Origin: the human T2T-CHM13v2.0 reference genome, Homo sapiens
Direction: 5' to 3' (one strand)
DNA length: 64,000 nucleotides
NCBI RefSeq assembly: GCF_009914755.1
Contig: NC_060930.1
In this document: positions 1 through 64,000 of the stretch, one piece after another
How positions within the stretch are numbered: the first letter of the stretch is position 1
Layout: each line of letters starts with the position of its first letter
Program-made: the position numbers and the translations under genes
Notes under the pieces: generated by a model
The model's database searches: none
The model's input: the letters and a program-made list of their open reading frames with translations, nothing else
Told to the model about the DNA's origin: nothing

Positions 1-325
1 GTTTTATCAGTGCTCTGGTTTCAGTGTAGAATAAATTGTAGATATGAATGAAACATCTTTGCACTCTATCCGTTTTCCTTTGTGGATTCTTTCTTACTGT
101 TTTACAATGCTGTAAGCTGAGTCCACCTTTTAGGAGACATATTCTTTCTTAAAACAAAATTCATTTAATTCCTCAATATCTAGCAAGGCTATCCATTTTA
201 ATGATCTTGTTAAACGTCTATGTGTTTTTTCCAGTTGTTTTTCTCTTCTGAAAAAACATTGGCACACTTTGAAGCATTTTGAAAAATCTCTGCCCTCCTC
301 TCATCTTGCTAACCTTTAATTATGA

Positions 326-673
<348 letters not shown>

Positions 674-3368
674 TAAAACACAAACCAAAAGAGTTTTTAT
701 GTTACCAACTAATGATAATGCATAGAACTATTGCTCTAAATTGTCTTATGTCATTCATTACATAACAAAATATTATATTTTGTGAAATTTCACAGAAAGA
801 CTCATGGTCACCTTTATGATTTTTTATTTAATTTTAATATGTTTAATTGTAGCCAGCTTCAGGAAAAATAGCTATTTCTACTCTTATTACAGACTTAAAA
901 AATAAACTTTTGTTGTTTGAATTTCATCGTGGTATATGATGAGATACAGTTAATTAAGTGAGTAAAAATTAGAAACTAATATGAAAGAAAAAATACTCTG
1001 CAGATTAAAAATGAGGTTTTATATACAATATGGGTTAACAGTTTCAAGTTAGAGAGTAAGTTTTTATCTGAATAGCTTTAGTCCAATAAATTTCTAGTTT
1101 AAGAAAGATATTAGCTTTCACTGGAGAAATTACAGTTAATTTTCTACATTAATGAGTGTGTGAAAATAGTATAGTTTCTTTTTGCCATTTAATAGTATTC
1201 TTAATCAGTTCTTTGTTTTTTTGTACCAGAGTCCTTCTAAAAATATGTATAAACTTCAAAAATATTGAGGCTATTGCTATATTTTGCATTTGAATGCAGT
1301 CATTTGTATAAATGCTTTTTGTATTATCCTTGAAAAGTTTGTCACCTCATTCAGATTCTATATTTCTAGTGCTATAATTTCCTCATTTTTATAAATATGA
1401 TGAAGACTAGGAAAATAACTCTTTCAGATGCTACATGATACTTTTTGTATGCAAATTCATTGCTCTGGATATGACAAAACCAACAGTTTAAAGTCTTCTA
1501 GTACATTATTTAATCTTTTGTATGTAAACATCTCTTTTGTTTTTGAAGAAACTCACAATATTTTAGACTTAACTTTAACCACTGTGGCAGAGTGAGATGA
1601 TATAATCTTTAATATTTAAGAGGTTTATGAACTTTAGTTGGTAAATACAAAGAGCGAAAAAGAGGTATTTTGAAAATAATGCCATACAGGAATACCAGGT
1701 AAATATTTTTTCTAATATTCTTTGAAGTGTTTGTACCTTTAGAAATATTTTTGAAAATAAAAATGCTCCTTTATCTCTAATAACTTATGTCATAATTATT
1801 TATCCTTCCTGGAATCAGAATTTTGGATACAGTATTTGTACATTTTTGCTTGATTACAGTACTTGACACTGAGGAATGTTATCATAAATGTATATTTTTA
1901 TAACCCCATTTTGTCTATGACTGAAATAACAAATTAAAGTTTTTGAAGAATTCAGAAAATAACATGATTTGTTTTCACAACACATTCAGGTTGTTATTTA
2001 TGCTTGCTTGGCTAACTCAAATATTGGTTGCATTTGTGTGTCTAAGTACACTTTTTATGTTATAATCATTTTTAAAGTGTCAAAATGAACTTTGAAACTA
2101 AATCTAAAGAGCTAACCAAAGAAGAAATATTAACTCATTAATTATCATTTCAGGTTTAATTTGTCAGTAAATGTGGTATTTAAGGCATTAATGTGTAATA
2201 TAAGAATGAAAATCATAGAATAAATATGGGTTTTCTACTTGGAACCTCAAATAATCCATATGTAATAATTTTCTTTAAGTTATAGCTCAGTATTAAAGTA
2301 AAACGAATTAGTCTCTTGATGATATGTGGTATTCTATTGTGCTTACCTCTATGTGTCCCATTCATTTGATTTAGCTAGGCCGTATCTTTAGTGCAGTTTT
2401 GTTTTACAAGTATCTGGTTAAAACAAAAACAAATGATGCGAGGATTTAATTTTGTAACGTATCGTGCTTCATTGTTATTACGAACACGTTTAGTTGAATT
2501 TTTCAGATATTACCCAGATCTCTTGACATTCTATGGATCTATATGATCCTCTAAAAATTAGAAAAATAAAATTAATGTACCTTTTCAAACGGAAACAATG
2601 AAGCATTAACATTGCACTAGAAAGAAATAACTGAGTGGATATTACATGAGCATTATAGTCACTTCACAATGCTTTGCACACTGTTTCTACATAGCTGCCA
2701 CAAAGAAATCCAAATTCCTTAGGTTAGCAGATGAGACCCTTTCACACCTGTCCCTGTCCACTGCTGTAGCTTTATCTTTTGCTCCTCTCCAATTTGCACC
2801 TTTACTACAGCCACACTACATTTTAACTCTCAATTTCCCAAGTTTATACTCTCCCTTTTGACTGGAGTAAATCTTGTCTATTATTTTACCTTGCAAACTC
2901 TCACAAACATTTTATATTAGGCACTTAAAATGAGACATTAACTTGCCCAGAAAGCTTTCCCTAATCAAAAGGTATAATGGGTTTGGGCACAGAGCATAGC
3001 TTGTTTCTAAGAAGTGGAAGTAGATTTTCATTTCCTATTGCAATGAAAAAAAATGTGACTCATATATCTCATCTTTATACTTAGTTTATTTCAGGTACTG
3101 TCATAATCTAAAAACATGTATCTCCTTTTGAGAAAGCTGGGAAGGTATTTTGCTCATTTCAAACCATTTTCAGCATTAAGTCTAGATATCTTCACGCTGC
3201 GAACCCCTAAGCACATCTCCATTATCCCATTAACAGTATTGTATTCTTGTTTGTTGGCTTCTGTGTATGGGTGCCTTTTCACATATTAAATTCTTCTTGC
3301 TGTTAGGACAAATACCTAGTATTTTTTGTTTGTATCTCCAAGGCCTCAATTAGTGCCTGGTGGCATAA

Positions 3369-3428
3369 TATCTATCTACCTATCTATCTATTTGTCTATC
3401 TATTTACCTACCTACCTATCTACCTATC
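3369..3428. repeat. Degenerate (TCTA/CCTA)n microsatellite
   Basis: tctatctacctatctatctatttgtctatc... seen directly. Confidence 0.8.
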
Positions 3429-6400
3429 ATTTAAATTAAGAATGAAGTTGATTGCAGTAACTTTTTAAGAAAAGTATCATAAAGAAACAAATTATTTTTC
3501 TATACAATTCAAAATAGTAAATTAAATAATTATGGATTTAATGGAAATGATTCATTTTATTTATTCTGATAAATTAGGTTCTTGGGCTCAGTTCTTCATT
3601 TTTCTTAAGAAAATTTAGGTTGGTCTATATGATCTATATGGCTGTTTAACACATTACTTAATTTATTAAAATTAGCCATACGATAGTCCTAGATTTTATC
3701 ATACATTTGAGAACATACAGAAATTCAGTTTACTTTTACTTATCATAATTGTGTCTTTAACCTAGATGTCTTATATTTCAAAAATAAGGTAAACACTTGT
3801 GAGATCCATTATTTACTCAATAAATATTTATTGATAAATAAGTCTACAATGAATTGTGTTTTGCCCATTGAAGGAAAGCACGAATGTATTGGTGACTAAA
3901 TAGTTTGTCAGATATGTCAGATATAATATATATGAAGTTTAGCTGAATGTGAACTTTGTGAATAAAATTTATAAATAATGAATATCTTTCCATATTAAGT
4001 CTTACTTTTAATGATGATAAAATTATAATATATTAATTTATGGGTGAAAATAAAATGCCTTTTATAATACATATTGTAAATACTAGTGAAAACAAATAGC
4101 TCTTGATAATGATAGGCTTTCTCATAAGTTGTTGGATAAAGATTAATATGCAAAGTTTCACATTTTTAAATGAGGGCAGGTTAAAAATAAAAACAGAAAA
4201 TAAAGCTGAAATATGTGGACCTTCAAGCATTTAAAAATGGAAATTGCATTCCTTTCAGATAACCACAAGATGGTGTATCATAATTTTTATAAAAAATGGC
4301 TTTAATTGTGATGTAAATATTAATGCCTCAAGGACACATTGCTTTTTATTTATTCAAACTTTTAAAATACTCAGAACCTTTTCTCATCTGAATGTGTCTG
4401 AAAAGGTAACTAATCAACACATGCATTTTATAATTATTTTTCTTTTTGCCTTATCTCTTCTGTGATTTTAAAGATATTTCTACTGAAGTTTCACTGAGAA
4501 AGCAATCCAAGAAACTGTTGTGTATCTGAGACAATTATCACACTTTGGGTGTATGGATTTGGTTGAAAGATCTTGTGTCCCTCTTCTAAGACTTACTTTT
4601 GGCTATAACAAGCTGCTTAATATACTGAATTTTGTTGTTTTCTCTGATAATATTTATAATATGTTGGCTTTGTAAGCAAGAATTATAAGATATAATAATT
4701 TTAATTTTTATAAACTTTTTATAACATGGATTGTTTAAAATTCTGCATTTCTTAAATATTTGCATATGTCTACTTTTAACAGACATACATAATTTTTCTT
4801 TTTTTAGGTTTTCAGCAAGAACAGCAACATAACTTCTATAGTTTGATCTCTTTTTGTGTGTTTTGTATATAGAAAGAATATTTTTCCCATGTATTTGAAA
4901 ATGTATTTGCTTATACAAATTGTTTTTATTGAACTGTCTGGATATAAATTATTGAGTTTCCTGACATAAAAAAAATCTTAAGATGAAGCCAAAAGCACTC
5001 CATTTCTTATTAAGTGTAAATTAAGTAAATATGTCTAAGAAATAAAATATATATATATATAAATTATTGCTCAGATACTGAATTTGTGCAATAGGTGTCC
5101 CATCTTGAACACACATTTTTGTTGTCTTTAAAATGGTTAAAATGTATTTTTAAATCTATGTGGTATTGTTGTTTTTTTAGGACATAGTCTACTTTGGTCA
5201 ATGTAGCTGTTTCTATTATAGAACACTGGCAAATTTTACCTAAGACAATCTCTAAATAATTATATTTTTTTCTGGTGCACTGATAGTTCAAAAACATTTT
5301 GTGAGGGAACATAGAATGTTCTTCAGTGTTTAGAGGAATAACCAATTTGGAATACAGCTATAAATCAGAGTAGTAGAAGCACAAATGAACAAAACATTTC
5401 AATTTGGGGGATGATAAGAAGAAAATCAGAGGGTTTAGTTTAAACACGCAAGACTAGGGATCCTATTTTAAAGGTCATTTATAAGGAAAACACGTAGCAA
5501 AGCCAACTAATTCTGTATTTCATGGAAACAGAAGAATGAAAACAGGTTGTTTACAGATAGCTACGTATAAGCTGCTGTTAAAATTTTAAATAATTAGTTC
5601 TAACAGGAGCAATGCTTTTTAGAAGAATATACTTTTGGGGTAAGGTATAGGAATGCAAACAGTGTTATAAATTATCAGTAAAAATGTTATGTCAATATTT
5701 ATGTTTTGCCCAGTAATGCCTTTTTAGAAACTATAAGATATCTATACTTTTTATTAATTACATTTGATGTAAGAAATTTTAGCTGAACTTAATTTTACAG
5801 AAGTTAAAATTTCTAAGTAAATTTTCAGTGTAAAAATTATAGCTGTAAAGCATAATTATATAATAATATCATATTACTTTTTCTTAAAATGCGTTTCACA
5901 GCTATATTGACTAAAGTTGTGTTGATTCTTGTCAGACCTTATGTATTAATTTTTTAACTTGTTCTTCACAAGTTAAAAAGTATAAATAAACTTTGGACAA
6001 ATGTCAATTTTTTTATTGTTTTTATATCACTGCCTTTCTTTGAGAGCTGAGTGTCTTTCAATTTCCATGAATGATCTATATAATGACTAATTGGATGAAT
6101 TTTTAAAATGTCTTGATATACAAATATAAAATACTGTACTTTGAAATGAGGTGTCAATCTTCATTTTGCTTACTGATCTACTTCCAAATCAGCTAAAGGA
6201 TTTTTAGGTCATTTGTTTATGATAACCCATACTCTTTGTATCCCCACAAATAATTATTTTTAATTAAAATAATAGCTTAATAGATAATTTTACCACCTTA
6301 TTTTTATAAATGACTTTAGTTTTTAAAGTGTAATACCACATTTGAATACAAAACTACCCTAAGAGCCATGTAAATATTATCATCTATATAGTACAGATGA

Positions 6401-9003
6401 GGATAATAAGTATCTCAAGGGTGAAGTTGTTTTCCAAGTTCAAAGATGCCTAGTCTAACAGTGTTTCAACCATATCAAGCTGTACAGAATGGAGGCAGAA
6501 TATTTAACTATTCTTCCTCCTTGAATTTTTCACTAAGGAAATATATGGATTAGGAGTTTGAATTAGATAAACAGATTATGGGCTTTGGTCATAAGCAGCC
6601 TAATAATTTCACCTTCCTAGATAGTAAGCATGAGTTATGGAATTAAAAAGACTTGGAAACATAACTTTGTTTAACCTTAGATAAAATTACTTAGCCTCTC
6701 TATTCTTCTTTTTAAATAAATAAATAAATGAAACAATGAATAAACAAGTTATGAATCCATAAAAACGGTGTTTTAAGAATTAATTAAGATAGTTAATATA
6801 CATAGAGGGCTTCTTTGCACATAACTGGCTTATAACAAGCAGCTCTTTTAAAAATAATATCATTATTATTATTTGTAAAGCTGATACATTTTAACTGCCA
6901 CACCTTATGAAAAGAAAGTTTTCTAGCTTAAGCATTAGTTATTTGGATGTAACTCTTAAAAAAAATCGTATCATTATGACTACTAGCAAAAATGTGATGA
7001 TTAGTATTATTTTTTCTAAAAATGCATTTCACAGCTATATTGATTAAAGTTGTGTTGTCAGACCTTATTTTTTTTTTTAACTAGCTTAAGTAGGGGAAAT
7101 TTAAAAGTGTATAATGATCCTCAATTTTTCTCCATCCCATTGTGTTTGCAAAATACAATATGAGGATATTGGGTAACTGTTTCTGTTAGAGTAAAGGTTT
7201 CTGAGAATATTTTAATATTTGATAATGTTTATCATTGTGAAATAATCCAGGCTAAAGCATAACATGATTTATAATTTAATTCACTAAGAAAGATATGTAT
7301 TTCTTTTGCCCTCATAATTTTTTTCTGTCTGCTGTATAATTTAGTATTCAAAAAATTTACATTTAGCAAGAATAGAGTCCAGGTAAAAAGCTCAGCTGAG
7401 AATGAAATCATCATTAATAAGGCAGGCTAATATGATAAAGCTTTCATAGATGGAAGTTAAGATAATAGAGTTCCTGTCTTAGCTCTGAGACTAGTTAGAT
7501 ATATAACTTGACTTCTTAAGTTTTAATTTTTTCTAGCTATAAAACTACAGTGATCAGTAGGATCACGAAAGATGCTACATGTAAAGTTTCTTTTGACTGC
7601 TGAATAGCTTATGTAAATAATAAAACTTTTTTTTAAAGATAGCTGCTCTAAAACCAAATATCAAGAACAAGGTTGTATATATTTTTTTAACATGAGTGAT
7701 TTAGCCAGTCATTTTCCATCTTTCATTGCTTCACTGTTATATTCATATAGCCTTAGGTCAATTCATACTTCTGATGTATAGCATTAACTGTTTGATGTTT
7801 TTAAAAGGCTGCCAATCAAAACAGTTATATTCACAAGAAAAAATTTAACGGGTCACATTAAATGACATTTATTTTTGTTATTTAACACACCAATATTATG
7901 TAAAATATTATATCTTATATCCTATGAATATTTTTTCCATTTTAGTTATTATTATTATCTAATGTGGTAGAATAATTTTCTGCAACTAATCACAGTGACT
8001 GTTTTGATTTGTTTCCACTACATGTGACTTACTATTCTTGGGCAAATGGCCTATAGAGTCAGAAATTAATTGGAGAGTGTCTAAGAATATATAGTATATC
8101 CATAATTAGTTAACAAATAATTTAAATGACAAACACAAAATAAAAGTTTGGTTGATATGTACTAGAATATATTAGACCACTGAGGTACAATAGTATCTTA
8201 TAGATACCATTGATAGGAGTAGCTCAAATTTTGGTAGGCTCCAAGTAGGATAAGTAGAAATTGTATGTAGAAATGGTTAGGAATTATTCTGAATGAATAC
8301 TAAAATATCATTTAGTTATTTTATACTATCAAAATTAGGCCAGCGAGATACACAAAATAGGATTTCCTCCTTAAAAATAAATACTAAATGCAGGCTTGAA
8401 AGTAACATATTTTATGATATTTCTTGACCAATGAATACATATATTCAAAAAGAGAGTGATGAGCATAAAAGTTAAATCATGCTGGTTATTTTTCTTCAGA
8501 TACTGTTTTTCAAAAATAAGTATATTGCTAAACATAATGGTTTTAACTTTAAAATGAAGCTACATATGTCAATTATCAATGTGGAGCATGATTTCAACTA
8601 CACTTCTAATATAAAAAGAAATCTGTGCTTCTCCAAATGCTGTCACATCATGTTATTATAAAAATATATCTTTTAATTAGGAAGTTAAGCTTTTAAGAAT
8701 AAATATTCTGTAACATCAACAATGATATTCTTGAAAACATTTACCTGTGGACTATTTATGTATTTTCTTATTACATCCAAAATACAAAATAGAGCTCTTT
8801 AAAAAAAAAAAGCTCTATAAAAAAGCAATGTAAATATGGCCAAGTTCATACTATCAAGATTTCCAGATCTACATTGTTTCAAGAATTAGAGATGTGTAAA
8901 TATAAATTGACTAATTAAATATAATGAATTTTATTAAGAGTTTTACTAATTTAAATGCAATTATACATGCTAACAGCTCAAAGATTTAAATTTTCATTTT
9001 CAG

Positions 9004-9051
9004 GAATCTTCTATTTGGTTAGTGCCACCATACCATCCAGACACTGTTTAG
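9004..9051 (+). CDS. GRIK2: Alternative cassette exon encoding the GluK2b (GluR6b) tail ESSIWLVPPYHPDTV*; full exon 9004-9090 (87 nt)
   Basis: tttcattttcag|GAA acceptor, branch-like TGCTAAC at 8968-8974, phase 0 matching the upstream exon, TAG at 9049-9051, donor ATG|gttagt at 9090/9091. Peptide matches the known GluK2b tail. Confidence 0.93.
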   Translation, partial: ESSIWLVPPYHPDTV

Positions 9052-9249
9052 TAATCTTTTGAAACTTACTAAAAGAGGTTTTTAATAATGGTTAGTATCC
9101 TTGTGCCTTTCTTTTTTCTTTTTGTAGTCTGTTATATTAATGTGGAGAAACATTTTTATTGTTGTTTTCATCCTAAGGAACTGACCTTATTTAATGACAC
9201 AGTGCGTGGGTTTCCACCCCTAAATAGTGATTTTAAAAGCAAGATAGTT

Positions 9250-9550
9250 GTCTTTCTCTTTCTTCTTCCCTCCAGCTTTCCCTTTCTTCTTCTCCTCCTT
9301 CTCCTCCCTCTCCTTCTCCTTCTCTTCTCCTTCTCCTCCTTCTCCTCTCCTTCTCCTCCTCCTTCCTTTCCTTTCCTTTCTTTCCTTTCCTCTTTCCTTC
9401 CTTCCTTCTTTCTTTCTTTCTTTCTTTCCTTTCTCTCTCTCTCTCTCCCTCCCTCCTTTCTTTCTTTCTCTCTTTCTCTGTCCATCTTTCTTTCTCTCTT
9501 TCCCTCTCTCTCTTTCTTTCTCCACTTCTTTTCTTCTTTCTTCTTTTTTT
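9250..9550. repeat. ~300-bp polypyrimidine low-complexity tract
   Basis: Almost exclusively C/T (CTT, CCTT, CTTT, CT units). Confidence 0.95.
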
Positions 9551-10838
9551 AGTATAACCAGGAAAATTACTGCCTAGTGCACTTGGGTTTTGAGACTTAT
9601 TTCATAGTCCAATAAAAAGATTTAAAATAAATTTCAATCATTATATAAAGTATAAAAGACAATTTGTCTCTACTTAATGATAATACGTTAGAATTTTACT
9701 TAAAAGTTAGACACAGTAAATTTTGGGCAATGTACAGCACAGGGAAACAATTATATTTCACAAAACTCTGTATAGTTTCAGCTTTAGAGACTTATATAAA
9801 TCAAGATATGGAATTTGCCTTGTAAACCTTTAAACAAAAAGAAAAGAATGTATATTTGCTCTAGTACCATAAATGAACAGTTCTTTGTGATATCCTTGAA
9901 TTTGTTTAATTTGCCATGTTAATTGTAAAATCTTGCTCAAATCTAAAGATTATCAAGTTTTAAAATGGGTTAGAATTATTCTACAAATGAGAAAAGAACC
10001 TATCGTCTCACAGTAACTTTATCAATAACCTAAATAAACCTATTTTTCATGTAAACTTACATTGATAAATAACAAAAGAGCTGGCAAAATTCATCTTATT
10101 CAAAGAGAAAATTAATAAAATTTGTATTTTGTCATTATGTAATCGAGACCATTGATTGACTTATGAAAGATTGCTTGATTAAATTTTTACTTTCTAATGG
10201 CTTTGTAAGCTAAATAAAGTCTATGACGACAATGGTGATTTACATGTTTACAATTTTGAGATAGTTGTAAAATTTGTAAATATAATTTATTTAAGACAAT
10301 TTCAAATTATAAAAGATAATACTATTCTGGTAATTGATTAGAATGGGCTTTTTTCAATTTACATTATCTATTACTCAGCAATATAAACTTAATATTATAT
10401 GAAATTGCTTAAAATGGTTTTAAATGTTCTTATTTGTAGTCTGAAGTAAGTATGGGGTACTAAACACAGAGTTTACCTCTTAAATTGCTAGAAATAATAT
10501 TGAGTCATTTCATAGTTGAGCTTGTATGCACATGTGTAAGATTTTTTCCTAAGAAAGTTAGTTACTTAGCCTACTCCCTTACTATAGGCAAATTATTAAT
10601 TAACATTTATACTCTATTCTGTTTTGAAAGTAATGTAACCAAAATATCTGAAAATTGAGATTGCCAAGAAGAAGGTGTCATAAATTTTTGAAGATTTGGG
10701 AAATTTATTGGTTTTAAATGAAGGTTTATTTCAAACGATTCAATGTTACACGTCCTATAACAATTTTAAATGTCAACGGGATCAAGTTTTGACCATGTTA
10801 TGTCATCTAATTAATTCTTCTGTTAAATGTTTCAACAG

Positions 10839-10955
10839 AGAGCCAAGACTAAGTTACCTCAAGACTATGTATTCCTCCCTATTTTGGAGTCAGTTTCCAT
10901 TTCTACAGTGTTGTCATCATCACCATCTTCATCATCATTATCATCATGTTCTTAA
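10839..10955 (+). CDS. GRIK2: Alternative exon encoding the GluK2c (GluR6c) tail RAKTKLPQDYVFLPILESVSISTVLSSSPSSSSLSSCS*
   Basis: ttcaacag|AGA acceptor, 38 codons then TAA at 10953-10955. Candidate donors after 10970 (ata|gtaggt) or 10974 (tag|gtatta). Peptide recalled as the GluK2c tail. Confidence 0.85.
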   Translation, partial: RAKTKLPQDYVFLPILESVSISTVLSSSPSSSSLSSCS

Positions 10956-11349
10956 TAAGTACATCTAATAGTAGGTATTAAGCAACAAGAAACACTGTTT
11001 CCATATACTGGCTGTCAGGTGCCACATAAATCCTTTAATAGAAATATAATTCATGAATTGCAGAACTGCATAATTTAACACATAATACATAATGCATGGC
11101 AATGACTCTGTAGTTAATGGGGAATTCACAAGTCACATTTAATCATCACCCATTACAAGTGCTAATATATTAATATTTTTATTAATTTAATGTTATTAAA
11201 CAAATGCTAAAGTTTTGCCTAATTTTATTAGGCAAAATTAATTGTATGCAATATATTTTCACTAGGTTTCTAAACCTGAAAATTTTTTAAGCAATTGAAT
11301 TAGAAACATTGTTAAATAAGAATTAAAATATTAGAGTCCTGTGTATCTA

Positions 11350-12030
11350 TTGTTAATTCAATCAACATTTAAAGAGCTTATGTGTGTACAAGCAGTGCCG
11401 TGAGAACTTGACCTCTGCTCTACACAATTCAGGGAGAGAGATACATAGAGCACTGGCAGGCCAGACAGAAAAACAGGATAATGAGTGGAAAATACTGACA
11501 GAATAAAACAAAATCAAGTTGTGAAAACAAAAGAATGTGCCTGGTCAAGTGGAAAGGGCTTCCTAATTAAGTTAAAACTTGAGCCATGTCCTGAGGTAGG
11601 GGATAAAGTTGGGATGATGTGAAAGATGAAAGAACTCAGCAGGGTACCAGAACAAGGAGAAACAAAGGAAAAATATTAATGGAAGTCCCACCAATAAAGG
11701 GAGTGTGAGGAGAAAGAGAGAGAGATGGAAGCAGTGGGGAAGGGAGAAGAGGGCTAGATCAGAGAAGTCATGATGGAAAAAAATAATAGATTTGAGTTTG
11801 ACTTGTTTCCTAAAGGAGAAAATGCTATTAATAATTGATATTTTAAAAATAGATTATCCGGGTAATTGTGAACCTTTACAGAAGAGTGGCGTAGACGTAG
11901 AATTAGGAAGACCATTAAGGAAACTCTTTAAGGAGTCCATCAAAGGAAAATTAGGATATAGCCAGAGATTGACAGGAAGGTAATAGAGCAGTGTCAAAAT
12001 CATAAAACTAGATATATCAGGATATGTTGC
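11350..12030 (-). mobile_element. Degraded L2 LINE fragment
   Basis: ttcaatcaacattta-type L2 3' end followed by purine-rich L2-like sequence; boundaries approximate. Confidence 0.5.
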
Positions 12031-12164
12031 TGGAATCTTAGGTGTGAACTGTAGAAAGTTATCCAACCTCTCTCTGAATCAGTTTTCTCTGACACACAGA
12101 TACCTAATTAATTCAAAGTATGTTTAGACTGGCACAAACTGTTATGAAAACAATTTTTTAAATG

Positions 12165-12405
12165 TATTTTTAAGTTAACATATAAAATTGTATGTATATA
12201 TCATATATAACGTGTTTTGATGTATATATACATTGTGGAATGGTTAGATATGTCTAATTAGCAAATGCATTACCTCACATATTTATTATTTTTGCAATGA
12301 GAACACTTATTCACTCTTTTAGCACTTTTCAATAATATATTATTATTAACTATAGTGGCCATGCTGTGGAACAGAGCTCTTGAAATTTTTCTTCCTGCCT
12401 AACTG
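12165..12405 (-). mobile_element. L1MA-type 3' end fragment
   Basis: Resembles the antisense L1MA 3'UTR (cattacctcacata...taactatagtggccatgctgtg). Confidence 0.65.
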
Positions 12406-13388
12406 TAAATATGTATCGGAAAATGACACACATATGGTCTTAAATATTTTCATCATGTTGTCTTAGAAATAGTCTAAGTTCATAATCAATAAAGCAGCTA
12501 ACGCACAAATAAGTCTTCACATGTATCTCAATCAGTTGGGGAGAGACACTAACAAAATTTTGTTTCATATATATGACTCTACAATATAAATTTTGAGGAG
12601 CTGTAACAATAAGCCCCAGATAAACAGAGGTTCTAGCAAATCTATTTCCAATGAGATGGGAACTAAGACAAAAGCAACATAGGGTCATATTTTTTCTCAT
12701 TTGATAAATTATCAGCTCTCAGTTATCAAGCTAATGATGACAAAAAAGTTAATATTTGTTTGTAGATGTCTAACATGCTATAATTTGTCATTTCATGATT
12801 AAGTCATATTTGTTTGTAATCACTGTCAATGTTTCTATAGGCATAATCACAAAAAAGACATAATGAAATGCCAGAAATTGTTTTCCATATTTTATGTCTG
12901 TGTGAGTGCTATCTTTGTTTTGAGATGTACAATGAAGAATCAATGTTCAAACAACATTTGCATATCTCATCTTGTGATCTGAAAAGTAGTATGATTTGTC
13001 TATTTTTTTGTATCAAGAATGGGTTTCTGGTATAGAATTGTCATTGTATTTAAATTTTAAAGTAGATGTCTATGTCATGCTAATCATTTTTATATAATGT
13101 CATAGGAAAATTTTATTTAATATATGTGTAATATATACATTACTAGCTGGTTGTTCATTTCAGTATCGGGTGGAGATTTTCTTTAAACTAGCCCACTTTT
13201 ATAGAATATTTTAATTATCATGGGTTGAGTGTTTAAAGTGTGACATTTGTTATAACTTTTACAATGAAAATTTTCAAACCTTCAAGGATGTTATGTGACA
13301 AGTCTGTTGAGGATGATTTTAATATTGATCTTGGACAGTTACAGTTTATGTATCTTGTAATATTTAATTTTTCTGTGTTCTTCTGTAG

Positions 13389-13553
<165 letters not shown>

Positions 13554-14337
13554 AGCTGGGAGGCCAAACACCCAAGCACAAACTGTCGTCTTTTTCCAAA
13601 CAATTTAGCCAGAATGTTTCCTGTGGAAATATGCAACCTGTGCAAAATAAAATGAGTTACCTCATGCCGCTGTGTCTATGAACTAGAGACTCTGTGATCT
13701 AAGCAGTTGCAATGATCAGACTTGATTTACAAGCATCATGGATCAACCAAGTTACACGGGGTTACACTGTTAATCATGGGTTCCTCCCTTCTTCTGAGTG
13801 AATGTTAACATGCGCATTTTGTGGCTGATTTCAAATGCAGTCCAGTGAGAAATTACAGGTTCCTTTTGAAGCTCAACTGTTGCCAGGAGATGGAATATCA
13901 ATGCCCAACAGGGCAACCAATAAAAGTGTCACTAAGAATATAAATATTTGGAATCAGCAAAAACTGTAGTGTTACAGGAAACAGTACAGTCTTCTGAACA
14001 CCCAGATCATAGAGGTGATGATGTTACTAGCCCCCAACTACTCAGTATAATTATTGTCTGAATGCAAAGTATGTGTTTATAGGATGTGAAAAAATGTAAT
14101 GCAAAACAAATTTGAATCCCATGGCAGTTGGAATATAAAGCAGATGTTCATCACTTATTTTCCTTTTTTCTTTTCTTATTTTTTTTTTTGACAGTCTGTG
14201 TCACTGATTGAGATAGAAATGCCAATTATCAAGGAAATAATGTTTTCTTAAGTTCCCTAAGGCAGAAGATTTAACATGCAATTCTACCAGATCCCTTCCT
14301 ATTCCCCCAACACCTTTTCTCTAACCCCCATATCCCA

Positions 14338-14380
<43 letters not shown>

Positions 14381-15120
14381 GCAGTTGGTTCAGTGATTCT
14401 GAATTAAAAGGATAATGTTTTGCAATGTTCAAGTTGTAAAAACTGGCCGAGTATTGGCTGTGTGGAAGACTAAAGCTTTCATTCTAACATTCAGACATAG
14501 CAATCCAAACCCTTGTTCCTGCTGTAAATGAACTTGATGGAGCATGGGCAGATTTCAGTGATACGAGAAAGGGGACTGGTCATCTATAGAAAAATCTGTG
14601 AGAGAACTTGGAAGTGGACTGCGTTTATCAATACAGTCACAATGTTAAATGAACAAAATTCTTGAACAGTTTTTTTTCAAAAAATGTTCAGGTTTATTTG
14701 TGGAAATGCAAGATTTCTATGAAAATAGTTTTTGTATGGAAATTTTTGTAATACTTTTTATCAACAAAACAAGAACATGTGTTCCTGTCAGGGGTGTGAT
14801 GTCAAGCATGAATGGTAGTGCGTGTGCACCACCAACGTTTGGTGAAAACTATTTTTATCAAGAAAAAAGGAATCATAGAAGAGAAATATTTTCAAGTTAG
14901 ATAATATAAAAGCTAGGTGCACTACCACCACTGCTTACCATGCCACACCCCTGGTTTCCACGAGGCTGACAACATACTGTAATGAACAATTGTGTGTAAA
15001 ATGGTAAAAGACACAGACCTCTTGACAACATTGTGATAACAGTTGAGTGCACACAGTTTGCTGTTTGAATCCAATGCACAAAATTAAAAAAAATCATTAA
15101 AACTATGTTCATTTTACTTT
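13554..15120 (+). other. GRIK2: GRIK2 3'UTR (approximate end)
   Basis: Follows the stop codon, has no recognisable TE, and ends at tandem ATTAAA signals with a U/GU-rich downstream element. Confidence 0.75.
14338..14378 (+). repeat. (TAA/AAT)13 microsatellite in the GRIK2 3'UTR
   Basis: Counted directly. Corresponds to the known polymorphic GRIK2 3'UTR TAA repeat. Confidence 0.95.
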
Positions 15121-15152
15121 CAGCTTTGTCTTTCATTTTTCTCTTGTATGTG
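15083..15152 (+). terminator. Distal polyadenylation signal region (ATTAAA 15083-15088 and 15096-15101, downstream U/GU-rich tract)
   Basis: Two ATTAAA hexamers followed by ctttgtctttcatttttctcttgtatgtgt. Proximal AATAAA hexamers also occur at 13646, 13919 and 14374. Confidence 0.7.
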
Positions 15153-17279
15153 TAATGAATGCACCATATACTTCTTTACATTAAGAGAAGCACATATCCT
15201 AAATATTTCTAGATCATCAAGGATGGCCACTTCCCAACTACCTGAAGAAAAGAAGAAAAATGCTTGGGGGAGGACCTACTCAGATCTGGAAAAGCTGGAC
15301 TGGGATATAAAAAGTAATCTTAAGTTCAGAGCAGTTAAAATAAGACAAACAGTAGTTCTAGAGGTGACAGACATGATATTACCTTTTCAATGAGAGGATA
15401 TTGACTTTGTAAGTTAGGTTGTATAAGACTGTACAGTGATCACTAACATTTAAAGTTCAACTCATATGCTATTTAATAATTCCTTGCACATTGATAATTT
15501 AATGTAATTCAGCATAAAACAGAGAAAGAGATAGGTCTAATATTCCACTTAGTGATGATGTGGCATAGATGTTCACATACCAATAGGAACTTTTTAAAAT
15601 GATAAATTGTAACATATATTTTGCTAAGCAAAACAATTATAATCAGAACCACTGACAGAAAGAAAAAAATAAGAAGTTCTGTGAAGTATTTTTTAACTCA
15701 CAAAAGTTGCATAATCAAAGTGCCTGACATCTAAATTAAATATCCAAGTGTTTTCTAAATTTCTAGTCTCATGGTCATTTTAAGTTAAAATTCATATGTC
15801 AATGATAATTATCTCAAAATATAATTTTAGAGAGTTGCACAAAGCACTGCTAAAAATCTCAGCATTGGTTTGGTGGCAAATATCCTCAAATAACATACCT
15901 CATAAAAATGTTCAGATTTTGGATAATATTAAGCTTTTTATAAATCAGATTCTAATTAGACTTTAAAGCACTTTTAAAAATCAGTTTCGTATTGTATTAT
16001 CCAATCTTAAATGATAGGCAGGAAATGACAACTTTAATTATGTTTAATTAATCACTAAATAGTTACTTAAATTTTTGCAAAAATTTGACATTTATTTAAT
16101 TCAATTAAATTAGTGAACTTTGAAGAGTGTAAAAAACCTGCTGCCCTCAACTTTTCAAGTAATATAGAATATATAAACAATGTATAGTATTACTTTTTGT
16201 CAATGTCCTAAAAGGTATCTACATTATTGCCAAAACAGATATTTTTCTACTGTGGGGCTTATGCAATATGAGGTACTAATATTAATTCCAATAAATTATA
16301 ATTACCTTTAAAGTAAAATTTAACTTTGAAAGAGCATCTCTTCTCTGGGAAGGCAGTATATTTGAGTAAGCATTATTCTCTGAAGTACATTGAAATTGTA
16401 AGAGAGAGGAAGAGGACACGTATTCTAATCAGCAACATAACCTTAAACTCTCGGTCATCAATGGAGGCACATAAGCCACAGCTAAATAACCCAAATCAGG
16501 ATGAAAACACTGAGGATTTATATTCTCATTTAACATACCTAAATAATTTGAACCACTCTGAGAACACCAAAGAGATATTTAAATATTTATAGCTGATAAC
16601 CCTAACCACTATGGAACACTAAGAGGACATATATTATTTTACAAATATGTAAAAGGGATGATAATATTTTATTGATTGCAGTGTTTTAAATACTTTGCAA
16701 CTAAGTTATATTTTTAAAGTATGATGTCCTTATTGCTATTATAGAATGGGTGTATGTATAAAGCACTAATTATTTCAAAGAATTTTTAGCACCACAATAC
16801 TTTTAAATGCGTGTTTATTATAAAATATATAGAAGAATGTATACAACACATGTGTGCAACAGAATCATGGCACCTGACTGTAATGTGGTCCCAAAGTACT
16901 TGTTCAGAGGAAGTGGGCTGTGGCTGTTCCATGTATTCAGATTATAGGCTTATTTTGGCTTATTTCTAACTTTCAGATATAAATTTAAGCAGAATACTTC
17001 CATAGAGAGAAAAGAGTACCGAGTCATTTTAGAGAACAGGGTATGAAAGGTACAAGAAGAACTTCACCAGTTTGTGACCAAGCAAAGTGTGAATAATAAT
17101 ATGGGCCAGGCTAAGCTGCAAAATTTGTCTTTGGGTTTAAAAGATAGTACAATGGCAGTGAGGACTTTGGTTATGACAGTCCTCAGCGTATCTGTAATTT
17201 TAGTCACACTATTTCAATATGGACTGATAGGCAGGCCTCTGTGTCTGCAGCACAATTATTAATGCAAGATTCCTCCCAG

Positions 17280-19410
17280 CTCTCTCACCTTCTGGTGATT
17301 CCCTTTTTCTCTCTCCATGGTGAATCTCCTGATGTCTCTAACATGTGTTCTCCCTTTCCTTCATTTACTCTCTATTTTTGGTGTCTTCTAAAGAAGGGGT
17401 GACTGAGGTCAATTTTTTTTTGAGATAGTTCATGTCTGAAAATGCTTTCATTATACCCTAATAAATAATTAATAGTTTTGCTAAGTATAGAAACTAAGTA
17501 TAGAATTCTAAGTTGAAAAAATATTTTTCCTGGATAAATTTGAAAGCATTCTACTGTTGCTTTTTTTATTATCAGTCTACTGCAGAAAACCTGAAGTTAG
17601 ATCCATGATTCTTTGTATATAATTTTTAAAATATTAACTTTCTTAATTTTGTATGATCTTTTCTTTATCTTTAGCATCCTGAACTATACCAATCATAGCC
17701 ATGTATCTACTTTGATTCATTGTCCTGGGTTCATGCTGATTTTTAAAATTTCAGTTTTAGGAAAACTTTCTGCACTATTTCTTTGCTTTCTCTGTTCACT
17801 TTAAACAGCTCGGTTTCTTTTAACATTGGAATTCCTGAACTTTTGAATCTAAATTTATTTTTGCTCTCCTATTTCTCATTTGTTTCATTGTTATCTTGCA
17901 AATATTGTGTTGAGTTTTTCATTTCTGCCCAACTGATTTAAATTCTATGAGTTCTTGTTTTATGGCTGTGATATATGTTACATATTTGAAGACATTACTG
18001 GTAATCTTTTGACATTCCCTTCTTCCCAAAAAGATGTTTCCTTTCAGTCGCATTATTCTGTTTGCTTAGTTAGATTTCTGTCTTTCATATTAGGAGTTTT
18101 CTTCAGATGTTTATTAATTTTAGCAACCTGCTTATGATAAAGAAAGAAAAACTAAAATCTGATTTAGAAGCTCTATATCACTCTACAGCAGGATGGGGAA
18201 GAATACTTACCTAATTTGAGCATTACCATAGATTAATCCAGGTGGCCTATTTGCCGAGGAATCCTTCCAAATGTCCCTATCTTTGGGTCTTTTCTTTTGG
18301 GCCTGTTCGATTCCCCCAGGAAGTGTCTTTTACTTTCCTGGCTGGAGATTAAGGCTCTGACGGCCAGTATTCTGCTAAACATCAATTAAGAGAGTTTAGG
18401 ATCTCTGCGTTCTGCATTCAGAATGACTGTGGTCATTTAATCAAGCTATTTTAAATATAAGGCTCAGTCTTTCAATGGAATCTGGTGTTCTCCTCTAGAG
18501 ATTTGCTGGATTCGCAGCAGGAAAGTTCCTAGGAGTGAAGAAGGATGTAACACAGGATCCACTATTTTTAAGCTACACTTAATACATCTGCCTTAATTTA
18601 TGTACTCTCTTATACTACTAGCTATTAATGTACTTTGTACAGCTGGTTCCTCTGCCTTTTGAGTATTCTCTGGTGTAACTGGTTGGTTCTCAGCTTTTTC
18701 CACTGCCCATTTGGGATGCAACCCTTTCTTTTTTTTTTTTTTAATTGTCTCAGCAGGCAATTTCACTTCTATAGAAGGGTGTACCTCGTGGATGGAGCAA
18801 TGGTGAGAGCACACCTGAGCAAGGGAGAGGAAAGGGTTCTTATTCCTGACACAGGTAGCCCCTACTGTTGTGTTGTTCCCCTGTTGGCTAGGGCTGGAAC
18901 GCACAGTCAAAGCTAATTCCGATTGGCTATTTTAAAGAGAGCAGGCGTAGGAGCCAGAATGGTGGGGCGAGTAGTTTGGCGGGAAGGTCAGTTACAGAAC
19001 AGGTGACTCAGGATGACTCAGGTCAGAGCAGGTGACCAGGGGTGTCTCAGGATGGAGCAGGTGACCAGGGGTGACACAGGATGGAGCAGGTGATAGAGGC
19101 TAGGAGGGGGTTGTTTACTGAAACTAGGGGCAAGGAGATGACGAGAACGAGAAAGTTAAACTTTAAAATGAAGAACAAAGAACAGGGGAGCTGAACATAC
19201 TGATAGAACTCTTTCAAGTCTACTTAGGTAACTATTTGTTTGTTTTTCTGCTTCTAAAATTTTGTTGAAATTTTCTCCTTTCTTATTCTCATTGTTCTTG
19301 AGGTTTCGTGTATTTAAAAAATCTTCTTACTGTAATTGTCATAGTTGAGTAGGGAGCAACGTTAGATTAATATATTCAATACTTCACTGTTACCTGGAAT
19401 AAGAGCCCTC
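17280..19410 (-). mobile_element. Ancient L1ME/HAL1-like 5' region, interrupted by an LTR10 retrocopy
   Basis: T-rich antisense L1M-like sequence ending in a 5'-end-like motif (gtagggagcaac...ttcaatacttcactgttacctggaat). Family uncertain. Confidence 0.45.
18729..19206 (-). mobile_element. LTR10-family (HERV-I) U3-R fragment ending in poly(A)
   Basis: Reverse complement reads tcagtatgttcagctc...cctggtcacctgctc repeats with TGAGTCA...aaaatagccaatcggaattagc...cttctatagaagtgaaattgcc, then A14. Flanked by aaccctttc / aactctttc. Confidence 0.85.
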
Positions 19411-20166
19411 TCTTTAAACAAAATATTATGCAGAAATCTAATACAGGAAGCAAATAAAAACTAGAACTACTCTGGTTCAAATAGAGTGAAGACAGAGCAG
19501 ATCTTGTTCTTGTAATTGAAAGGAATATGATATAATAAGTATTGACAATATTTTCTTCTCACCAAATAAGTTTCTAATTCTATATATAAAGGAAATACTT
19601 TCAGAATAAAACGAATATATGAGTTTTATTTTTAAATCACAAAACGAAGTTCAAGAACATTTTTGAAACTGGGAAGATTCATATTTTAGTATCTGTCAAA
19701 TGATGATAAATTCGGAAGCCAGTGTAATTTATACCCTAGGGGCTGAGGTCTAATTCAACATATTCCAGTTTCTATTTTCTAAAGCTAAAGAAACATGTGT
19801 TACAATGTAGATAGGGAATACTTTCTTAATGAACCATGCTGAACTGTAAGATTTTTAAGACTCCTTTTTAATGCATTACATTACACTGTATCTTGTTTTC
19901 ACATTTATGGTGAGGTTAATATAAAAGAGACATTAAACAAATATATTTCTGCTCTTTACAAAGGATGATTATTGTTTTCTTACATTTCAACTAAAAATTT
20001 CTATAATATTATACTTGCAAGAAGTATAACACTCTTAATGAGCAATACAGTTAACCTTAAGGTTAACTTGCAAAATTTCATGTCTAATTTAGTATCATTA
20101 ACACATTGAAAAATCTCTCCTAAATTTCACTCATCTTGATCAAAATCCATGTTAAAGGTTTTGAAA

Positions 20167-20517
20167 CTACACTTAATACATCTGCCTTATTTTATGCCCC
20201 CACTTATACTACTAGTTATTAATGCACTTTGGACAGCTGGTTCCTCTGCCTTTTGAGGATTCTGTGGTGTAACTGATTGGTTCTCAGCTTTTTCCACTGC
20301 CCATTTGGGATGCAACCCTTTCAAGTCTGCTTAGGTAACTATAATTTGTTCATGTGTTTTTCTACTTCTAAAATTTGGCTGACATTTTCTCCTTATTCTT
20401 GTTGTTCTTGAGGTTTTATGCACTTAAAAAATCTTTCTACTGTAATTATCGTAGTTGAGTAGGGAGCAACATTAGATTCATGTATTCAATACTTCACTGT
20501 TACCTGGAATAAGAGCC
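20167..20517 (+). repeat. Second copy of a ~350-bp local direct duplication (first copy 18573-18728 plus 19216-19407)
   Basis: ctacacttaatacatctgcc...gttacctggaataagagcc aligns collinearly between the copies. Confidence 0.95.
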
Positions 20518-20619
20518 TTTTTTAAGGGCTCTTACTGAAAAACACAATACACTTATGTTCTTCTATAATGTTTTAAGGAATTTTTTAACATTAATCTCCT
20601 GTCTCAGCCTTTAAGGCCA

Positions 20620-20903
20620 TTAAATGACTTAAGATAGTTGCTGTGGCTCCAAACATTGTATCCACATTTCCACAAGAGGAAGTAAAAAAAGAAAAAAATG
20701 AGTCTTGCCCTTTCCTTGTAAAGACAATTTCCACAAGGTTCACATTCCTCTGGTCAGAAATCAGTCATACACCCACGCCTAGCTGGAAGGTAGGTTGGGT
20801 AATGTGGACTTTAATTCAGACAGTATTGTGTCAGTAAAAGTCAGGGGTTCTATTATTAAAGAAGCAGTGTAAACAGACATGAGAAAACAAACTGTAGCCT
20901 CTG
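20620..20903. mobile_element. MLT1-type MaLR LTR remnant
   Basis: Motifs such as ggtcagaaatcagtcatacacccacgcctagctg and ggggttctattatt resemble MLT1J/K. Confidence 0.5.
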
Positions 20904-21474
20904 TGCTTCTTGGTATTTTCTGGTCTCTCACTCCACTAGTCAAACTCTATCTTATTCTGTTGACACGCCTCCCTACTTTGATCATTTACTGTGCTATGTC
21001 AACCATTCTGTTCTTCTCAGATTCACTCATACCTTGTTGTTTTCTTTTACATTTCGTATACCTGTTTCCCTAAGGGAAACCTAGATTTTCCCTTATGATG
21101 CCATTTGTCTTAAAACATAATAGAAAGAAGTTGGCAATCTCTTTGCTCTGCAGAATATCTTTCATTTAGTTATCAATAATTATGTACCTTATATTAACTA
21201 TTACTGATTTTCAAGATTTTTTTCTTTAAAAACCATGATTATCATTGGCCTGTGCCCTGCCACCATCAATGATGTATGTCTTCATTTGTGTTAAATAAAA
21301 TCAGCAGACATACATTATAAACCAGATTTTGTGTTAGATACTGGGTATAAAATGATGATCAAAAATAGACATGGCACTGGCTCTCATAGTTTAGAGTCTA
21401 GAAGAAGAGGCCAAGCTTTATTAAATAAGCTGCTAAATACATTAAACTGAAATGTGCTGTCATAAGAAGTTCTC

Positions 21475-21768
<294 letters not shown>

Positions 21769-24723
21769 GTGGAACTCAAGCAGTACCGTTTAATAGCTGA
21801 AAATATGAAAATCTTGTTCGTCTTTATGAAGGACACACAGAGAAGTATCTAGTTGTATACTGCAATACATTATAGATTTTTGTTTTTGTCTCAGGCATAT
21901 CTAACTTCTATTGGCTTTAAACCTTGGCATAGGGTACGATTCTTCCAGACATGGAGACATAAACTATGCTATTAGTACATTATTGGCCTCCATTACTCAG
22001 TTTGGCAATTTCCCATTATATACAAAATATGACAACATAACTTTACCTGAACTCTTTCCTGACCTGTATTAGTCCTGTTTGTTTGAATGTTTTCCTTTGT
22101 GCTTACATAGGGACAATAAAATATTTCAGCAGTGCTTTTAAAAAAAGTTTCTTGCTTTTCTTGCAAGGTAGAAGTAAACTGTGCTGTAACAATTAACTTT
22201 GGAACAAACAGAGCCAAGGGTCAAATATTTAGCCCTTTCCTAAAAGTTTACAGGAAAGTGCATTTGAGTCTTTTTCCACAGATAATGGGAAGTAAAGGTG
22301 TATTGCTGTACAAGAGTTTATAATAAAGGAACCTTATTTTGGCTACAGAAATGGAGTGGAGTTCTCTGAAGAAGTGATGTTTGCATTGAGCTATGAGTAA
22401 TGAGAAGCAAGTTCTCAACAAAAGAGTTTCCCAGATTCTAACAAAGTTTACATAAAAGTTCTGTGACAGGAGGAAGCATGGCATGTTCTTGAGGAGCTGA
22501 AAGACAGTGTCGATAGAACACCATAGCATGACCCCATGTAATAGGAGATGCATTTAAAATATAGCTAGGGACCAGATCTTAGCAAGCTCATACCTTAGTG
22601 ATCTGATCCTTATCTAAAGAGCAATGGAAAACTGTTTAAATCTCTTAAGCAGAAGGAATATTGTTGGACAATATCTTCATTTTGTAAAGACCACCCAGGC
22701 AGGAAATTGGAGAATGGTTTAAAAGGTACCAGAGTGGATAATGGGATGAAGATTTTTTAGCAAGCCATATCAGTAAGTTCAGGTAAGACATGTTAGTTTA
22801 GATTAGACTCAACTGGTAGCACTGAAGATAAACAGAAACACATTTAAAAAATAATTAGTTGACAAAAATTCACATTTCATGGTGAATTAAATAATAAATA
22901 TAAAGATGACTAACAATTTTTGTTCTGTAACTTATAATGAGAGCTTTGCATAAATTACCTCCTCCCATTCTCTGATCAACCCTATTAGGCAAGAACTGGG
23001 ATTATCACCATTATATAAATAAGGAAACTACTGACAGGAGAATTTAAATTAATTTCTTAAAGTATTACAGTTTTCAAAACCAGCCAGAATGACTCTGATA
23101 TTCTTAACCATTATATTTGGTCACAGTAACAAACTATAATGACGTTGCAACGGCTTATCAAAATGAACGCTTACTTCTCATTCATGAAAATTCTGCTGTG
23201 GGTTTTTGAATGTCTCTCTATGGCTAATGTCATCGGTAATAATTCAAAATCCAGGCTACTTCAATCTTTCAATCCCCTCATCTCATCATTAGGTCTCCTC
23301 CTTTGTCACCCTCAGGGCTATTTGGCAGGACCTAGTCACATGGTCCTCACCTACTTCAAGGGGTTCACAAGCACCATAGGGGGTTCTAGCCTGGAAGGCG
23401 AGAAAAACTGATTTCTTGAAAACTAGCGATGCCAACTACACTATGCAAATCTGTACCAGATTTATGGCTGTCTCACCTGCTATTATCAACTGAAATAGGA
23501 AATAGAATAAAATGTAATAATATTTTAGATTTGAATGGAAGAGGATGCATTTAGTTTTTAGAGACATCTCTGAAAATCTAAGCAAAAATATTTTGTAGGA
23601 AATTGATCATAATGCATGAACTAGAGTCTGGTAAAAAATACATGTATATCAAAGTCAGCATCTTAGAGATATTAACTGATGTAGAGAATGTAAACAAGAT
23701 TGTCTCAGTAAAGAATACCTTGTAAGAAGAAATGAGGGTCTAGAAGAAAGCATTGACTCTCTCTAAACTTTAACTGTTGGGTAAGAAGGGGAGGCTTGTA
23801 TAGGAGATAGAGAAATAAGACTATGACATTTTAAAACGTTAACATTTTTCCATGTTACCCAGAGAGTGATCGATAGAAAATTGTCTGCAGCCCTTAATGC
23901 CCTACAGATGGAAAAATGAAGATATTCTTAACTTCCTTGCTGTGGGAACATGATTAAGTTACACTAATCCTGACTTCCAGAAGAAATGTAATGACATTTA
24001 CATTGTAAATATGAAGAGTATCTGGGAAAAGCATCTGCTGGCAGGTTGGGCCATTGCTGAAAATGGAATCAAGCTGAAATCAGTGTCATATCCTCTTAAA
24101 ACATTGGCTAGAATCTTGTACTGAAGTTGGTACTTGCACTTCACTTCTAGAACATTAACCAACCAAATCCAGGCAAAGAAGGTTCTTAGCTTAGTCTTCC
24201 TACCACTGTTTTAAGTAACACAGATCTATATATTATTTGGAAGTTGCCATACTGCACAATAAGGAAGCTCACTCGGTGGGTCAAATATGGTTGATGCTGG
24301 CCTAGGAAGTCTTCCCTATCTACGGCATAATTTTCTGTGAACATGTATAGAAGGAATGCCTGATCTCTACTTATATAGAGATCATATCTGTACTTAGATA
24401 GAGGTCTACAAGAGATTGAAAAGGAAGAACAGATTCCTGCTGTTAAGGCTGTGTTCTGGAGTGGTTTTAGGATGAATGCACCACTCTAAATGCTATATTT
24501 TCTACTGTTCAACCAATATTGCATATTGGTATAAAGGTGTGCAGATATCCTATATGCTTTTTTGGTAATTTGCTACTGAAGACTGGAGTGCTCAGTTGGT
24601 GAAAGATACTATGGTCCAGTTCCCACGGCTTAGGCCACTGAATAAATACAGTCATAGCATATATTTATAAATTTTCAGAGACGCTCTTAGACTATGAAAT
24701 AAGATTCATAGAAAATAACAGTT

Positions 24724-24870
24724 ATTTTATTATTATTATTGTTATTTTTTTTAGAGATGAGGTCTTCCTATGTTGGCCAGGCTGGTCTTGAACTCCTGGC
24801 CTCAAGTGATCCTCCTGTCTCAGCGTCCCAAAGCACTGGGATTACAGGCGTGAAACACTGTGGTTGGCCC
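24724..24870 (-). mobile_element. FLAM (free left Alu monomer) with TSD aataacagtt
   Basis: Single Alu monomer with T-rich tail; aataacagtt at 24714-24723 and 24871-24880. Confidence 0.88.
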
Positions 24871-25329
24871 AATAACAGTTTTTTGAAGCAAACTACCCCC
24901 ACAATCACCACCACCACCACCAACATTGTAATTCCCGATAGTGACCCAATAACTATCCTGAGGCTCCTTTGCACCAAACCCATCTTAGTAACCCCCATAT
25001 CTAGCCAAATCTTTGCTTTCAGTGCCATAAGGAATATGCTCTCATCTTCAGTTATCAAACTCTGAAATTACTGTCTCTGAACAAAAGCTCCTATTTTATC
25101 TTTTTTAGTTCTTCATTTCCACAGAAATGTCTTTTACTCTCATTTTTGTCTCGTTGTCTTCACCATTCCCAAGTTTTTCAGTAGTTTCATTATATTCTAC
25201 CTTCTTCTATTTACCTCCAGGAGAAACACAGTGGAAATAAGAATTTGCAGAGACAAGGAGAGAACAAGTATGATACTTTGTCTTTGGAAACATCTGGTTT
25301 AATCTTCAAATTATGTTACTAAGAGTTGT

Positions 25330-27230
25330 TTATATTTTCTTCTGATAACTCTTGTTCATTGTTTTACACTGCTGCACAATATCTATTAATAGATGTGAAC
25401 CTACTATAAATTACTTATCTATTGTCCAGTTCGTATTTAAGAATATTTTAAGTTATAAACTCTGCTAGTACATATACTGTTGTTAAGTCTTCTGATATTC
25501 TTGAGTTAAAATTTTATGTATATACATATGTATCCCAGCCTTGGTTTATGTTAATGCTCAACACCGCCAAAGCTGCTGTACCAATCAGCACTTTGGAATC
25601 TGATAATACATTCCTTCTTCAACCTGTGTTCTTGTCAGATTTTTAAAAAAGGTCTTTGTTTATCAAATATGTGCAGATGCTATTGTGGTCTTGATTTTCC
25701 TTTTGCTTGTGACTAATGCTAATAATATTTTCCAATGGGTGTTAGCTACATGTGTTTCATATTTTGTGAAAAATCTATTCAAGTATTTTACCCAGTTTCT
25801 TATTGACTTATTTTTCTCAATTACTAGAAGTCTATGTACTATTGATATTATCTAATCTGTTATTTTACTTGCTGCAAATTTCTCCTCCACATGTTACCTA
25901 CGTACAACTCATGCACTGCGTAACAGTATTTTAGTCAACAACTAACTGCGTATCCGCCAATTGTCCCATAAAATTATAATGAGTATACCATGTAGCTTTG
26001 GTGTGTAGTAGGCTATTTTATTTAGGTTTGTTCTCACGGTGTAGATGGTTGTGAAGTACACAGTATGATGTTTGCACAATTGCAAAAGTGTTTAACGATG
26101 TATTTCTCAAAATGTATCTCCACCATTAAGTGATGCATAACTGTATCTTTCACTTTTTTTAAAGTGTGTTTTGATGAACAGAGGTTTGCCAATTTTAATG
26201 GTAGCAAATTTGCCATCTATTATTACACTTTAAGCACTTTTGATACCCCATTTAAAAATGTTTCCTTTAATAACAAATGAAATTTATTCATATGTTTTTC
26301 TAAAAATTTAGTTTATGATTTCAGTTTTAATTCAGATTCAATATGTGCTTTCATTTTCCCCATCTACATAATCATTTTCCTTAACCGAATTTGTTGTACA
26401 GTACCCCTTGTGATCTGTGAAGCTACATCTGGAACATACCAATATTTCATTTGTACATGGATTTGTATCTGGGCTTTATTTTTAATTCCCTTTGGAAATT
26501 TATTGTTCACTATACAAATACTGCATCAATTAATTAATAAAGCATTATAATAAGATTTTATTTTATTCTGGCAGAGGAAATCCCCCTTTTTTATTCTTTG
26601 TCTTTGGAAGTAAGTTGGCACATCACCTAAATTTCAGATTAAACCAATTTACACAAACATGTTTATCATAACTTTTAGAGTTTTATTTGGAATGAAATCA
26701 TATCTCTGTATCAACTTGAGGAGAATTTGTATTTGTTTGATATTATCTTCTTATCCACAAGCACTTGTCTTTTTCTTTTTGATAATTTCTTATGTAAAGT
26801 TCCCACATATATTTATTTTATTTATCCCTAGATAATTTATAATTTATAGGTGTTGTAGCATTTGCAAATAGTGTCTTTTAAAAAATACGGATTTTATATT
26901 CTCTTGCTTAGATAAAAGAATGCAATTTATATGTTTATGTGTGTCTAAAATAAAACAATATTTTATGTATATAAATATATTCAGCCACCTTGCTAATCTC
27001 TTTTATTTCTACATATTTGTTTTTAGATTATTTTGGATTTCCTATGTAAAGAGTCACATGATATGCACACAATGAATGTCTTGTTTCTTCTTTCACTCTT
27101 TTTTTCTGAAGCTTCTTTTTTGCTTATTGAGCTGTCTGTGAACTCTAATACAATGTTGATTATAATAGGTAATGGTAAACATCTTTCTCTTTTCCTAACT
27201 TTAAAGGGAATGTTTCCAACCTATGTGTCA
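25330..27230 (-). mobile_element. Degraded L1ME-type ORF2/3' fragment
   Basis: T-rich antisense L1-like motifs (ttgatgaacagaggttt, ctctaatacaatgttga, ctttaaagggaatgtttc); boundaries approximate. Confidence 0.6.
25905..26143. mobile_element. Tigger3-like (Tc1/mariner) DNA transposon derivative
   Basis: TA on both sides, degenerate terminal inverted repeats (caactcatgc... / ...gatgcataactg), internal gtcccataaaattataa. Confidence 0.75.
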
Positions 27231-28684
27231 TTACTCATTTTGCCTCAGTCCTTTGAGATTGTTTCTTACAGCATTATCCTCACCTAATTATTTCCCCTTT
27301 CTTCTCAGCACTTGTCTAGATCTCCAGTCTCTATTGTGCACCTGTCCTGTACATACATCTCTCTTCTTGTCTACTGATGCTGTTCTCTGGATTATTTTCA
27401 TCTCTAGTAGTGATTTCATATTTTAAGACTCACATATATTAACAATTTTGTGACCCTGTTCACAGTCAGATTTATTTATTCACTTTTATTGGTTCTCATA
27501 CTGACCTGTAGATAGCCTTTGAATATTCTTTATTTTTTTTTAATTTAACACGTTTATTGAACCTACCTATGTTTTAGAAACCGTGGTGACCCTCAAATTA
27601 CAAAGATACATATAAATTATAATCTGTCCCCAGGAAAAAACTGTGATGGAGCCACAGAAAATAACGAGTACATACCCTCAAATATTTGGGTTTTTCTACA
27701 TGCCTATACAAAGTCAAGGCATTCATTGTATTTTGTTTATTCTAATACAAACATCTTCCATCTAGTTTTCCTGTTTCCAACATTATGCTTCTCAGTCCAC
27801 TATTTACTCTCAGTATAGTTGTTTACAAAATGAACCCTGATAATTTTATTTTGCTGAAAACTGCAAAAATCTTTGAATTTCAAATACTATCTATGATATA
27901 AATACTAGTTTTGACATACCATTTAGAGACATTTCCAACCTTCCACAAATTGATTCCAAACTGTATTTTTAGTATTATTTCCCTCAACTGCACTCATATG
28001 TATGTTTTGTATGTTTAGTTTTAGACATACCAAATAACTGAATAATATTTTTTCATGAATTTTCTAATATCCTATATTTGCTCTCCCTGTAAGAGTCTTA
28101 TCCCTTTATCTTCCTGAAAATGAGCACTGCTTATTTTTCACAGTCTAGCTCACAGACATTCATAAACGATATCTATTTGAAGCCTTCCAGCATTTAATAT
28201 AGGGTCCTTCATATAGTATACACTCACTGATTGTGGCCACGTAAACTTTCCTTTTGGATATGATTGTGTGTGCATTTTCTAGGCTGACAAAAATTAAAAA
28301 TATTAGTTTTAAAGTAGGGAAAGCATGAAAATATTGCTGTACTTATAGTACCAACAGACACAGAACTGATACACATCAGTCACTTTTGATAGTATTGAGT
28401 GGATAATGATATAGTTTAAGGATTCGCTTTTGCTGCCATGCTCGTGACTTTTTAAATTTATTATTCAGTCTTTACAGAAGTAAACTCTGTTTGTCACCTT
28501 TGATATTATTATCTTTGTCAAAACTAGCTGAGAGTATATACATTATGATTTATGATAGATTCCTTTCTAAATAATATAAATTGGAAGAATATTAATTACA
28601 TGAATGTTTTCCAAACACCTCTTCTGAGCCAGATACTATACCATTGGGTAGAAATTTAATGGTTAGCATTCACAGTTGATTTTT

Positions 28685-29024
28685 CTTTTTTCTTTTTTTT
28701 CTTTTCTTCTTTTCTTTTTCTTTCTTTCTTTTTTTTTGAGACAAACTCTCACTCTGTTCCCCAAGCTGGAGTGCAATGGTGTGATCTTGGCTCACTACAG
28801 CATCCACCTTCTGGATTCAAGTGATTCTCCCTCCTCAGACTCCTGAGTAGCTGGGACTACAGCCGCATGCCACCACACCCAGCTAATTTTTGTATCTTTT
28901 AGTAGAGATGGCGGGGGGTTTCACTATGTCGGCCAGTTTGGCCTTGAACTCCTGACCTCAGGTGATCCTCCCACCTCGGCCTCCCAGAGTGCTGGGATTA
29001 CAGGTTGAGCCACCACGCCCAGTC
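28685..29024 (-). mobile_element. AluS element with long T/C-rich tail
   Basis: Antisense dimeric Alu; agttgatttt repeated on both sides (TSD). Confidence 0.93.
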
Positions 29025-31962
29025 ACAGAGTTGATTTTTCTGATAGACTTTATGGTATAGTGACAGGCCAACATTGTACAAAAATCATACCGATTAATAT
29101 AAATTGTTACATGTTAAACCAATTACTCAGCATAATGAATACGGAGCAGCACAGGTTATGCAATTATATTCATGAGTAAAGGGTGTCTCTGAGTAAATCA
29201 AATATTAAGTTTAACTTAAATTATGAAATTGAGATTAGACGAGAAGAGAGAGGAAGGAAGAAAGTTCTTTGTAAGTACCGCCCAGGGAATAGCATATATG
29301 AGAACACAGAGGCAAGAAAAATAGAAGTTTTGTGTAGCCAAAACATAGCAGGGAAAGAATGACATGAGATGAAGATTGGAATTTGACCATCAGCTGGATT
29401 GTTAGTGGTCTTGACACTCATGTAAAAGAATTTAGCATTTTTTCCTAAGTGCTATCAGAAGCGCAAAAATATTGTAAGTAGGGGAGTTACGTGATTAACT
29501 TTTACTTTTTAAAGAATAATTTGGGCAGTCTTGTTCTTAGAAAGAGTTCCAAAAAACTCATAAAAGCATTCATGACCTGCCACCTTAAATAAAATGTTTA
29601 AAACGAATGTATCTATAGGCACAAAGTCTTATTTTGCTGATTTTAAATGAAATTTAAATGTTAAAATGAAAATTTTCTCATGCCTACCTTTAGAGAAAAA
29701 TTCTCAGTTTAATGAGCAGCATAAAGACAATGTTTTATTCTTTGTCACATAATTTTTTTTGTGTGTCTGCAAAACAAGTTCAAGGCTTAGACTCTCAACA
29801 AATACTTGTTGAAGAAAACAATGAACAGTGGCATCTCAAGAGAATAATAAGACTCTAATTAATAGTGAAATCTCAATAGGCAAAGAATAAGCAGAGGGTG
29901 ACAGATAAGGCTATACTGGTGATTTGGTGACAAGAAAGTGTTAGGAGAGTGAAGTTGAAAATTCAGGAAATTACACTTAATCATATTAAGAAAATATCAT
30001 GTAAAATTGTATTAATATTACTTAGCAAGTAGCATGATTACATAGAAAGATGGAAGAAAGCATGGGTTACCAATGTAAGTGAATCTTTTATTCAGTTTTG
30101 TGTTTTCTATGTTAGAGTGAAAGGAAATCAAGAATTCCTGTAGGGATACTGCCTATCTTCTTGTCTTTCTAAACATACGGTTTCTCCATGGTCATTTTAT
30201 GCAACTTTATTGCAAGCTAGATTTTGATTACTCCAACATTTACGTATCAAGCCTAGAATATTTCTCTCATTGTTGGATAACTAAATGAAACTGCTCATTG
30301 GGCATTTATAGATTCCCCCCCACCCAATCTCCTCTTCCTATGTTCCATAACCTGGTTAAAGTCACCACTAGACACTCTACTAGATGCTGAAGAGCACAGA
30401 TTAAACATACTACAGCAAATGGATAACCACCCATAGTGTAAAGTGCTCCTACAAGGCATGCACAGGAATGTATGACCTTGCAGGGAAGGCATCCAACCCA
30501 GACGGGGGCCTGGAAGCACGAATGGGAAAAGCCTCCTCAGGAGGTAACACATAAGCTGACTGTACACCAACATAAATATAAATATTTATACACCAACAAA
30601 GATAACCAGGCAGTGTTGGAGTTGGGGTAAGCATTGCCACTAGGGGGATAAGTCTAAAGACAAAAAAGAAGAACAAGACCATTCCTCATTCAGAAAACTG
30701 TTAAAGCTTAAATATCTTCCAAAGGTTACATTTGAAGTTGTAAATATATATGAGGCAAGGAAGGAAAAGGCCTTAAGGAATGTCATTCTGTAGTATTCAA
30801 ATTTACGCAATAGGGAATGAACAGGCATTGAAATACTAAATGGGAGTGATTTGATTATATTCATATTTTACAGAAAAAAAAATCACTTCAGCATCAGGGT
30901 AAGAAAGGGTTTAGAGGGATCTCAATTTTGAGGACTTTAGATTGAAGCCAGAAAAAAAATCTACAGAAAGAAAGAAAAGAAAATAGAAAGAGAGAGGGAA
31001 GGAGAGAGAAAGAGAGAAAAAAGAGGTGACTGCTGTTCAATCTCTGTAAGGAAGAACAAAACACAACAAAACTGAAAAATAAACCCCAAAACCCTAAATC
31101 AATGGAAACAGGAATGAAAAAATTTGAGCAACTTTAAGAGAAATTAGTTAGAGTATATAAGACATAATTGCTTGCAGAGCAAAGATAAGAGAGGAATCAA
31201 TGATAACTCTCAGGTTTACTGGCTTGGACAGCAGTGTGGAGGCTTACATCTTACAATGGTATAATAAAATATGTGGCCACAACAAATTTGTGATAATTAT
31301 CTTTTACACCTTATTATCCCTAACCCCTACACTCAGTTATCGTTAAATTGTATTAATTTTCCCCTAAGTGTTTTTGAAACTATTATCTTTCTATCATGTC
31401 TCCCATTGCCTTTGTTCAGACATAGTACATTAACTTATCTTTTTATCTCTGGTCTCATTTTCACTTAAACCCTCCAACAGGATGGCCCTTTTTAAAATTA
31501 TGTGTTTAAAAATGATGTGTTGGAATAATGTTCTTGCATGCATGTCTCTGTGTCTGTGCTATGAGGTTCTTATAGGAATAATCTATATCTCAGTTATCTT
31601 TGTATTTCTACCTCTTACCACACTGTCCAGTAAATATTTCTTACACTCAATGTCTTGAATGAGTGAGTGAATAAATGAATCCATGAATAATTAGAAGAAA
31701 TATACTCTCTCCAATTGGTTGAAGTTTTAGGGAGAGACTCCAATGAGAAAAAAATGGACATTTCCACAATACCTTGATGTCACCACAGTCCAAGATCAAA
31801 TCACAAGTTTTGAAAGTTTAGAAATTATATTTCGTCTGTTTTGAGAGGTTTTGGCTTCAGTGGAATTGTCTTTTTGGGAGCTTTATCTTTAATCCAAGGT
31901 GACATATTCATGCAAATGAAAATTACTATACTATTTAGCAATGTTCAAGGGCATCAGTTCGT

Positions 31963-32182
31963 AGCAACACTGTCTAATAGAACTCTCTTTGATGATGGAA
32001 ATGCTCTAGACCCACATTGTGCAATAAATTCTCCATTAACCACATGTGGCTCTAAAGCATTGATATATGGCTGGTTTGACTGAAGAACAGAAAACTTTAT
32101 TTCATTTAATTTTAACTGTTTTAAATTTAAGTATAAATAGTGACATGTAGGCTAGTGGCTACTTTATTACATTGTGTAAGTC
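31963..32182. mobile_element. MER3-like hAT-Charlie DNA transposon
   Basis: ctgtctaatagaact...gatgatggaaatg...ccacatgtggct...gctagtggctac matches the recalled MER3 pattern. Confidence 0.75.
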
Positions 32183-33344
32183 TAGAATAAGAGGATTTTT
32201 TTCTCCAAACTTTTTCATTTATTGAATCTTGAGTAACTACAGTAAATCATTATATTACTTTCATTTTAGGATTTGCATTTGCATCTGGTTTGCCTGAATT
32301 TGATCATCAAACTGCCTTCCTTCATTAGACCTAATAAGCCTGTCATGAATCTCTCTCACTGCTTCGTCCAATCTGTGTCAGAGAACCTCTGGTATTAAAA
32401 ATTGCCTTGTGAGGCTCTCTATCTGCCTCTCAATTCCAGCATCCTACCTCCAGTAACCATGTCATTTGTAGATATGAATTCAGATTGTACCAATTTACAG
32501 TATCTAAGTAAATCACAATATTTTTTTAACTTGAATGAAATATTATAAATGTCAGTGAAATATACTTTAAATGTATATTGATTTGACAGATATTCTCTAC
32601 CATTTGAGAAAACCTACATAGAAGCCAATTATTATTTTCAGAAGTGACACAAAACTTGCTGGTAATATAAGACTCAGATTATAGTTGGTAAGTTTTATAG
32701 CATTTAGCAGCTTGAAGCATCAAGGTCTCTTTTTCCTGAACTGCATCAGGGATCTCTACACTGTACGCCTGCCTGAAAAGAGAATAAAATCTCCTACCAG
32801 TGGACCAGGACATCATGTCCTGGGAAAGCACTGGAGGCACATGGACTATACCTTGCATTGTGCCATGAATTTTCTTTTTCTGTGCTTCAGGTTGACTACA
32901 CTCCTCCTCATACTTTCTTTCTCTTTTAAGGAGAAACAATTATCAATTTTTTTTACTAGTTTCTCTGTCACAAGTCATCTTTATTCACACATTCCAAGTT
33001 CTTAGCCTTTTCAAAAGCTTTTGTTATGCTTCCATGTAGACAATTTCTCAATCATTTTGACTTAATTGACTGATCTGTGAGTGGTGATTATTTTTAATTC
33101 ACTTGACCTGCTGAGTAAACTCAAAAAATTAACAAGTAATTTAAAAGAAGTATAGGCAGTAAATCAACCATTATCTGTGGGGAACCTCCCTTGATGTTGT
33201 TTGTATTTGCTACTCTCATTTGTACATGCCATAATCAGGGGGAGAAGCCAAGATGGCCGAATAGGAACAGCTCCCATCTACAGCTCCCAGCATGAGCGAC
33301 GCAGAAGATGGGTGATTTCTGCATTTCCATCTGAGGTACCGGGC

Positions 33345-33689
33345 TCATCTCACTAGGGAGTGCCAGACAGTGGGCGCAGGCCAGTGGGTGCGTGCACCGT
33401 GCGAGGGCCAAAGCAAGGCGAGGCATTGCCTCACTCGGGAAGCGCAAGGGGTCAGGGAGTTCCCTTTCCTAGTCAAAGAAAGAGGTGACGGACAGCACCT
33501 GGAAAATCGGGTCACTCCCACCCGAATACTGCGCTTTTCCGACGGGCTTAAAAAACAGTGCACCATGAGATTATATCCCGCACCTCGCTTGGAGGGTCCT
33601 ACGCCCACGGAGTCTCGCTGATTGCTAGCACAGCTGTCTGAGATCAAACTGCAAGGTGGCAGCGAGGCTGGGGGAGGGGCGCCCGCCAT
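33345..33689 (-). CDS. L1 antisense ORF0, open for 114 codons
   Basis: MAGAPPPASLPPCSLISD... starts at the ATG at 33689 within the provided 137-aa ORF. Expression unknown. Confidence 0.6.
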   Translation of the reverse strand: MAGAPPPASLPPCSLISDSCASNQRDSVGVGPSKRGAGYNLMVHCFLSPSEKRSIRVGVTRFSRCCPSPLSLTRKGNSLTPCASRVRQCLALLWPSHGARTHWPAPTVWHSLVR

Positions 33690-34140
33690 TGCCCAGGCTT
33701 GATTAGGTAAACAAAGCAGCCAGGAAGCTCCAACTGGGTGGAGCCCACCACAGCTCAAGGAGGCCTGCCTGCCTCTGTAGGCTCCACCTCTGGGGGCAGG
33801 GCCCAGACAAAAAGACAGCAGTAACCTCTGCAGACTTAAATGTCCCTGTCTGACAGCTTTGAAGAGAGCCGTAGTTCTCCCAGCACGCAGCTGGAGATCT
33901 GAGAACGGGCAGACTGCCTCCTCAAGTGGGTCCCTGACCCCTGACCCCTGAGCAGCCTAACTGGGAGGCACCCCCCAGCAGGGGCACACTGACACCTCAC
34001 ACGGCAGGGTACTCCAACAGACCTGCAGCTGAGGGTCCTCTCTGTTAGAAGGAAAACTAACAAACAGAAAGGACATCCACACCAAAAACCCATCTGTACA
34101 TCACCATCATCAAAGACCAAAAGTAGATAAAACCACAAAA

Positions 34141-35157
34141 ATGGGGAAAAAACAGAACAGAAAAACTGGAAACTCTAAAAAGCAGAGCACCTCTCCTCCT
34201 CCAAAGGAATGCAGCTCCTCACCAGCAACGGAACAAAGCTGGATGGAGAATGACTTTGAGGAGATGAGAGAAGAAGACTTCAGACGATCAAATTACTCTG
34301 AGCTACGGGAGGACATTCAAACCAAAGGGAAAGAAGTTGAAAACTTTGAAAAAAATTTAGAAGAATGTATAACTAGAATAACCAATACAGAGAAGTGCTT
34401 AAAGGAGTTGATGGAGCTGAAAACCAAGGCTCGAGAACTATGTGAAGAATGCAGAAGTCTCAGGAGCCGATGCAATCAACTGGAAGAAAGGGTATCAGCA
34501 ATGGAAGACGAAATGAATGAAATGAAGTGAGAAGGGAAGGTTAGAGAAAAAAGAATAAAAAGAAATGAGCAAAGCCTCCAAGAAATATGGGACTATGTGA
34601 AAAGACCAAATCTACGTCTGATTGGTGTACCTGAAAGTGATGGGGAGAATGGAACTAAGTGGGAAAACACTCTGCAGGATATTATCCAGGAGAACTTCCC
34701 CAATCTATCAAGGCAGGGCAACGTTCAGATTCAGGAAATACAGAGAACGCCACAAAGATACTCCTCGAGAAGAGCAATTCCAAGACACATAATTGTCAGA
34801 TTCACCAAAGTTGAAATGAAGGAAAAAATGTTAAGGGCAGCCAGAGAGAAAGGTCGGGTTACCCTCAAAGGGAAGCCCATCAGACTAACAGCAGATCTCT
34901 CGGCAGAAACCCTACAAGCCAGAAGAGAGTGGGGGCCAATATTCAACATTCTTAAAGAAAAGAATTTTCATCCCAGAATTTCATATCCAGCCAAACTAAG
35001 TTTCATAAGTGAAGGAGAAATAAAATCCTTTACAGACAAGCAAATGCTGAGAGATTTTGTCACCACCAGGCCTGCCCTAAAAGAGCTCCTGAAGGAAGTG
35101 CTAAACATGGAAAGGAACAACCGGTACCAGCCGCTGCAAAATCATGCCAAAATGTAA
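34141..35157 (+). pseudogene. L1 ORF1p, disrupted
   Basis: MGKKQNRK...QNHAKM with a premature TGA at 34528-34530. Confidence 0.95.
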
Positions 35158-35220
35158 AGACCATCGAGACTAGGAAGAAACTGCATCAACTAACGAGCAA
35201 AATAACCAGCTAACATCATA

Positions 35221-39049
<3,829 letters not shown>

Positions 39050-42000
39050 ACAATGAGATCACATGGACACAGGAAGGGGAATATCACACTCTGGGGACTG
39101 TTGTGGGGTGGGGGGAGGGGGAGGGATAGCATTGGGAGATATACCTAATGCTAGATGAGGAGTTAGTGGGTGCAGCACACCAGCATGGCACACGTATACA
39201 CATGTAACTAACCTGCACAATGTGCACATGTACCCTAAAACTTAAAGTATAATAATATTAAAAAAAAATTTTAATTAATACTTTGAGTTCTTCCAAGGTT
39301 TGTCACAATTCTCAATGAACCACACATCTGTGTTTAGGTTTAATTAATACTCATCCGGACAGTCAGTAATTGGTGAGGAATGTTATTATGCATCTCAAAA
39401 GTAAGTGAATCTATAGGAAATTATAAATAAGAAAAAAATGAGGTTTTATACTTAATAAAAGTATTAATAATAAAGTTCTAGTTCTAGAAATCTATTAAAA
39501 TAAATTGCCAAAATTTAATATTTTTGATAAATGGAGATATGAAAGTTAAATGAATATAAATACATGAATGTCAGTGGATTAAAACTGGACTTGAGCAGTG
39601 ATTAATTAATCTGTAAACATGTATGGATAAATCACAAACCACATATAAATGAACATATGTAGACCCCACAGCTTGCATGATAACCACATAAATCATTTTT
39701 AATTCTATATTTTTAAAGAATACAATAACTAAAAATTATCCCCTGTGAAGCCAAAAAATGTATTTGGTATGAATAAGAAAAATTTTCTGATATTTAGTTA
39801 AAGAACAAATTGAAAGTAGACTTTAGTTTGAGCTCCAATATATTAGCAATGAAATATTGCTGTGGTTGAGGATAAATTTAATATTTGGTCTCAGTAAGAA
39901 ATATTGTTTAATGAAATTGAAATGCCTTATATTTTAAACTAGTAATCCAAATTATTCCAATACAAGTTGTTTAAGAACTGCACTTTGACACACAGTTTAG
40001 TCTGTGTGTAAAATTGTATCTTTGCTATCCTTTGAGAAGCAACGTAATGCAGCGTGAGGGTTTCAGATTCTAATAATCATGAATTTGAATCCAAGCAATT
40101 AATGGTATGAATTTGAGTAAATTACTTGGTCTCTGCGTTTCCACCTGTAGTTTCTAATGTTATGTGGATTTTAAGTAATTATATCTTACGTATCCAGTAC
40201 CATGCCCTCAGATCATTTTGTGGGGAGAAAAGGAGTGGTTACGTCTTTATCTCCCAGCCTTCTTTTCTTGATTTTTGGAGAAAAATTCAAGGTATAACAT
40301 CTCAAAAAATACTATGAATAAAATCAAACCAACAAAAATATTTTAACCCTAAATTTCAAAGTAACTTTAAACCTGACAATTATCTAAATCCATGATATAA
40401 TCAGGGTGGGAGGATGAAGAGCTACATTTAGATCAGAAAATTTTCATATAAATTATTTTCTATAGCAGCTAATATAAAATGTTCATTGGGGAACTTTGCA
40501 CACAGTGGTACTCTCAGGTGTTTATCAATAAAAAATTTGAGAGCCATTATTCTGAAATGAACTCTATGTAAATATTTGTTGATATTCATTTATTTGTGTT
40601 TCCCAGTAGTCTATTAAGAGCTGCAGTGGTTTGGCTGCTTCATAGAATAATGCAATAATAATTGTCTTACGTGCATTGCAAAATATGATATAGGATTATT
40701 ATATTCTCATAAACTTCTTAATGTATTTAACAACCAAAGTTTTAGAAGATTGCATATTTGCTATAGGGCTGCATTACATTCTGTCTTGACATGTGATTTC
40801 AGGTACTTTCAAACTGTTTTAAATGTGTAACATTTATGGTGACTGTTGTGTGTTGTGTTTTAATTTCCCTTTTCAAAAATGTGTAAGTGACCAAGGAGCA
40901 ATTTAACAAACTATAAACATGGTGGTAAATACAATTATAAAATATCACAACGTAGAACAATATCAGAATTGTAAAAAGATTAACAGGTTAAATATAAAAT
41001 GACTCTGTATACACTGATGAAAGTGAATCTCCAGGTGTGATGATTGTGCTCAGGGAGCCAGAGAGTAAAGTGCAATATAAAACTATATTGATAAATATTT
41101 GAGGATTACACTTTATAGAACTGGTAATTTTTTAGTTCCTGTTTCTGTTGCATTGACCATTACAAAATAATTTTTACGAAATAGAATGATGCTATCAAAG
41201 ATTTTATCTTAACTTTCAGATATGACGAAGCAAGATAGCAAGTAAATCAAACTATGTATTTCTCCATAACAGAAAGTAAAATAATCTTTTTAAAAAATAT
41301 GGTATATGTTATTTTTCCTTTAAAGGCAGAGGGCAGAAAATAATTAAAGAGGTATTATCTATGCTTGAATTGCTTATGAAAAAATTAAAATGACATGAAC
41401 ACACTCAAATTGCATTATTACTAAGACTAATAAAATCAGCAATTCTACCAATGACAGTTATTAGAAAATAAAGCAGAATGGGCTATTCATAAAATTATTA
41501 TATTTAACATTGTATCAGCAACATATGTAAACACATTTACTATTTTGTATACATGACACAGAATATTTTGCTTTATATTTGGTTTAAATTCCTCATGTAC
41601 ATATTAGGAATTAACTATAAACATATTTGTTGTTTATAAACAATAAAAATGCTTTATGACTTTTTATTTTATTTAATTTAAAAAAATTCACAGGACAGAA
41701 AAATCAATATTCTTATCAGATTATAATGATTTTGCAAGTCATATTTTACATATGAAAACTTGCCAAGAGATCGGTTATGATGGGACATTAATAAGAAAGT
41801 GTATTACTATAGAAAAAAAGTTTCTGCTGAATATCAGCACAGAGAAATTAGTTTATGGTTAAAGAAACATTCTTCCTTTTCTGATTCTGGAAGATAACCT
41901 CTTGCATTTCTTTTGAGAGGAGATAGCTTCCTCAGTAATTTGGTAGATTCTTGTAATACAATTGTAATAGAAACTGCACATGGCTATTGTAGATCAGGAA

Positions 42001-42170
42001 TTTTCAAGGGATGGGTACAATTATGCCAATAGAGTCAATTATTTCTGTTTTTCCATTTAAAAGAGATTATCGAAGTATTTAAAAGCAAACTCCAAAGATA
42101 TACTTTTTATATGTGACTTACTATAAATATAAAGGCAGTTTGAAAGTAAAAGACGAAAATAAATTATATA

Positions 42171-45498
<3,328 letters not shown>

Positions 45499-45987
45499 CA
45501 GGTAAGATGACCAAATAGGAACAGCTCCAGTCTGCAGCTCCCAGCGAGACCAACACAGAAGGTGGGCGATTTTTGCATTTCCAACTGAGGTACCCAGTTC
45601 ATCTCAGTGGGACTGGTTAGACAGTGGGTGCGGCCCACGGAGGGCAACCAGAAGCAGGTGAGGCATTGCCTCAACTGGGAAGCACAAGTGGTCTGGGAAC
45701 TCCCTCCCCTAGCCAAGGGAAGCTGTGAGGGACCATGCCATGAGGGACGGTGCTATCTGGCTCAGATACTAGCTTTTGCCATGGTCTTCACAACCCACAG
45801 ACCAGGAGATTTCTTAGGGTGCCTACACCACAAGGGCCCCGGGTTTTAAGCACAAAACTGAGTGACTGTTTGGGCAGACACCGAGCTAGCTGCAGGAGTT
45901 TATTTTCATACCCTGGTGGTCCCTGGAACACCAGCGAGACAGAACTGTTCACTCTCCTGGAAAGAGGGCTGAAGCCAGGGAGCCAAG
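45499..45987 (+). mobile_element. Inverted 5'UTR segment (first ~490 nt) of the same L1
   Basis: ggtaagatgaccaaataggaacagctccagtctgcagctcccagc is an L1PA 5' terminus, in opposite orientation to the 3' segment and inside the same TSD. Confidence 0.9.
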
Positions 45988-46109
45988 ACTCTTTCTAAAG
46001 TAAATAAAGTGCATAGTTTGTGTGTGTGTACACACACAACACAAATATATATATACCCACATACATATATACACAGTGTATATATATATACAAGCTATGT
46101 ATATGTATG

Positions 46110-47466
46110 AAAAGCTGATACATCTATGTTATTATCAGAGACAATAGAATTTAAAGCAGAAAACAATACTAGAGAAAAAGAGGAACATTTCATAATAATA
46201 AAATGATTAATTCATTAAGAAGATATAATATTATTAAATGCATATGTAATCAGTAACAGCAAAAAATTCTTAGAACTAAGGCAAGAAATAGATAAATCCA
46301 AATTCACAATCACAGATAAACATAATTACAGTGAAAACAATCATGGTTTAAACCTATATTCTAAAGATCTTTCCTGGTAATTCATATAACAAATAAGTCA
46401 GCAAGGATGTAGAAAATTTGAAAATCATTAATCCATTTGACCTAATTGAGTGTTAGGGAACACTATATGCAACAGTTGTAGAGCTCTCATTATTTTGTGC
46501 ATATGAAACATTTACTAAACAAGAACATTTTCTTGGTGTATTAGGTTATTCTCACATTGCTATAAAGAAATATCAGAGACTGGGAAATTTACAAAGAAGA
46601 GAGACTTAATTGGCTCACGGTTCTGCAAGCTGTACAAGAAGCATGGTCGTATCTACTTCTTGGGAGGCCTCAGGGAGCTTTTTGCTCATGGTGGTAGGCA
46701 AAATGGGAGCAGGCACATCTAATGGCTAGAGCAGGAGAAAGAGAGAGGGGGAAGATGCCACACACTTTTCAATACTCAAACATTGCAGCAACTCACTATC
46801 GAGAGGATAGCACCAAGGGGATGGTGCTAAACCATTCAGGAGAAACCTGCTCCAGTGATCCAGTTACCTCCCACCAGGCTCTATTTCCAATACTGGGGAT
46901 TACATTTCAACATAAGATTTGGGCAGGGACACATATCCAACTATATCACTGGCTCATAAAAAAACTAATAGTAAAATTAAAAGTTTTGTAATCTTTGACT
47001 ACAGGGTATTAATAGAAATCAAGAGCTTAATTAATAATGTAATATCTAGTACATCTGCAAATAATTGAAAATTAAATAACACACTTATAAATTAGCCATA
47101 GTCAGAGAAGAACTACAAAAGAATGTAGAAAACAGTTTATAATAATTTAGGTGTCTATACAAGAAAAGAAAAAAATAAAATTAATGATCTAAGCATTCAC
47201 ATTAATAGGCTTAAAAAAGAGCAGATAGTATGCAAAATGATTTTGAAGTAATAATAAACATTGAAATCAATGAAATGGGAAATAAACAATCATTAGAAAA
47301 ACATTTAAAAGCCAATAATTTGTTCTTTGAAAAAATTAAAAATATTAACTTCTAGCAAAACATCACAAAAATCAGAGAGAATACATATTAACAATATAAT
47401 GATTGAAGGACAATAAATCACTATAATTTATATAGAACAAGTATAATATAAAAATATGAACAATTT
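46110..47466 (+). mobile_element. Old L1M ORF2 fragment (continues at 53856-54010); host of the MSTA and HERV-H insertions
   Basis: Degenerate endonuclease/linker-like sequence (atcagagacaatagaatttaaagc, cattaagaagatataata). Confidence 0.7.
46537..46948 (-). mobile_element. MSTA-type MaLR solo LTR
   Basis: tgtattaggttattctcacattgctataaagaaata...atttgggcagggacacatatccaactatatca. Confidence 0.85.
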
Positions 47467-50400
47467 GGCTGACTCTCTTTTCGGACTCAGCCCGCCTGCA
47501 CCCAGGTGAAATAAACAGCCATGCTGCTCACACAAAGCCTGTTTGGTGGTCTCTTCACACCGACGCACATGAAATTTGGTGCTGTGACTTGGATCAGGGG
47601 ACCTCCCTTGGGAGATCAATCCCCTGTCCTCCTGTTCTTTGCTCTATGAAAAAGATCCACCTGCAAACTCAGGTCCTCAGACCCACCAGCCCAAGGAACA
47701 TCTCACCAATTTTAAATCGGGTAAGCGGCCTCTTCTTACTCTCTTCTCCAACCTCTCTCACTATCCCTCAACCACTTTCTCCTTTCCACTCTTTAATCTC
47801 TCCCTTCTCTTAATTTCAATTCCTTTCATTTTCTGGTAGAGACAAAGGAGACACGTTTTATCTGTGGACCCAAAACTCCGGCGCTGGTCACGGACTGGGA
47901 AGGCAGTCTTCCCTTGGGGTTTAATCATTGCAGGAAAGCCTCTCTGATTATTCACCCACGTTTCAGAGGTGTCAGACCATGCAGGGACACCTGCCTTGGT
48001 CCTTCACCCTTAGCGGCAAGTCCCGCTTTTCTGGGGGAGGTGCAAGTACCCCAGCCTCGTATCTCTGCACCCCGATCCCTTATTTTCACGCCCTAACCTC
48101 TTATATCTCTGCACCCTGATCCCTTATTTCTGTGCCCCAACTTCGTATCTGTGCGCCCCAACCCCTTTCCTGCTTTTCTGGAGGGTAAGAACCCCCGAAC
48201 CACTTCCCTCCGTGTCTCTACTCTCCCTTTTCTTTAAACTTTCCTCCTTCACTATAGGCAATCTTCCACCCTCCATTCCTCCTTCTTCTCCCTTAGCTTG
48301 TGTTCCCAAAAACTTAAAACCTCTTCAACTCACACCTGACCTAAAACCTAAATGCCTTATTTGCTTCTGCAATGCTGCTTGACCCCAATACAAACTCGAC
48401 AGTAGTTCCAAATAGCCAGAAAACCACACTTTCAATTTTTCCATACTGCAAGATCTAAATAATTCTTGTAAAATAGGCAAACAGTCTGAGGTGCCTGACG
48501 TCCAGGCATTCTTTTACACATCGGTCCCTTCCTAGTCTCTGTGCCCAATGTAACTCATCCCAAATCTTCCTCCTTTCCCTCCCGCCTGTCCCCTCAGTCC
48601 CAACTCCAAGTGTTGCTGAGTCTTTCTAATCTTCCTTTTCTACAGACCCATCTGACATCTCCCCTCCTTGCCTGGCTGAGCTAGGTCCCAATTCTTCCTC
48701 AGCCTCCATTCCTCCACCCTATAATCCTTTTATAACCTCCCCTCCTCACACCCGGTCAGACTTACGGTTTTGTTCTGCAACTAGCCCCCCAACCCCAACC
48801 TGCCCAGCAATTTCCTCTTAAAAAGGTGGCTGGAGCTAAAGGCATAGTCAAGGTTGATGCTCCTTTTTCTGTATCCGACCTCTCCCAAATCAGTTAGCGT
48901 TTCGGCTCTTTTTTATCAAATATGAAGAACCCAGCCCAGTTCACGGCTCATTTGGCAGCAACCCTGAGACGCTTTACAGCCCTAGACCCAAAAAGTCAAA
49001 AGGCCGTCTTATTCTCAGTATACATTTTATTACCCAATCCACTCCCAACTTTAAATAAAACTCCAAAAATTAAATTCCAGCCCTCAAACTCCACAACAGG
49101 ACTTAATTAACCTCGCCTTCAAGGTGTAAAATAATAGAAAAAAGGCAATTCCTTGTCTCCACTGTGAGACAAACCGCAGCCATATCTCCAGCACACAAGA
49201 ACTTCCAAACGCCTGAACTGCAGCGGCCAGGCGTTCCTCCAGGCCTGCCTCCCCCAGGAGCTTGCTACAAGTGCCAGAAATCTGGCCACCAGGCCAAGGA
49301 ATGCCTGCAGCCTGAGATTCCTCCTAAGCTGCGTCCCATCTGTGTGGGACCCCACTGAAAATCGGACTGTTCAACTCACCTGGCAGCCACTCCCAGAGCC
49401 CCCAGGACTCTGGCCCAAGGCTCTCTGACTGACTCCTTCCCAGATCTTCTCAGCTTAGCAGCTGAAGACTGACACCGCCCAATCGCCTCGGAAGCCTACA
49501 GGACCATCACAGACGCTCTGGGTAACTCTCACAGTGGAGGGTAAGTCTGTCCCCTTCTTAATCAATACGGAGGCTACCCACTCCACATTACCTTCTTTTC
49601 AAGGGCCTGTTTCCCTTGCCTCCATAACTGTTGTGGGTATTGACGACCAGGATTGTAAACCTCTTAAAACTCCTGAAATCTGGTGCCAATTTAGACAATA
49701 CTCTTTTAAGCACTCCTTTTTAGTTATCCCCACCTGCCGAGTTCCCTTATTAGGCCGAGACACTGTAACTAAATTATCTGCTTCCCTGACTATTCCTGGG
49801 CTACAGCTGCGCCTCATTGCCACCTTTTCCCCCAGTTCAGAGCCTCCTTCACATCCTCCTCTTTTATCCCCCCACCTTAACCCACAAGTATAGGATACCT
49901 CTACTCCCTCCTTGGTGACAGATCATGCACCCCTTACCATCTCATTAAAACCTAATCACCCTTACCCCACTCAATGCCAATATCCCATCCCACAGCACGC
50001 TTTAAAAAGATTAAAGCCTGTTATCATTCACCTGCTACAGCATGGCCTTTTAAAGCCTATAAACTCTCCTTACAATTCCCCAATTTTACCTGTCCTAAAA
50101 CCAGACAAGCCTTACAGTTAGCTCAGGATCTGCGCCTTATCAACCAAATTGTTTTGCCTATCCACCCCGTGATGCCAAACCCATATACTCTCCTATCCTC
50201 AATACCTGCCTCTACAACCCATTATTCTGTTCTAGATCTCAAACATGCTTTCTTTACTATTCCTTTGCACCCTTAATCCCAGCCTCTCTTTGCTTTCACT
50301 TGGACTGACCCTGACACCCATCAAGCTCAGCAAATTACCTAGGCTGTACTGCCACAAAGCTTCACAGACAGCCCCCCTTACTTCAGTCAAGCCCAAATTT

Positions 50401-53253
50401 CTTCCTCATCTGTTACCTATCTCGGCATAATTCTCATAAAAACACATGTGCTCTCCCTGCCAATCGTGTCCGACTGATCTCTCAAACCCCGGTACCTTCT
50501 ACAAAACAACAACTCCTTTCCTTCCTAGGCATGGTTAGCATGGTCAGAATTCTTACACAAGAGCCAGGAAAACACCCTGTAGCCTTTCTGTCCAAACAAC
50601 TTGACCTTACTGTTTTAGCCTAGCCCTCATGTCTGCGTGCAGCAGCTGCCACTGCTTTAATACATTTAGAGGCCCTCAAAATCACAAACTATGTTCAACT
50701 CACTCTCTACAGTTCTCATAACTTCCAAAATCTATTTTCTTCCTCATACCTGACGCATATAATTTCTGCTTCCCAGCTCCTTCAGCTATACTCACTCTTT
50801 GTTGAGTCTCCCACAATTACCACTGTTCCTGGCCCGGACTTCAATCCGGCCTCCCACATTATTCCGGATACCACACCTGACCCTCATGACTGCATCTCTC
50901 TGATCCACCTGACGTTCACCCCCTTTCCCCACATTTCCTTCTTCCCTGTTTCTCACCCTGATCACACTTGGTTTATTGATGGAAGTTCCACCAGGACTAA
51001 TCGCCACTCACCAGAAAAAGCAGGCTATGCTATAGTATCTTCCACATCTATCATTGAGGTTACCACTCTGCCCCCCTCCACTACCTCTCAGCAAGCCGAA
51101 CTAGTTGCCTTAAGCCCTCACTCTTGCAAAAGGACTACGTGTCAATATCTATACTGATTCTAAATATGCCTTTCATATTCTGCACCACCATGTGGTCATA
51201 TGGGCTGAAAGAGGTTTTCTCACTACACAAGGGGTCCTCCATCATTAATGCCTTTTTAATAAAAACTCTACGCAAGGCCACTTTACTTCCAAAGGAAGCT
51301 GGGGTCATTCACTGCAAGGGGCATCAAAAGACATCAGATCCCATTGCTCTAGGCAATGTTTATGCTGATAAGGTGGCTAGACAAGCAGCTAGCTCTCCAA
51401 CTTCTGTCCCTCACAGCCAGTTTTTCTCCTTCACATCGGTCACTCCCACCTACTCCCCTGCTGAAACTTCCACCTATCAATCTCTTCCCACACAAGGCAA
51501 ATGGTTCTTAGACCAAGGAAAATATCTCCTTCCAGCCTCACAGTCCCATTCTATTCTGTCGTCATTTCATAACCTCTTCCATGTAGGTTACAAGCCGCTA
51601 GCCCGTCTCTTAGAACGTCTCATTTCCTTTCCGTCATGGAAATCTATCCTCAAGGAGATCACTTCTCAGTGTTCCATCTGCTATTCTACTACCCCTCATG
51701 GATTGTTCAGGCCTCCTCCCTTTCCTACTCATCAAGCTCTGGGATTTGCCCCTGCCCAGGACTGGCAAATTGACTTTACTCACATGCCTTGAGTCAGAAA
51801 ACTAAAATATATCTTAGTCTGGGTAGACATTTTCACTGGATGGGTAGAGGCCTTTCCTACAGGGTCTGAGAAGGCCAACACAGTCATTTCTTCCCTTCTG
51901 TCAGACATAATTCCTCAGTTTAGCCTTCCCACCTCTATACAGTCTGATAACGGACCAACCTTTATTAGTCAAATCAGCCAGGCATCTTTTCAGGCTCTTA
52001 GTATTCAGTGACAGACTAACGGTCTATTAAAAACATGCCTCACCAAGCTCAGCCACCAACTTAAAAAGGACTGGACAATACTTTTACCACTTTCGCTTCT
52101 CAGAATTCAGGCCTGTCCTTGGGATGCTACAAGGTACAGCCCATTTAAGCTCCTGTATAGACACTCCTTTTTATTAGGCCCCAGTCTCATTCCAGACACC
52201 AGACCAACTTAGACTGTGCCCCAAAAAGTTGTCATCCCTACTATCTTCTGTCTAGTCATACTCCTATTCACCGTTCTCAACTACTCATACATGACCTGCT
52301 CTTGTTTACACTGCCAGTTTACACTGTTTCTCCAAGCCATCACAGCTGGTATTTCCTGGTGCTATCCCCAAACTGCCACTCTAAACTCATGAAGTAAATA
52401 AATAATCTTTGCTGGCAGGACTATGCTGAATCTCCTTAGGCACTCTCTAATCAGATGTCCTGGGTCCTCCCAATTCTTAGACCTTTTATACCTGTTTTTC
52501 TCCTTCTCTTATTCCGTTGAGTTTTTCAATTCATACAAAACCGTATCCAGGCCATCATCAATAATTCTACACAAATGTTTCTTCTAACAACCCCACAATA
52601 TCACCCCTTACCACAAAATCTTCCTTCAGCTTAATCTCTCCCACTCTAGGTTCCCACACCACCCCTAATCCCACTGGAAGCAGCCCTGAGAAACATCACC
52701 CATTCTCTCTCTCCATACCACCCCCCAAAAATTTTCGCTGCCCCAACACTTCAACACTATTTTATTTTATTTTTCTTATTAATATAAGAAGGCAGGAATG
52801 TCAGGCCTCTGAGCTCAAGCCAAGTCATCACATCCCCTGTGACTTGCACGTATATATGTCCAGATGGCCTGAAGTAACTGAAGAATCACAAAAGAAGTGA
52901 ATATGCCCTGCCCCACCTTAACTGATGACATTTCACCACAAAAGAAGTGTAAATGGCCAGTCCTTGACTTAAGTGATGACATTACCCTGTGAAAGTCCTT
53001 TCTGTGGCTCATCCTGGCTCAAAAACCACCCCCACTGAGCACCTTGCGACCCCCACTCCTGCCCGCCAGAGAACAAACCCCCTTTGACTGTAATTTTCCT
53101 TTACCTACCCAAATCTTATAAAATGGCCCCACCCTTATCTCCCTTCACTGACTCTCTTTTCCCACTCAGCCCACCTGCACCCAGGTGAAATAAACAGCCA
53201 TGTTGCTCACACAAAGCCTGTTTGGTGGTCTCTTCACAGGGACACGCATGAAA
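47467..53253 (+). mobile_element. HERV-H: R-U5 only at the 5' end (47468-47574), His PBS, gag-pro-pol remnants, deleted env, complete 3' LTR7
   Basis: PBS tggtgctgtgacttggat at 47577-47594; zinc knuckle CYKCQKSGHQAKEC; protease FLINTEAT (catalytic motif mutated); RT DLRLINQ and LDLKHAFF; integrase HNLFH..CSIC and WQIDFTHMP. Confidence 0.97.
52799..53253 (+). promoter_or_regulatory. LTR7 3' LTR with TATA box (53117-53123) and AATAAA
   Basis: TGTCAGGCCTCTGAG...GCATGAAA, preceded by the polypurine tract agaaggcaggaa. Confidence 0.93.
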
Positions 53254-53397
53254 GGCCCCTTTCCGGTAACAAAGGTGCTATCAAGAAACAGAGAGGGGTT
53301 GGTTGATGCTTCTTAACCTTGTTAATATCAAATTTTCTGCATCTGAGTAGTGCTTTGAAAACCCCGGTAAGGTGTAAGACATGGGAACTTTTGTGCC

Positions 53398-53838
53398 TAT
53401 TGGAAACCAGAATATGCCACACCAAGGTATACAGGATGATTGAGCCAAAGGCAATGAAGGAGGAGATGCAGGAAAGCACTCTGCCCTCCATGTGCCTAAA
53501 AGCAGGATATAAATGTGCAAAGGCAAAGGGTTTCCATGCCCTCACCTACCAGAGAGAAGAAATGTTAACCCTTTAAGACAACATTAGCCGGTGGAGATGG
53601 TAGCAGTGGAATCTACATTAACCAGCTTTCCTAACTTGCCGTTAATTGCCCTTAGTTTACCTTTCCACAAGTTGCTATTCTGCACATTCAAAGTTCCTTT
53701 CCTTTGTTTTGTCGCTTCTCTAAAATTTTCCTTTACTTTGTTAACGATGCTATATAAGCTGTAATTCAAATTCACCTCTATGAGAATTACTCATTCCCTG
53801 GTATCTCCCATGTATATATAAAATATACATGTTAATAA
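53398..53838 (+). mobile_element. MER34-like LTR truncated at its AATAAA (part of the transduced flank)
   Basis: gaaaccagaatatgccac...gcctaaaagcagga...atatacatgttaataaa matches the recalled MER34 group. Confidence 0.7.
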
Positions 53839-54404
53839 AAAAATATGAACAATTTCTTGTCAAAATTGGAGGGCATATATTATTTAGTTTAAGGATGTAA
53901 TATAAAACTATAGCAATCAAGATAAAGTGGTATCGGCATGAGGATAAACAAATGAATTGATTGAACAGAATAAAGAGTCCTGAAGTGGATCTACAATTGA
54001 TTTTTGACCAATTTGTTGAGGTACAATAGTCAGCAGTCTCTGAATTGAAGATGTAGAGCTGTGGCTCTGGGGATTTCAAAGCAGAAAAAGTTCACAGGAA
54101 AGAGTTCTATAAAAGAGAAAACTGCACATGGAAATAACTTGGGAAATTTGTAAAGTCTACTCTTTAGGAATCTGTAAATAGTTTTAATTAATGAATGTGT
54201 ATAATTAATGTGTATTTTAATTAATTAATGTATATAATTAATGTATGTAATTAATGAATGTGTATAAGAAACCTAAACAAGGGTAGCAAAAGAACCACAC
54301 AAAATAATTAGGGCAAATTATACTTAAAGTTCACAAAGGGCAGAAAATAATACCTGTTTACAATAGCTGAAGTGGAAAATCTTTTTATTCCAGTGATCAG
54401 TTAG

Positions 54405-54650
54405 AGCTGGCTTTGGCAACTTTGGCCTGTTAGTCAAATCTGACCTATGATCTATTTTGGGATAGAATTTGAGATAAATAATTTGTACATATTAAACAGA
54501 GGTAAAAAGCAAACATACACACATAGAAACAAATAAATATGTTACAGAAATCATATATGACTTACCAAGCATAAACTGTGCACTATTATATATAAATACA
54601 ATTATACATGTTTCTTTTACAGAAAAATATTTGCTGGTCTGTTAGCTAGA
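54405..54650. mobile_element. MER58-like hAT DNA transposon
   Basis: ttggcaactttggcctgttagtcaaatctgacc...cttttacagaaaaatatttgctg. Confidence 0.6.
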
Positions 54651-55030
54651 GTATGATAAGGGTCTTTCTCAGCAGTGAGGGAAATTAATACTAGATCAAT
54701 GTTTCCTCTTGAAAAAATAAAAATTAAAGCCATGAAAGCAGGACTCAAAAATAACAAGTTATTTTCAAATAGCGTAACTGTGTTCTGAAAGAAATCTCAA
54801 GAAGAAATAATATCCAACATCTACAAATATAAAATTCACAATGTCCAGCATCCAAAAAAAGTTACTAGATATGTAAAGAAGCAGCAAAATACTACCCAAG
54901 TGAAAAGAAAAGTAAATCAATAGAAACTGACCTAAAAATGAAATAAATGATAAAAATCATTTAAATAGCATTGAAAACATATATATATATGTTAAAGAAA
55001 TTAAAGTATGAAGATCCTAAGTCGAGAAGT

Positions 55031-55064
<34 letters not shown>

Positions 55065-55086
55065 CACACACACACACATACACACA
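55031..55086. repeat. (CA)n microsatellite, interrupted
   Basis: Seen directly. Confidence 0.95.
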
Positions 55087-57155
55087 GTCTCCTAGAGATG
55101 AAAACTGCAATGTCAGAGAAAAAATACACTGGATGAAATTTATGGTAGATTAGACACTTCAGAAGAAAATATTAGTGAAATTAAAACTTAGCAATATGAA
55201 GCTTACAAAATAGAATACAGACAGGAAAAACTTTTTAAAAATCGAGACAACAATGAACTGTGAGACAACTTTAACTGAACAACTAGATGTGTGAATGGTG
55301 TTCCTGAAGACCGAAGACAAAAATTATTTGAAGAAATAAAATAAGAGCTGAAAATTATCCAAATTGAGTGAAACTATAAAGCCACAGATAAAACCAGCTT
55401 AATAAACTGCAAGAGCAAGAAACATGATGAGAACCACTAAGGTCATTAAGGTCATATTGCTTAAACCCAGTAACAGAAAACCTTAGAAGCAATAAGAGGA
55501 AAAAAAGCAAATATAAGGGTGACAAGTGGCTTTTTTTTTTTCAGAAACAATGCTAGTATACCCAGCATTATTAAGTAAGTTAACTAGCATAATATACCTT
55601 GGTATAATTCTTATCTTTCAGTAGCATAAAACAGTGGAGCCACGTCTTTAAAATAATGAAAGAAAATATCTGTCAACTTGGAATTTTTTGCCCAGTAAAA
55701 ATATTTTTCTAAAAAAAGAGGGATAATGCATTTTTCAGACAAAAGGATATATGCACCAAAAGAAATGTTAAATGGTCTTCTAGAAAAAGAAAAATAAGGG
55801 GAGGAAAACTGGATCTACAAAAGGGATAAAAGAGTGTTAGAATTGGCAACTACATGGGTTAACAAAAAGACATTATTTTTTAACATCTTCAAATAATAAT
55901 TGACTATTTAAAGCAAAACTAATAAGAACGTTTTCTTGAGGAATATAACATGAAAAGTAAAATACATGACATCAATAACACAAAGCTCTGGAGAGGAGAG
56001 ATTGAAGTAAGCTACTCTGAGGTCATTATACCATACATGAAGTAGCATGATATCACTTGAAGAGAGAGTATATTAAGCTAAAGATATATACAATAGATGC
56101 AAAACAACCACTAATATAAAACAACAAAATTATAGTTAATAAGCAAACAAGAGAGTTGAAATGAACTAAAAAGGATTGCTCAATTAATCCCAAAACATCA
56201 GAAGAAAAATAACAAAGAAAGAAATATCATACGCAATAAGAAGAAAACAAATAATAAGAGGGTAGATGTAAATTCAAACATATTGATAATCATAATTAAT
56301 GTAACTTCCAAATTATCCAATTGAAAGGAAAATATTGTTAGATTGAATAAAAAATAAACAATATTTTCTACATTCAAGAAACTCACTTTATAGTTAGGTA
56401 CTATAATCTGTCAGCCATCAAAGAACAAAAGAAAGATACACTATGCTAACACCAGAAGAAAGTTCAAATGGCAACATTAATATCAGAAAAAAAAATAGAT
56501 TTCAGATCAAATAATCATACCAGGGATATAGGAGTTTATTTCATGAAAATAAGGGTTTCAATTCATCAAGATCATGTAGCAATTTTAAACATTTATATAC
56601 CCATTAACAAAGTTTTAAAGTATATTTAGCAAGTTTTTACAGAACTTCAAACATAAATAGGCAAATTTTCAATTATAGTCAAAAATTAGTAAGGGTATAG
56701 AAAACTTGAACATTACCATCAATGAATTTTGTCTAATTAACATTTATAAAACACTTCAACTGACAAGAACAGAACACATTATTTTTAAGTGTACATGGAA
56801 TATTTACCAAGATTGACCATGCATTAAACCATACAAACTGTCTTATTAAATTAAATAGCCTTTAAGTAAAACAAAATATATCCTCTGTCCACAATGGAAT
56901 TGAGTTGGATATCAATAACATTTTATTTCAGTGTATTCAAGAATTTAAATATATTTAAATAATAGAAAAATACTACATTCTAAACAATTTATGAGCCTAA
57001 GAAAAAAATCAAAAGAGAAATAAACATATTTTAAACTAAATGAAAATAGAAACCTAACATTTCAATATTTGTTTAGTGCAATTACATCCAATCACAGGAG
57101 AAAATTTGTAACACAAAATGCTTTTTTAGAAAAAAAAAATCAATAACTTCAGTTT

Positions 57156-60100
57156 CTCGTTTCCTTTGGTAATCTAGAGAGTGGTCTATTGATCTTGTTT
57201 ATCTATTCAAACAGCCAACTCCTTGTTTCACTGATTCTTTGTTTGAATTTTTTGGTTTCAATTTTATTCTGCTCTAATTTTGATTATTTCTTTTCTTCTG
57301 GTAGCTTTAGGTTAGGTTTTCGTGTTTCTTTAGTTCTCAAATTATGATGTCGGATCTTTATTTTGAGATTTTTCTAACTTTTTGATGTAGGCATTTAGTA
57401 CTATAAACTTTCCTCTTAATGCCGCTTTTGCTACATCCCAGAGATTTTGGTATGTTGTGTCTCTATTTTCACTTATTTTAAAGATTTTTTTTTGCCTTAA
57501 TTTTGTTGTTTAACTGGAATTCATTGAGGGGCAAGTTGTTTAATTTCCATGTTATTTTGTGGTCTTTAGAGATCTACTTCGTAGTGATTTCTATTTTTAT
57601 TCTACAGTGGTCTGAAGGTATTGTTGGTATGATTTTGATTTTTTTAATTTATTAAGAGTTGCTAAATGACCAAGCATGTGGTTGGTTTTGGAGTATGTTC
57701 CGTGTGCAGATGAGAGGATGTATATTCTGTGACTGTTGGGTGAATTATTCTGTAGATGTCTACTCAGTCCAACTGGTCAAGTGTTGAATTTAAGTACAGA
57801 ATTTCTTAGTTAGCTTTCTGCCTTGCTGATCTTTCTAGTGCTGTCAGTGGGTTGATGAAGTTTCCCAAGATTATTTTGTGGCAGTCTAAGTCTTTTTTAG
57901 GTCTAGAGGTAATTTTTTTTATAGATCGAGGTGTTCTAATATTGGTTGCATGTATATTTAGGATAGTTAAATCTTCTTGTTGAATTTAATTCTTTATCAT
58001 TATGTAATGACTTCCTTTGTCACTTTTTACTGTTGTTGGTTTAAAGTCTGTTTTATCTGATATGAGAATAGTGACTTTTCCTCTTTTTTGTGTTCTATTT
58101 GTGTGACAGATTTTTATCCAACACTTTACTTTGAGCCTATTGGTGTTGTTACATGTGAGATAGCACTCCTGGAGCCAGCAGAAAGGTGGGTCTTCTTTGT
58201 TCATCCTACTTGGCCCTCTGTGCCTTTTAAGTGGGGTGTTTAGACCATTAGCGTTCAAGGTTAATATTGATACATGAGATTTTGATCCTATCATGGAATT
58301 GTTTGCTTTGTAGTTTCTATTGTGTAGTTGCTTTATAGGGTTTGTGAACTACATGCTTTAGTGTGTTTCTTGTGGTAGTAAGTATCTTTTTTTTTTTTAA
58401 TTTCTATGTTTATAACTCCCTTAAGTATCTCTCATAAAATTTATCTAGTGGTAATGAATTCCCTTAGCACTTGTTTGTCTGGAAAATATTTTATTTATCT
58501 TTCACTTATAAAGCTTAGTTTGGTGAGATATGAAATTCTTGGTTTGAATTTCTTTTCTTTCAGAATGCTGAAAATAGGCACCCAGTCTCTTCTGGTTTCT
58601 AAGATTTTGGCTGAAAAATCCACTCTTAGCCTCATGTGGTTCCCTTTGTACATAATCTGACCTTTTTCTCTAGCTGCCTTTATTATGTTTTTTTTTTTAG
58701 CATTGGTCTCGAACAGTGTGGTGACTATTTGCCTTAGTGATGTTAGTTTTGTATAGCATCTTGCAGGTGTTGTCTAGATGTTTCTTGAATGTGGATGTCT
58801 AACTCTCTAGCAAGATTAGGAAAATTTTCTTAAATTACTCCCTCAAATATGTTTTCCCAGTTGTTGTTTTTTTTCTTATATTTTTCTCAGGAATGCAAGT
58901 AGTTCACAGGTTTCATTGCTTTACGTATTGAGAAATCCCATATTTCTCAAAACTGTTCATTTTTAAAAATTCTTTTTTATTTTTCTCTGAGTTGATCAGT
59001 TTGAAAGATCATTCTTCAAGCTCTGAAATTCTTTCTTCGCTTGGTCCAGTCCATTAATAAAGTTTTCAATTGTATTTTGAAATTCCATAAGTTTTTTTAA
59101 TTCCAGAATCTCCAATTCATTTCTTTCTGAGATGATTATCTCTTCATTTATTTCCTTGATTGCTTGAAGAGTTTATTTGTGTTGATGTTCGACCTCATCT
59201 TGAATCTCATTGAGCTTGCTTGAAATCCATACTTTGAATTCTTTATCTGTCATTTCTGAGTTTCCATTTTGGTTAGGGACCATTGCTAGAGATCTAGTGT
59301 GATCCTTTGGTGGTATCACTACATTCAGATTTTTCATTTCGCAGAATTCTTGCTCTGGTTCCTTCTCATCTGCGATACTGGCACTTGTAATTTTTGTAAA
59401 TTTTTCATGCAGGTAGGATATTTTTTTCTTTCTATCACCATGATATTATTTTCTTCTTCCTTCCCCTTTCTCTCCCCTCCGCCCCACCCCCTACCAGGTG
59501 GTGTGATTGCAGAGAATATTGTGTAGGGTCTTTTGGCTTTGCTTCTATAGCCCTATGCACTTCTGTCAGCAGGTTTATATTATGTGAAGTTCAACCTACA
59601 AGCCAGTAGAGGGCCCCGATGGGTCAGAGCTTGTGGTAGTCAGTGCTGCTGGGTAAATATTTCATCCTTGTTTACCTGGAGAATTTCTCTGTTACCTTAG
59701 GCAATGGATTGACTTATGGAGCACTCAGTGGTCTGAGCTCCCTCTTCAGCCCAGGGGGGAATGGGGCAAGATGGGCAGGTCTGGACCAGGCAGGTTCTCT
59801 TATAGACCCCTCAATAGCAGGCACAAGAACCAGCATTGAGGGAGAATCAACTGGGCAGCCACCAAGCGTTCAGAGGTGTGCCTGGGTATGGAGTTGAGAA
59901 AACTCACCCCAAATTTTCTGCACACAGATGGGGACAGCCTAAACACTTAATCCAGGAGAGTGAGTGCTCCAGATGCATGGAGATCTTCCTGATCATGAAG
60001 CAGAGAGGGCCTCCTTGCACTCAGATCTCTGCACAGGAAGGGCGAGGTGGCTCAGGCTGCTAAAACAGGCAAGCAGGTGCTCCGAATGCTTAAAGATTTA

Positions 60101-61390
60101 TGTGGGCATGAAGCAGAGAGGATTCCCCTGCACCAGAGTATATGCATAGGAAGGGTAGGCTGACTCAGGCTTCTAGTCTGGGTAAGCAGGTGCTTTGAAT
60201 GCCTGGAGATCTGCTTGGGTGTAGAGTAGAGAGATCCTCATTGCACTGTGATCTATGTCCAGGAAGGTTGAGGTGGCTTAGGCTGCTGATTCAGGTGAGT
60301 GAGTGTTCCAAATGCCTGGAGATTTGCCTGGACATGGAGTGGAGAGAGCTCTGCTGCACTAAAATCTATGCCCATGAAGGGTGAGGAGGCTCAGCTGAAC
60401 CAGGTGAGCAAGTGCTCCAAGTGCCTAAACATGTGCTTGGACATGAAGCAGAGAGGGCCCCCTGCACAGGATCTCTGCACTGGGAAGGTAGGCCAACTCA
60501 GGCTGCTAGTCCATGTGAGCAGGTGCTCCAAATGCCTGGAGATCTGCCGACATGTGGAGCAGACACGTAGCGGGGTTGGAAGGGTGGGTTGGCTCAAGCT
60601 TCTGGTCCAGGCAAGTTAGTGCTCTAAATGCTTGGATTTCTACCTAGGGCAGAGTGAAGAGGGTCCTGCTACACCAGGATCTCAGGGAAACAGGCTAGGA
60701 CACCCAACAATGACACATGAAGACTGATTCTAGGTCACCGAGCTGGCCCTGGCTGCAAGTCTTATTGTCCAGGAGAAACTACAACTGTAGCAACTCTCCT
60801 CCCACCACAGGCCTGTGACAGAAGACAGTATAATTCAAGTACCTACTTTTGAGATGCTTTCCACAGTACTGGCTGTGGAAACCCCTACTGTGCTCCAGAG
60901 CAGACACTTCAATCTCTGGCCTGAGATTAAAATGCCTGCACAGCTACACTGTTGAGGCACTAAGGAATGGCTGACTTTGTCCCTGGATTAAAAATAACAT
61001 GCTGCTCTCAGTTTTATGTCAGGGAAAATGCCTGTAGCTTTTCCTGGTGTGTTTTTCTCACAGAATCTTTAAGTCTCCCTCCCAAGTTAGCTCCAGGGCT
61101 TGGAAGAAACAAAGTTCTTTCCCATAGCCTGGGTTGTTTAGATCCCCAGTGAAAAGGTGAGTCACAGTGCATGTCTCATGTCTTGAGGCCTCACTCACCT
61201 TTGTCAGGTGGATGCCATCACAGGGTTTATCTGTCTGCATTTTCCTCCCCAGAATCTGGGATATCCTTCCTTATTCCAGTGGATTCCCATTTTCCTTCCT
61301 GAATTAAAGCTCACAGAGTTGATCTTTATGCACTATCTCAATATTTCGAATTGGCAGAAGTATGCAAAAATCCTATAATCTGCCATCTTG
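57156..61390 (-). mobile_element. L1MA/L1PB-age LINE-1 5' half (5'UTR, ORF1, ORF2 endonuclease)
   Basis: Minus strand starts caagatggcag; ORF2 N-terminus MIGSKSHVSILTLNANGLN at 58294. Confidence 0.85.
59860..60700. repeat. ~113-bp tandem array (about 7 units) inside the L1 5'UTR
   Basis: gtgctcc.aatgcctggagat-like starts at 59964, 60077, 60190, 60303, 60412, 60523 and 60619. Confidence 0.9.
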
Positions 61391-61477
61391 AAAAAAACAC
61401 AAATTCAAGAATCGTATTCTTGAATACAAAGACAAATACAATAATTTATATTTTTTTCAGATGAGAAACTCTACTTG

Positions 61478-61508
<31 letters not shown>

Positions 61509-61547
61509 TACTTTAAGTTCCAGGATACATGTGCCATGGTGGCTTGC

Positions 61548-61950
61548 CATTGAGATTTTAATAGGAACTTCATGAAATTTATAGATCACTTTAGGCAGCA
61601 CGGACAGTTTATCAATATTAAGTCTTCCCATTCATGAACACAAAATGTCTTTCCAGTTGTTTGTGTTTAGTGTAATTTCTTTCATCAGTGCTTTGTAGTT
61701 TTTAGTAAACAACCCTTTTCCTTGTTAAGTTTAAGTATTTTATTCCTTTTGCTATTGTAAATTACATTGTTTTTCTAATTTTTAAATAAAGTTTATTGTT
61801 ACTGTATGGAAGCACAACTGATTTTTCCATGTTGATTTGTATCCTGCAAATTTACTGAATTTGTTGATTCGTTCTACCAGCTTTTTTTATGGAGTCATTA
61901 GGGTTTTCTACATAAGCAAATGTTATCTTCAAACAGGAACACTTTTCTTT
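61548..61950 (-). mobile_element. Old L1M ORF2 fragment, preceded by a tiny L1PA 3'-end remnant with a (TTTA)n tail at ~61477-61547
   Basis: Antisense L1 RT-region motifs (gtatcctgcaaatttactgaat); ttactttaagttccaggatacatgtgccatggtgg. Confidence 0.65.
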
Positions 61951-63109
61951 CTTACTTTCTATTTTGAATGCTTACCTTTAATTACTTCTTATTCTAGCTT
62001 TAAGATGAGTCTTTCTACCTATAATCTGAACCATTCTGTTAATTTTATACTTGAATTACCTAATGGAAATCTTCTTGCCCTCATTTTTGAGTTCTTTTTT
62101 TTATCATCCACACTAGAACACATTCGAGACTGAGTGGTGCACTATTAATAGTGTCATATTAATAATATGACAAAACAATAGTCATAAACCTATTTATGGT
62201 TTATGGACTGCTTGACAAATTGAGATGCCACATTACTTATTTCCAGCTCTTGGAGGACATTCACAGTGGCATGCTTTGAACCCCTCTCCAAACACTCCCC
62301 AACACAGTAGCTGAAAGGCCATGCTATATATTCATTTTCTGACTATATATTCAAATGTTGGTGGTGAAACAATTATGAAAACAGAACCTTATTTAAACAT
62401 TTTAGAAGGAAGGGAACATAAGAATGGACAAATAGCTAAATAAAGCTAAATTCCTAATCATGGTATTAAGTACCTAAGTCCTATATGATAATAGTGAGAG
62501 TTCTGATCTGTTTCTATTTGTAATTATCCAAGTTCAATATTGATTTCTGGTTCATTTGCCCTGTCTTTCTTGCTCCCATCAATTCAAAATATGTGCTCTT
62601 ATAAGAGATTTTTGTTTATCTTTCTTTTTCATGAAGTTCCAATTATTGAGTTTCTAAATACACTCTGATTTCACATTAACATTTTATTTTTCTATAATAT
62701 GAAAATAAAAAAGAAACAGAACCAGCTCCTCTTCACACATGTAGAGATACATCCACAGATAAAAAGATGCATTCTATTTCATGGATTTTCCAACCTCTTT
62801 CACCTGTATAAACTATATATTTCTCATTGCTTGATATTAAAATTAAGAAAAATTATCTTCTACAAATAATTAAGTTTGAGTCAAAATACCAAGTCAAAGT
62901 GAACAGAAGTTATGTGAGGTATTTCCAACTTATTAAATTTTAACAATAAAAATTAAAATTAGGTCATGGGAAAAGAAATTTATCTAAATTCATATGGTGC
63001 TTTTTTGAAAAAGCATGGATATGTCTATATTCTCAGTTTACTAACATTCAATATAACAGTGATTCTTGACGTGACTTCCTCGATTTTCCATTAGGAATAT
63101 AAAAGGGAA

Positions 63110-63410
63110 CTAAAAGGAAGTAAGGAAATGGAAAAAGAAGGAAGGAAGGAAGGAAGGAAGGAAGGAAAGAAGGAAAGAAAGACAGACAAACAGGAAGAGA
63201 AAGAAAGAAGGAAGGAAAGAAAAAGAAAAAGAAAAAGGGAGGGAGGGAAAGAAAGAAAAAGAAAGAGAGAAAAGAGAAAAAGAAAGGAGGGAGGGAGGGA
63301 AGGAAGGAAGGAAAAAGCAGAAAGAAGAGAAGAGAAAAGGGGAGAAGAAAAGGAGGAGAGGAGAGAACAAGAAAGAAAGGAAGAATGAGGAGGAGATGAG
63401 AGAGAAAGAT
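63110..63410. repeat. GA-rich low-complexity tract ((GGAA)n, (GAAA)n)
   Basis: Seen directly. Confidence 0.95.
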
Positions 63411-63719
63411 TTAAAGTCAGAGTGACAACAAAGAAAGATTCAGAAGAGATGGCAATTTTTTGATTCATAATTATAGTTATGCCTTTTTTAGGAGATTGTA
63501 GCTGGCTACCATGATGAAGAATGGGACTTTCTCCTCCTTTTTTTTTTTTCTCAGATTGCGGTATTAAGCGTGGATTCTCTAAATGGTTCTGTTGCTGTAT
63601 TTAGCGGCTGCTGCCACCCAGGCCTTGTCTGGCCACCCATGAAAGTCAATTTGCCACAACCTCTAAGCCTAGGGGCTTTTTTACAGGCCCATTATGACAA
63701 CTGTAGTGGAAACCCAAGG

Positions 63720-64000
63720 AGTTCCAGTACACAGGCCTGCCATGACTAGGTTCACGGATGCTTTGACTTCTTCCGCTACTTCTGGACTTACATGAATTGC
63801 CTCCCCTCTGGGCATGGGATCTGCAGTCTCCAGCAGCTGACCAAATTATCTAACACATCCCGGAAGCATAAGAGATTTAGTGCTTCCTGGGGAAAGCTTT
63901 GTGCTATGTGAAGCAGAAGATGGGAAAGAATGTGTAAGTGCCTTTTGCCTCTCTCAACCTCCAGGGTGTTCTGATGTGCAGAGTTTCTACACATCTCATG
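63720..64000. mobile_element. Possible LTR16/ERVL-type LTR remnant running off the window
   Basis: GC-richer stretch with motifs such as ggggaaagctttgtgctatg and gttctgatgtgcagagtttc; weak recall match. Confidence 0.35.

What the first reader, a model, noticed from the sequence alone, without database searches (positions are those of the whole stretch)
18720..19215. Polyadenylated LTR10 U3-R fragment inserted by L1-type TPRT, a second ERV retrocopy in the window
Seen: on the minus strand the LTR10 sequence stops about 20 nt after its poly(A)-signal-like AGTGAA and continues as A14 (T run 18729-18742). It has no U5 and a truncated U3 start. The flanks are aaccctttc (18720-18728) and aactctttc (19207-19215), and the target reads TTTC/AA, a typical L1 endonuclease site. 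Inference: a 5'-truncated processed copy of an HERV-I/LTR10 transcript, not a solo LTR. Two independent L1-mobilised ERV RNAs within 30 kb suggest this route is under-annotated outside HERV-W.
Basis: partly seen in the sequence, partly recalled or inferred. Interest (0 to 1): 0.7.

Follow-up and report, generated by a model that had tools for sequence, protein, structure and literature searches.

The report
L1-copied retroviral LTR10 RNA end
Next to the GRIK2 gene sits a short piece of an old human retrovirus end-repeat with an A-tail and a duplicated landing site, likely pasted in from RNA by the LINE-1 jumping gene; such copies are known for other retrovirus groups, and this group has a few more of them.

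Summary
Observation confirmed. Window 18729-19206 (minus strand) is an LTR piece that lacks about 89 nt of U3 and all of U5, ends 19 nt after its hexamer in A14, and lies between 9-nt direct repeats. A local duplicate (20159-20517) preserves the empty site, with one copy of the 9-mer and a TTTC/AA nick site. Of 29 relatives, 28 keep U5; the 29th (chr1) is itself an env-U3-R retrocopy with a 16-nt duplication. Four more tailed LTR10-family ends were found (chr2, 4, 12, 22), one behind a full L1 and one behind host sequence. The route (L1 target-primed reverse transcription) is therefore well supported, but this copy's template, proviral or read-through RNA, is not settled. The second retrocopy is also real: HERV-H 47467-53838 has an exact 17-nt duplication, starts at R and carries 585 nt of flank from a chr4 provirus. 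Tailed ends are roughly 1-3% of LTR10 and about 2% of LTR7 ends, against two thirds of HERV-W elements in print. The mechanism is known (HERV-W, HERV-H, HML-2); my searches found no LTR10 case. New member of a known kind, moderate interest.

The parts
18720..18728 (.). Target-site duplication, copy at the tail end (aaccctttc), identical to the empty site
18729..18742 (-). A14 tail (T run on +) in place of U5
   Evidence: relatives have only 0-3 A here
18743..19206 (-). LTR10-family U3 (5'-truncated) and R; best relatives 88-89% identical
18762..18767 (-). AGTGAA, this copy's variant of the AGTAAA hexamer of relatives, 19 nt before the tail; likely the poly(A) signal
   Evidence: tails of five other copies start 14-19 nt after the same hexamer or within that range
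18994..19093 (.). 29-bp tandem repeat, 3.4 copies, with two intact AP-1 motifs (19004, 19014)
   Evidence: repeat described as specific to LTR10A/LTR10F in PMC466953 section 13
19207..19215 (.). Target-site duplication, 5'-junction copy (aactctttc), one mismatch to the empty site
20159..20517 (+). Local duplicate of both flanks without the insert; empty site at 20314-20322, reading TTTC/AA
   Evidence: 31 mismatches in 352 aligned sites
47450..47466 (+). 17-nt target duplication, left copy, of the second retrocopy
47467..53253 (+). HERV-H copy that starts at R (33 nt after the TATA-like box by homology with its 3' LTR) and has a complete 3' LTR
53254..53838 (+). 585 nt of 3' flank carried from a chr4 HERV-H provirus (97%), ending at the flank's AATAAA with no real tail
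53839..53855 (+). 17-nt target duplication, right copy, exact

Best explanation
The insert is a 5'-truncated LTR10 U3-R piece with an A14 tail and a 9-nt target duplication, likely made when LINE-1 ORF2p nicked TTTC/AA and reverse-transcribed an RNA polyadenylated at the LTR10 site, most likely a HERV-I proviral RNA. Shown: structure, empty site, loss of U5 and of the U3 start, sister copies with the same anatomy. Inferred: cleavage directed by AGTAAA; priming of the T-rich nick on the tail; premature end of cDNA after about 480 nt; second nick 9 nt away. Template odds: proviral RNA about 55%, read-through RNA ending in a solo LTR10 about 40%. Age is inferred at roughly 20-30 million years (8.8% divergence between the flank duplicates, 7.6% terminal branch; rates recalled). 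The copy cannot replicate; it keeps the promoter region and two AP-1 motifs and may act as an enhancer (untested).
For: Empty-site duplicate gives a clean insertion with a 9-nt duplication and no flank loss. 28 of 29 relatives keep U5 and have no A run here. Same-subfamily chr1 copy is env-PPT-U3-R with a degenerate A tail and a 16-nt duplication with one mismatch at T|AAAA. A chr22 copy is a twin: truncated in U3, A8, 14-nt duplication at TT|AAAA. A chr12 copy is env-U3-R-A12. Env upstream of a relative matches Pfam TLV_coat (E 7.8e-5, just under the curated cut-off). The published hallmarks of HERV processed pseudogenes (U3-R end, tail, TT/AAAA, 5-15 nt duplication; PMC5537654 passages) are met.
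Against: No internal viral sequence and no 5' R-U5 end in this copy, so the RNA is unidentified. No source found: best relatives are 88-89% identical, against 87% among themselves. One duplication copy has a mismatch. An intact LTR10 on chr14 has A20 at this same position with U5 retained, so A runs can expand here without retrotransposition. The chr12 copy's duplication is not established. No primate orthologue could be examined.
Confidence: 0.9

Rival explanations
1. Same L1 mechanism, non-viral template: an L1 read through its own weak signal, or a host RNA ran on, to a solo LTR10 poly(A) site, and truncation left only the LTR piece (orphan 3' transduction or truncated host retrocopy).
For: Both routes occur in this family. 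chr2: a full-length L1 ends in about 25 nt of LTR10 R plus A14, inside a 13-15 nt duplication. chr4: a 4.25-kb insert with a 17-nt duplication holds antisense keratin-II and LRRC37 pieces, then a full U3-R and A14. The nearest tree neighbour, chr2:86.697 Mb, is a solo LTR today.
Against: The only other tailed copy of this subfamily that reaches past U3 (chr1) has env upstream. The nearest neighbour sits in an old degraded L1, not behind a young one. A solo LTR today may have been a provirus when the RNA was made.
Confidence: 0.4
2. An ordinary solo LTR whose short A tract expanded by slippage and which then lost U5 and the U3 start by two deletions.
For: Intact LTR10 on chr14 with A20 at this position; nine other intact LTR10 loci have a templated A8-A11 tract here.
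Against: Those tracts belong to another subfamily; none of the 28 intact close relatives has one. Two deletions would have to end exactly at the element edges, leave both flanks whole and create a 9-nt duplication at an L1-type site.
Confidence: 0.04
3. RNA- or DNA-templated repair of a chromosome break without the L1 endonuclease, possibly in the same event that made the 359-nt local duplicate.
For: The duplicated segment is roughly centred on the insertion site (164 and 195 nt). The 5' junction reads like a short LTR motif found 2 nt upstream in one relative and 25 nt upstream in others, which suggests microhomology.
Against: Tail at the poly(A) site, duplication rather than deletion at the target, and a TTTC/AA site are what target-primed reverse transcription gives; 5' microhomology is common in L1 insertions too (recalled).
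Confidence: 0.06

Closest known systems
HERV-W processed pseudogenes (PMC5537654 and PMC5016936, passages read; Pavlicek 2002 not held, seen only as a reference)
   Same: U3-R 3' end without U5, poly(A) tail, TT/AAAA-type target, duplication within 5-15 nt.
   Different: Different group (LTR10). Only 464 nt of LTR, no internal sequence, no 5' R-U5. About 1-3% of LTR10 ends here, against more than two thirds of HERV-W members.
Retrotransposed HERV-H (Goodchild 1995, seen only as cited) and HML-2 2q32.1 rec-like retrocopy (PMC3590776, passages read)
   Same: L1-type copy of an ERV RNA outside HERV-W, with short tail and duplication, missed by standard annotation.
   Different: Those are described as spliced RNAs with internal sequence. 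The window's HERV-H is about 5.8 kb, keeps a full 3' LTR and carries host flank from a traceable source.
L1 3' and orphan transductions (recalled; chr2 example found here)
   Same: Same enzyme, tail, target and truncation; an orphan transduction ending at an LTR would look identical.
   Different: No L1 sequence in this insert and no source L1 found.
LTR10A/LTR10F AP-1 enhancers (PMC466953, section 13 and passages read)
   Same: 28-30 bp repeat with AP-1 motifs; overlaps a RefSeq enhancer (18239-19438, hub annotation).
   Different: Not integrase-made; only two intact motifs; activity untested. The paper's main text has no hit for 'polyadenyl', 'truncated' or 'GRIK2'; its supplements were too large to read.

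Membership tests
L1-made processed ERV copy | 3' LTR ends at R, U5 absent | tested here: met
   28 of 29 relatives continue 49-55 nt; this copy does not
L1-made processed ERV copy | Non-templated A tail 10-30 nt after a poly(A) signal | tested here: met
   A14, 19 nt after AGTGAA; AGTAAA in 26 of 29 relatives
L1-made processed ERV copy | Target duplication of 5-15 nt or more | tested here: met
   9 nt, proven by the empty-site duplicate
L1-made processed ERV copy | TT/AAAA-type target | tested here: met
   Empty site reads TTTC/AA on + (TT|GAAA on the insert strand), a one-base variant
L1-made processed ERV copy | Template was a proviral RNA (internal sequence or 5' R-U5) | tested here: inconclusive
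   Cut inside U3; sister copies show proviral, host and L1 templates
L1-made processed ERV copy | Empty orthologous site in older primate lineages | not testable with these tools
   No primate genomes held (no relatives)
Solo LTR | Complete U3-R-U5 with TG...CA ends and a 4-6 nt duplication | tested here: not met
   Both ends missing; relatives such as L002 show the complete form
LTR10 (HERV-I) | Match to Dfam/Repbase LTR10 models | not testable with these tools
LTR10A/LTR10F | 28-30 bp tandem repeat with AP-1 motif | tested here: met
   29 bp x 3.4 with two motifs against PMC466953 section 13; which of the two subfamilies was not tested
Retroviral LTR | Relatives follow env and a polypurine tract | tested here: met
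   L013, L018, L023, L025, L026; TLV_coat E 7.8e-5 for one of three frames tried
L1 orphan transduction | Source locus directly behind an L1 of matching age | tested here: inconclusive
   No source identified among 29 relatives; 11 further listed matches and most of 694 candidates were not examined

The most novel reading that the evidence does not exclude
L1 copying of ERV RNA is a general leak across HERV groups, not a HERV-W peculiarity: dozens of LTR10 and LTR7 elements now read as damaged solo LTRs or proviruses are retrocopies, some ERV-promoter-driven copies carry host 3' flank with them (a traceable chr4 to chr6 HERV-H transduction here), and this route placed an AP-1 enhancer 3.6 kb behind GRIK2.
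Probability: 0.45. Interest if true: 0.55.

Novelty: new member of a known kind. Interest (0 to 1): 0.38.

Why it matters
Reviews call HERV-W the sole group mobilised by L1 and treat the determinants as open (PMC5537654, PMC5775608; passages). A set of LTR10 and LTR7 retrocopies gives a low-rate comparison class, which turns the question from 'why only HERV-W' into 'why so much more often'. The tails also map the LTR10 poly(A) site as used in the germ line, 14-19 nt after AGTAAA. Truncated LTR10 pieces need an L1-aware reading: some record L1 transductions or host RNAs. The single locus is a fixed fossil with no shown function.

Tried and rejected
I first read the HERV-H as a provirus with a 5' deletion, because its 3' LTR is complete and has no tail; the 17-nt repeat 585 nt further on overturned this. 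I first counted 29 of 29 relatives as intact; L026 proved to be tailed. Pattern hits dropped after inspection: 14 distinct loci = this copy, 2 tailed, 7 intact with a templated A tract, 3 with no LTR match, 1 unclear (chr8:144.8 Mb, no duplication within 1.5 kb), 11 loci, new ones = 2 tailed, 2 intact, 1 Alu inserted in an LTR, 1 without an LTR upstream, 10 loci, new ones = chr14 (intact, A20) and chr2:3.68 Mb (not inspected). Source hunt: tree support for chr2:86.697 Mb is 93/70, not starred, and it shares 3 of 22 minority sites against 4 for another copy; it is the only LTR10 of 7 hits with the short 5' junction. Suggestive only. No source locus for the chr2 L1 transduction was found by an exact pattern. 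Target duplications of the tailed HERV-H loci were not tested: only their 3' 900 nt were held. Seven full-text searches bearing on LTR10 or non-W retrocopies plus searches listed no paper on LTR10 retrocopies or on HERV-H flank transduction; I saw listings for most, and the library lacks Pavlicek 2002 and most subscription papers.

Full report
Observation. The coordinates are right. On the minus strand the element reads 9-nt repeat, one extra C, 463 nt of LTR, A14, 9-nt repeat. A similarity search of the genome scored 40 of 694 candidates and gave 41 matches; 30 loci were fetched, this one included. Of the 29 others, 28 continue 49-55 nt past the junction to an ...AACA-type end, and the commonest 5' extension is 89 nt. 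None of these 28 has an A run at the junction. They carry AGTAAA (26 of 29 by script) where this copy has AGTGAA, followed by a GT/T-rich stretch in U5, the layout of a poly(A) site (layout recalled).

The empty site is in the window. A self-comparison showed that 20159-20517 duplicates 18565-18728 (92%) and 19207-19407 (86%) with no insert. It holds one copy of the 9-mer followed by aa, so the insertion duplicated 9 nt, lost no flank, and hit TTTC/AA. The duplicate has no other genomic match and differs at 31 of 352 aligned sites. This replaces, in part, the orthologue check that could not be run.

Family.

Sister copies. Five more tailed, U5-less LTR10-family ends were found. chr1:104.953 Mb, same subfamily: cut inside env, env-PPT-U3-R, degenerate tail, 16-nt duplication with one mismatch. 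chr22:33.019 Mb: cut inside U3, A8, 14-nt duplication at TT|AAAA. chr12:60.49 Mb: env-U3-R-A12, duplication not established. chr4:106.045 Mb: 4.25-kb insert, 17-nt duplication, antisense keratin-II and LRRC37 pieces, then a full U3-R and A14. chr2:23.026 Mb: full-length L1, about 25 nt of LTR10 R, A14, 13-15 nt duplication. The tails start 14-19 nt after the hexamer where it is sharp. So two copies come from proviral RNA, one from host RNA, one from an L1 transduction, and two, this one included, are cut too short to tell.

Rate. A strict anchor matches 233 LTR10-family ends; two tailed copies (chr4, chr12) fit it, about 1%. In the similarity-ranked sample 1 of 29 is tailed, about 3%. Both are rough: exact patterns miss mutated copies and eroded tails (this copy and chr1 fail the strict anchor). 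On 2331 LTR10 elements (PMC466953, passage) that would be some tens of copies (inference). Against the reading: an intact chr14 LTR10 has A20 at the same position, and nine intact loci of another subfamily have a templated A tract there, so a tail alone is no proof.

Source. Not found. The copy is 88% identical to its seven best relatives, which are 87% identical to each other. It pairs weakly (93/70) with a solo LTR at chr2:86.697 Mb, which is the only LTR10 among 7 pattern hits with a shortened U3 junction resembling this copy's 5' junction. The mismatch in the 5' repeat may therefore be LTR-derived microhomology rather than decay. This is a lead, not a result.

Second retrocopy. The HERV-H at 47467 starts where R begins and its 3' LTR is complete. 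An exact 17-nt repeat lies at 47450-47466 and 53839-53855. The 585 nt between the LTR and that repeat match chr4:16,985,554-16,986,128 at 97%, directly behind a HERV-H provirus with a complete 5' LTR and a 5-nt duplication. The copy stops at an AATAAA in that flank with at most two extra A, so priming was likely internal, or the tail eroded. It is much younger than the LTR10 copy (3% against 9-12% divergence), so the two events are independent. Genome-wide, a tailed LTR7 pattern gave 174 rows; the 100 listed cover 15 distinct loci on chr1-7, against 1227 U5-bearing ends, about 2% by extrapolation. Four of four checked have env-side sequence, A14-35 and no U5; their duplications were not tested. 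By my arithmetic, a few hundred such copies in 3.1 Gb would give a few pairs within 30 kb by chance, so the neighbourhood itself is weak evidence.

Mechanism. Shown: anatomy, empty site, sister copies. Inferred from established L1 biology: ORF2p nicks TTTC/AA, primes on the tail, stops after about 480 nt, and a second nick 9 nt away gives the duplication. Confidence 0.9 for this route; about 55:40 for proviral against read-through RNA. The element lies antisense to GRIK2, 3.6 kb past its last exon (hub annotation), so its poly(A) signal cannot serve GRIK2. It overlaps a RefSeq enhancer; whether the LTR piece causes that activity is untested, and the supplements of PMC466953, which may list this locus, could not be read.

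What is known. PMC5537654 (abstract and passages) gives the hallmarks, the figure of more than two thirds for HERV-W, and calls HERV-W the sole group so mobilised. PMC3590776 (passages) reports an HML-2 retrocopy and cites earlier HERV-H and HERV-W cases. [quoted passage not shown] PMC5016936, PMC5775608 and PMC6995185 were read as passages; PMC3758188 gave reference lines only. Pavlicek 2002, the paper most likely to list other groups, is not held. The searches listed no report of LTR10 retrocopies.

Verdict. Real, correctly read, a new member of a known kind. The locus is a fossil; the added value is the small cross-group survey and the traceable HERV-H flank transduction. Interest 0.38.

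Noticed in passing
window 47450-53855: HERV-H retrocopy with an exact 17-nt duplication, starting at R and carrying 585 nt of flank from its source provirus at chr4:16.979-16.986 Mb; ends at AATAAA without a true tail. Overlaps RefSeq enhancers 52088-53876.
   Followed up: yes
window 20159-20517: Unique 359-nt local duplicate centred on the insertion site, with a short inverted repeat at its right edge; how it arose is unexplained.
   Followed up: partly
L076:2735-8820 (chr2:23.020-23.026 Mb): Full-length L1 with a 25-nt 3' transduction of an LTR10 R end; source not found.
   Followed up: partly
L071:2842-7115 (chr4:106.041-106.045 Mb): 4.25-kb retrocopy of an RNA antisense to keratin-II and LRRC37 pieces, polyadenylated in an LTR10-family element.
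   Followed up: partly
L085:764-1296 (chr14:78.178 Mb): Intact LTR10 with A20 at the poly(A) position and U5 retained.
   Followed up: partly
L030:1500-2480 (chr9:38.195 Mb): Two LTR10 copies head to head, one apparently inserted into the other.
   Followed up: no
L046:700-1310 on the minus strand (chr8:144.82 Mb): LTR10-family element with a 38-bp tandem array over 1 kb long and an A8 about 40 nt after the hexamer.
   Followed up: no
window 33240-39268: Near full-length L1, 95.6% identical to the chr2 L1 over 6 kb.
   Followed up: no

What the first reader, a model, noticed from the sequence alone, without database searches (positions are those of the whole stretch)
47450..53855. Whole HERV-H RNA apparently retroposed by LINE-1: cap-site start, extra G, perfect 17-bp TSD
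Seen: the 5' LTR lacks U3. It starts G-GCTGACTCTC at 47467, at the position 30 nt downstream of the TATA box in the intact 3' LTR (TATA 53117, equivalent base 53147), with a G where the 3' LTR has C. The 6.37-kb insert is bounded by identical AAAAATATGAACAATTT at 47450-47466 and 53839-53855, and the bottom-strand nick reads TTTTT/AT. The host L1M resumes after the second copy. The splice donor at 47721 is unused. Established: HERV-H integrase gives two full LTRs and ~5-bp TSDs. L1 TPRT gives longer A-rich TSDs and often an untemplated 5' G, and this route is well known for HERV-W. Inference: this is a processed copy of capped, unspliced HERV-H RNA and a fossil record of the LTR7 transcription start site in the germline or early embryo.
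Basis: partly seen in the sequence, partly recalled or inferred. Interest (0 to 1): 0.85.

Follow-up and report, generated by a model that had tools for sequence, protein, structure and literature searches.

The report
L1-made copy of HERV-H RNA
This 6.4-kb insert is a copy of an endogenous-retrovirus (HERV-H) RNA that the LINE-1 machinery pasted into chromosome 6, and because the RNA ran on into its neighbour's DNA, the parent provirus on chromosome 4 can be named.

Summary

- **Boundaries.** The insert (47467-53838) is bounded by an exact 17-bp duplication. It starts 30 nt after the LTR7 TATA box with one extra G and has no U3 at its 5' end.
The last 585 nt (53254-53838) are not HERV-H.
- **Source.** That tail has one 97% full-length match in the genome, on contig C4 at 16.98 Mb.
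  - There it directly follows a complete two-LTR provirus flanked by a 5-bp duplication, GGCCC.
  - The window copy is collinear with that provirus from the R start onwards. It carries C4's 3' GGCCC and C4's flank, then stops.
  - So an unspliced RNA from the C4 provirus read through its 3' LTR and was inserted by L1 with a 3' transduction.
- **Timing.** LTR comparisons place the event soon after the provirus integrated.
- **Not unique.** At least 8 more poly(A)-tailed HERV-H retrocopies exist. The three full-length ones examined start at the same base.
- **Literature.** Reviews say only HERV-W is mobilised by L1.
- **Open points.** The poly(A) tail is almost absent, and "L1M resumes" is only half verified.

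The parts
47450..47466 (+). Left copy of the 17-bp target-site duplication AAAAATATGAACAATTT. The bottom strand at its left edge reads TTTTT/AT, an L1-endonuclease-like nick site.
47467..47467 (+). Extra G with no counterpart in the source (LTR copies have C here). Read as an untemplated, cap-derived base.
   Evidence: The same extra G occurs in 3 of 4 other retrocopies whose 5' ends were examined.
47468..47574 (+). R-U5 part of the 5' LTR with no U3. The first base corresponds to 53147, 30 nt after the first T of TATAAAA in the intact LTR.
47575..52798 (+). Internal region with the leader and degraded gag-pro-pol. The PBS-like stretch at 47577-47594 is named from memory as tRNA-His type. The GT at 47721-47722 is unspliced.
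- Above the Pfam cutoff: zinc knuckle 49107-49355, protease 49459-49890, integrase core 51793-52008.
- Below the cutoff: RT, RNase H and integrase zinc-domain fragments.
- No env domain was found.
52799..53253 (+). Complete 3' LTR (U3-R-U5, 455 nt) with TATAAAA at 53117-53123 and AATAAA at 53189-53194. The LTR's own poly(A) site (about 53210-53211 by comparison with the tailed copies) was bypassed.
53254..53258 (+). GGCCC, the 3' copy of the 5-bp target-site duplication of the source provirus on C4, carried along in the RNA.
53254..53838 (+). 585-nt 3' transduction, a copy of C4 16985554-16986136 (13 mismatches in 583 aligned). From about 53394 onwards it is an old LTR-like interspersed repeat with TATATAAG at 53751-53758.
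53817..53839 (+). 3'-end signals of the retroposed RNA.
- TATAAA at 53817-53822 is present in C4 and the window; paralogues have TATGAA.
- AATAAA at 53834-53839 is conserved in the old repeat family.
- Homology with C4 ends inside this second hexamer. C4 continues TGTGGTTTTTTT.
53839..53855 (+). Right copy of the 17-bp target-site duplication. Its leading A's cannot be told apart from any remaining poly(A).
53862..54011 (+). Right flank: a decayed L1 ORF2 remnant, the host element into which the copy was inserted.

Best explanation
**What it is.** The insert is a processed retrocopy of a full-length, unspliced HERV-H transcript, made by the LINE-1 machinery (target-primed reverse transcription).

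**Shown**
- A complete HERV-H provirus sits on contig C4 (about 16.98 Mb) with a 5-bp GGCCC duplication.
- The window's insert matches it base for base, from the R start of the 5' LTR, through the whole interior and the whole 3' LTR, into 583 nt of C4's downstream flank. There the match stops.
- The insert is flanked by a 17-bp duplication whose bottom strand reads TTTTT/AT.

**Inferred**
1. RNA polymerase II started at the LTR7 cap site of the C4 provirus.
2. It ignored the splice donor and the 3' LTR's poly(A) signal.
3. The RNA ended inside an old LTR-like repeat downstream, 16 nt after a TATAAA hexamer and just before a GU/U-rich run.
4. L1 ORF2p nicked the chromosome-6 target at TTTTT/AT and primed on the A's at the RNA's 3' end.
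5. It copied the RNA to its capped 5' end, adding one untemplated G.
6. A staggered second nick 17 bp away produced the duplication.

**Timing.** The event happened soon after the C4 provirus integrated.
For: 1. **Source and direction.**
   - The 593-nt tail has exactly one 97% full-length match in the genome, at C4:16985546-16986136. The other 40 hits are 70-78% paralogues of an old repeat.
   - Window 47469-53839 aligns to C4 16979719-16986137 in a single alignment (94% over 6432 columns). C4 has 348 nt of U3 upstream that the window lacks.
   - C4's provirus is flanked by GGCCC on both sides, and the window carries the 3' GGCCC and the flank.
   - In C4 the flank repeat continues 43-102 nt past the point where homology stops, collinear with 6 of 6 paralogues. 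C4 is therefore the original context.
2. **RNA ends.**
   - The 5' end is 30 nt after TATAAAA.
   - Four other retrocopies begin at the same G, and three of these four also carry the extra G: C6:81.69M, C11:81.06M and C14:33.49M have it, C2:199.7M does not.
   - The 3' end has a hexamer 16 nt upstream and TGTGGTTTTTTT just downstream in C4.
3. **L1 signature.**
   - The 17-bp duplication is exact, and it is one of only three exact direct repeats of 17 nt or more at 3-10 kb spacing in the window. The other two are the LTRs.
   - The nick site reads TTTTT/AT.
   - Sister copies have duplications of 11-19 bp and tails of A14-A33.
4. **Timing.**
   - Copy versus source K2P is 0.052. C4 5' LTR versus 3' LTR is 0.060.
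   - At the 16 sites where the two C4 LTRs differ, the window's 3' LTR agrees with the 5' LTR at 9 and with the 3' LTR at 7. This gives T(copy)/T(integration) of about 1.
Against: - **Poly(A) tail almost absent.** Only 7 A's lie between ...GTTAAT and TATGAAC. Up to 3 of them are templated by C4 and up to 5 belong to the duplication, so 0-4 are tail. The sister copies keep A14-A33.
- **Unusual 3' end.** The RNA end lies inside the old repeat's conserved AATAAA (4 of 6 paralogues plus C4), not the usual 10-30 nt downstream of it. Cleavage there needs the weaker upstream TATAAA, so how the 3' end formed is not settled.
- **Uneven divergence.** The transduced flank is less diverged from C4 than the HERV part (13 of 583 versus 305 of 5774, p = 6e-4; non-CpG p = 0.04). 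The date is therefore uncertain by about two-fold.
- **Untested here.** The empty site could not be inspected in other primates. The left flank could not be shown to be L1 or contiguous with the right flank.
- **Family names.** The names HERV-H and LTR7 rest on the finding's text and my recall. No repeat library was available.
Confidence: 0.93

Rival explanations
1. An ordinary integrase-made HERV-H provirus at this site later lost the U3 of its 5' LTR by deletion. The 17-mer pair is a coincidence.
For: Deletions in old proviruses are common. The 17-mer is AT-rich, and 3 of 100 shuffles gave two matches when up to 2 mismatches were allowed.
Against: - The insert carries another locus's 5-bp duplication (GGCCC) and 583 nt of that locus's flank after its 3' LTR.
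- There is no short duplication at the LTR edges here.
- The 17-mers abut the homology break points exactly.
- Exact repeats of 17 nt or more at this spacing do not otherwise occur in the window outside the LTRs.
- The 'deletion' would have to end at the same base at which four other copies begin.
Confidence: 0.01
2. DNA-level duplicative transfer from C4 to C6 with no RNA intermediate (break repair using C4 as template, or a small segmental duplication). Its ends fall at the transcription start and at an A-rich spot by chance.
For: There is almost no poly(A) tail. The 3' end sits inside a hexamer rather than downstream of it.
Against: - The 5' end falls on the same nucleotide as in four independent poly(A)-tailed retrocopies, with the same extra G as three of them.
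- There is a 17-bp duplication with a TTTTT/AT nick site.
- The copied segment is precisely one transcription unit in one orientation.
Confidence: 0.02
3. RNA-mediated, but the 3' end was not a true poly(A) site. L1 primed internally on a longer read-through RNA at the A-rich AAUAAA. Alternatively, insertion was endonuclease-independent, at a pre-existing break.
For: - The tail is 0-4 A.
- The end falls inside the family-conserved AATAAA.
- The left and right flanks could not be shown to be contiguous L1.
Against: - Internal priming on ...AAUAAAUGUGG offers only 3 A's to a T5 primer. It predicts 5 A's after AAT, but 7 are seen (my own pairing argument, which is inference).
- A TATAAA 16 nt upstream and a GU/U-rich run immediately downstream fit a real cleavage site.
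- An exact 17-bp duplication and a TTTTT/AT site are what endonuclease-dependent insertion gives.
Confidence: 0.1

Closest known systems
HERV-W processed pseudogenes made by LINE-1 (Pavlicek et al. 2002, not held, recalled; Grandi et al. 2016, PMC5016936, passages seen)
   Same: - It is a retroviral genomic RNA copied by L1.
- The 5' LTR is reduced to R-U5, starting at the cap site.
- It has a long target-site duplication and an L1-type insertion motif, and it lacks a promoter at its 5' end.
   Different: - The family is HERV-H, not HERV-W.
- The 3' LTR is complete (U3-R-U5) rather than ending at R, because the RNA read through.
- 585 nt of the source's flank are attached.
- There is almost no poly(A) tail.
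- The parent provirus can be named.
3' transduction by L1 and SVA elements (recalled from the general literature; no paper read here)
   Same: - A weak own poly(A) signal is bypassed and the transcript ends at a downstream signal.
- The flanking DNA travels with the copy and identifies the source locus.
   Different: The RNA here is an LTR element that encodes none of the machinery and is mobilised in trans. The downstream signal lies in an unrelated old LTR-like repeat.
Canonical HERV-H retrocopies found here (for example C2:199.73M, C6:81.69M, C11:81.06M)
   Same: They share the same first base, the same extra G in 2 of these 3, L1-type duplications of 11-20 bp, and the same overall R-U5...U3-R layout.
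   Different: They end at the LTR7 R/U5 boundary (...GTTGCTCAC) with tails of A16-A24. They carry no flank, so their sources are not identified.

Membership tests
L1-mediated processed retrocopy (processed pseudogene) | Collinear with a transcript: the 5' end lies at the transcription start, with no promoter upstream | tested here: met
   - The copy starts 30 nt after TATAAAA and has no U3.
- Four other retrocopies share the same first base.
L1-mediated processed retrocopy (processed pseudogene) | The 3' end lies at a polyadenylation site and is followed by a poly(A) tail | tested here: inconclusive
   - Homology ends 16 nt after TATAAA and just before a GU/U-rich run in C4.
- Only 0-4 untemplated A's remain.
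L1-mediated processed retrocopy (processed pseudogene) | A target-site duplication of roughly 7-20 bp directly abuts both ends | tested here: met
   The 17-bp duplication is exact and abuts the homology break points.
L1-mediated processed retrocopy (processed pseudogene) | T-rich/A nick site on the bottom strand (consensus TTTT/AA, recalled) | tested here: met
   The site reads TTTTT/AT at 47444-47454.
L1-mediated processed retrocopy (processed pseudogene) | A parent gene elsewhere in the genome | tested here: met
   The parent is the C4 provirus at 16979371-16985553, together with its flank.
Integrase-made HERV-H provirus | Two complete LTRs | tested here: not met
   The window copy lacks the 5' U3. 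The C4 locus meets the feature.
Integrase-made HERV-H provirus | A short (about 5-bp) duplication at the LTR edges | tested here: not met
   The window has none. The GGCCC after its 3' LTR belongs to C4, where it is present on both sides.
HERV-H / LTR7 family | LTR7-type LTR, tRNA-His-type primer-binding site, and gamma-like gag-pro-pol | not testable with these tools
   - No repeat library was available, so the LTR7 and PBS-His names are recalled or taken from the finding.
- Pfam finds zinc knuckle, protease and integrase remnants.
- Other copies of the same family are 86-91% identical.

The most novel reading that the evidence does not exclude
L1 copying of HERV-H RNA was not a one-off but a recurrent route in the catarrhine germline.

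- Dozens of elements now counted as HERV-H 'proviruses' or LTR7 fragments would then be L1-made retrocopies. That contradicts the printed view that L1 mobilised HERV-W transcripts only.
- These copies preserve, base for base, the LTR7 cap site (the G of GCTGACTC) and its poly(A) site as used in the germline or early embryo.
- This locus adds a variant in which L1 delivered a complete LTR7 (U3-R-U5), together with a second old LTR, to a new site. That stretch now carries RefSeq 'enhancer' features (52088-53876, hub annotation), about 38 kb beyond the end of GRIK2.
Probability: 0.4. Interest if true: 0.7.

Novelty: new member of a known kind. Interest (0 to 1): 0.58.

Why it matters
- **A dated parent-daughter pair.** A provirus and its retrocopy can both be named. 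This allows direct comparison of how a copy with its promoter and a copy without a 5' promoter decay. Here the daughter kept 82 CpGs against 107 in the parent.
- **A natural record of RNA ends.** With the sister copies, it records the LTR7 start site and poly(A) site in the cells that pass on their genome.
- **It affects HERV-H catalogues.** Catalogues that treat every internal-plus-LTR element as an integration event will misdate and misclassify such copies. Vargiu et al. 2016 say processed pseudogenes were not separated (PMC4724089, passages).
- **Limits.** L1 is known to copy any polyadenylated RNA, and HERV-H RNA is abundant where L1 is active. A specialist would find this satisfying rather than astonishing.

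Tried and rejected
1. **Testing whether the two flanks are one uninterrupted L1M.**
   - The right flank maps to L1 ORF2 (in-window L1 37816-37977, E 4e-6, 0 of 300 shuffles; PDB ORF2p residues 866-908, E 0.7).
   - The left flank gave nothing usable:
     - PDB hits were only ubiquitin noise.
     - The best local alignment to the in-window ORF2 was matched by 39 of 300 shuffles.
     - A genome protein search returned only itself (1 match from 90 candidates).
     - A genome DNA search was swamped by a young repeat in the first 50 nt of my query.
     - It aligned to 0 of 24 paralogous L1 loci that hold the right-flank segment, whereas the right flank re-aligned to 22 of 24.
     - tblastn gave no consistent placement.
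   - By eye, the left flank resembles an ORF2 region about 1.35 kb upstream, not the adjacent one. That impression is from memory and is not supported by any score.
3. **Key papers not held:** Pavlicek 2002 (PMC155283) and Sjottem 1996 (PMC189804). I could not check whether a few HERV-H copies were already noted there, nor the published LTR7 cap site.
4. **Start-site literature searches** gave no base-level LTR7 start site.
5. **The relaxed R+poly(A) pattern** gave 51 loci.
   - I do not count them all as HERV-H. 29 carry ...GCCTTG....
   - The 3 of those 29 that I checked belong to a related but different LTR family. From memory this is probably HERV-W.
   - Two loci carry ...GCCCTG... and were not checked.
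   - 10 of the 20 ...GCCATG... loci were not examined.
6. **APOBEC-type editing** as the cause of the extra divergence in the HERV part was not supported. G/A changes are only mildly asymmetric (53 versus 39). The clearest asymmetry is C-to-A (29 versus 8), which remains unexplained.
Full report
**1. The observation**

The 17-mer AAAAATATGAACAATTT is present exactly at 47450-47466 and 53839-53855. With up to two mismatches allowed, these are the only two matches in the window (expected 0.23; 3 of 100 shuffles reached two).

A stricter control looked at every exact direct repeat of 17 nt or more lying 3-10 kb apart in the 64-kb window. There are only three: this pair and two stretches of the LTRs themselves.

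After the left 17-mer come G, then GCTGACTCTC. The stretch 47469-47574 aligns to 53148-53253 of the 3' LTR, with 98 of 106 bases identical. TATAAAA lies at 53117-53123, so 47468 corresponds to a base 30 nt after the first T. No U3-like sequence lies upstream of 47465. The bottom strand at the left edge of the duplication reads TTTTT/AT.

**2.

The 3' LTR ends at 53253 (...CATGAAA), yet the insert runs on for 585 nt to 53838.

I searched the window's own assembly with 53246-53838. Besides itself, it has a single near-identical, full-length match: contig C4 16985546-16986136, at 97%. The other 40 hits are 70-78% matches to the distal three-quarters only, so that part is an old interspersed repeat.

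**3. The source locus**

I fetched C4 16976001-16990000 and compared it with the window.

- Window 47469-53839 aligns to C4 16979719-16986137 as a single alignment (94% over 6432 columns).
- The window's 3' LTR also matches a C4 5' LTR that begins 348 nt further upstream, at 16979371.
- C4 thus holds a provirus with two complete LTRs (16979371-16979824 and 16985101-16985553).
- It is flanked by GGCCC on both sides, the short duplication expected of integrase.
- The window copy reads ...CATGAAA-GGCCC-CTTTCCGG..., identical to C4's 3' junction. It then follows C4's flank for 583 nt.
- At ...GTTAATAAA the two part. C4 continues TGTGGTTTTTTT, and the window continues with the 17-mer.
- In C4 the old repeat continues 43-102 nt beyond this point, collinear with 6 of 6 paralogues. 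C4 is therefore the native context of the flank.

The direction is settled: C4 is the parent and the window's insert is the daughter. The copied segment is one transcription unit, from the cap site of the 5' LTR to a point 583 nt past the 3' LTR. This is a 3' transduction.

**4. The ends of the RNA**

*The 5' end.* The four LTR pieces compare as follows at the start:

| LTR piece | Sequence at the start |
|---|---|
| C4 5' LTR | TTTCACTGAC |
| C4 3' LTR | TTAGCTGAC |
| Window 3' LTR | TTCACTGAC |
| Window 5' piece | G-GCTGAC |

The simplest ancestral state is CGCTGAC. The window's second G is then templated, and its first G sits where C should be.

Taken alone, a C-to-G change or a TT(T) microhomology with the end of the duplication could explain this. 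Four other retrocopies found here begin at the same templated G, and three of them also carry one extra G that is not part of their duplications:

| Locus | 5' start |
|---|---|
| C6:81.69M | GG |
| C11:81.06M | GG |
| C14:33.49M | GG |
| C2:199.73M | G only |

Four of five copies (these four plus the window's) with the same extra G cannot be four separate transversions. An untemplated, cap-derived G is the economical reading. That L1 copies often carry such a G is established knowledge that I recall, not something tested here.

*The 3' end.* Homology stops inside an AATAAA that is conserved in the old LTR-like repeat (4 of 6 paralogues plus C4). It lies 16 nt after a TATAAA that C4 and the window share, where the paralogues have TATGAA. 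A GU/U-rich run follows immediately. This layout fits cleavage and polyadenylation directed by the upstream hexamer, but that is inference.

Only seven A's lie at the junction. Up to three are templated and up to five belong to the duplication, so the tail is now 0-4 nt. This is the one feature that departs from the textbook picture, since the sister copies keep A14-A33. Either priming occurred at the very base of the tail or the tail later shrank. Internal priming on a longer RNA fits the A-count less well, by my own pairing argument.

**5. Content of the insert**

The interior is a degraded gag-pro-pol.

- Above the Pfam cutoffs: zinc knuckle (49107-49355), retroviral protease (49459-49890) and integrase core (51793-52008).
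- Below the cutoffs: RT, RNase H and integrase zinc-domain fragments.
- No env domain was found.

The GT at 47721-47722 is retained and the copy is collinear with the provirus, so the RNA was unspliced.

**6. Timing**

| Comparison | Mismatches / aligned | K2P |
|---|---|---|
| Copy versus source | 318 / 6357 | 0.052 |
| C4 5' LTR versus C4 3' LTR | 26 / 453 | 0.060 |

At the 16 gap-free sites where the two C4 LTRs differ, the window's 3' LTR agrees with the C4 5' LTR at 9 and with the C4 3' LTR at 7. This gives T(copy)/T(integration) of about 1. The provirus was therefore young, and evidently transcribed in the germline, when its RNA was copied.

Absolute dating is loose. The transduced flank differs by only 13 of 583, significantly less than the HERV part (p = 6e-4; non-CpG p = 0.04). 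The HERV part is C-rich (32% C) and out of compositional equilibrium, which probably inflates its rate.

**7. Not a one-off**

*Strict pattern.* I searched the genome for the LTR7 R end followed by an A-run (AATAAACAGCCATGTTGCTC, 4-20 nt, then A12). It found 26 overlapping matches at 10 loci, against 0 for the reversed control.

- Eight of the ten are clearly the window's family, with HERV-H interior and U3 upstream.
- One groups with a related family (L071).
- One is an R-only copy that cannot be assigned (L079).

*Upstream DNA fetched for five loci*:

| Locus | Form | Duplication | Tail |
|---|---|---|---|
| C2:199.73M | Full-length from the R start | 14 bp exact | A17 |
| C6:81.69M | Full-length from the R start | 11 bp exact (16 bp with one mismatch) | A24 |
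| C11:81.06M | Full-length from the R start | About 17-20 bp with an indel | A16 |
| C2:153.99M | 5'-truncated | 17-19 bp exact | A14 |
| C14:96.65M | 5'-truncated, in an A-rich target | Unclear | A33 |

*Relaxed pattern.* Allowing up to 3 mismatches found 51 loci against 0 for the control. Only 20 carry the ...GCCATG... form. Of the 29 with ...GCCTTG..., the three I checked belong to a different, related LTR family. From memory this is probably HERV-W, whose L1 copies are well known. The safe lower bound is therefore 9 HERV-H retrocopies, the window's included. Ten more candidates are unexamined.

**8. Literature**

- Grandi et al. [quoted passage not shown]
- Thomas et al. 2018 exclude pseudogenes only for HERV-W (PMC6298018, Methods passage).
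- Vargiu et al. 2016 did not separate processed pseudogenes from proviruses (PMC4724089, passages).
- Seven searches for HERV-H processed pseudogenes or retrocopies found no description. The phrase search returned 0 papers.
- The founding paper (Pavlicek 2002) and the HERV-H promoter paper (Sjottem 1996) are not held. No supplements were consulted.

**9. Flanks**

The right flank is a decayed L1 ORF2 remnant. The left flank could not be placed by any test. This does not bear on the main conclusion.

**10. Verdict**

The finding is real and correctly interpreted. It is a new member of a known kind: an L1-made processed copy of a retroviral RNA, here HERV-H rather than HERV-W. It has three added features: read-through of the 3' LTR, a 3' transduction that names the parent provirus, and a nearly absent tail. 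Confidence in the main reading is 0.93. Interest is moderate to good, because it overturns a repeated "HERV-W only" statement and gives base-level fossil RNA ends, while the mechanism itself is expected.

Noticed in passing
Window 47469-53838 compared with L009/L010 (C4 16979719-16986136): The daughter copy has lost more C and CpG than the parent.
- It keeps 82 CpGs against 107 in the parent.
- C4 C / window T occurs 70 times against 48 for the reverse.
- C4 C / window A occurs 29 times against 8 for the reverse.
- The transduced flank is about half as diverged as the HERV part (p = 6e-4).

Possible causes are heavier methylation of the promoterless copy or the AT-rich surroundings. Neither was tested.
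   Followed up: partly
L079 (G000:C14, about 33.487 Mb, minus strand): An R-only retrocopy: a 13-bp duplication (AAAACTCTGTTCT), then GG-CTGACTC..., about 65 nt of R, then an A-rich tail. It is a copy of a tiny RNA that started and was polyadenylated within one LTR. Its family assignment rests only on the ...GCCATG... variant.
   Followed up: partly
One search list; L088-L090 (C3:78.95M, C4:145.68M, C9:77.28M): 29 loci have a near-identical R ending in ...GCCTTGTTGCTC plus poly(A). The 3 I checked belong to a related but different LTR family: the 5' part of U3 is only 75-79% identical to the window's, and there is no HERV-H interior. From memory these are probably the known HERV-W L1 copies. 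The R region is almost the same in both families.
   Followed up: partly
Window 53394-53838, and C4 16985694-16986238: The transduced flank is mostly an old LTR-like repeat of about 545 bp (paralogues 70-78% identical). It has a conserved TATATAAG and a conserved AATAAA. Its family could not be named because no repeat library was available.
   Followed up: partly
Window 33000-39700: A younger L1 on the + strand still has long open stretches, including a 704-codon stop-free stretch of ORF2 from 35884. I used it only as a reference for placing the flanks.
   Followed up: no
Window 52088-53876: According to the hub's annotation, two RefSeq 'enhancer' features cover the end of the HERV-H interior, the complete 3' LTR and the whole transduced flank. 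They end about 20 nt past the right duplication. Whether the activity comes from the LTR7 or from the old LTR was not examined.
   Followed up: no
Window about 48132: The window copy lacks 44 nt that are present in the C4 source. This is the largest of 15 gap events between the two copies.
   Followed up: no

What the first reader, a model, noticed from the sequence alone, without database searches (positions are those of the whole stretch)
53254..53838. 585-bp 3' transduction carried by the HERV-H read-through transcript, a barcode for its source locus
Seen: inside the TSD and beyond the complete 3' LTR (U5 included) lie three pieces: an 18-nt LTR-terminus-like stub (ggcccctttccggtaaca), ~125 bp of unique sequence, and a MER34-like LTR ending exactly at its AATAAA, which merges into the TSD with no real poly(A). 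Inference: the parent provirus skipped its own poly(A) signal and ran into flanking DNA. The copy was either primed internally on the AATAAA or later lost its tail. This would be ERV-driven, L1-executed shuffling of flanking genomic DNA.
Basis: partly seen in the sequence, partly recalled or inferred. Interest (0 to 1): 0.75.

Follow-up and report, generated by a model that had tools for sequence, protein, structure and literature searches.

The report
HERV-H retrocopy carrying its parent's flank
A human endogenous retrovirus copy on chromosome 6 carries 585 bases of the DNA that lies just behind its parent on chromosome 4, most likely because the parent's RNA ran past its stop signal and was pasted in by the LINE-1 enzyme, so the copy can be traced to one source locus.

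Summary
Confirmed. The 585-bp tail has one full-length match elsewhere in the genome: chr4:16,985,554-16,986,136 (97%), directly behind a two-LTR HERV-H provirus. All three predictions hold there. The stub is the end of an older LTR that the provirus split (5-bp duplication GGCCC), and the MER34-like LTR runs 96 bp past AATAAA. The chr6 copy starts at R with one extra G, is unspliced and colinear with the chr4 provirus, and sits in a 17-bp duplication at an L1-type site. It is a likely L1-made copy of a read-through transcript. Carter 2022 lists the parent as LTR7up1 with stem-cell nascent transcription and the copy only as 'truncated'. A pattern survey found 12 duplication-flanked R-start HERV-H copies among 14 examined: 8 end at the first LTR poly(A) site, 1 skipped a whole LTR, and 3 carry non-HERV-H DNA. 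This copy alone has no tail. Internal priming (about 60%) versus later tail loss (about 30%) stays open; primate genomes were not available. The parts are known; the combination was not found in 10 literature searches. No function is shown.

The parts
47450..47466 (+). 5' copy of the 17-bp target-site duplication (23 bp from 47444 if one mismatch is allowed); the nick would fall at T|AAAAA, an L1-endonuclease-like site
47467..47467 (+). extra G not templated at this position by either chr4 LTR; likely copied from the RNA cap
   Evidence: same feature described for an LTR7Y-initiated L1 product in PMC6425141
47468..47574 (+). 5' R-U5 of LTR7; U3 absent; starts about 24 nt after the TATA box position of the LTR
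   Evidence: same start in 11 other duplication-flanked copies
47575..52798 (+). HERV-H internal region, unspliced, colinear with the chr4 provirus (5.1% total, 2.7% non-CpG divergence); longest stop-free sense stretch 244 codons
52799..53253 (+). complete 3' LTR7 (U3-R-U5) with an intact AATAAA at 53189-53194 that was skipped
53254..53271 (+). stub: 5-bp integration duplication of the parent provirus (53254-53258) plus the last 13 nt of an older LTR (MER41-like, name recalled) whose first 511 bp lie upstream of the chr4 provirus
53272..53397 (+). 126-bp unique chr4 spacer; begins with the older LTR's 4-bp duplication and ends with the 4-bp duplication of the next LTR
53398..53839 (+). first 442 bp of a 538-bp solo LTR (MER34-like, name recalled), cut at its AATAAA (53834-53839); the last 96 bp stay at chr4
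53839..53855 (+). 3' copy of the 17-bp target-site duplication; no poly(A) before it

Best explanation
The chr6 element is a copy of the chr4:16.98 Mb HERV-H provirus plus 585 bp of that provirus's downstream DNA, most likely made when a transcript that skipped the viral poly(A) signal was reverse-transcribed and inserted by the LINE-1 enzyme. Steps: (1) shown: an LTR7 HERV-H integrated near the end of an older LTR on chr4, leaving a 5-bp duplication. (2) Inferred: RNA polymerase II started at R, gave a capped unspliced RNA and read through the intact 3'-LTR AATAAA to the next canonical signal 640 nt on, in the MER34-like LTR. (3) Inferred from the hallmarks: L1 ORF2p nicked an A-rich target on chr6 and copied the whole RNA up to the cap. 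(4) Least certain, about 60%: the target DNA primed on the A-rich AAUAAA region rather than on the tail, so the tail and the bases after the hexamer were not copied. The event probably came soon after the provirus formed, roughly 10-14 million years ago (inferred).
For: Single full-length second locus at 97%; 2 of 2 places for the junction. At chr4 three nested integrations are complete, each with its own duplication, while chr6 holds only the part from R to AATAAA, which fixes the direction chr4 to chr6. Colinear 6.4-kb alignment without splicing. chr4 is the best other hit for the whole HERV-H part (23 of 2433 candidates scored). Against the closest rival provirus (chr2:209.56 Mb), derived non-CpG sites are chr6+chr4 12, chr6+chr2 3, chr4+chr2 0; a 2-bp and a 45-bp deletion are shared by chr6 and chr4 only among 5 aligned copies. 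Non-CpG divergence of the viral part (148/5437) and the tail (11/569) does not differ (Fisher p 0.34). R start, extra G, 17-bp duplication at T|AAAAA. The AATAAA where the copy ends is the only canonical hexamer between the LTR7 signal and 1.9 kb beyond the provirus. Flanks are not shared with chr4. The parent is listed as LTR7up1 with top-seventh GRO-seq signal and NANOG/KLF4/SOX2 binding in ES cells (PMC8912925 supplement 1). For internal priming: 11 of 11 other duplication-flanked copies keep an A- or CA-rich tract and this one has none; 5 nt just upstream of the exact duplication match the RNA at the endpoint (6 of 7 in register; 13 of 7774 transcript positions score as well; chance about 0.7-1%).
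Against: No poly(A) tail, one of the three hallmarks of an ERV processed pseudogene. With the 17-bp duplication taken literally, only 1 nt of target-RNA pairing lies in the observed register (5120 of 7774 positions score as well); the better pairing needs a 22-23-bp duplication, one later substitution and a less canonical nick. In the pol stretch a chr2 provirus ties with chr4 (3793 vs 3792 bits). In a four-way comparison the sites from 49501 to 52798 did not favour chr4 (3 vs 4 vs 9). The 45-bp deletion is shared by 40 loci genome-wide. chr6 has more private changes than chr4 (74 vs 50, p 0.04). In Carter's table the parent is not 'highly expressed' by RNA-seq and has no chimeric transcript flagged. 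No RNA data were examined here.
Confidence: 0.92

Rival explanations
1. Same route, but the RNA was normally cleaved and polyadenylated at the MER34-like signal, was inserted with a tail, and a later deletion between the AATAAA and the A-tail removed the tail and the bases before it.
For: The endpoint is exactly the first canonical poly(A) hexamer downstream; the hexamer is seen near the LTR end in 15 of 28 related copies by a rough scan; the other copies end about 14 nt after their hexamer and then carry a tail.
Against: It needs a second event that removes unique sequence as well as the tail; 11 of 11 other copies kept a tail-derived tract; it leaves the 5-nt match upstream of the duplication as coincidence. 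Tailless L1 products are common (PMC5322556).
Confidence: 0.3
2. A chimera: L1 reverse transcriptase began on a chr4-derived RNA and switched template to an HERV-H RNA from another locus, or later gene conversion replaced part of the internal region.
For: The pol stretch does not single out chr4; only 23 and 40 candidates were scored in those searches.
Against: Leader/gag sites favour chr4 9 to 1, shared indels lie at both ends of the internal region, and divergence is even along the element. The family is star-like, so ties are expected.
Confidence: 0.06
3. A DNA-level duplication (segmental duplication or templated repair of a break) copied 6.4 kb of chr4 into chr6 with no RNA step.
For: No splicing and no poly(A), so two RNA marks are missing.
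Against: The ends fall on the transcription start and on a poly(A) hexamer; there is an extra G and a 17-bp duplication at an A-rich site; flanks are not shared; 11 other copies start on the same base.
Confidence: 0.02
4. Retroviral transduction: the read-through RNA was packaged and integrated by the HERV-H enzymes.
For: Read-through of 3' LTRs is the classical source of retroviral transduction (recalled; one search found no paper with my terms).
Against: That route rebuilds two full LTRs and leaves a short duplication like the 5 bp at chr4; here U3 is missing at the 5' end, host DNA lies outside the 3' LTR and the duplication is 17 bp.
Confidence: 0.01

Closest known systems
L1-made processed pseudogenes of ERVs (HERV-W: PMC5016936, PMC5537654, PMC5775608; HERV-H: Goodchild 1995 as cited in PMC3590776; HML-2 2q32.1: PMC3590776)
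   Same: 5' end at R with U3 missing, long target-site duplication at an A-rich site, colinear with the proviral RNA.
   Different: The 3' LTR is complete (U5 kept) and is followed by 585 bp of host DNA; there is no poly(A). The parent can be named, whereas PMC5016936 reports that HERV-W pseudogenes could not be assigned to single proviruses. PMC5537654 calls HERV-W the sole group mobilised by L1.
3' transduction by L1 (and SVA, recalled)
   Same: The element's poly(A) signal is bypassed, downstream DNA is carried to the new site and identifies the donor (PMC6425141).
   Different: The donor is an ERV provirus mobilised in trans, with no L1 sequence in the insert.
LTR7Y-initiated 5' transduction of an L1 (Ref_Chr1_p31.1a, PMC6425141)
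   Same: HERV-H LTR7 start site, untemplated G, L1 execution.
   Different: There the HERV-H RNA is spliced onto an L1 and moved in cis as a 5' transduction; here the whole HERV-H RNA is the cargo and the extra DNA is at the 3' end.
Tailless retropseudogenes (PMC5322556; PMC2912911)
   Same: Duplication-flanked insert without oligo(A), ending at an A-rich stretch of the RNA.
   Different: The passages I read describe small RNAs, mRNAs and L1, not an ERV read-through RNA; extended pairing here is suggestive only.

Membership tests
L1-processed ERV pseudogene | 5' LTR reduced to R-U5 | tested here: met
   47468-47574 aligns to the last 107 nt of the LTR; no U3 upstream
L1-processed ERV pseudogene | 3' LTR reduced to U3-R | tested here: not met
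   3' LTR is complete and followed by host DNA: this is the variant feature
L1-processed ERV pseudogene | poly(A) tail | tested here: not met
   7 A's at the junction are accounted for by the hexamer and the duplication
L1-processed ERV pseudogene | TT/AAAA-like target and long target-site duplication | tested here: met
   17-bp exact duplication, slightly above the 5-15 bp quoted for HERV-W and near the 14-16 bp L1 peak; AT|AAAAA, degenerate
3' transduction | non-element DNA inside the duplication, downstream of the element | tested here: met
   53254-53838
3' transduction | source locus with the same DNA directly behind a related element and continuing beyond the endpoint | tested here: met
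   chr4:16,985,554 onward
3' transduction | ends at or just after a downstream poly(A) signal | tested here: met
   ends on the first canonical hexamer after the LTR7 signal; tail missing
3' transduction | empty site in species that lack the insertion | not testable with these tools
   only the human assembly is held; old repeat copies were too diverged to stand in
Tailless retropseudogene (internal priming) | no oligo(A) between insert and duplication | tested here: met
Tailless retropseudogene (internal priming) | complementarity between target and RNA at the endpoint | tested here: inconclusive
   1 nt for the 17-bp reading; 4-5 nt perfect (6 of 7) for the 22-23-bp reading
HERV-H, LTR7up1 subfamily | assignment by subfamily consensus | tested here: met
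   PMC8912925 supplements list hg38 chr4:16,997,747-17,003,925 as 7up1 full and chr6:102,102,535-102,108,210 as LTR7up1 truncated (its 5' part also as LTR7u2 truncated); I matched assemblies by position, strand, length and a shared 2-bp gap, not by liftover
MER41 / MER34 LTR families (stub and last piece) | match to Dfam/Repbase consensus | not testable with these tools
   names recalled; shown here only that both are solo LTR-like repeats with 4-bp duplications and that the second has many copies at 70-78%
Retroviral provirus | two full LTRs and a 4-6 bp duplication | tested here: not met
   met at chr4, not at chr6

The most novel reading that the evidence does not exclude
HERV-H/LTR7 loci were a recurrent source of L1-executed transductions in the ape germ line or early embryo: LTR7-started RNAs that ignored the LTR poly(A) signal moved neighbouring DNA, and in one case spliced host exons, to new sites. 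Such copies are a sizeable minority (3 of 12 here, 4 with the tandem copy) of an under-recognised class of HERV-H retrocopies, and they record which individual proviruses were transcribed in heritable cells millions of years ago.
Probability: 0.6. Interest if true: 0.65.

Novelty: new variant of a known kind. Interest (0 to 1): 0.5.

Why it matters
It gives a parent-daughter link for an ERV retrocopy, which was reported as unobtainable for HERV-W. It is fossil evidence that one named LTR7up1 provirus, still transcribed in stem cells by published data, was transcribed in a heritable cell where L1 was active. It extends 3' transduction, the known route of sequence shuffling by L1, to ERV donors, and shows that elements catalogued as 'truncated' HERV-H can be retrocopies. 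The cargo here is non-coding repeat DNA and no function is shown. RefSeq enhancers overlap the 3' LTR and tail (hub annotation), but reads there could come from chr4.

Tried and rejected
Using old repeat copies to tell which base was ancestral at the one mismatch of the 23-bp duplication: too diverged. The 45-bp deletion as a private marker of the parent: shared by 40 loci. A mutated viral poly(A) signal as the cause of read-through: AATAAA is intact in both 3' LTRs. A segmental duplication: neither flank has a second copy. Further daughters with the same tail: none among 40 of 331 candidates scored, and 2 of 2 for the unique junction. APOBEC-type G>A excess among chr6-private changes: not evident (non-CpG G>A 8 of 74; C>T 19, C>A 16). 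Rfam: no match in 47000-54500. Survey hits dropped before the count of 12: chr3:90.15 Mb (inverted junction, not a transcript start), chr19:42.78 Mb (no duplication found), and the second chr7 hit (not fetched; same matched bases as the first). A parent for the chr9 copy was not settled. The glycosyltransferase frame of the chr3 copy had no PDB match. Pavlicek 2002 was not held and Goodchild 1995 was seen only as a citation, so either may mention read-through copies.

Full report
Observation. A complete LTR ends at 53253. It is followed by an 18-nt stub, a 126-bp spacer and an LTR-like repeat that stops at AATAAA 53834-53839. The last A of that hexamer is also the first base of a 17-bp sequence (53839-53855) that is repeated exactly at 47450-47466, in front of the element; with one mismatch the repeat is 23 bp. 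The element inside the duplication starts at 47467 with a G that neither chr4 LTR has at that position, then R-U5, the internal region and the 3' LTR.

Source. A search of the human assembly with the tail gave 42 matches from 40 of 331 candidates scored. Apart from the window, one covers all 585 bp: C4:16,985,554-16,986,136 at 97%. The others are 70-78% copies of the last LTR only. The stretch spanning the LTR end, stub and spacer has 2 matches from 2 candidates. At chr4 the tail follows a two-LTR HERV-H at 16,979,371-16,985,553. GGCCC lies on both sides of that provirus, so the first 5 nt of the stub are its integration duplication. Upstream lie 511 bp of an older LTR whose last 13 nt are the rest of the stub; that LTR has its own AAGG duplication. 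The MER34-like LTR is a whole 538-bp solo LTR with a TGCC duplication; it runs 96 bp past the AATAAA, and related copies end at the same place. chr4 therefore has every nested integration complete, and chr6 has only the part from R to AATAAA, which fixes the direction. Neither the chr4 downstream flank nor the chr6 upstream flank has a second copy. The names MER41 and MER34 are recalled.

Is the whole element from chr4? The two align end to end over 6.4 kb with no splice-sized gap; the largest gap is 44 bp in a tandem repeat. Non-CpG divergence is 148/5437 in the viral part and 11/569 in the tail, not different (p 0.34), 2.65% overall. The lower raw identity of the viral part comes from CpG decay. 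chr4 is the best other hit for the viral part (23 of 2433 candidates scored). Results against: in pol a chr2 provirus ties, a four-way count from 49501 to 52798 gave 3 sites for chr4 against 4 and 9 for two other copies, and the 45-bp deletion first taken as private is shared by 40 loci. With the chr2 copy added, derived sites are chr6+chr4 12, chr6+chr2 3, chr4+chr2 0, mostly in leader and gag, and a 2-bp and the 45-bp deletion are shared only by chr6 and chr4 among the 5 copies. A chimera is unlikely but not excluded for pol.

Timing. The chr4 LTRs differ at 6 of 412 non-CpG sites, and at most 3 of these are shared by the chr4 and chr6 3' LTRs, so the copy was made while the provirus was young. 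Supplements 1 and 2 of PMC8912925 list a full LTR7up1 element at hg38 chr4:16,997,747-17,003,925 (top-seventh GRO-seq; NANOG, KLF4, SOX2, MED1, KAP1, ZNF534 positive; RNA and chimeric-transcript flags 0) and a 'truncated' one-LTR element at chr6:102,102,535-102,108,210. I matched these to our loci by position, strand, length and a shared 2-bp gap. The main text dates most 7up1 insertions to about 10-14 million years ago (passages). Private non-CpG changes of 74 and 50 in 5095 sites fit that range at a recalled rate near 1e-9 per site per year. This age is inferred.

Mechanism. An R start with U3 missing, an A-rich target and a long duplication are the published marks of L1-processed ERV transcripts (PMC5016936 passages). 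A single untemplated G was read as the cap in an LTR7Y-initiated L1 product (PMC6425141 passages). The 3'-LTR AATAAA is intact in both copies, so read-through was leaky, not forced by mutation. The endpoint is the first canonical hexamer downstream, and no other lies within 1.9 kb of the provirus. The junction has 7 A's: 3 can come from the hexamer and 5 from the duplication, leaving no room for a tail. If the nick gave the 17-bp duplication, pairing in the observed register is 1 nt, no better than chance. If it lay 5-6 nt further upstream, 4-5 nt pair perfectly (6 of 7; 13 of 7774 positions as good) at the price of one later substitution, which is unremarkable at this divergence. Tailless L1 products primed on A-rich internal stretches are described in PMC5322556 (passages and section 15). 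I put internal priming near 60%, later tail loss near 30%. A mixed picture, in which the tail recruits the enzyme and priming happens just upstream, would explain why the endpoint is the hexamer; this is inference.

How common? A pattern for an R start preceded by G and by non-U3 bases gave 15 hits and 0 for the reversed control. The pattern demands the G and exact matches, so it is a biased lower bound. I examined 14: the window and 13 fetched; the second chr7 hit was not fetched. Two were dropped (an inverted junction; no duplication found). Of the 12 with a duplication, some short or imperfect, 8 end about 14 nt after the LTR7 hexamer, 1 is a tandem HERV-H that skipped one LTR, and 3 carry other DNA: this one, a chr9 copy (R-U5 into Alu and a MaLR-type LTR) and a chr3 copy (leader spliced to a second LTR, flank, then glycosyltransferase exons). 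The window copy is the only simple unspliced 3' read-through, and the only one of 12 with no tail-derived tract.

Literature. Ten full-text searches were run. None listed a paper whose title or abstract describes 3' transduction from an ERV donor or this locus; two searches returned nothing. I read passages of PMC5775608, PMC5016936, PMC5537654, PMC3590776, PMC6425141, PMC9343867, PMC2700803, PMC2912911 (plus section 7), PMC5322556 (plus section 15) and PMC8912925 (plus the first parts of supplements 1 and 2 and a term search of all 10 supplements). HERV-H retrocopies are known (Goodchild 1995, seen only as cited). Pavlicek 2002 was not held. The library lacks most subscription journals, so absence from print is not established.

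Verdict. It works like an L1 3' transduction and like an ERV processed pseudogene, but it fails two defining features of the latter (U3-R end, poly(A)), so I file it as a new variant of a known kind. The cargo is non-coding and no function is shown. Interest 0.5.

Noticed in passing
L038/L049 (G000:C3:158,818,600-158,820,070, minus strand): Duplication-flanked, A-tailed retrocopy: HERV-H R-U5-leader spliced into a second LTR's R, then U5, about 150 nt of flank and spliced exons of a group-1 glycosyltransferase (Pfam PF00534, E 3e-9; ALG1-like by recall). The LTR-flank exon matches 8 loci (7 over its full length) at 92-96% in a segmental-duplication family, so the parent is not unique. Looks like ERV-driven exon shuffling.
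   Followed up: partly
L042 (G000:C9:27,012,500-27,012,970, minus strand): R-U5 followed directly by part of an Alu and a MaLR-type LTR (names recalled) up to its poly(A) signal, with A-tail and duplication: an LTR7-started RNA made of flanking DNA. A rearranged look-alike at C1:180.43 Mb (97-98% over 174 and 51 bp) may be related.
   Followed up: partly
L046/L069/L060/L067 (G000:C16:76.43-76.44 Mb, minus strand): Retrocopy of a tandem HERV-H: two internal regions sharing a full middle LTR, ending at the last LTR's poly(A) site; its RNA must have skipped one LTR signal.
   Followed up: partly
L036, L039, L040, L041, L043, L044, L045, L048: Eight ordinary HERV-H processed copies (R start, end about 14 nt after AATAAA, tail, duplication); several tails have turned into CA or CAA microsatellites. 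At odds with the statement in PMC5537654 that HERV-W is the only group moved by L1.
   Followed up: partly
window 47467-53253: chr6-private non-CpG changes include 16 C>A against 3 in the chr4 parent, and about 1.5 times more private changes overall; a regional mutation effect is a guess.
   Followed up: no
window about 51040-51590: chr6 and chr4 both keep a 550-bp pol stretch that many other scored HERV-H copies lack.
   Followed up: no
L031:1237-1294 and 8770-8827: A 58-bp repeat at 86% identity brackets the whole MER41-like/HERV-H/MER34-like cluster at chr4; unexplained.
   Followed up: no
window 46950-47466 and beyond 53856: The target site lies in an old, A-rich, highly diverged repeat, L1-like by recall.
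   Followed up: partly
L037 (G000:C3:90.149 Mb): HERV-H leader joined in inverted orientation to an R-U5 piece, with the junction inside R.
   Followed up: no
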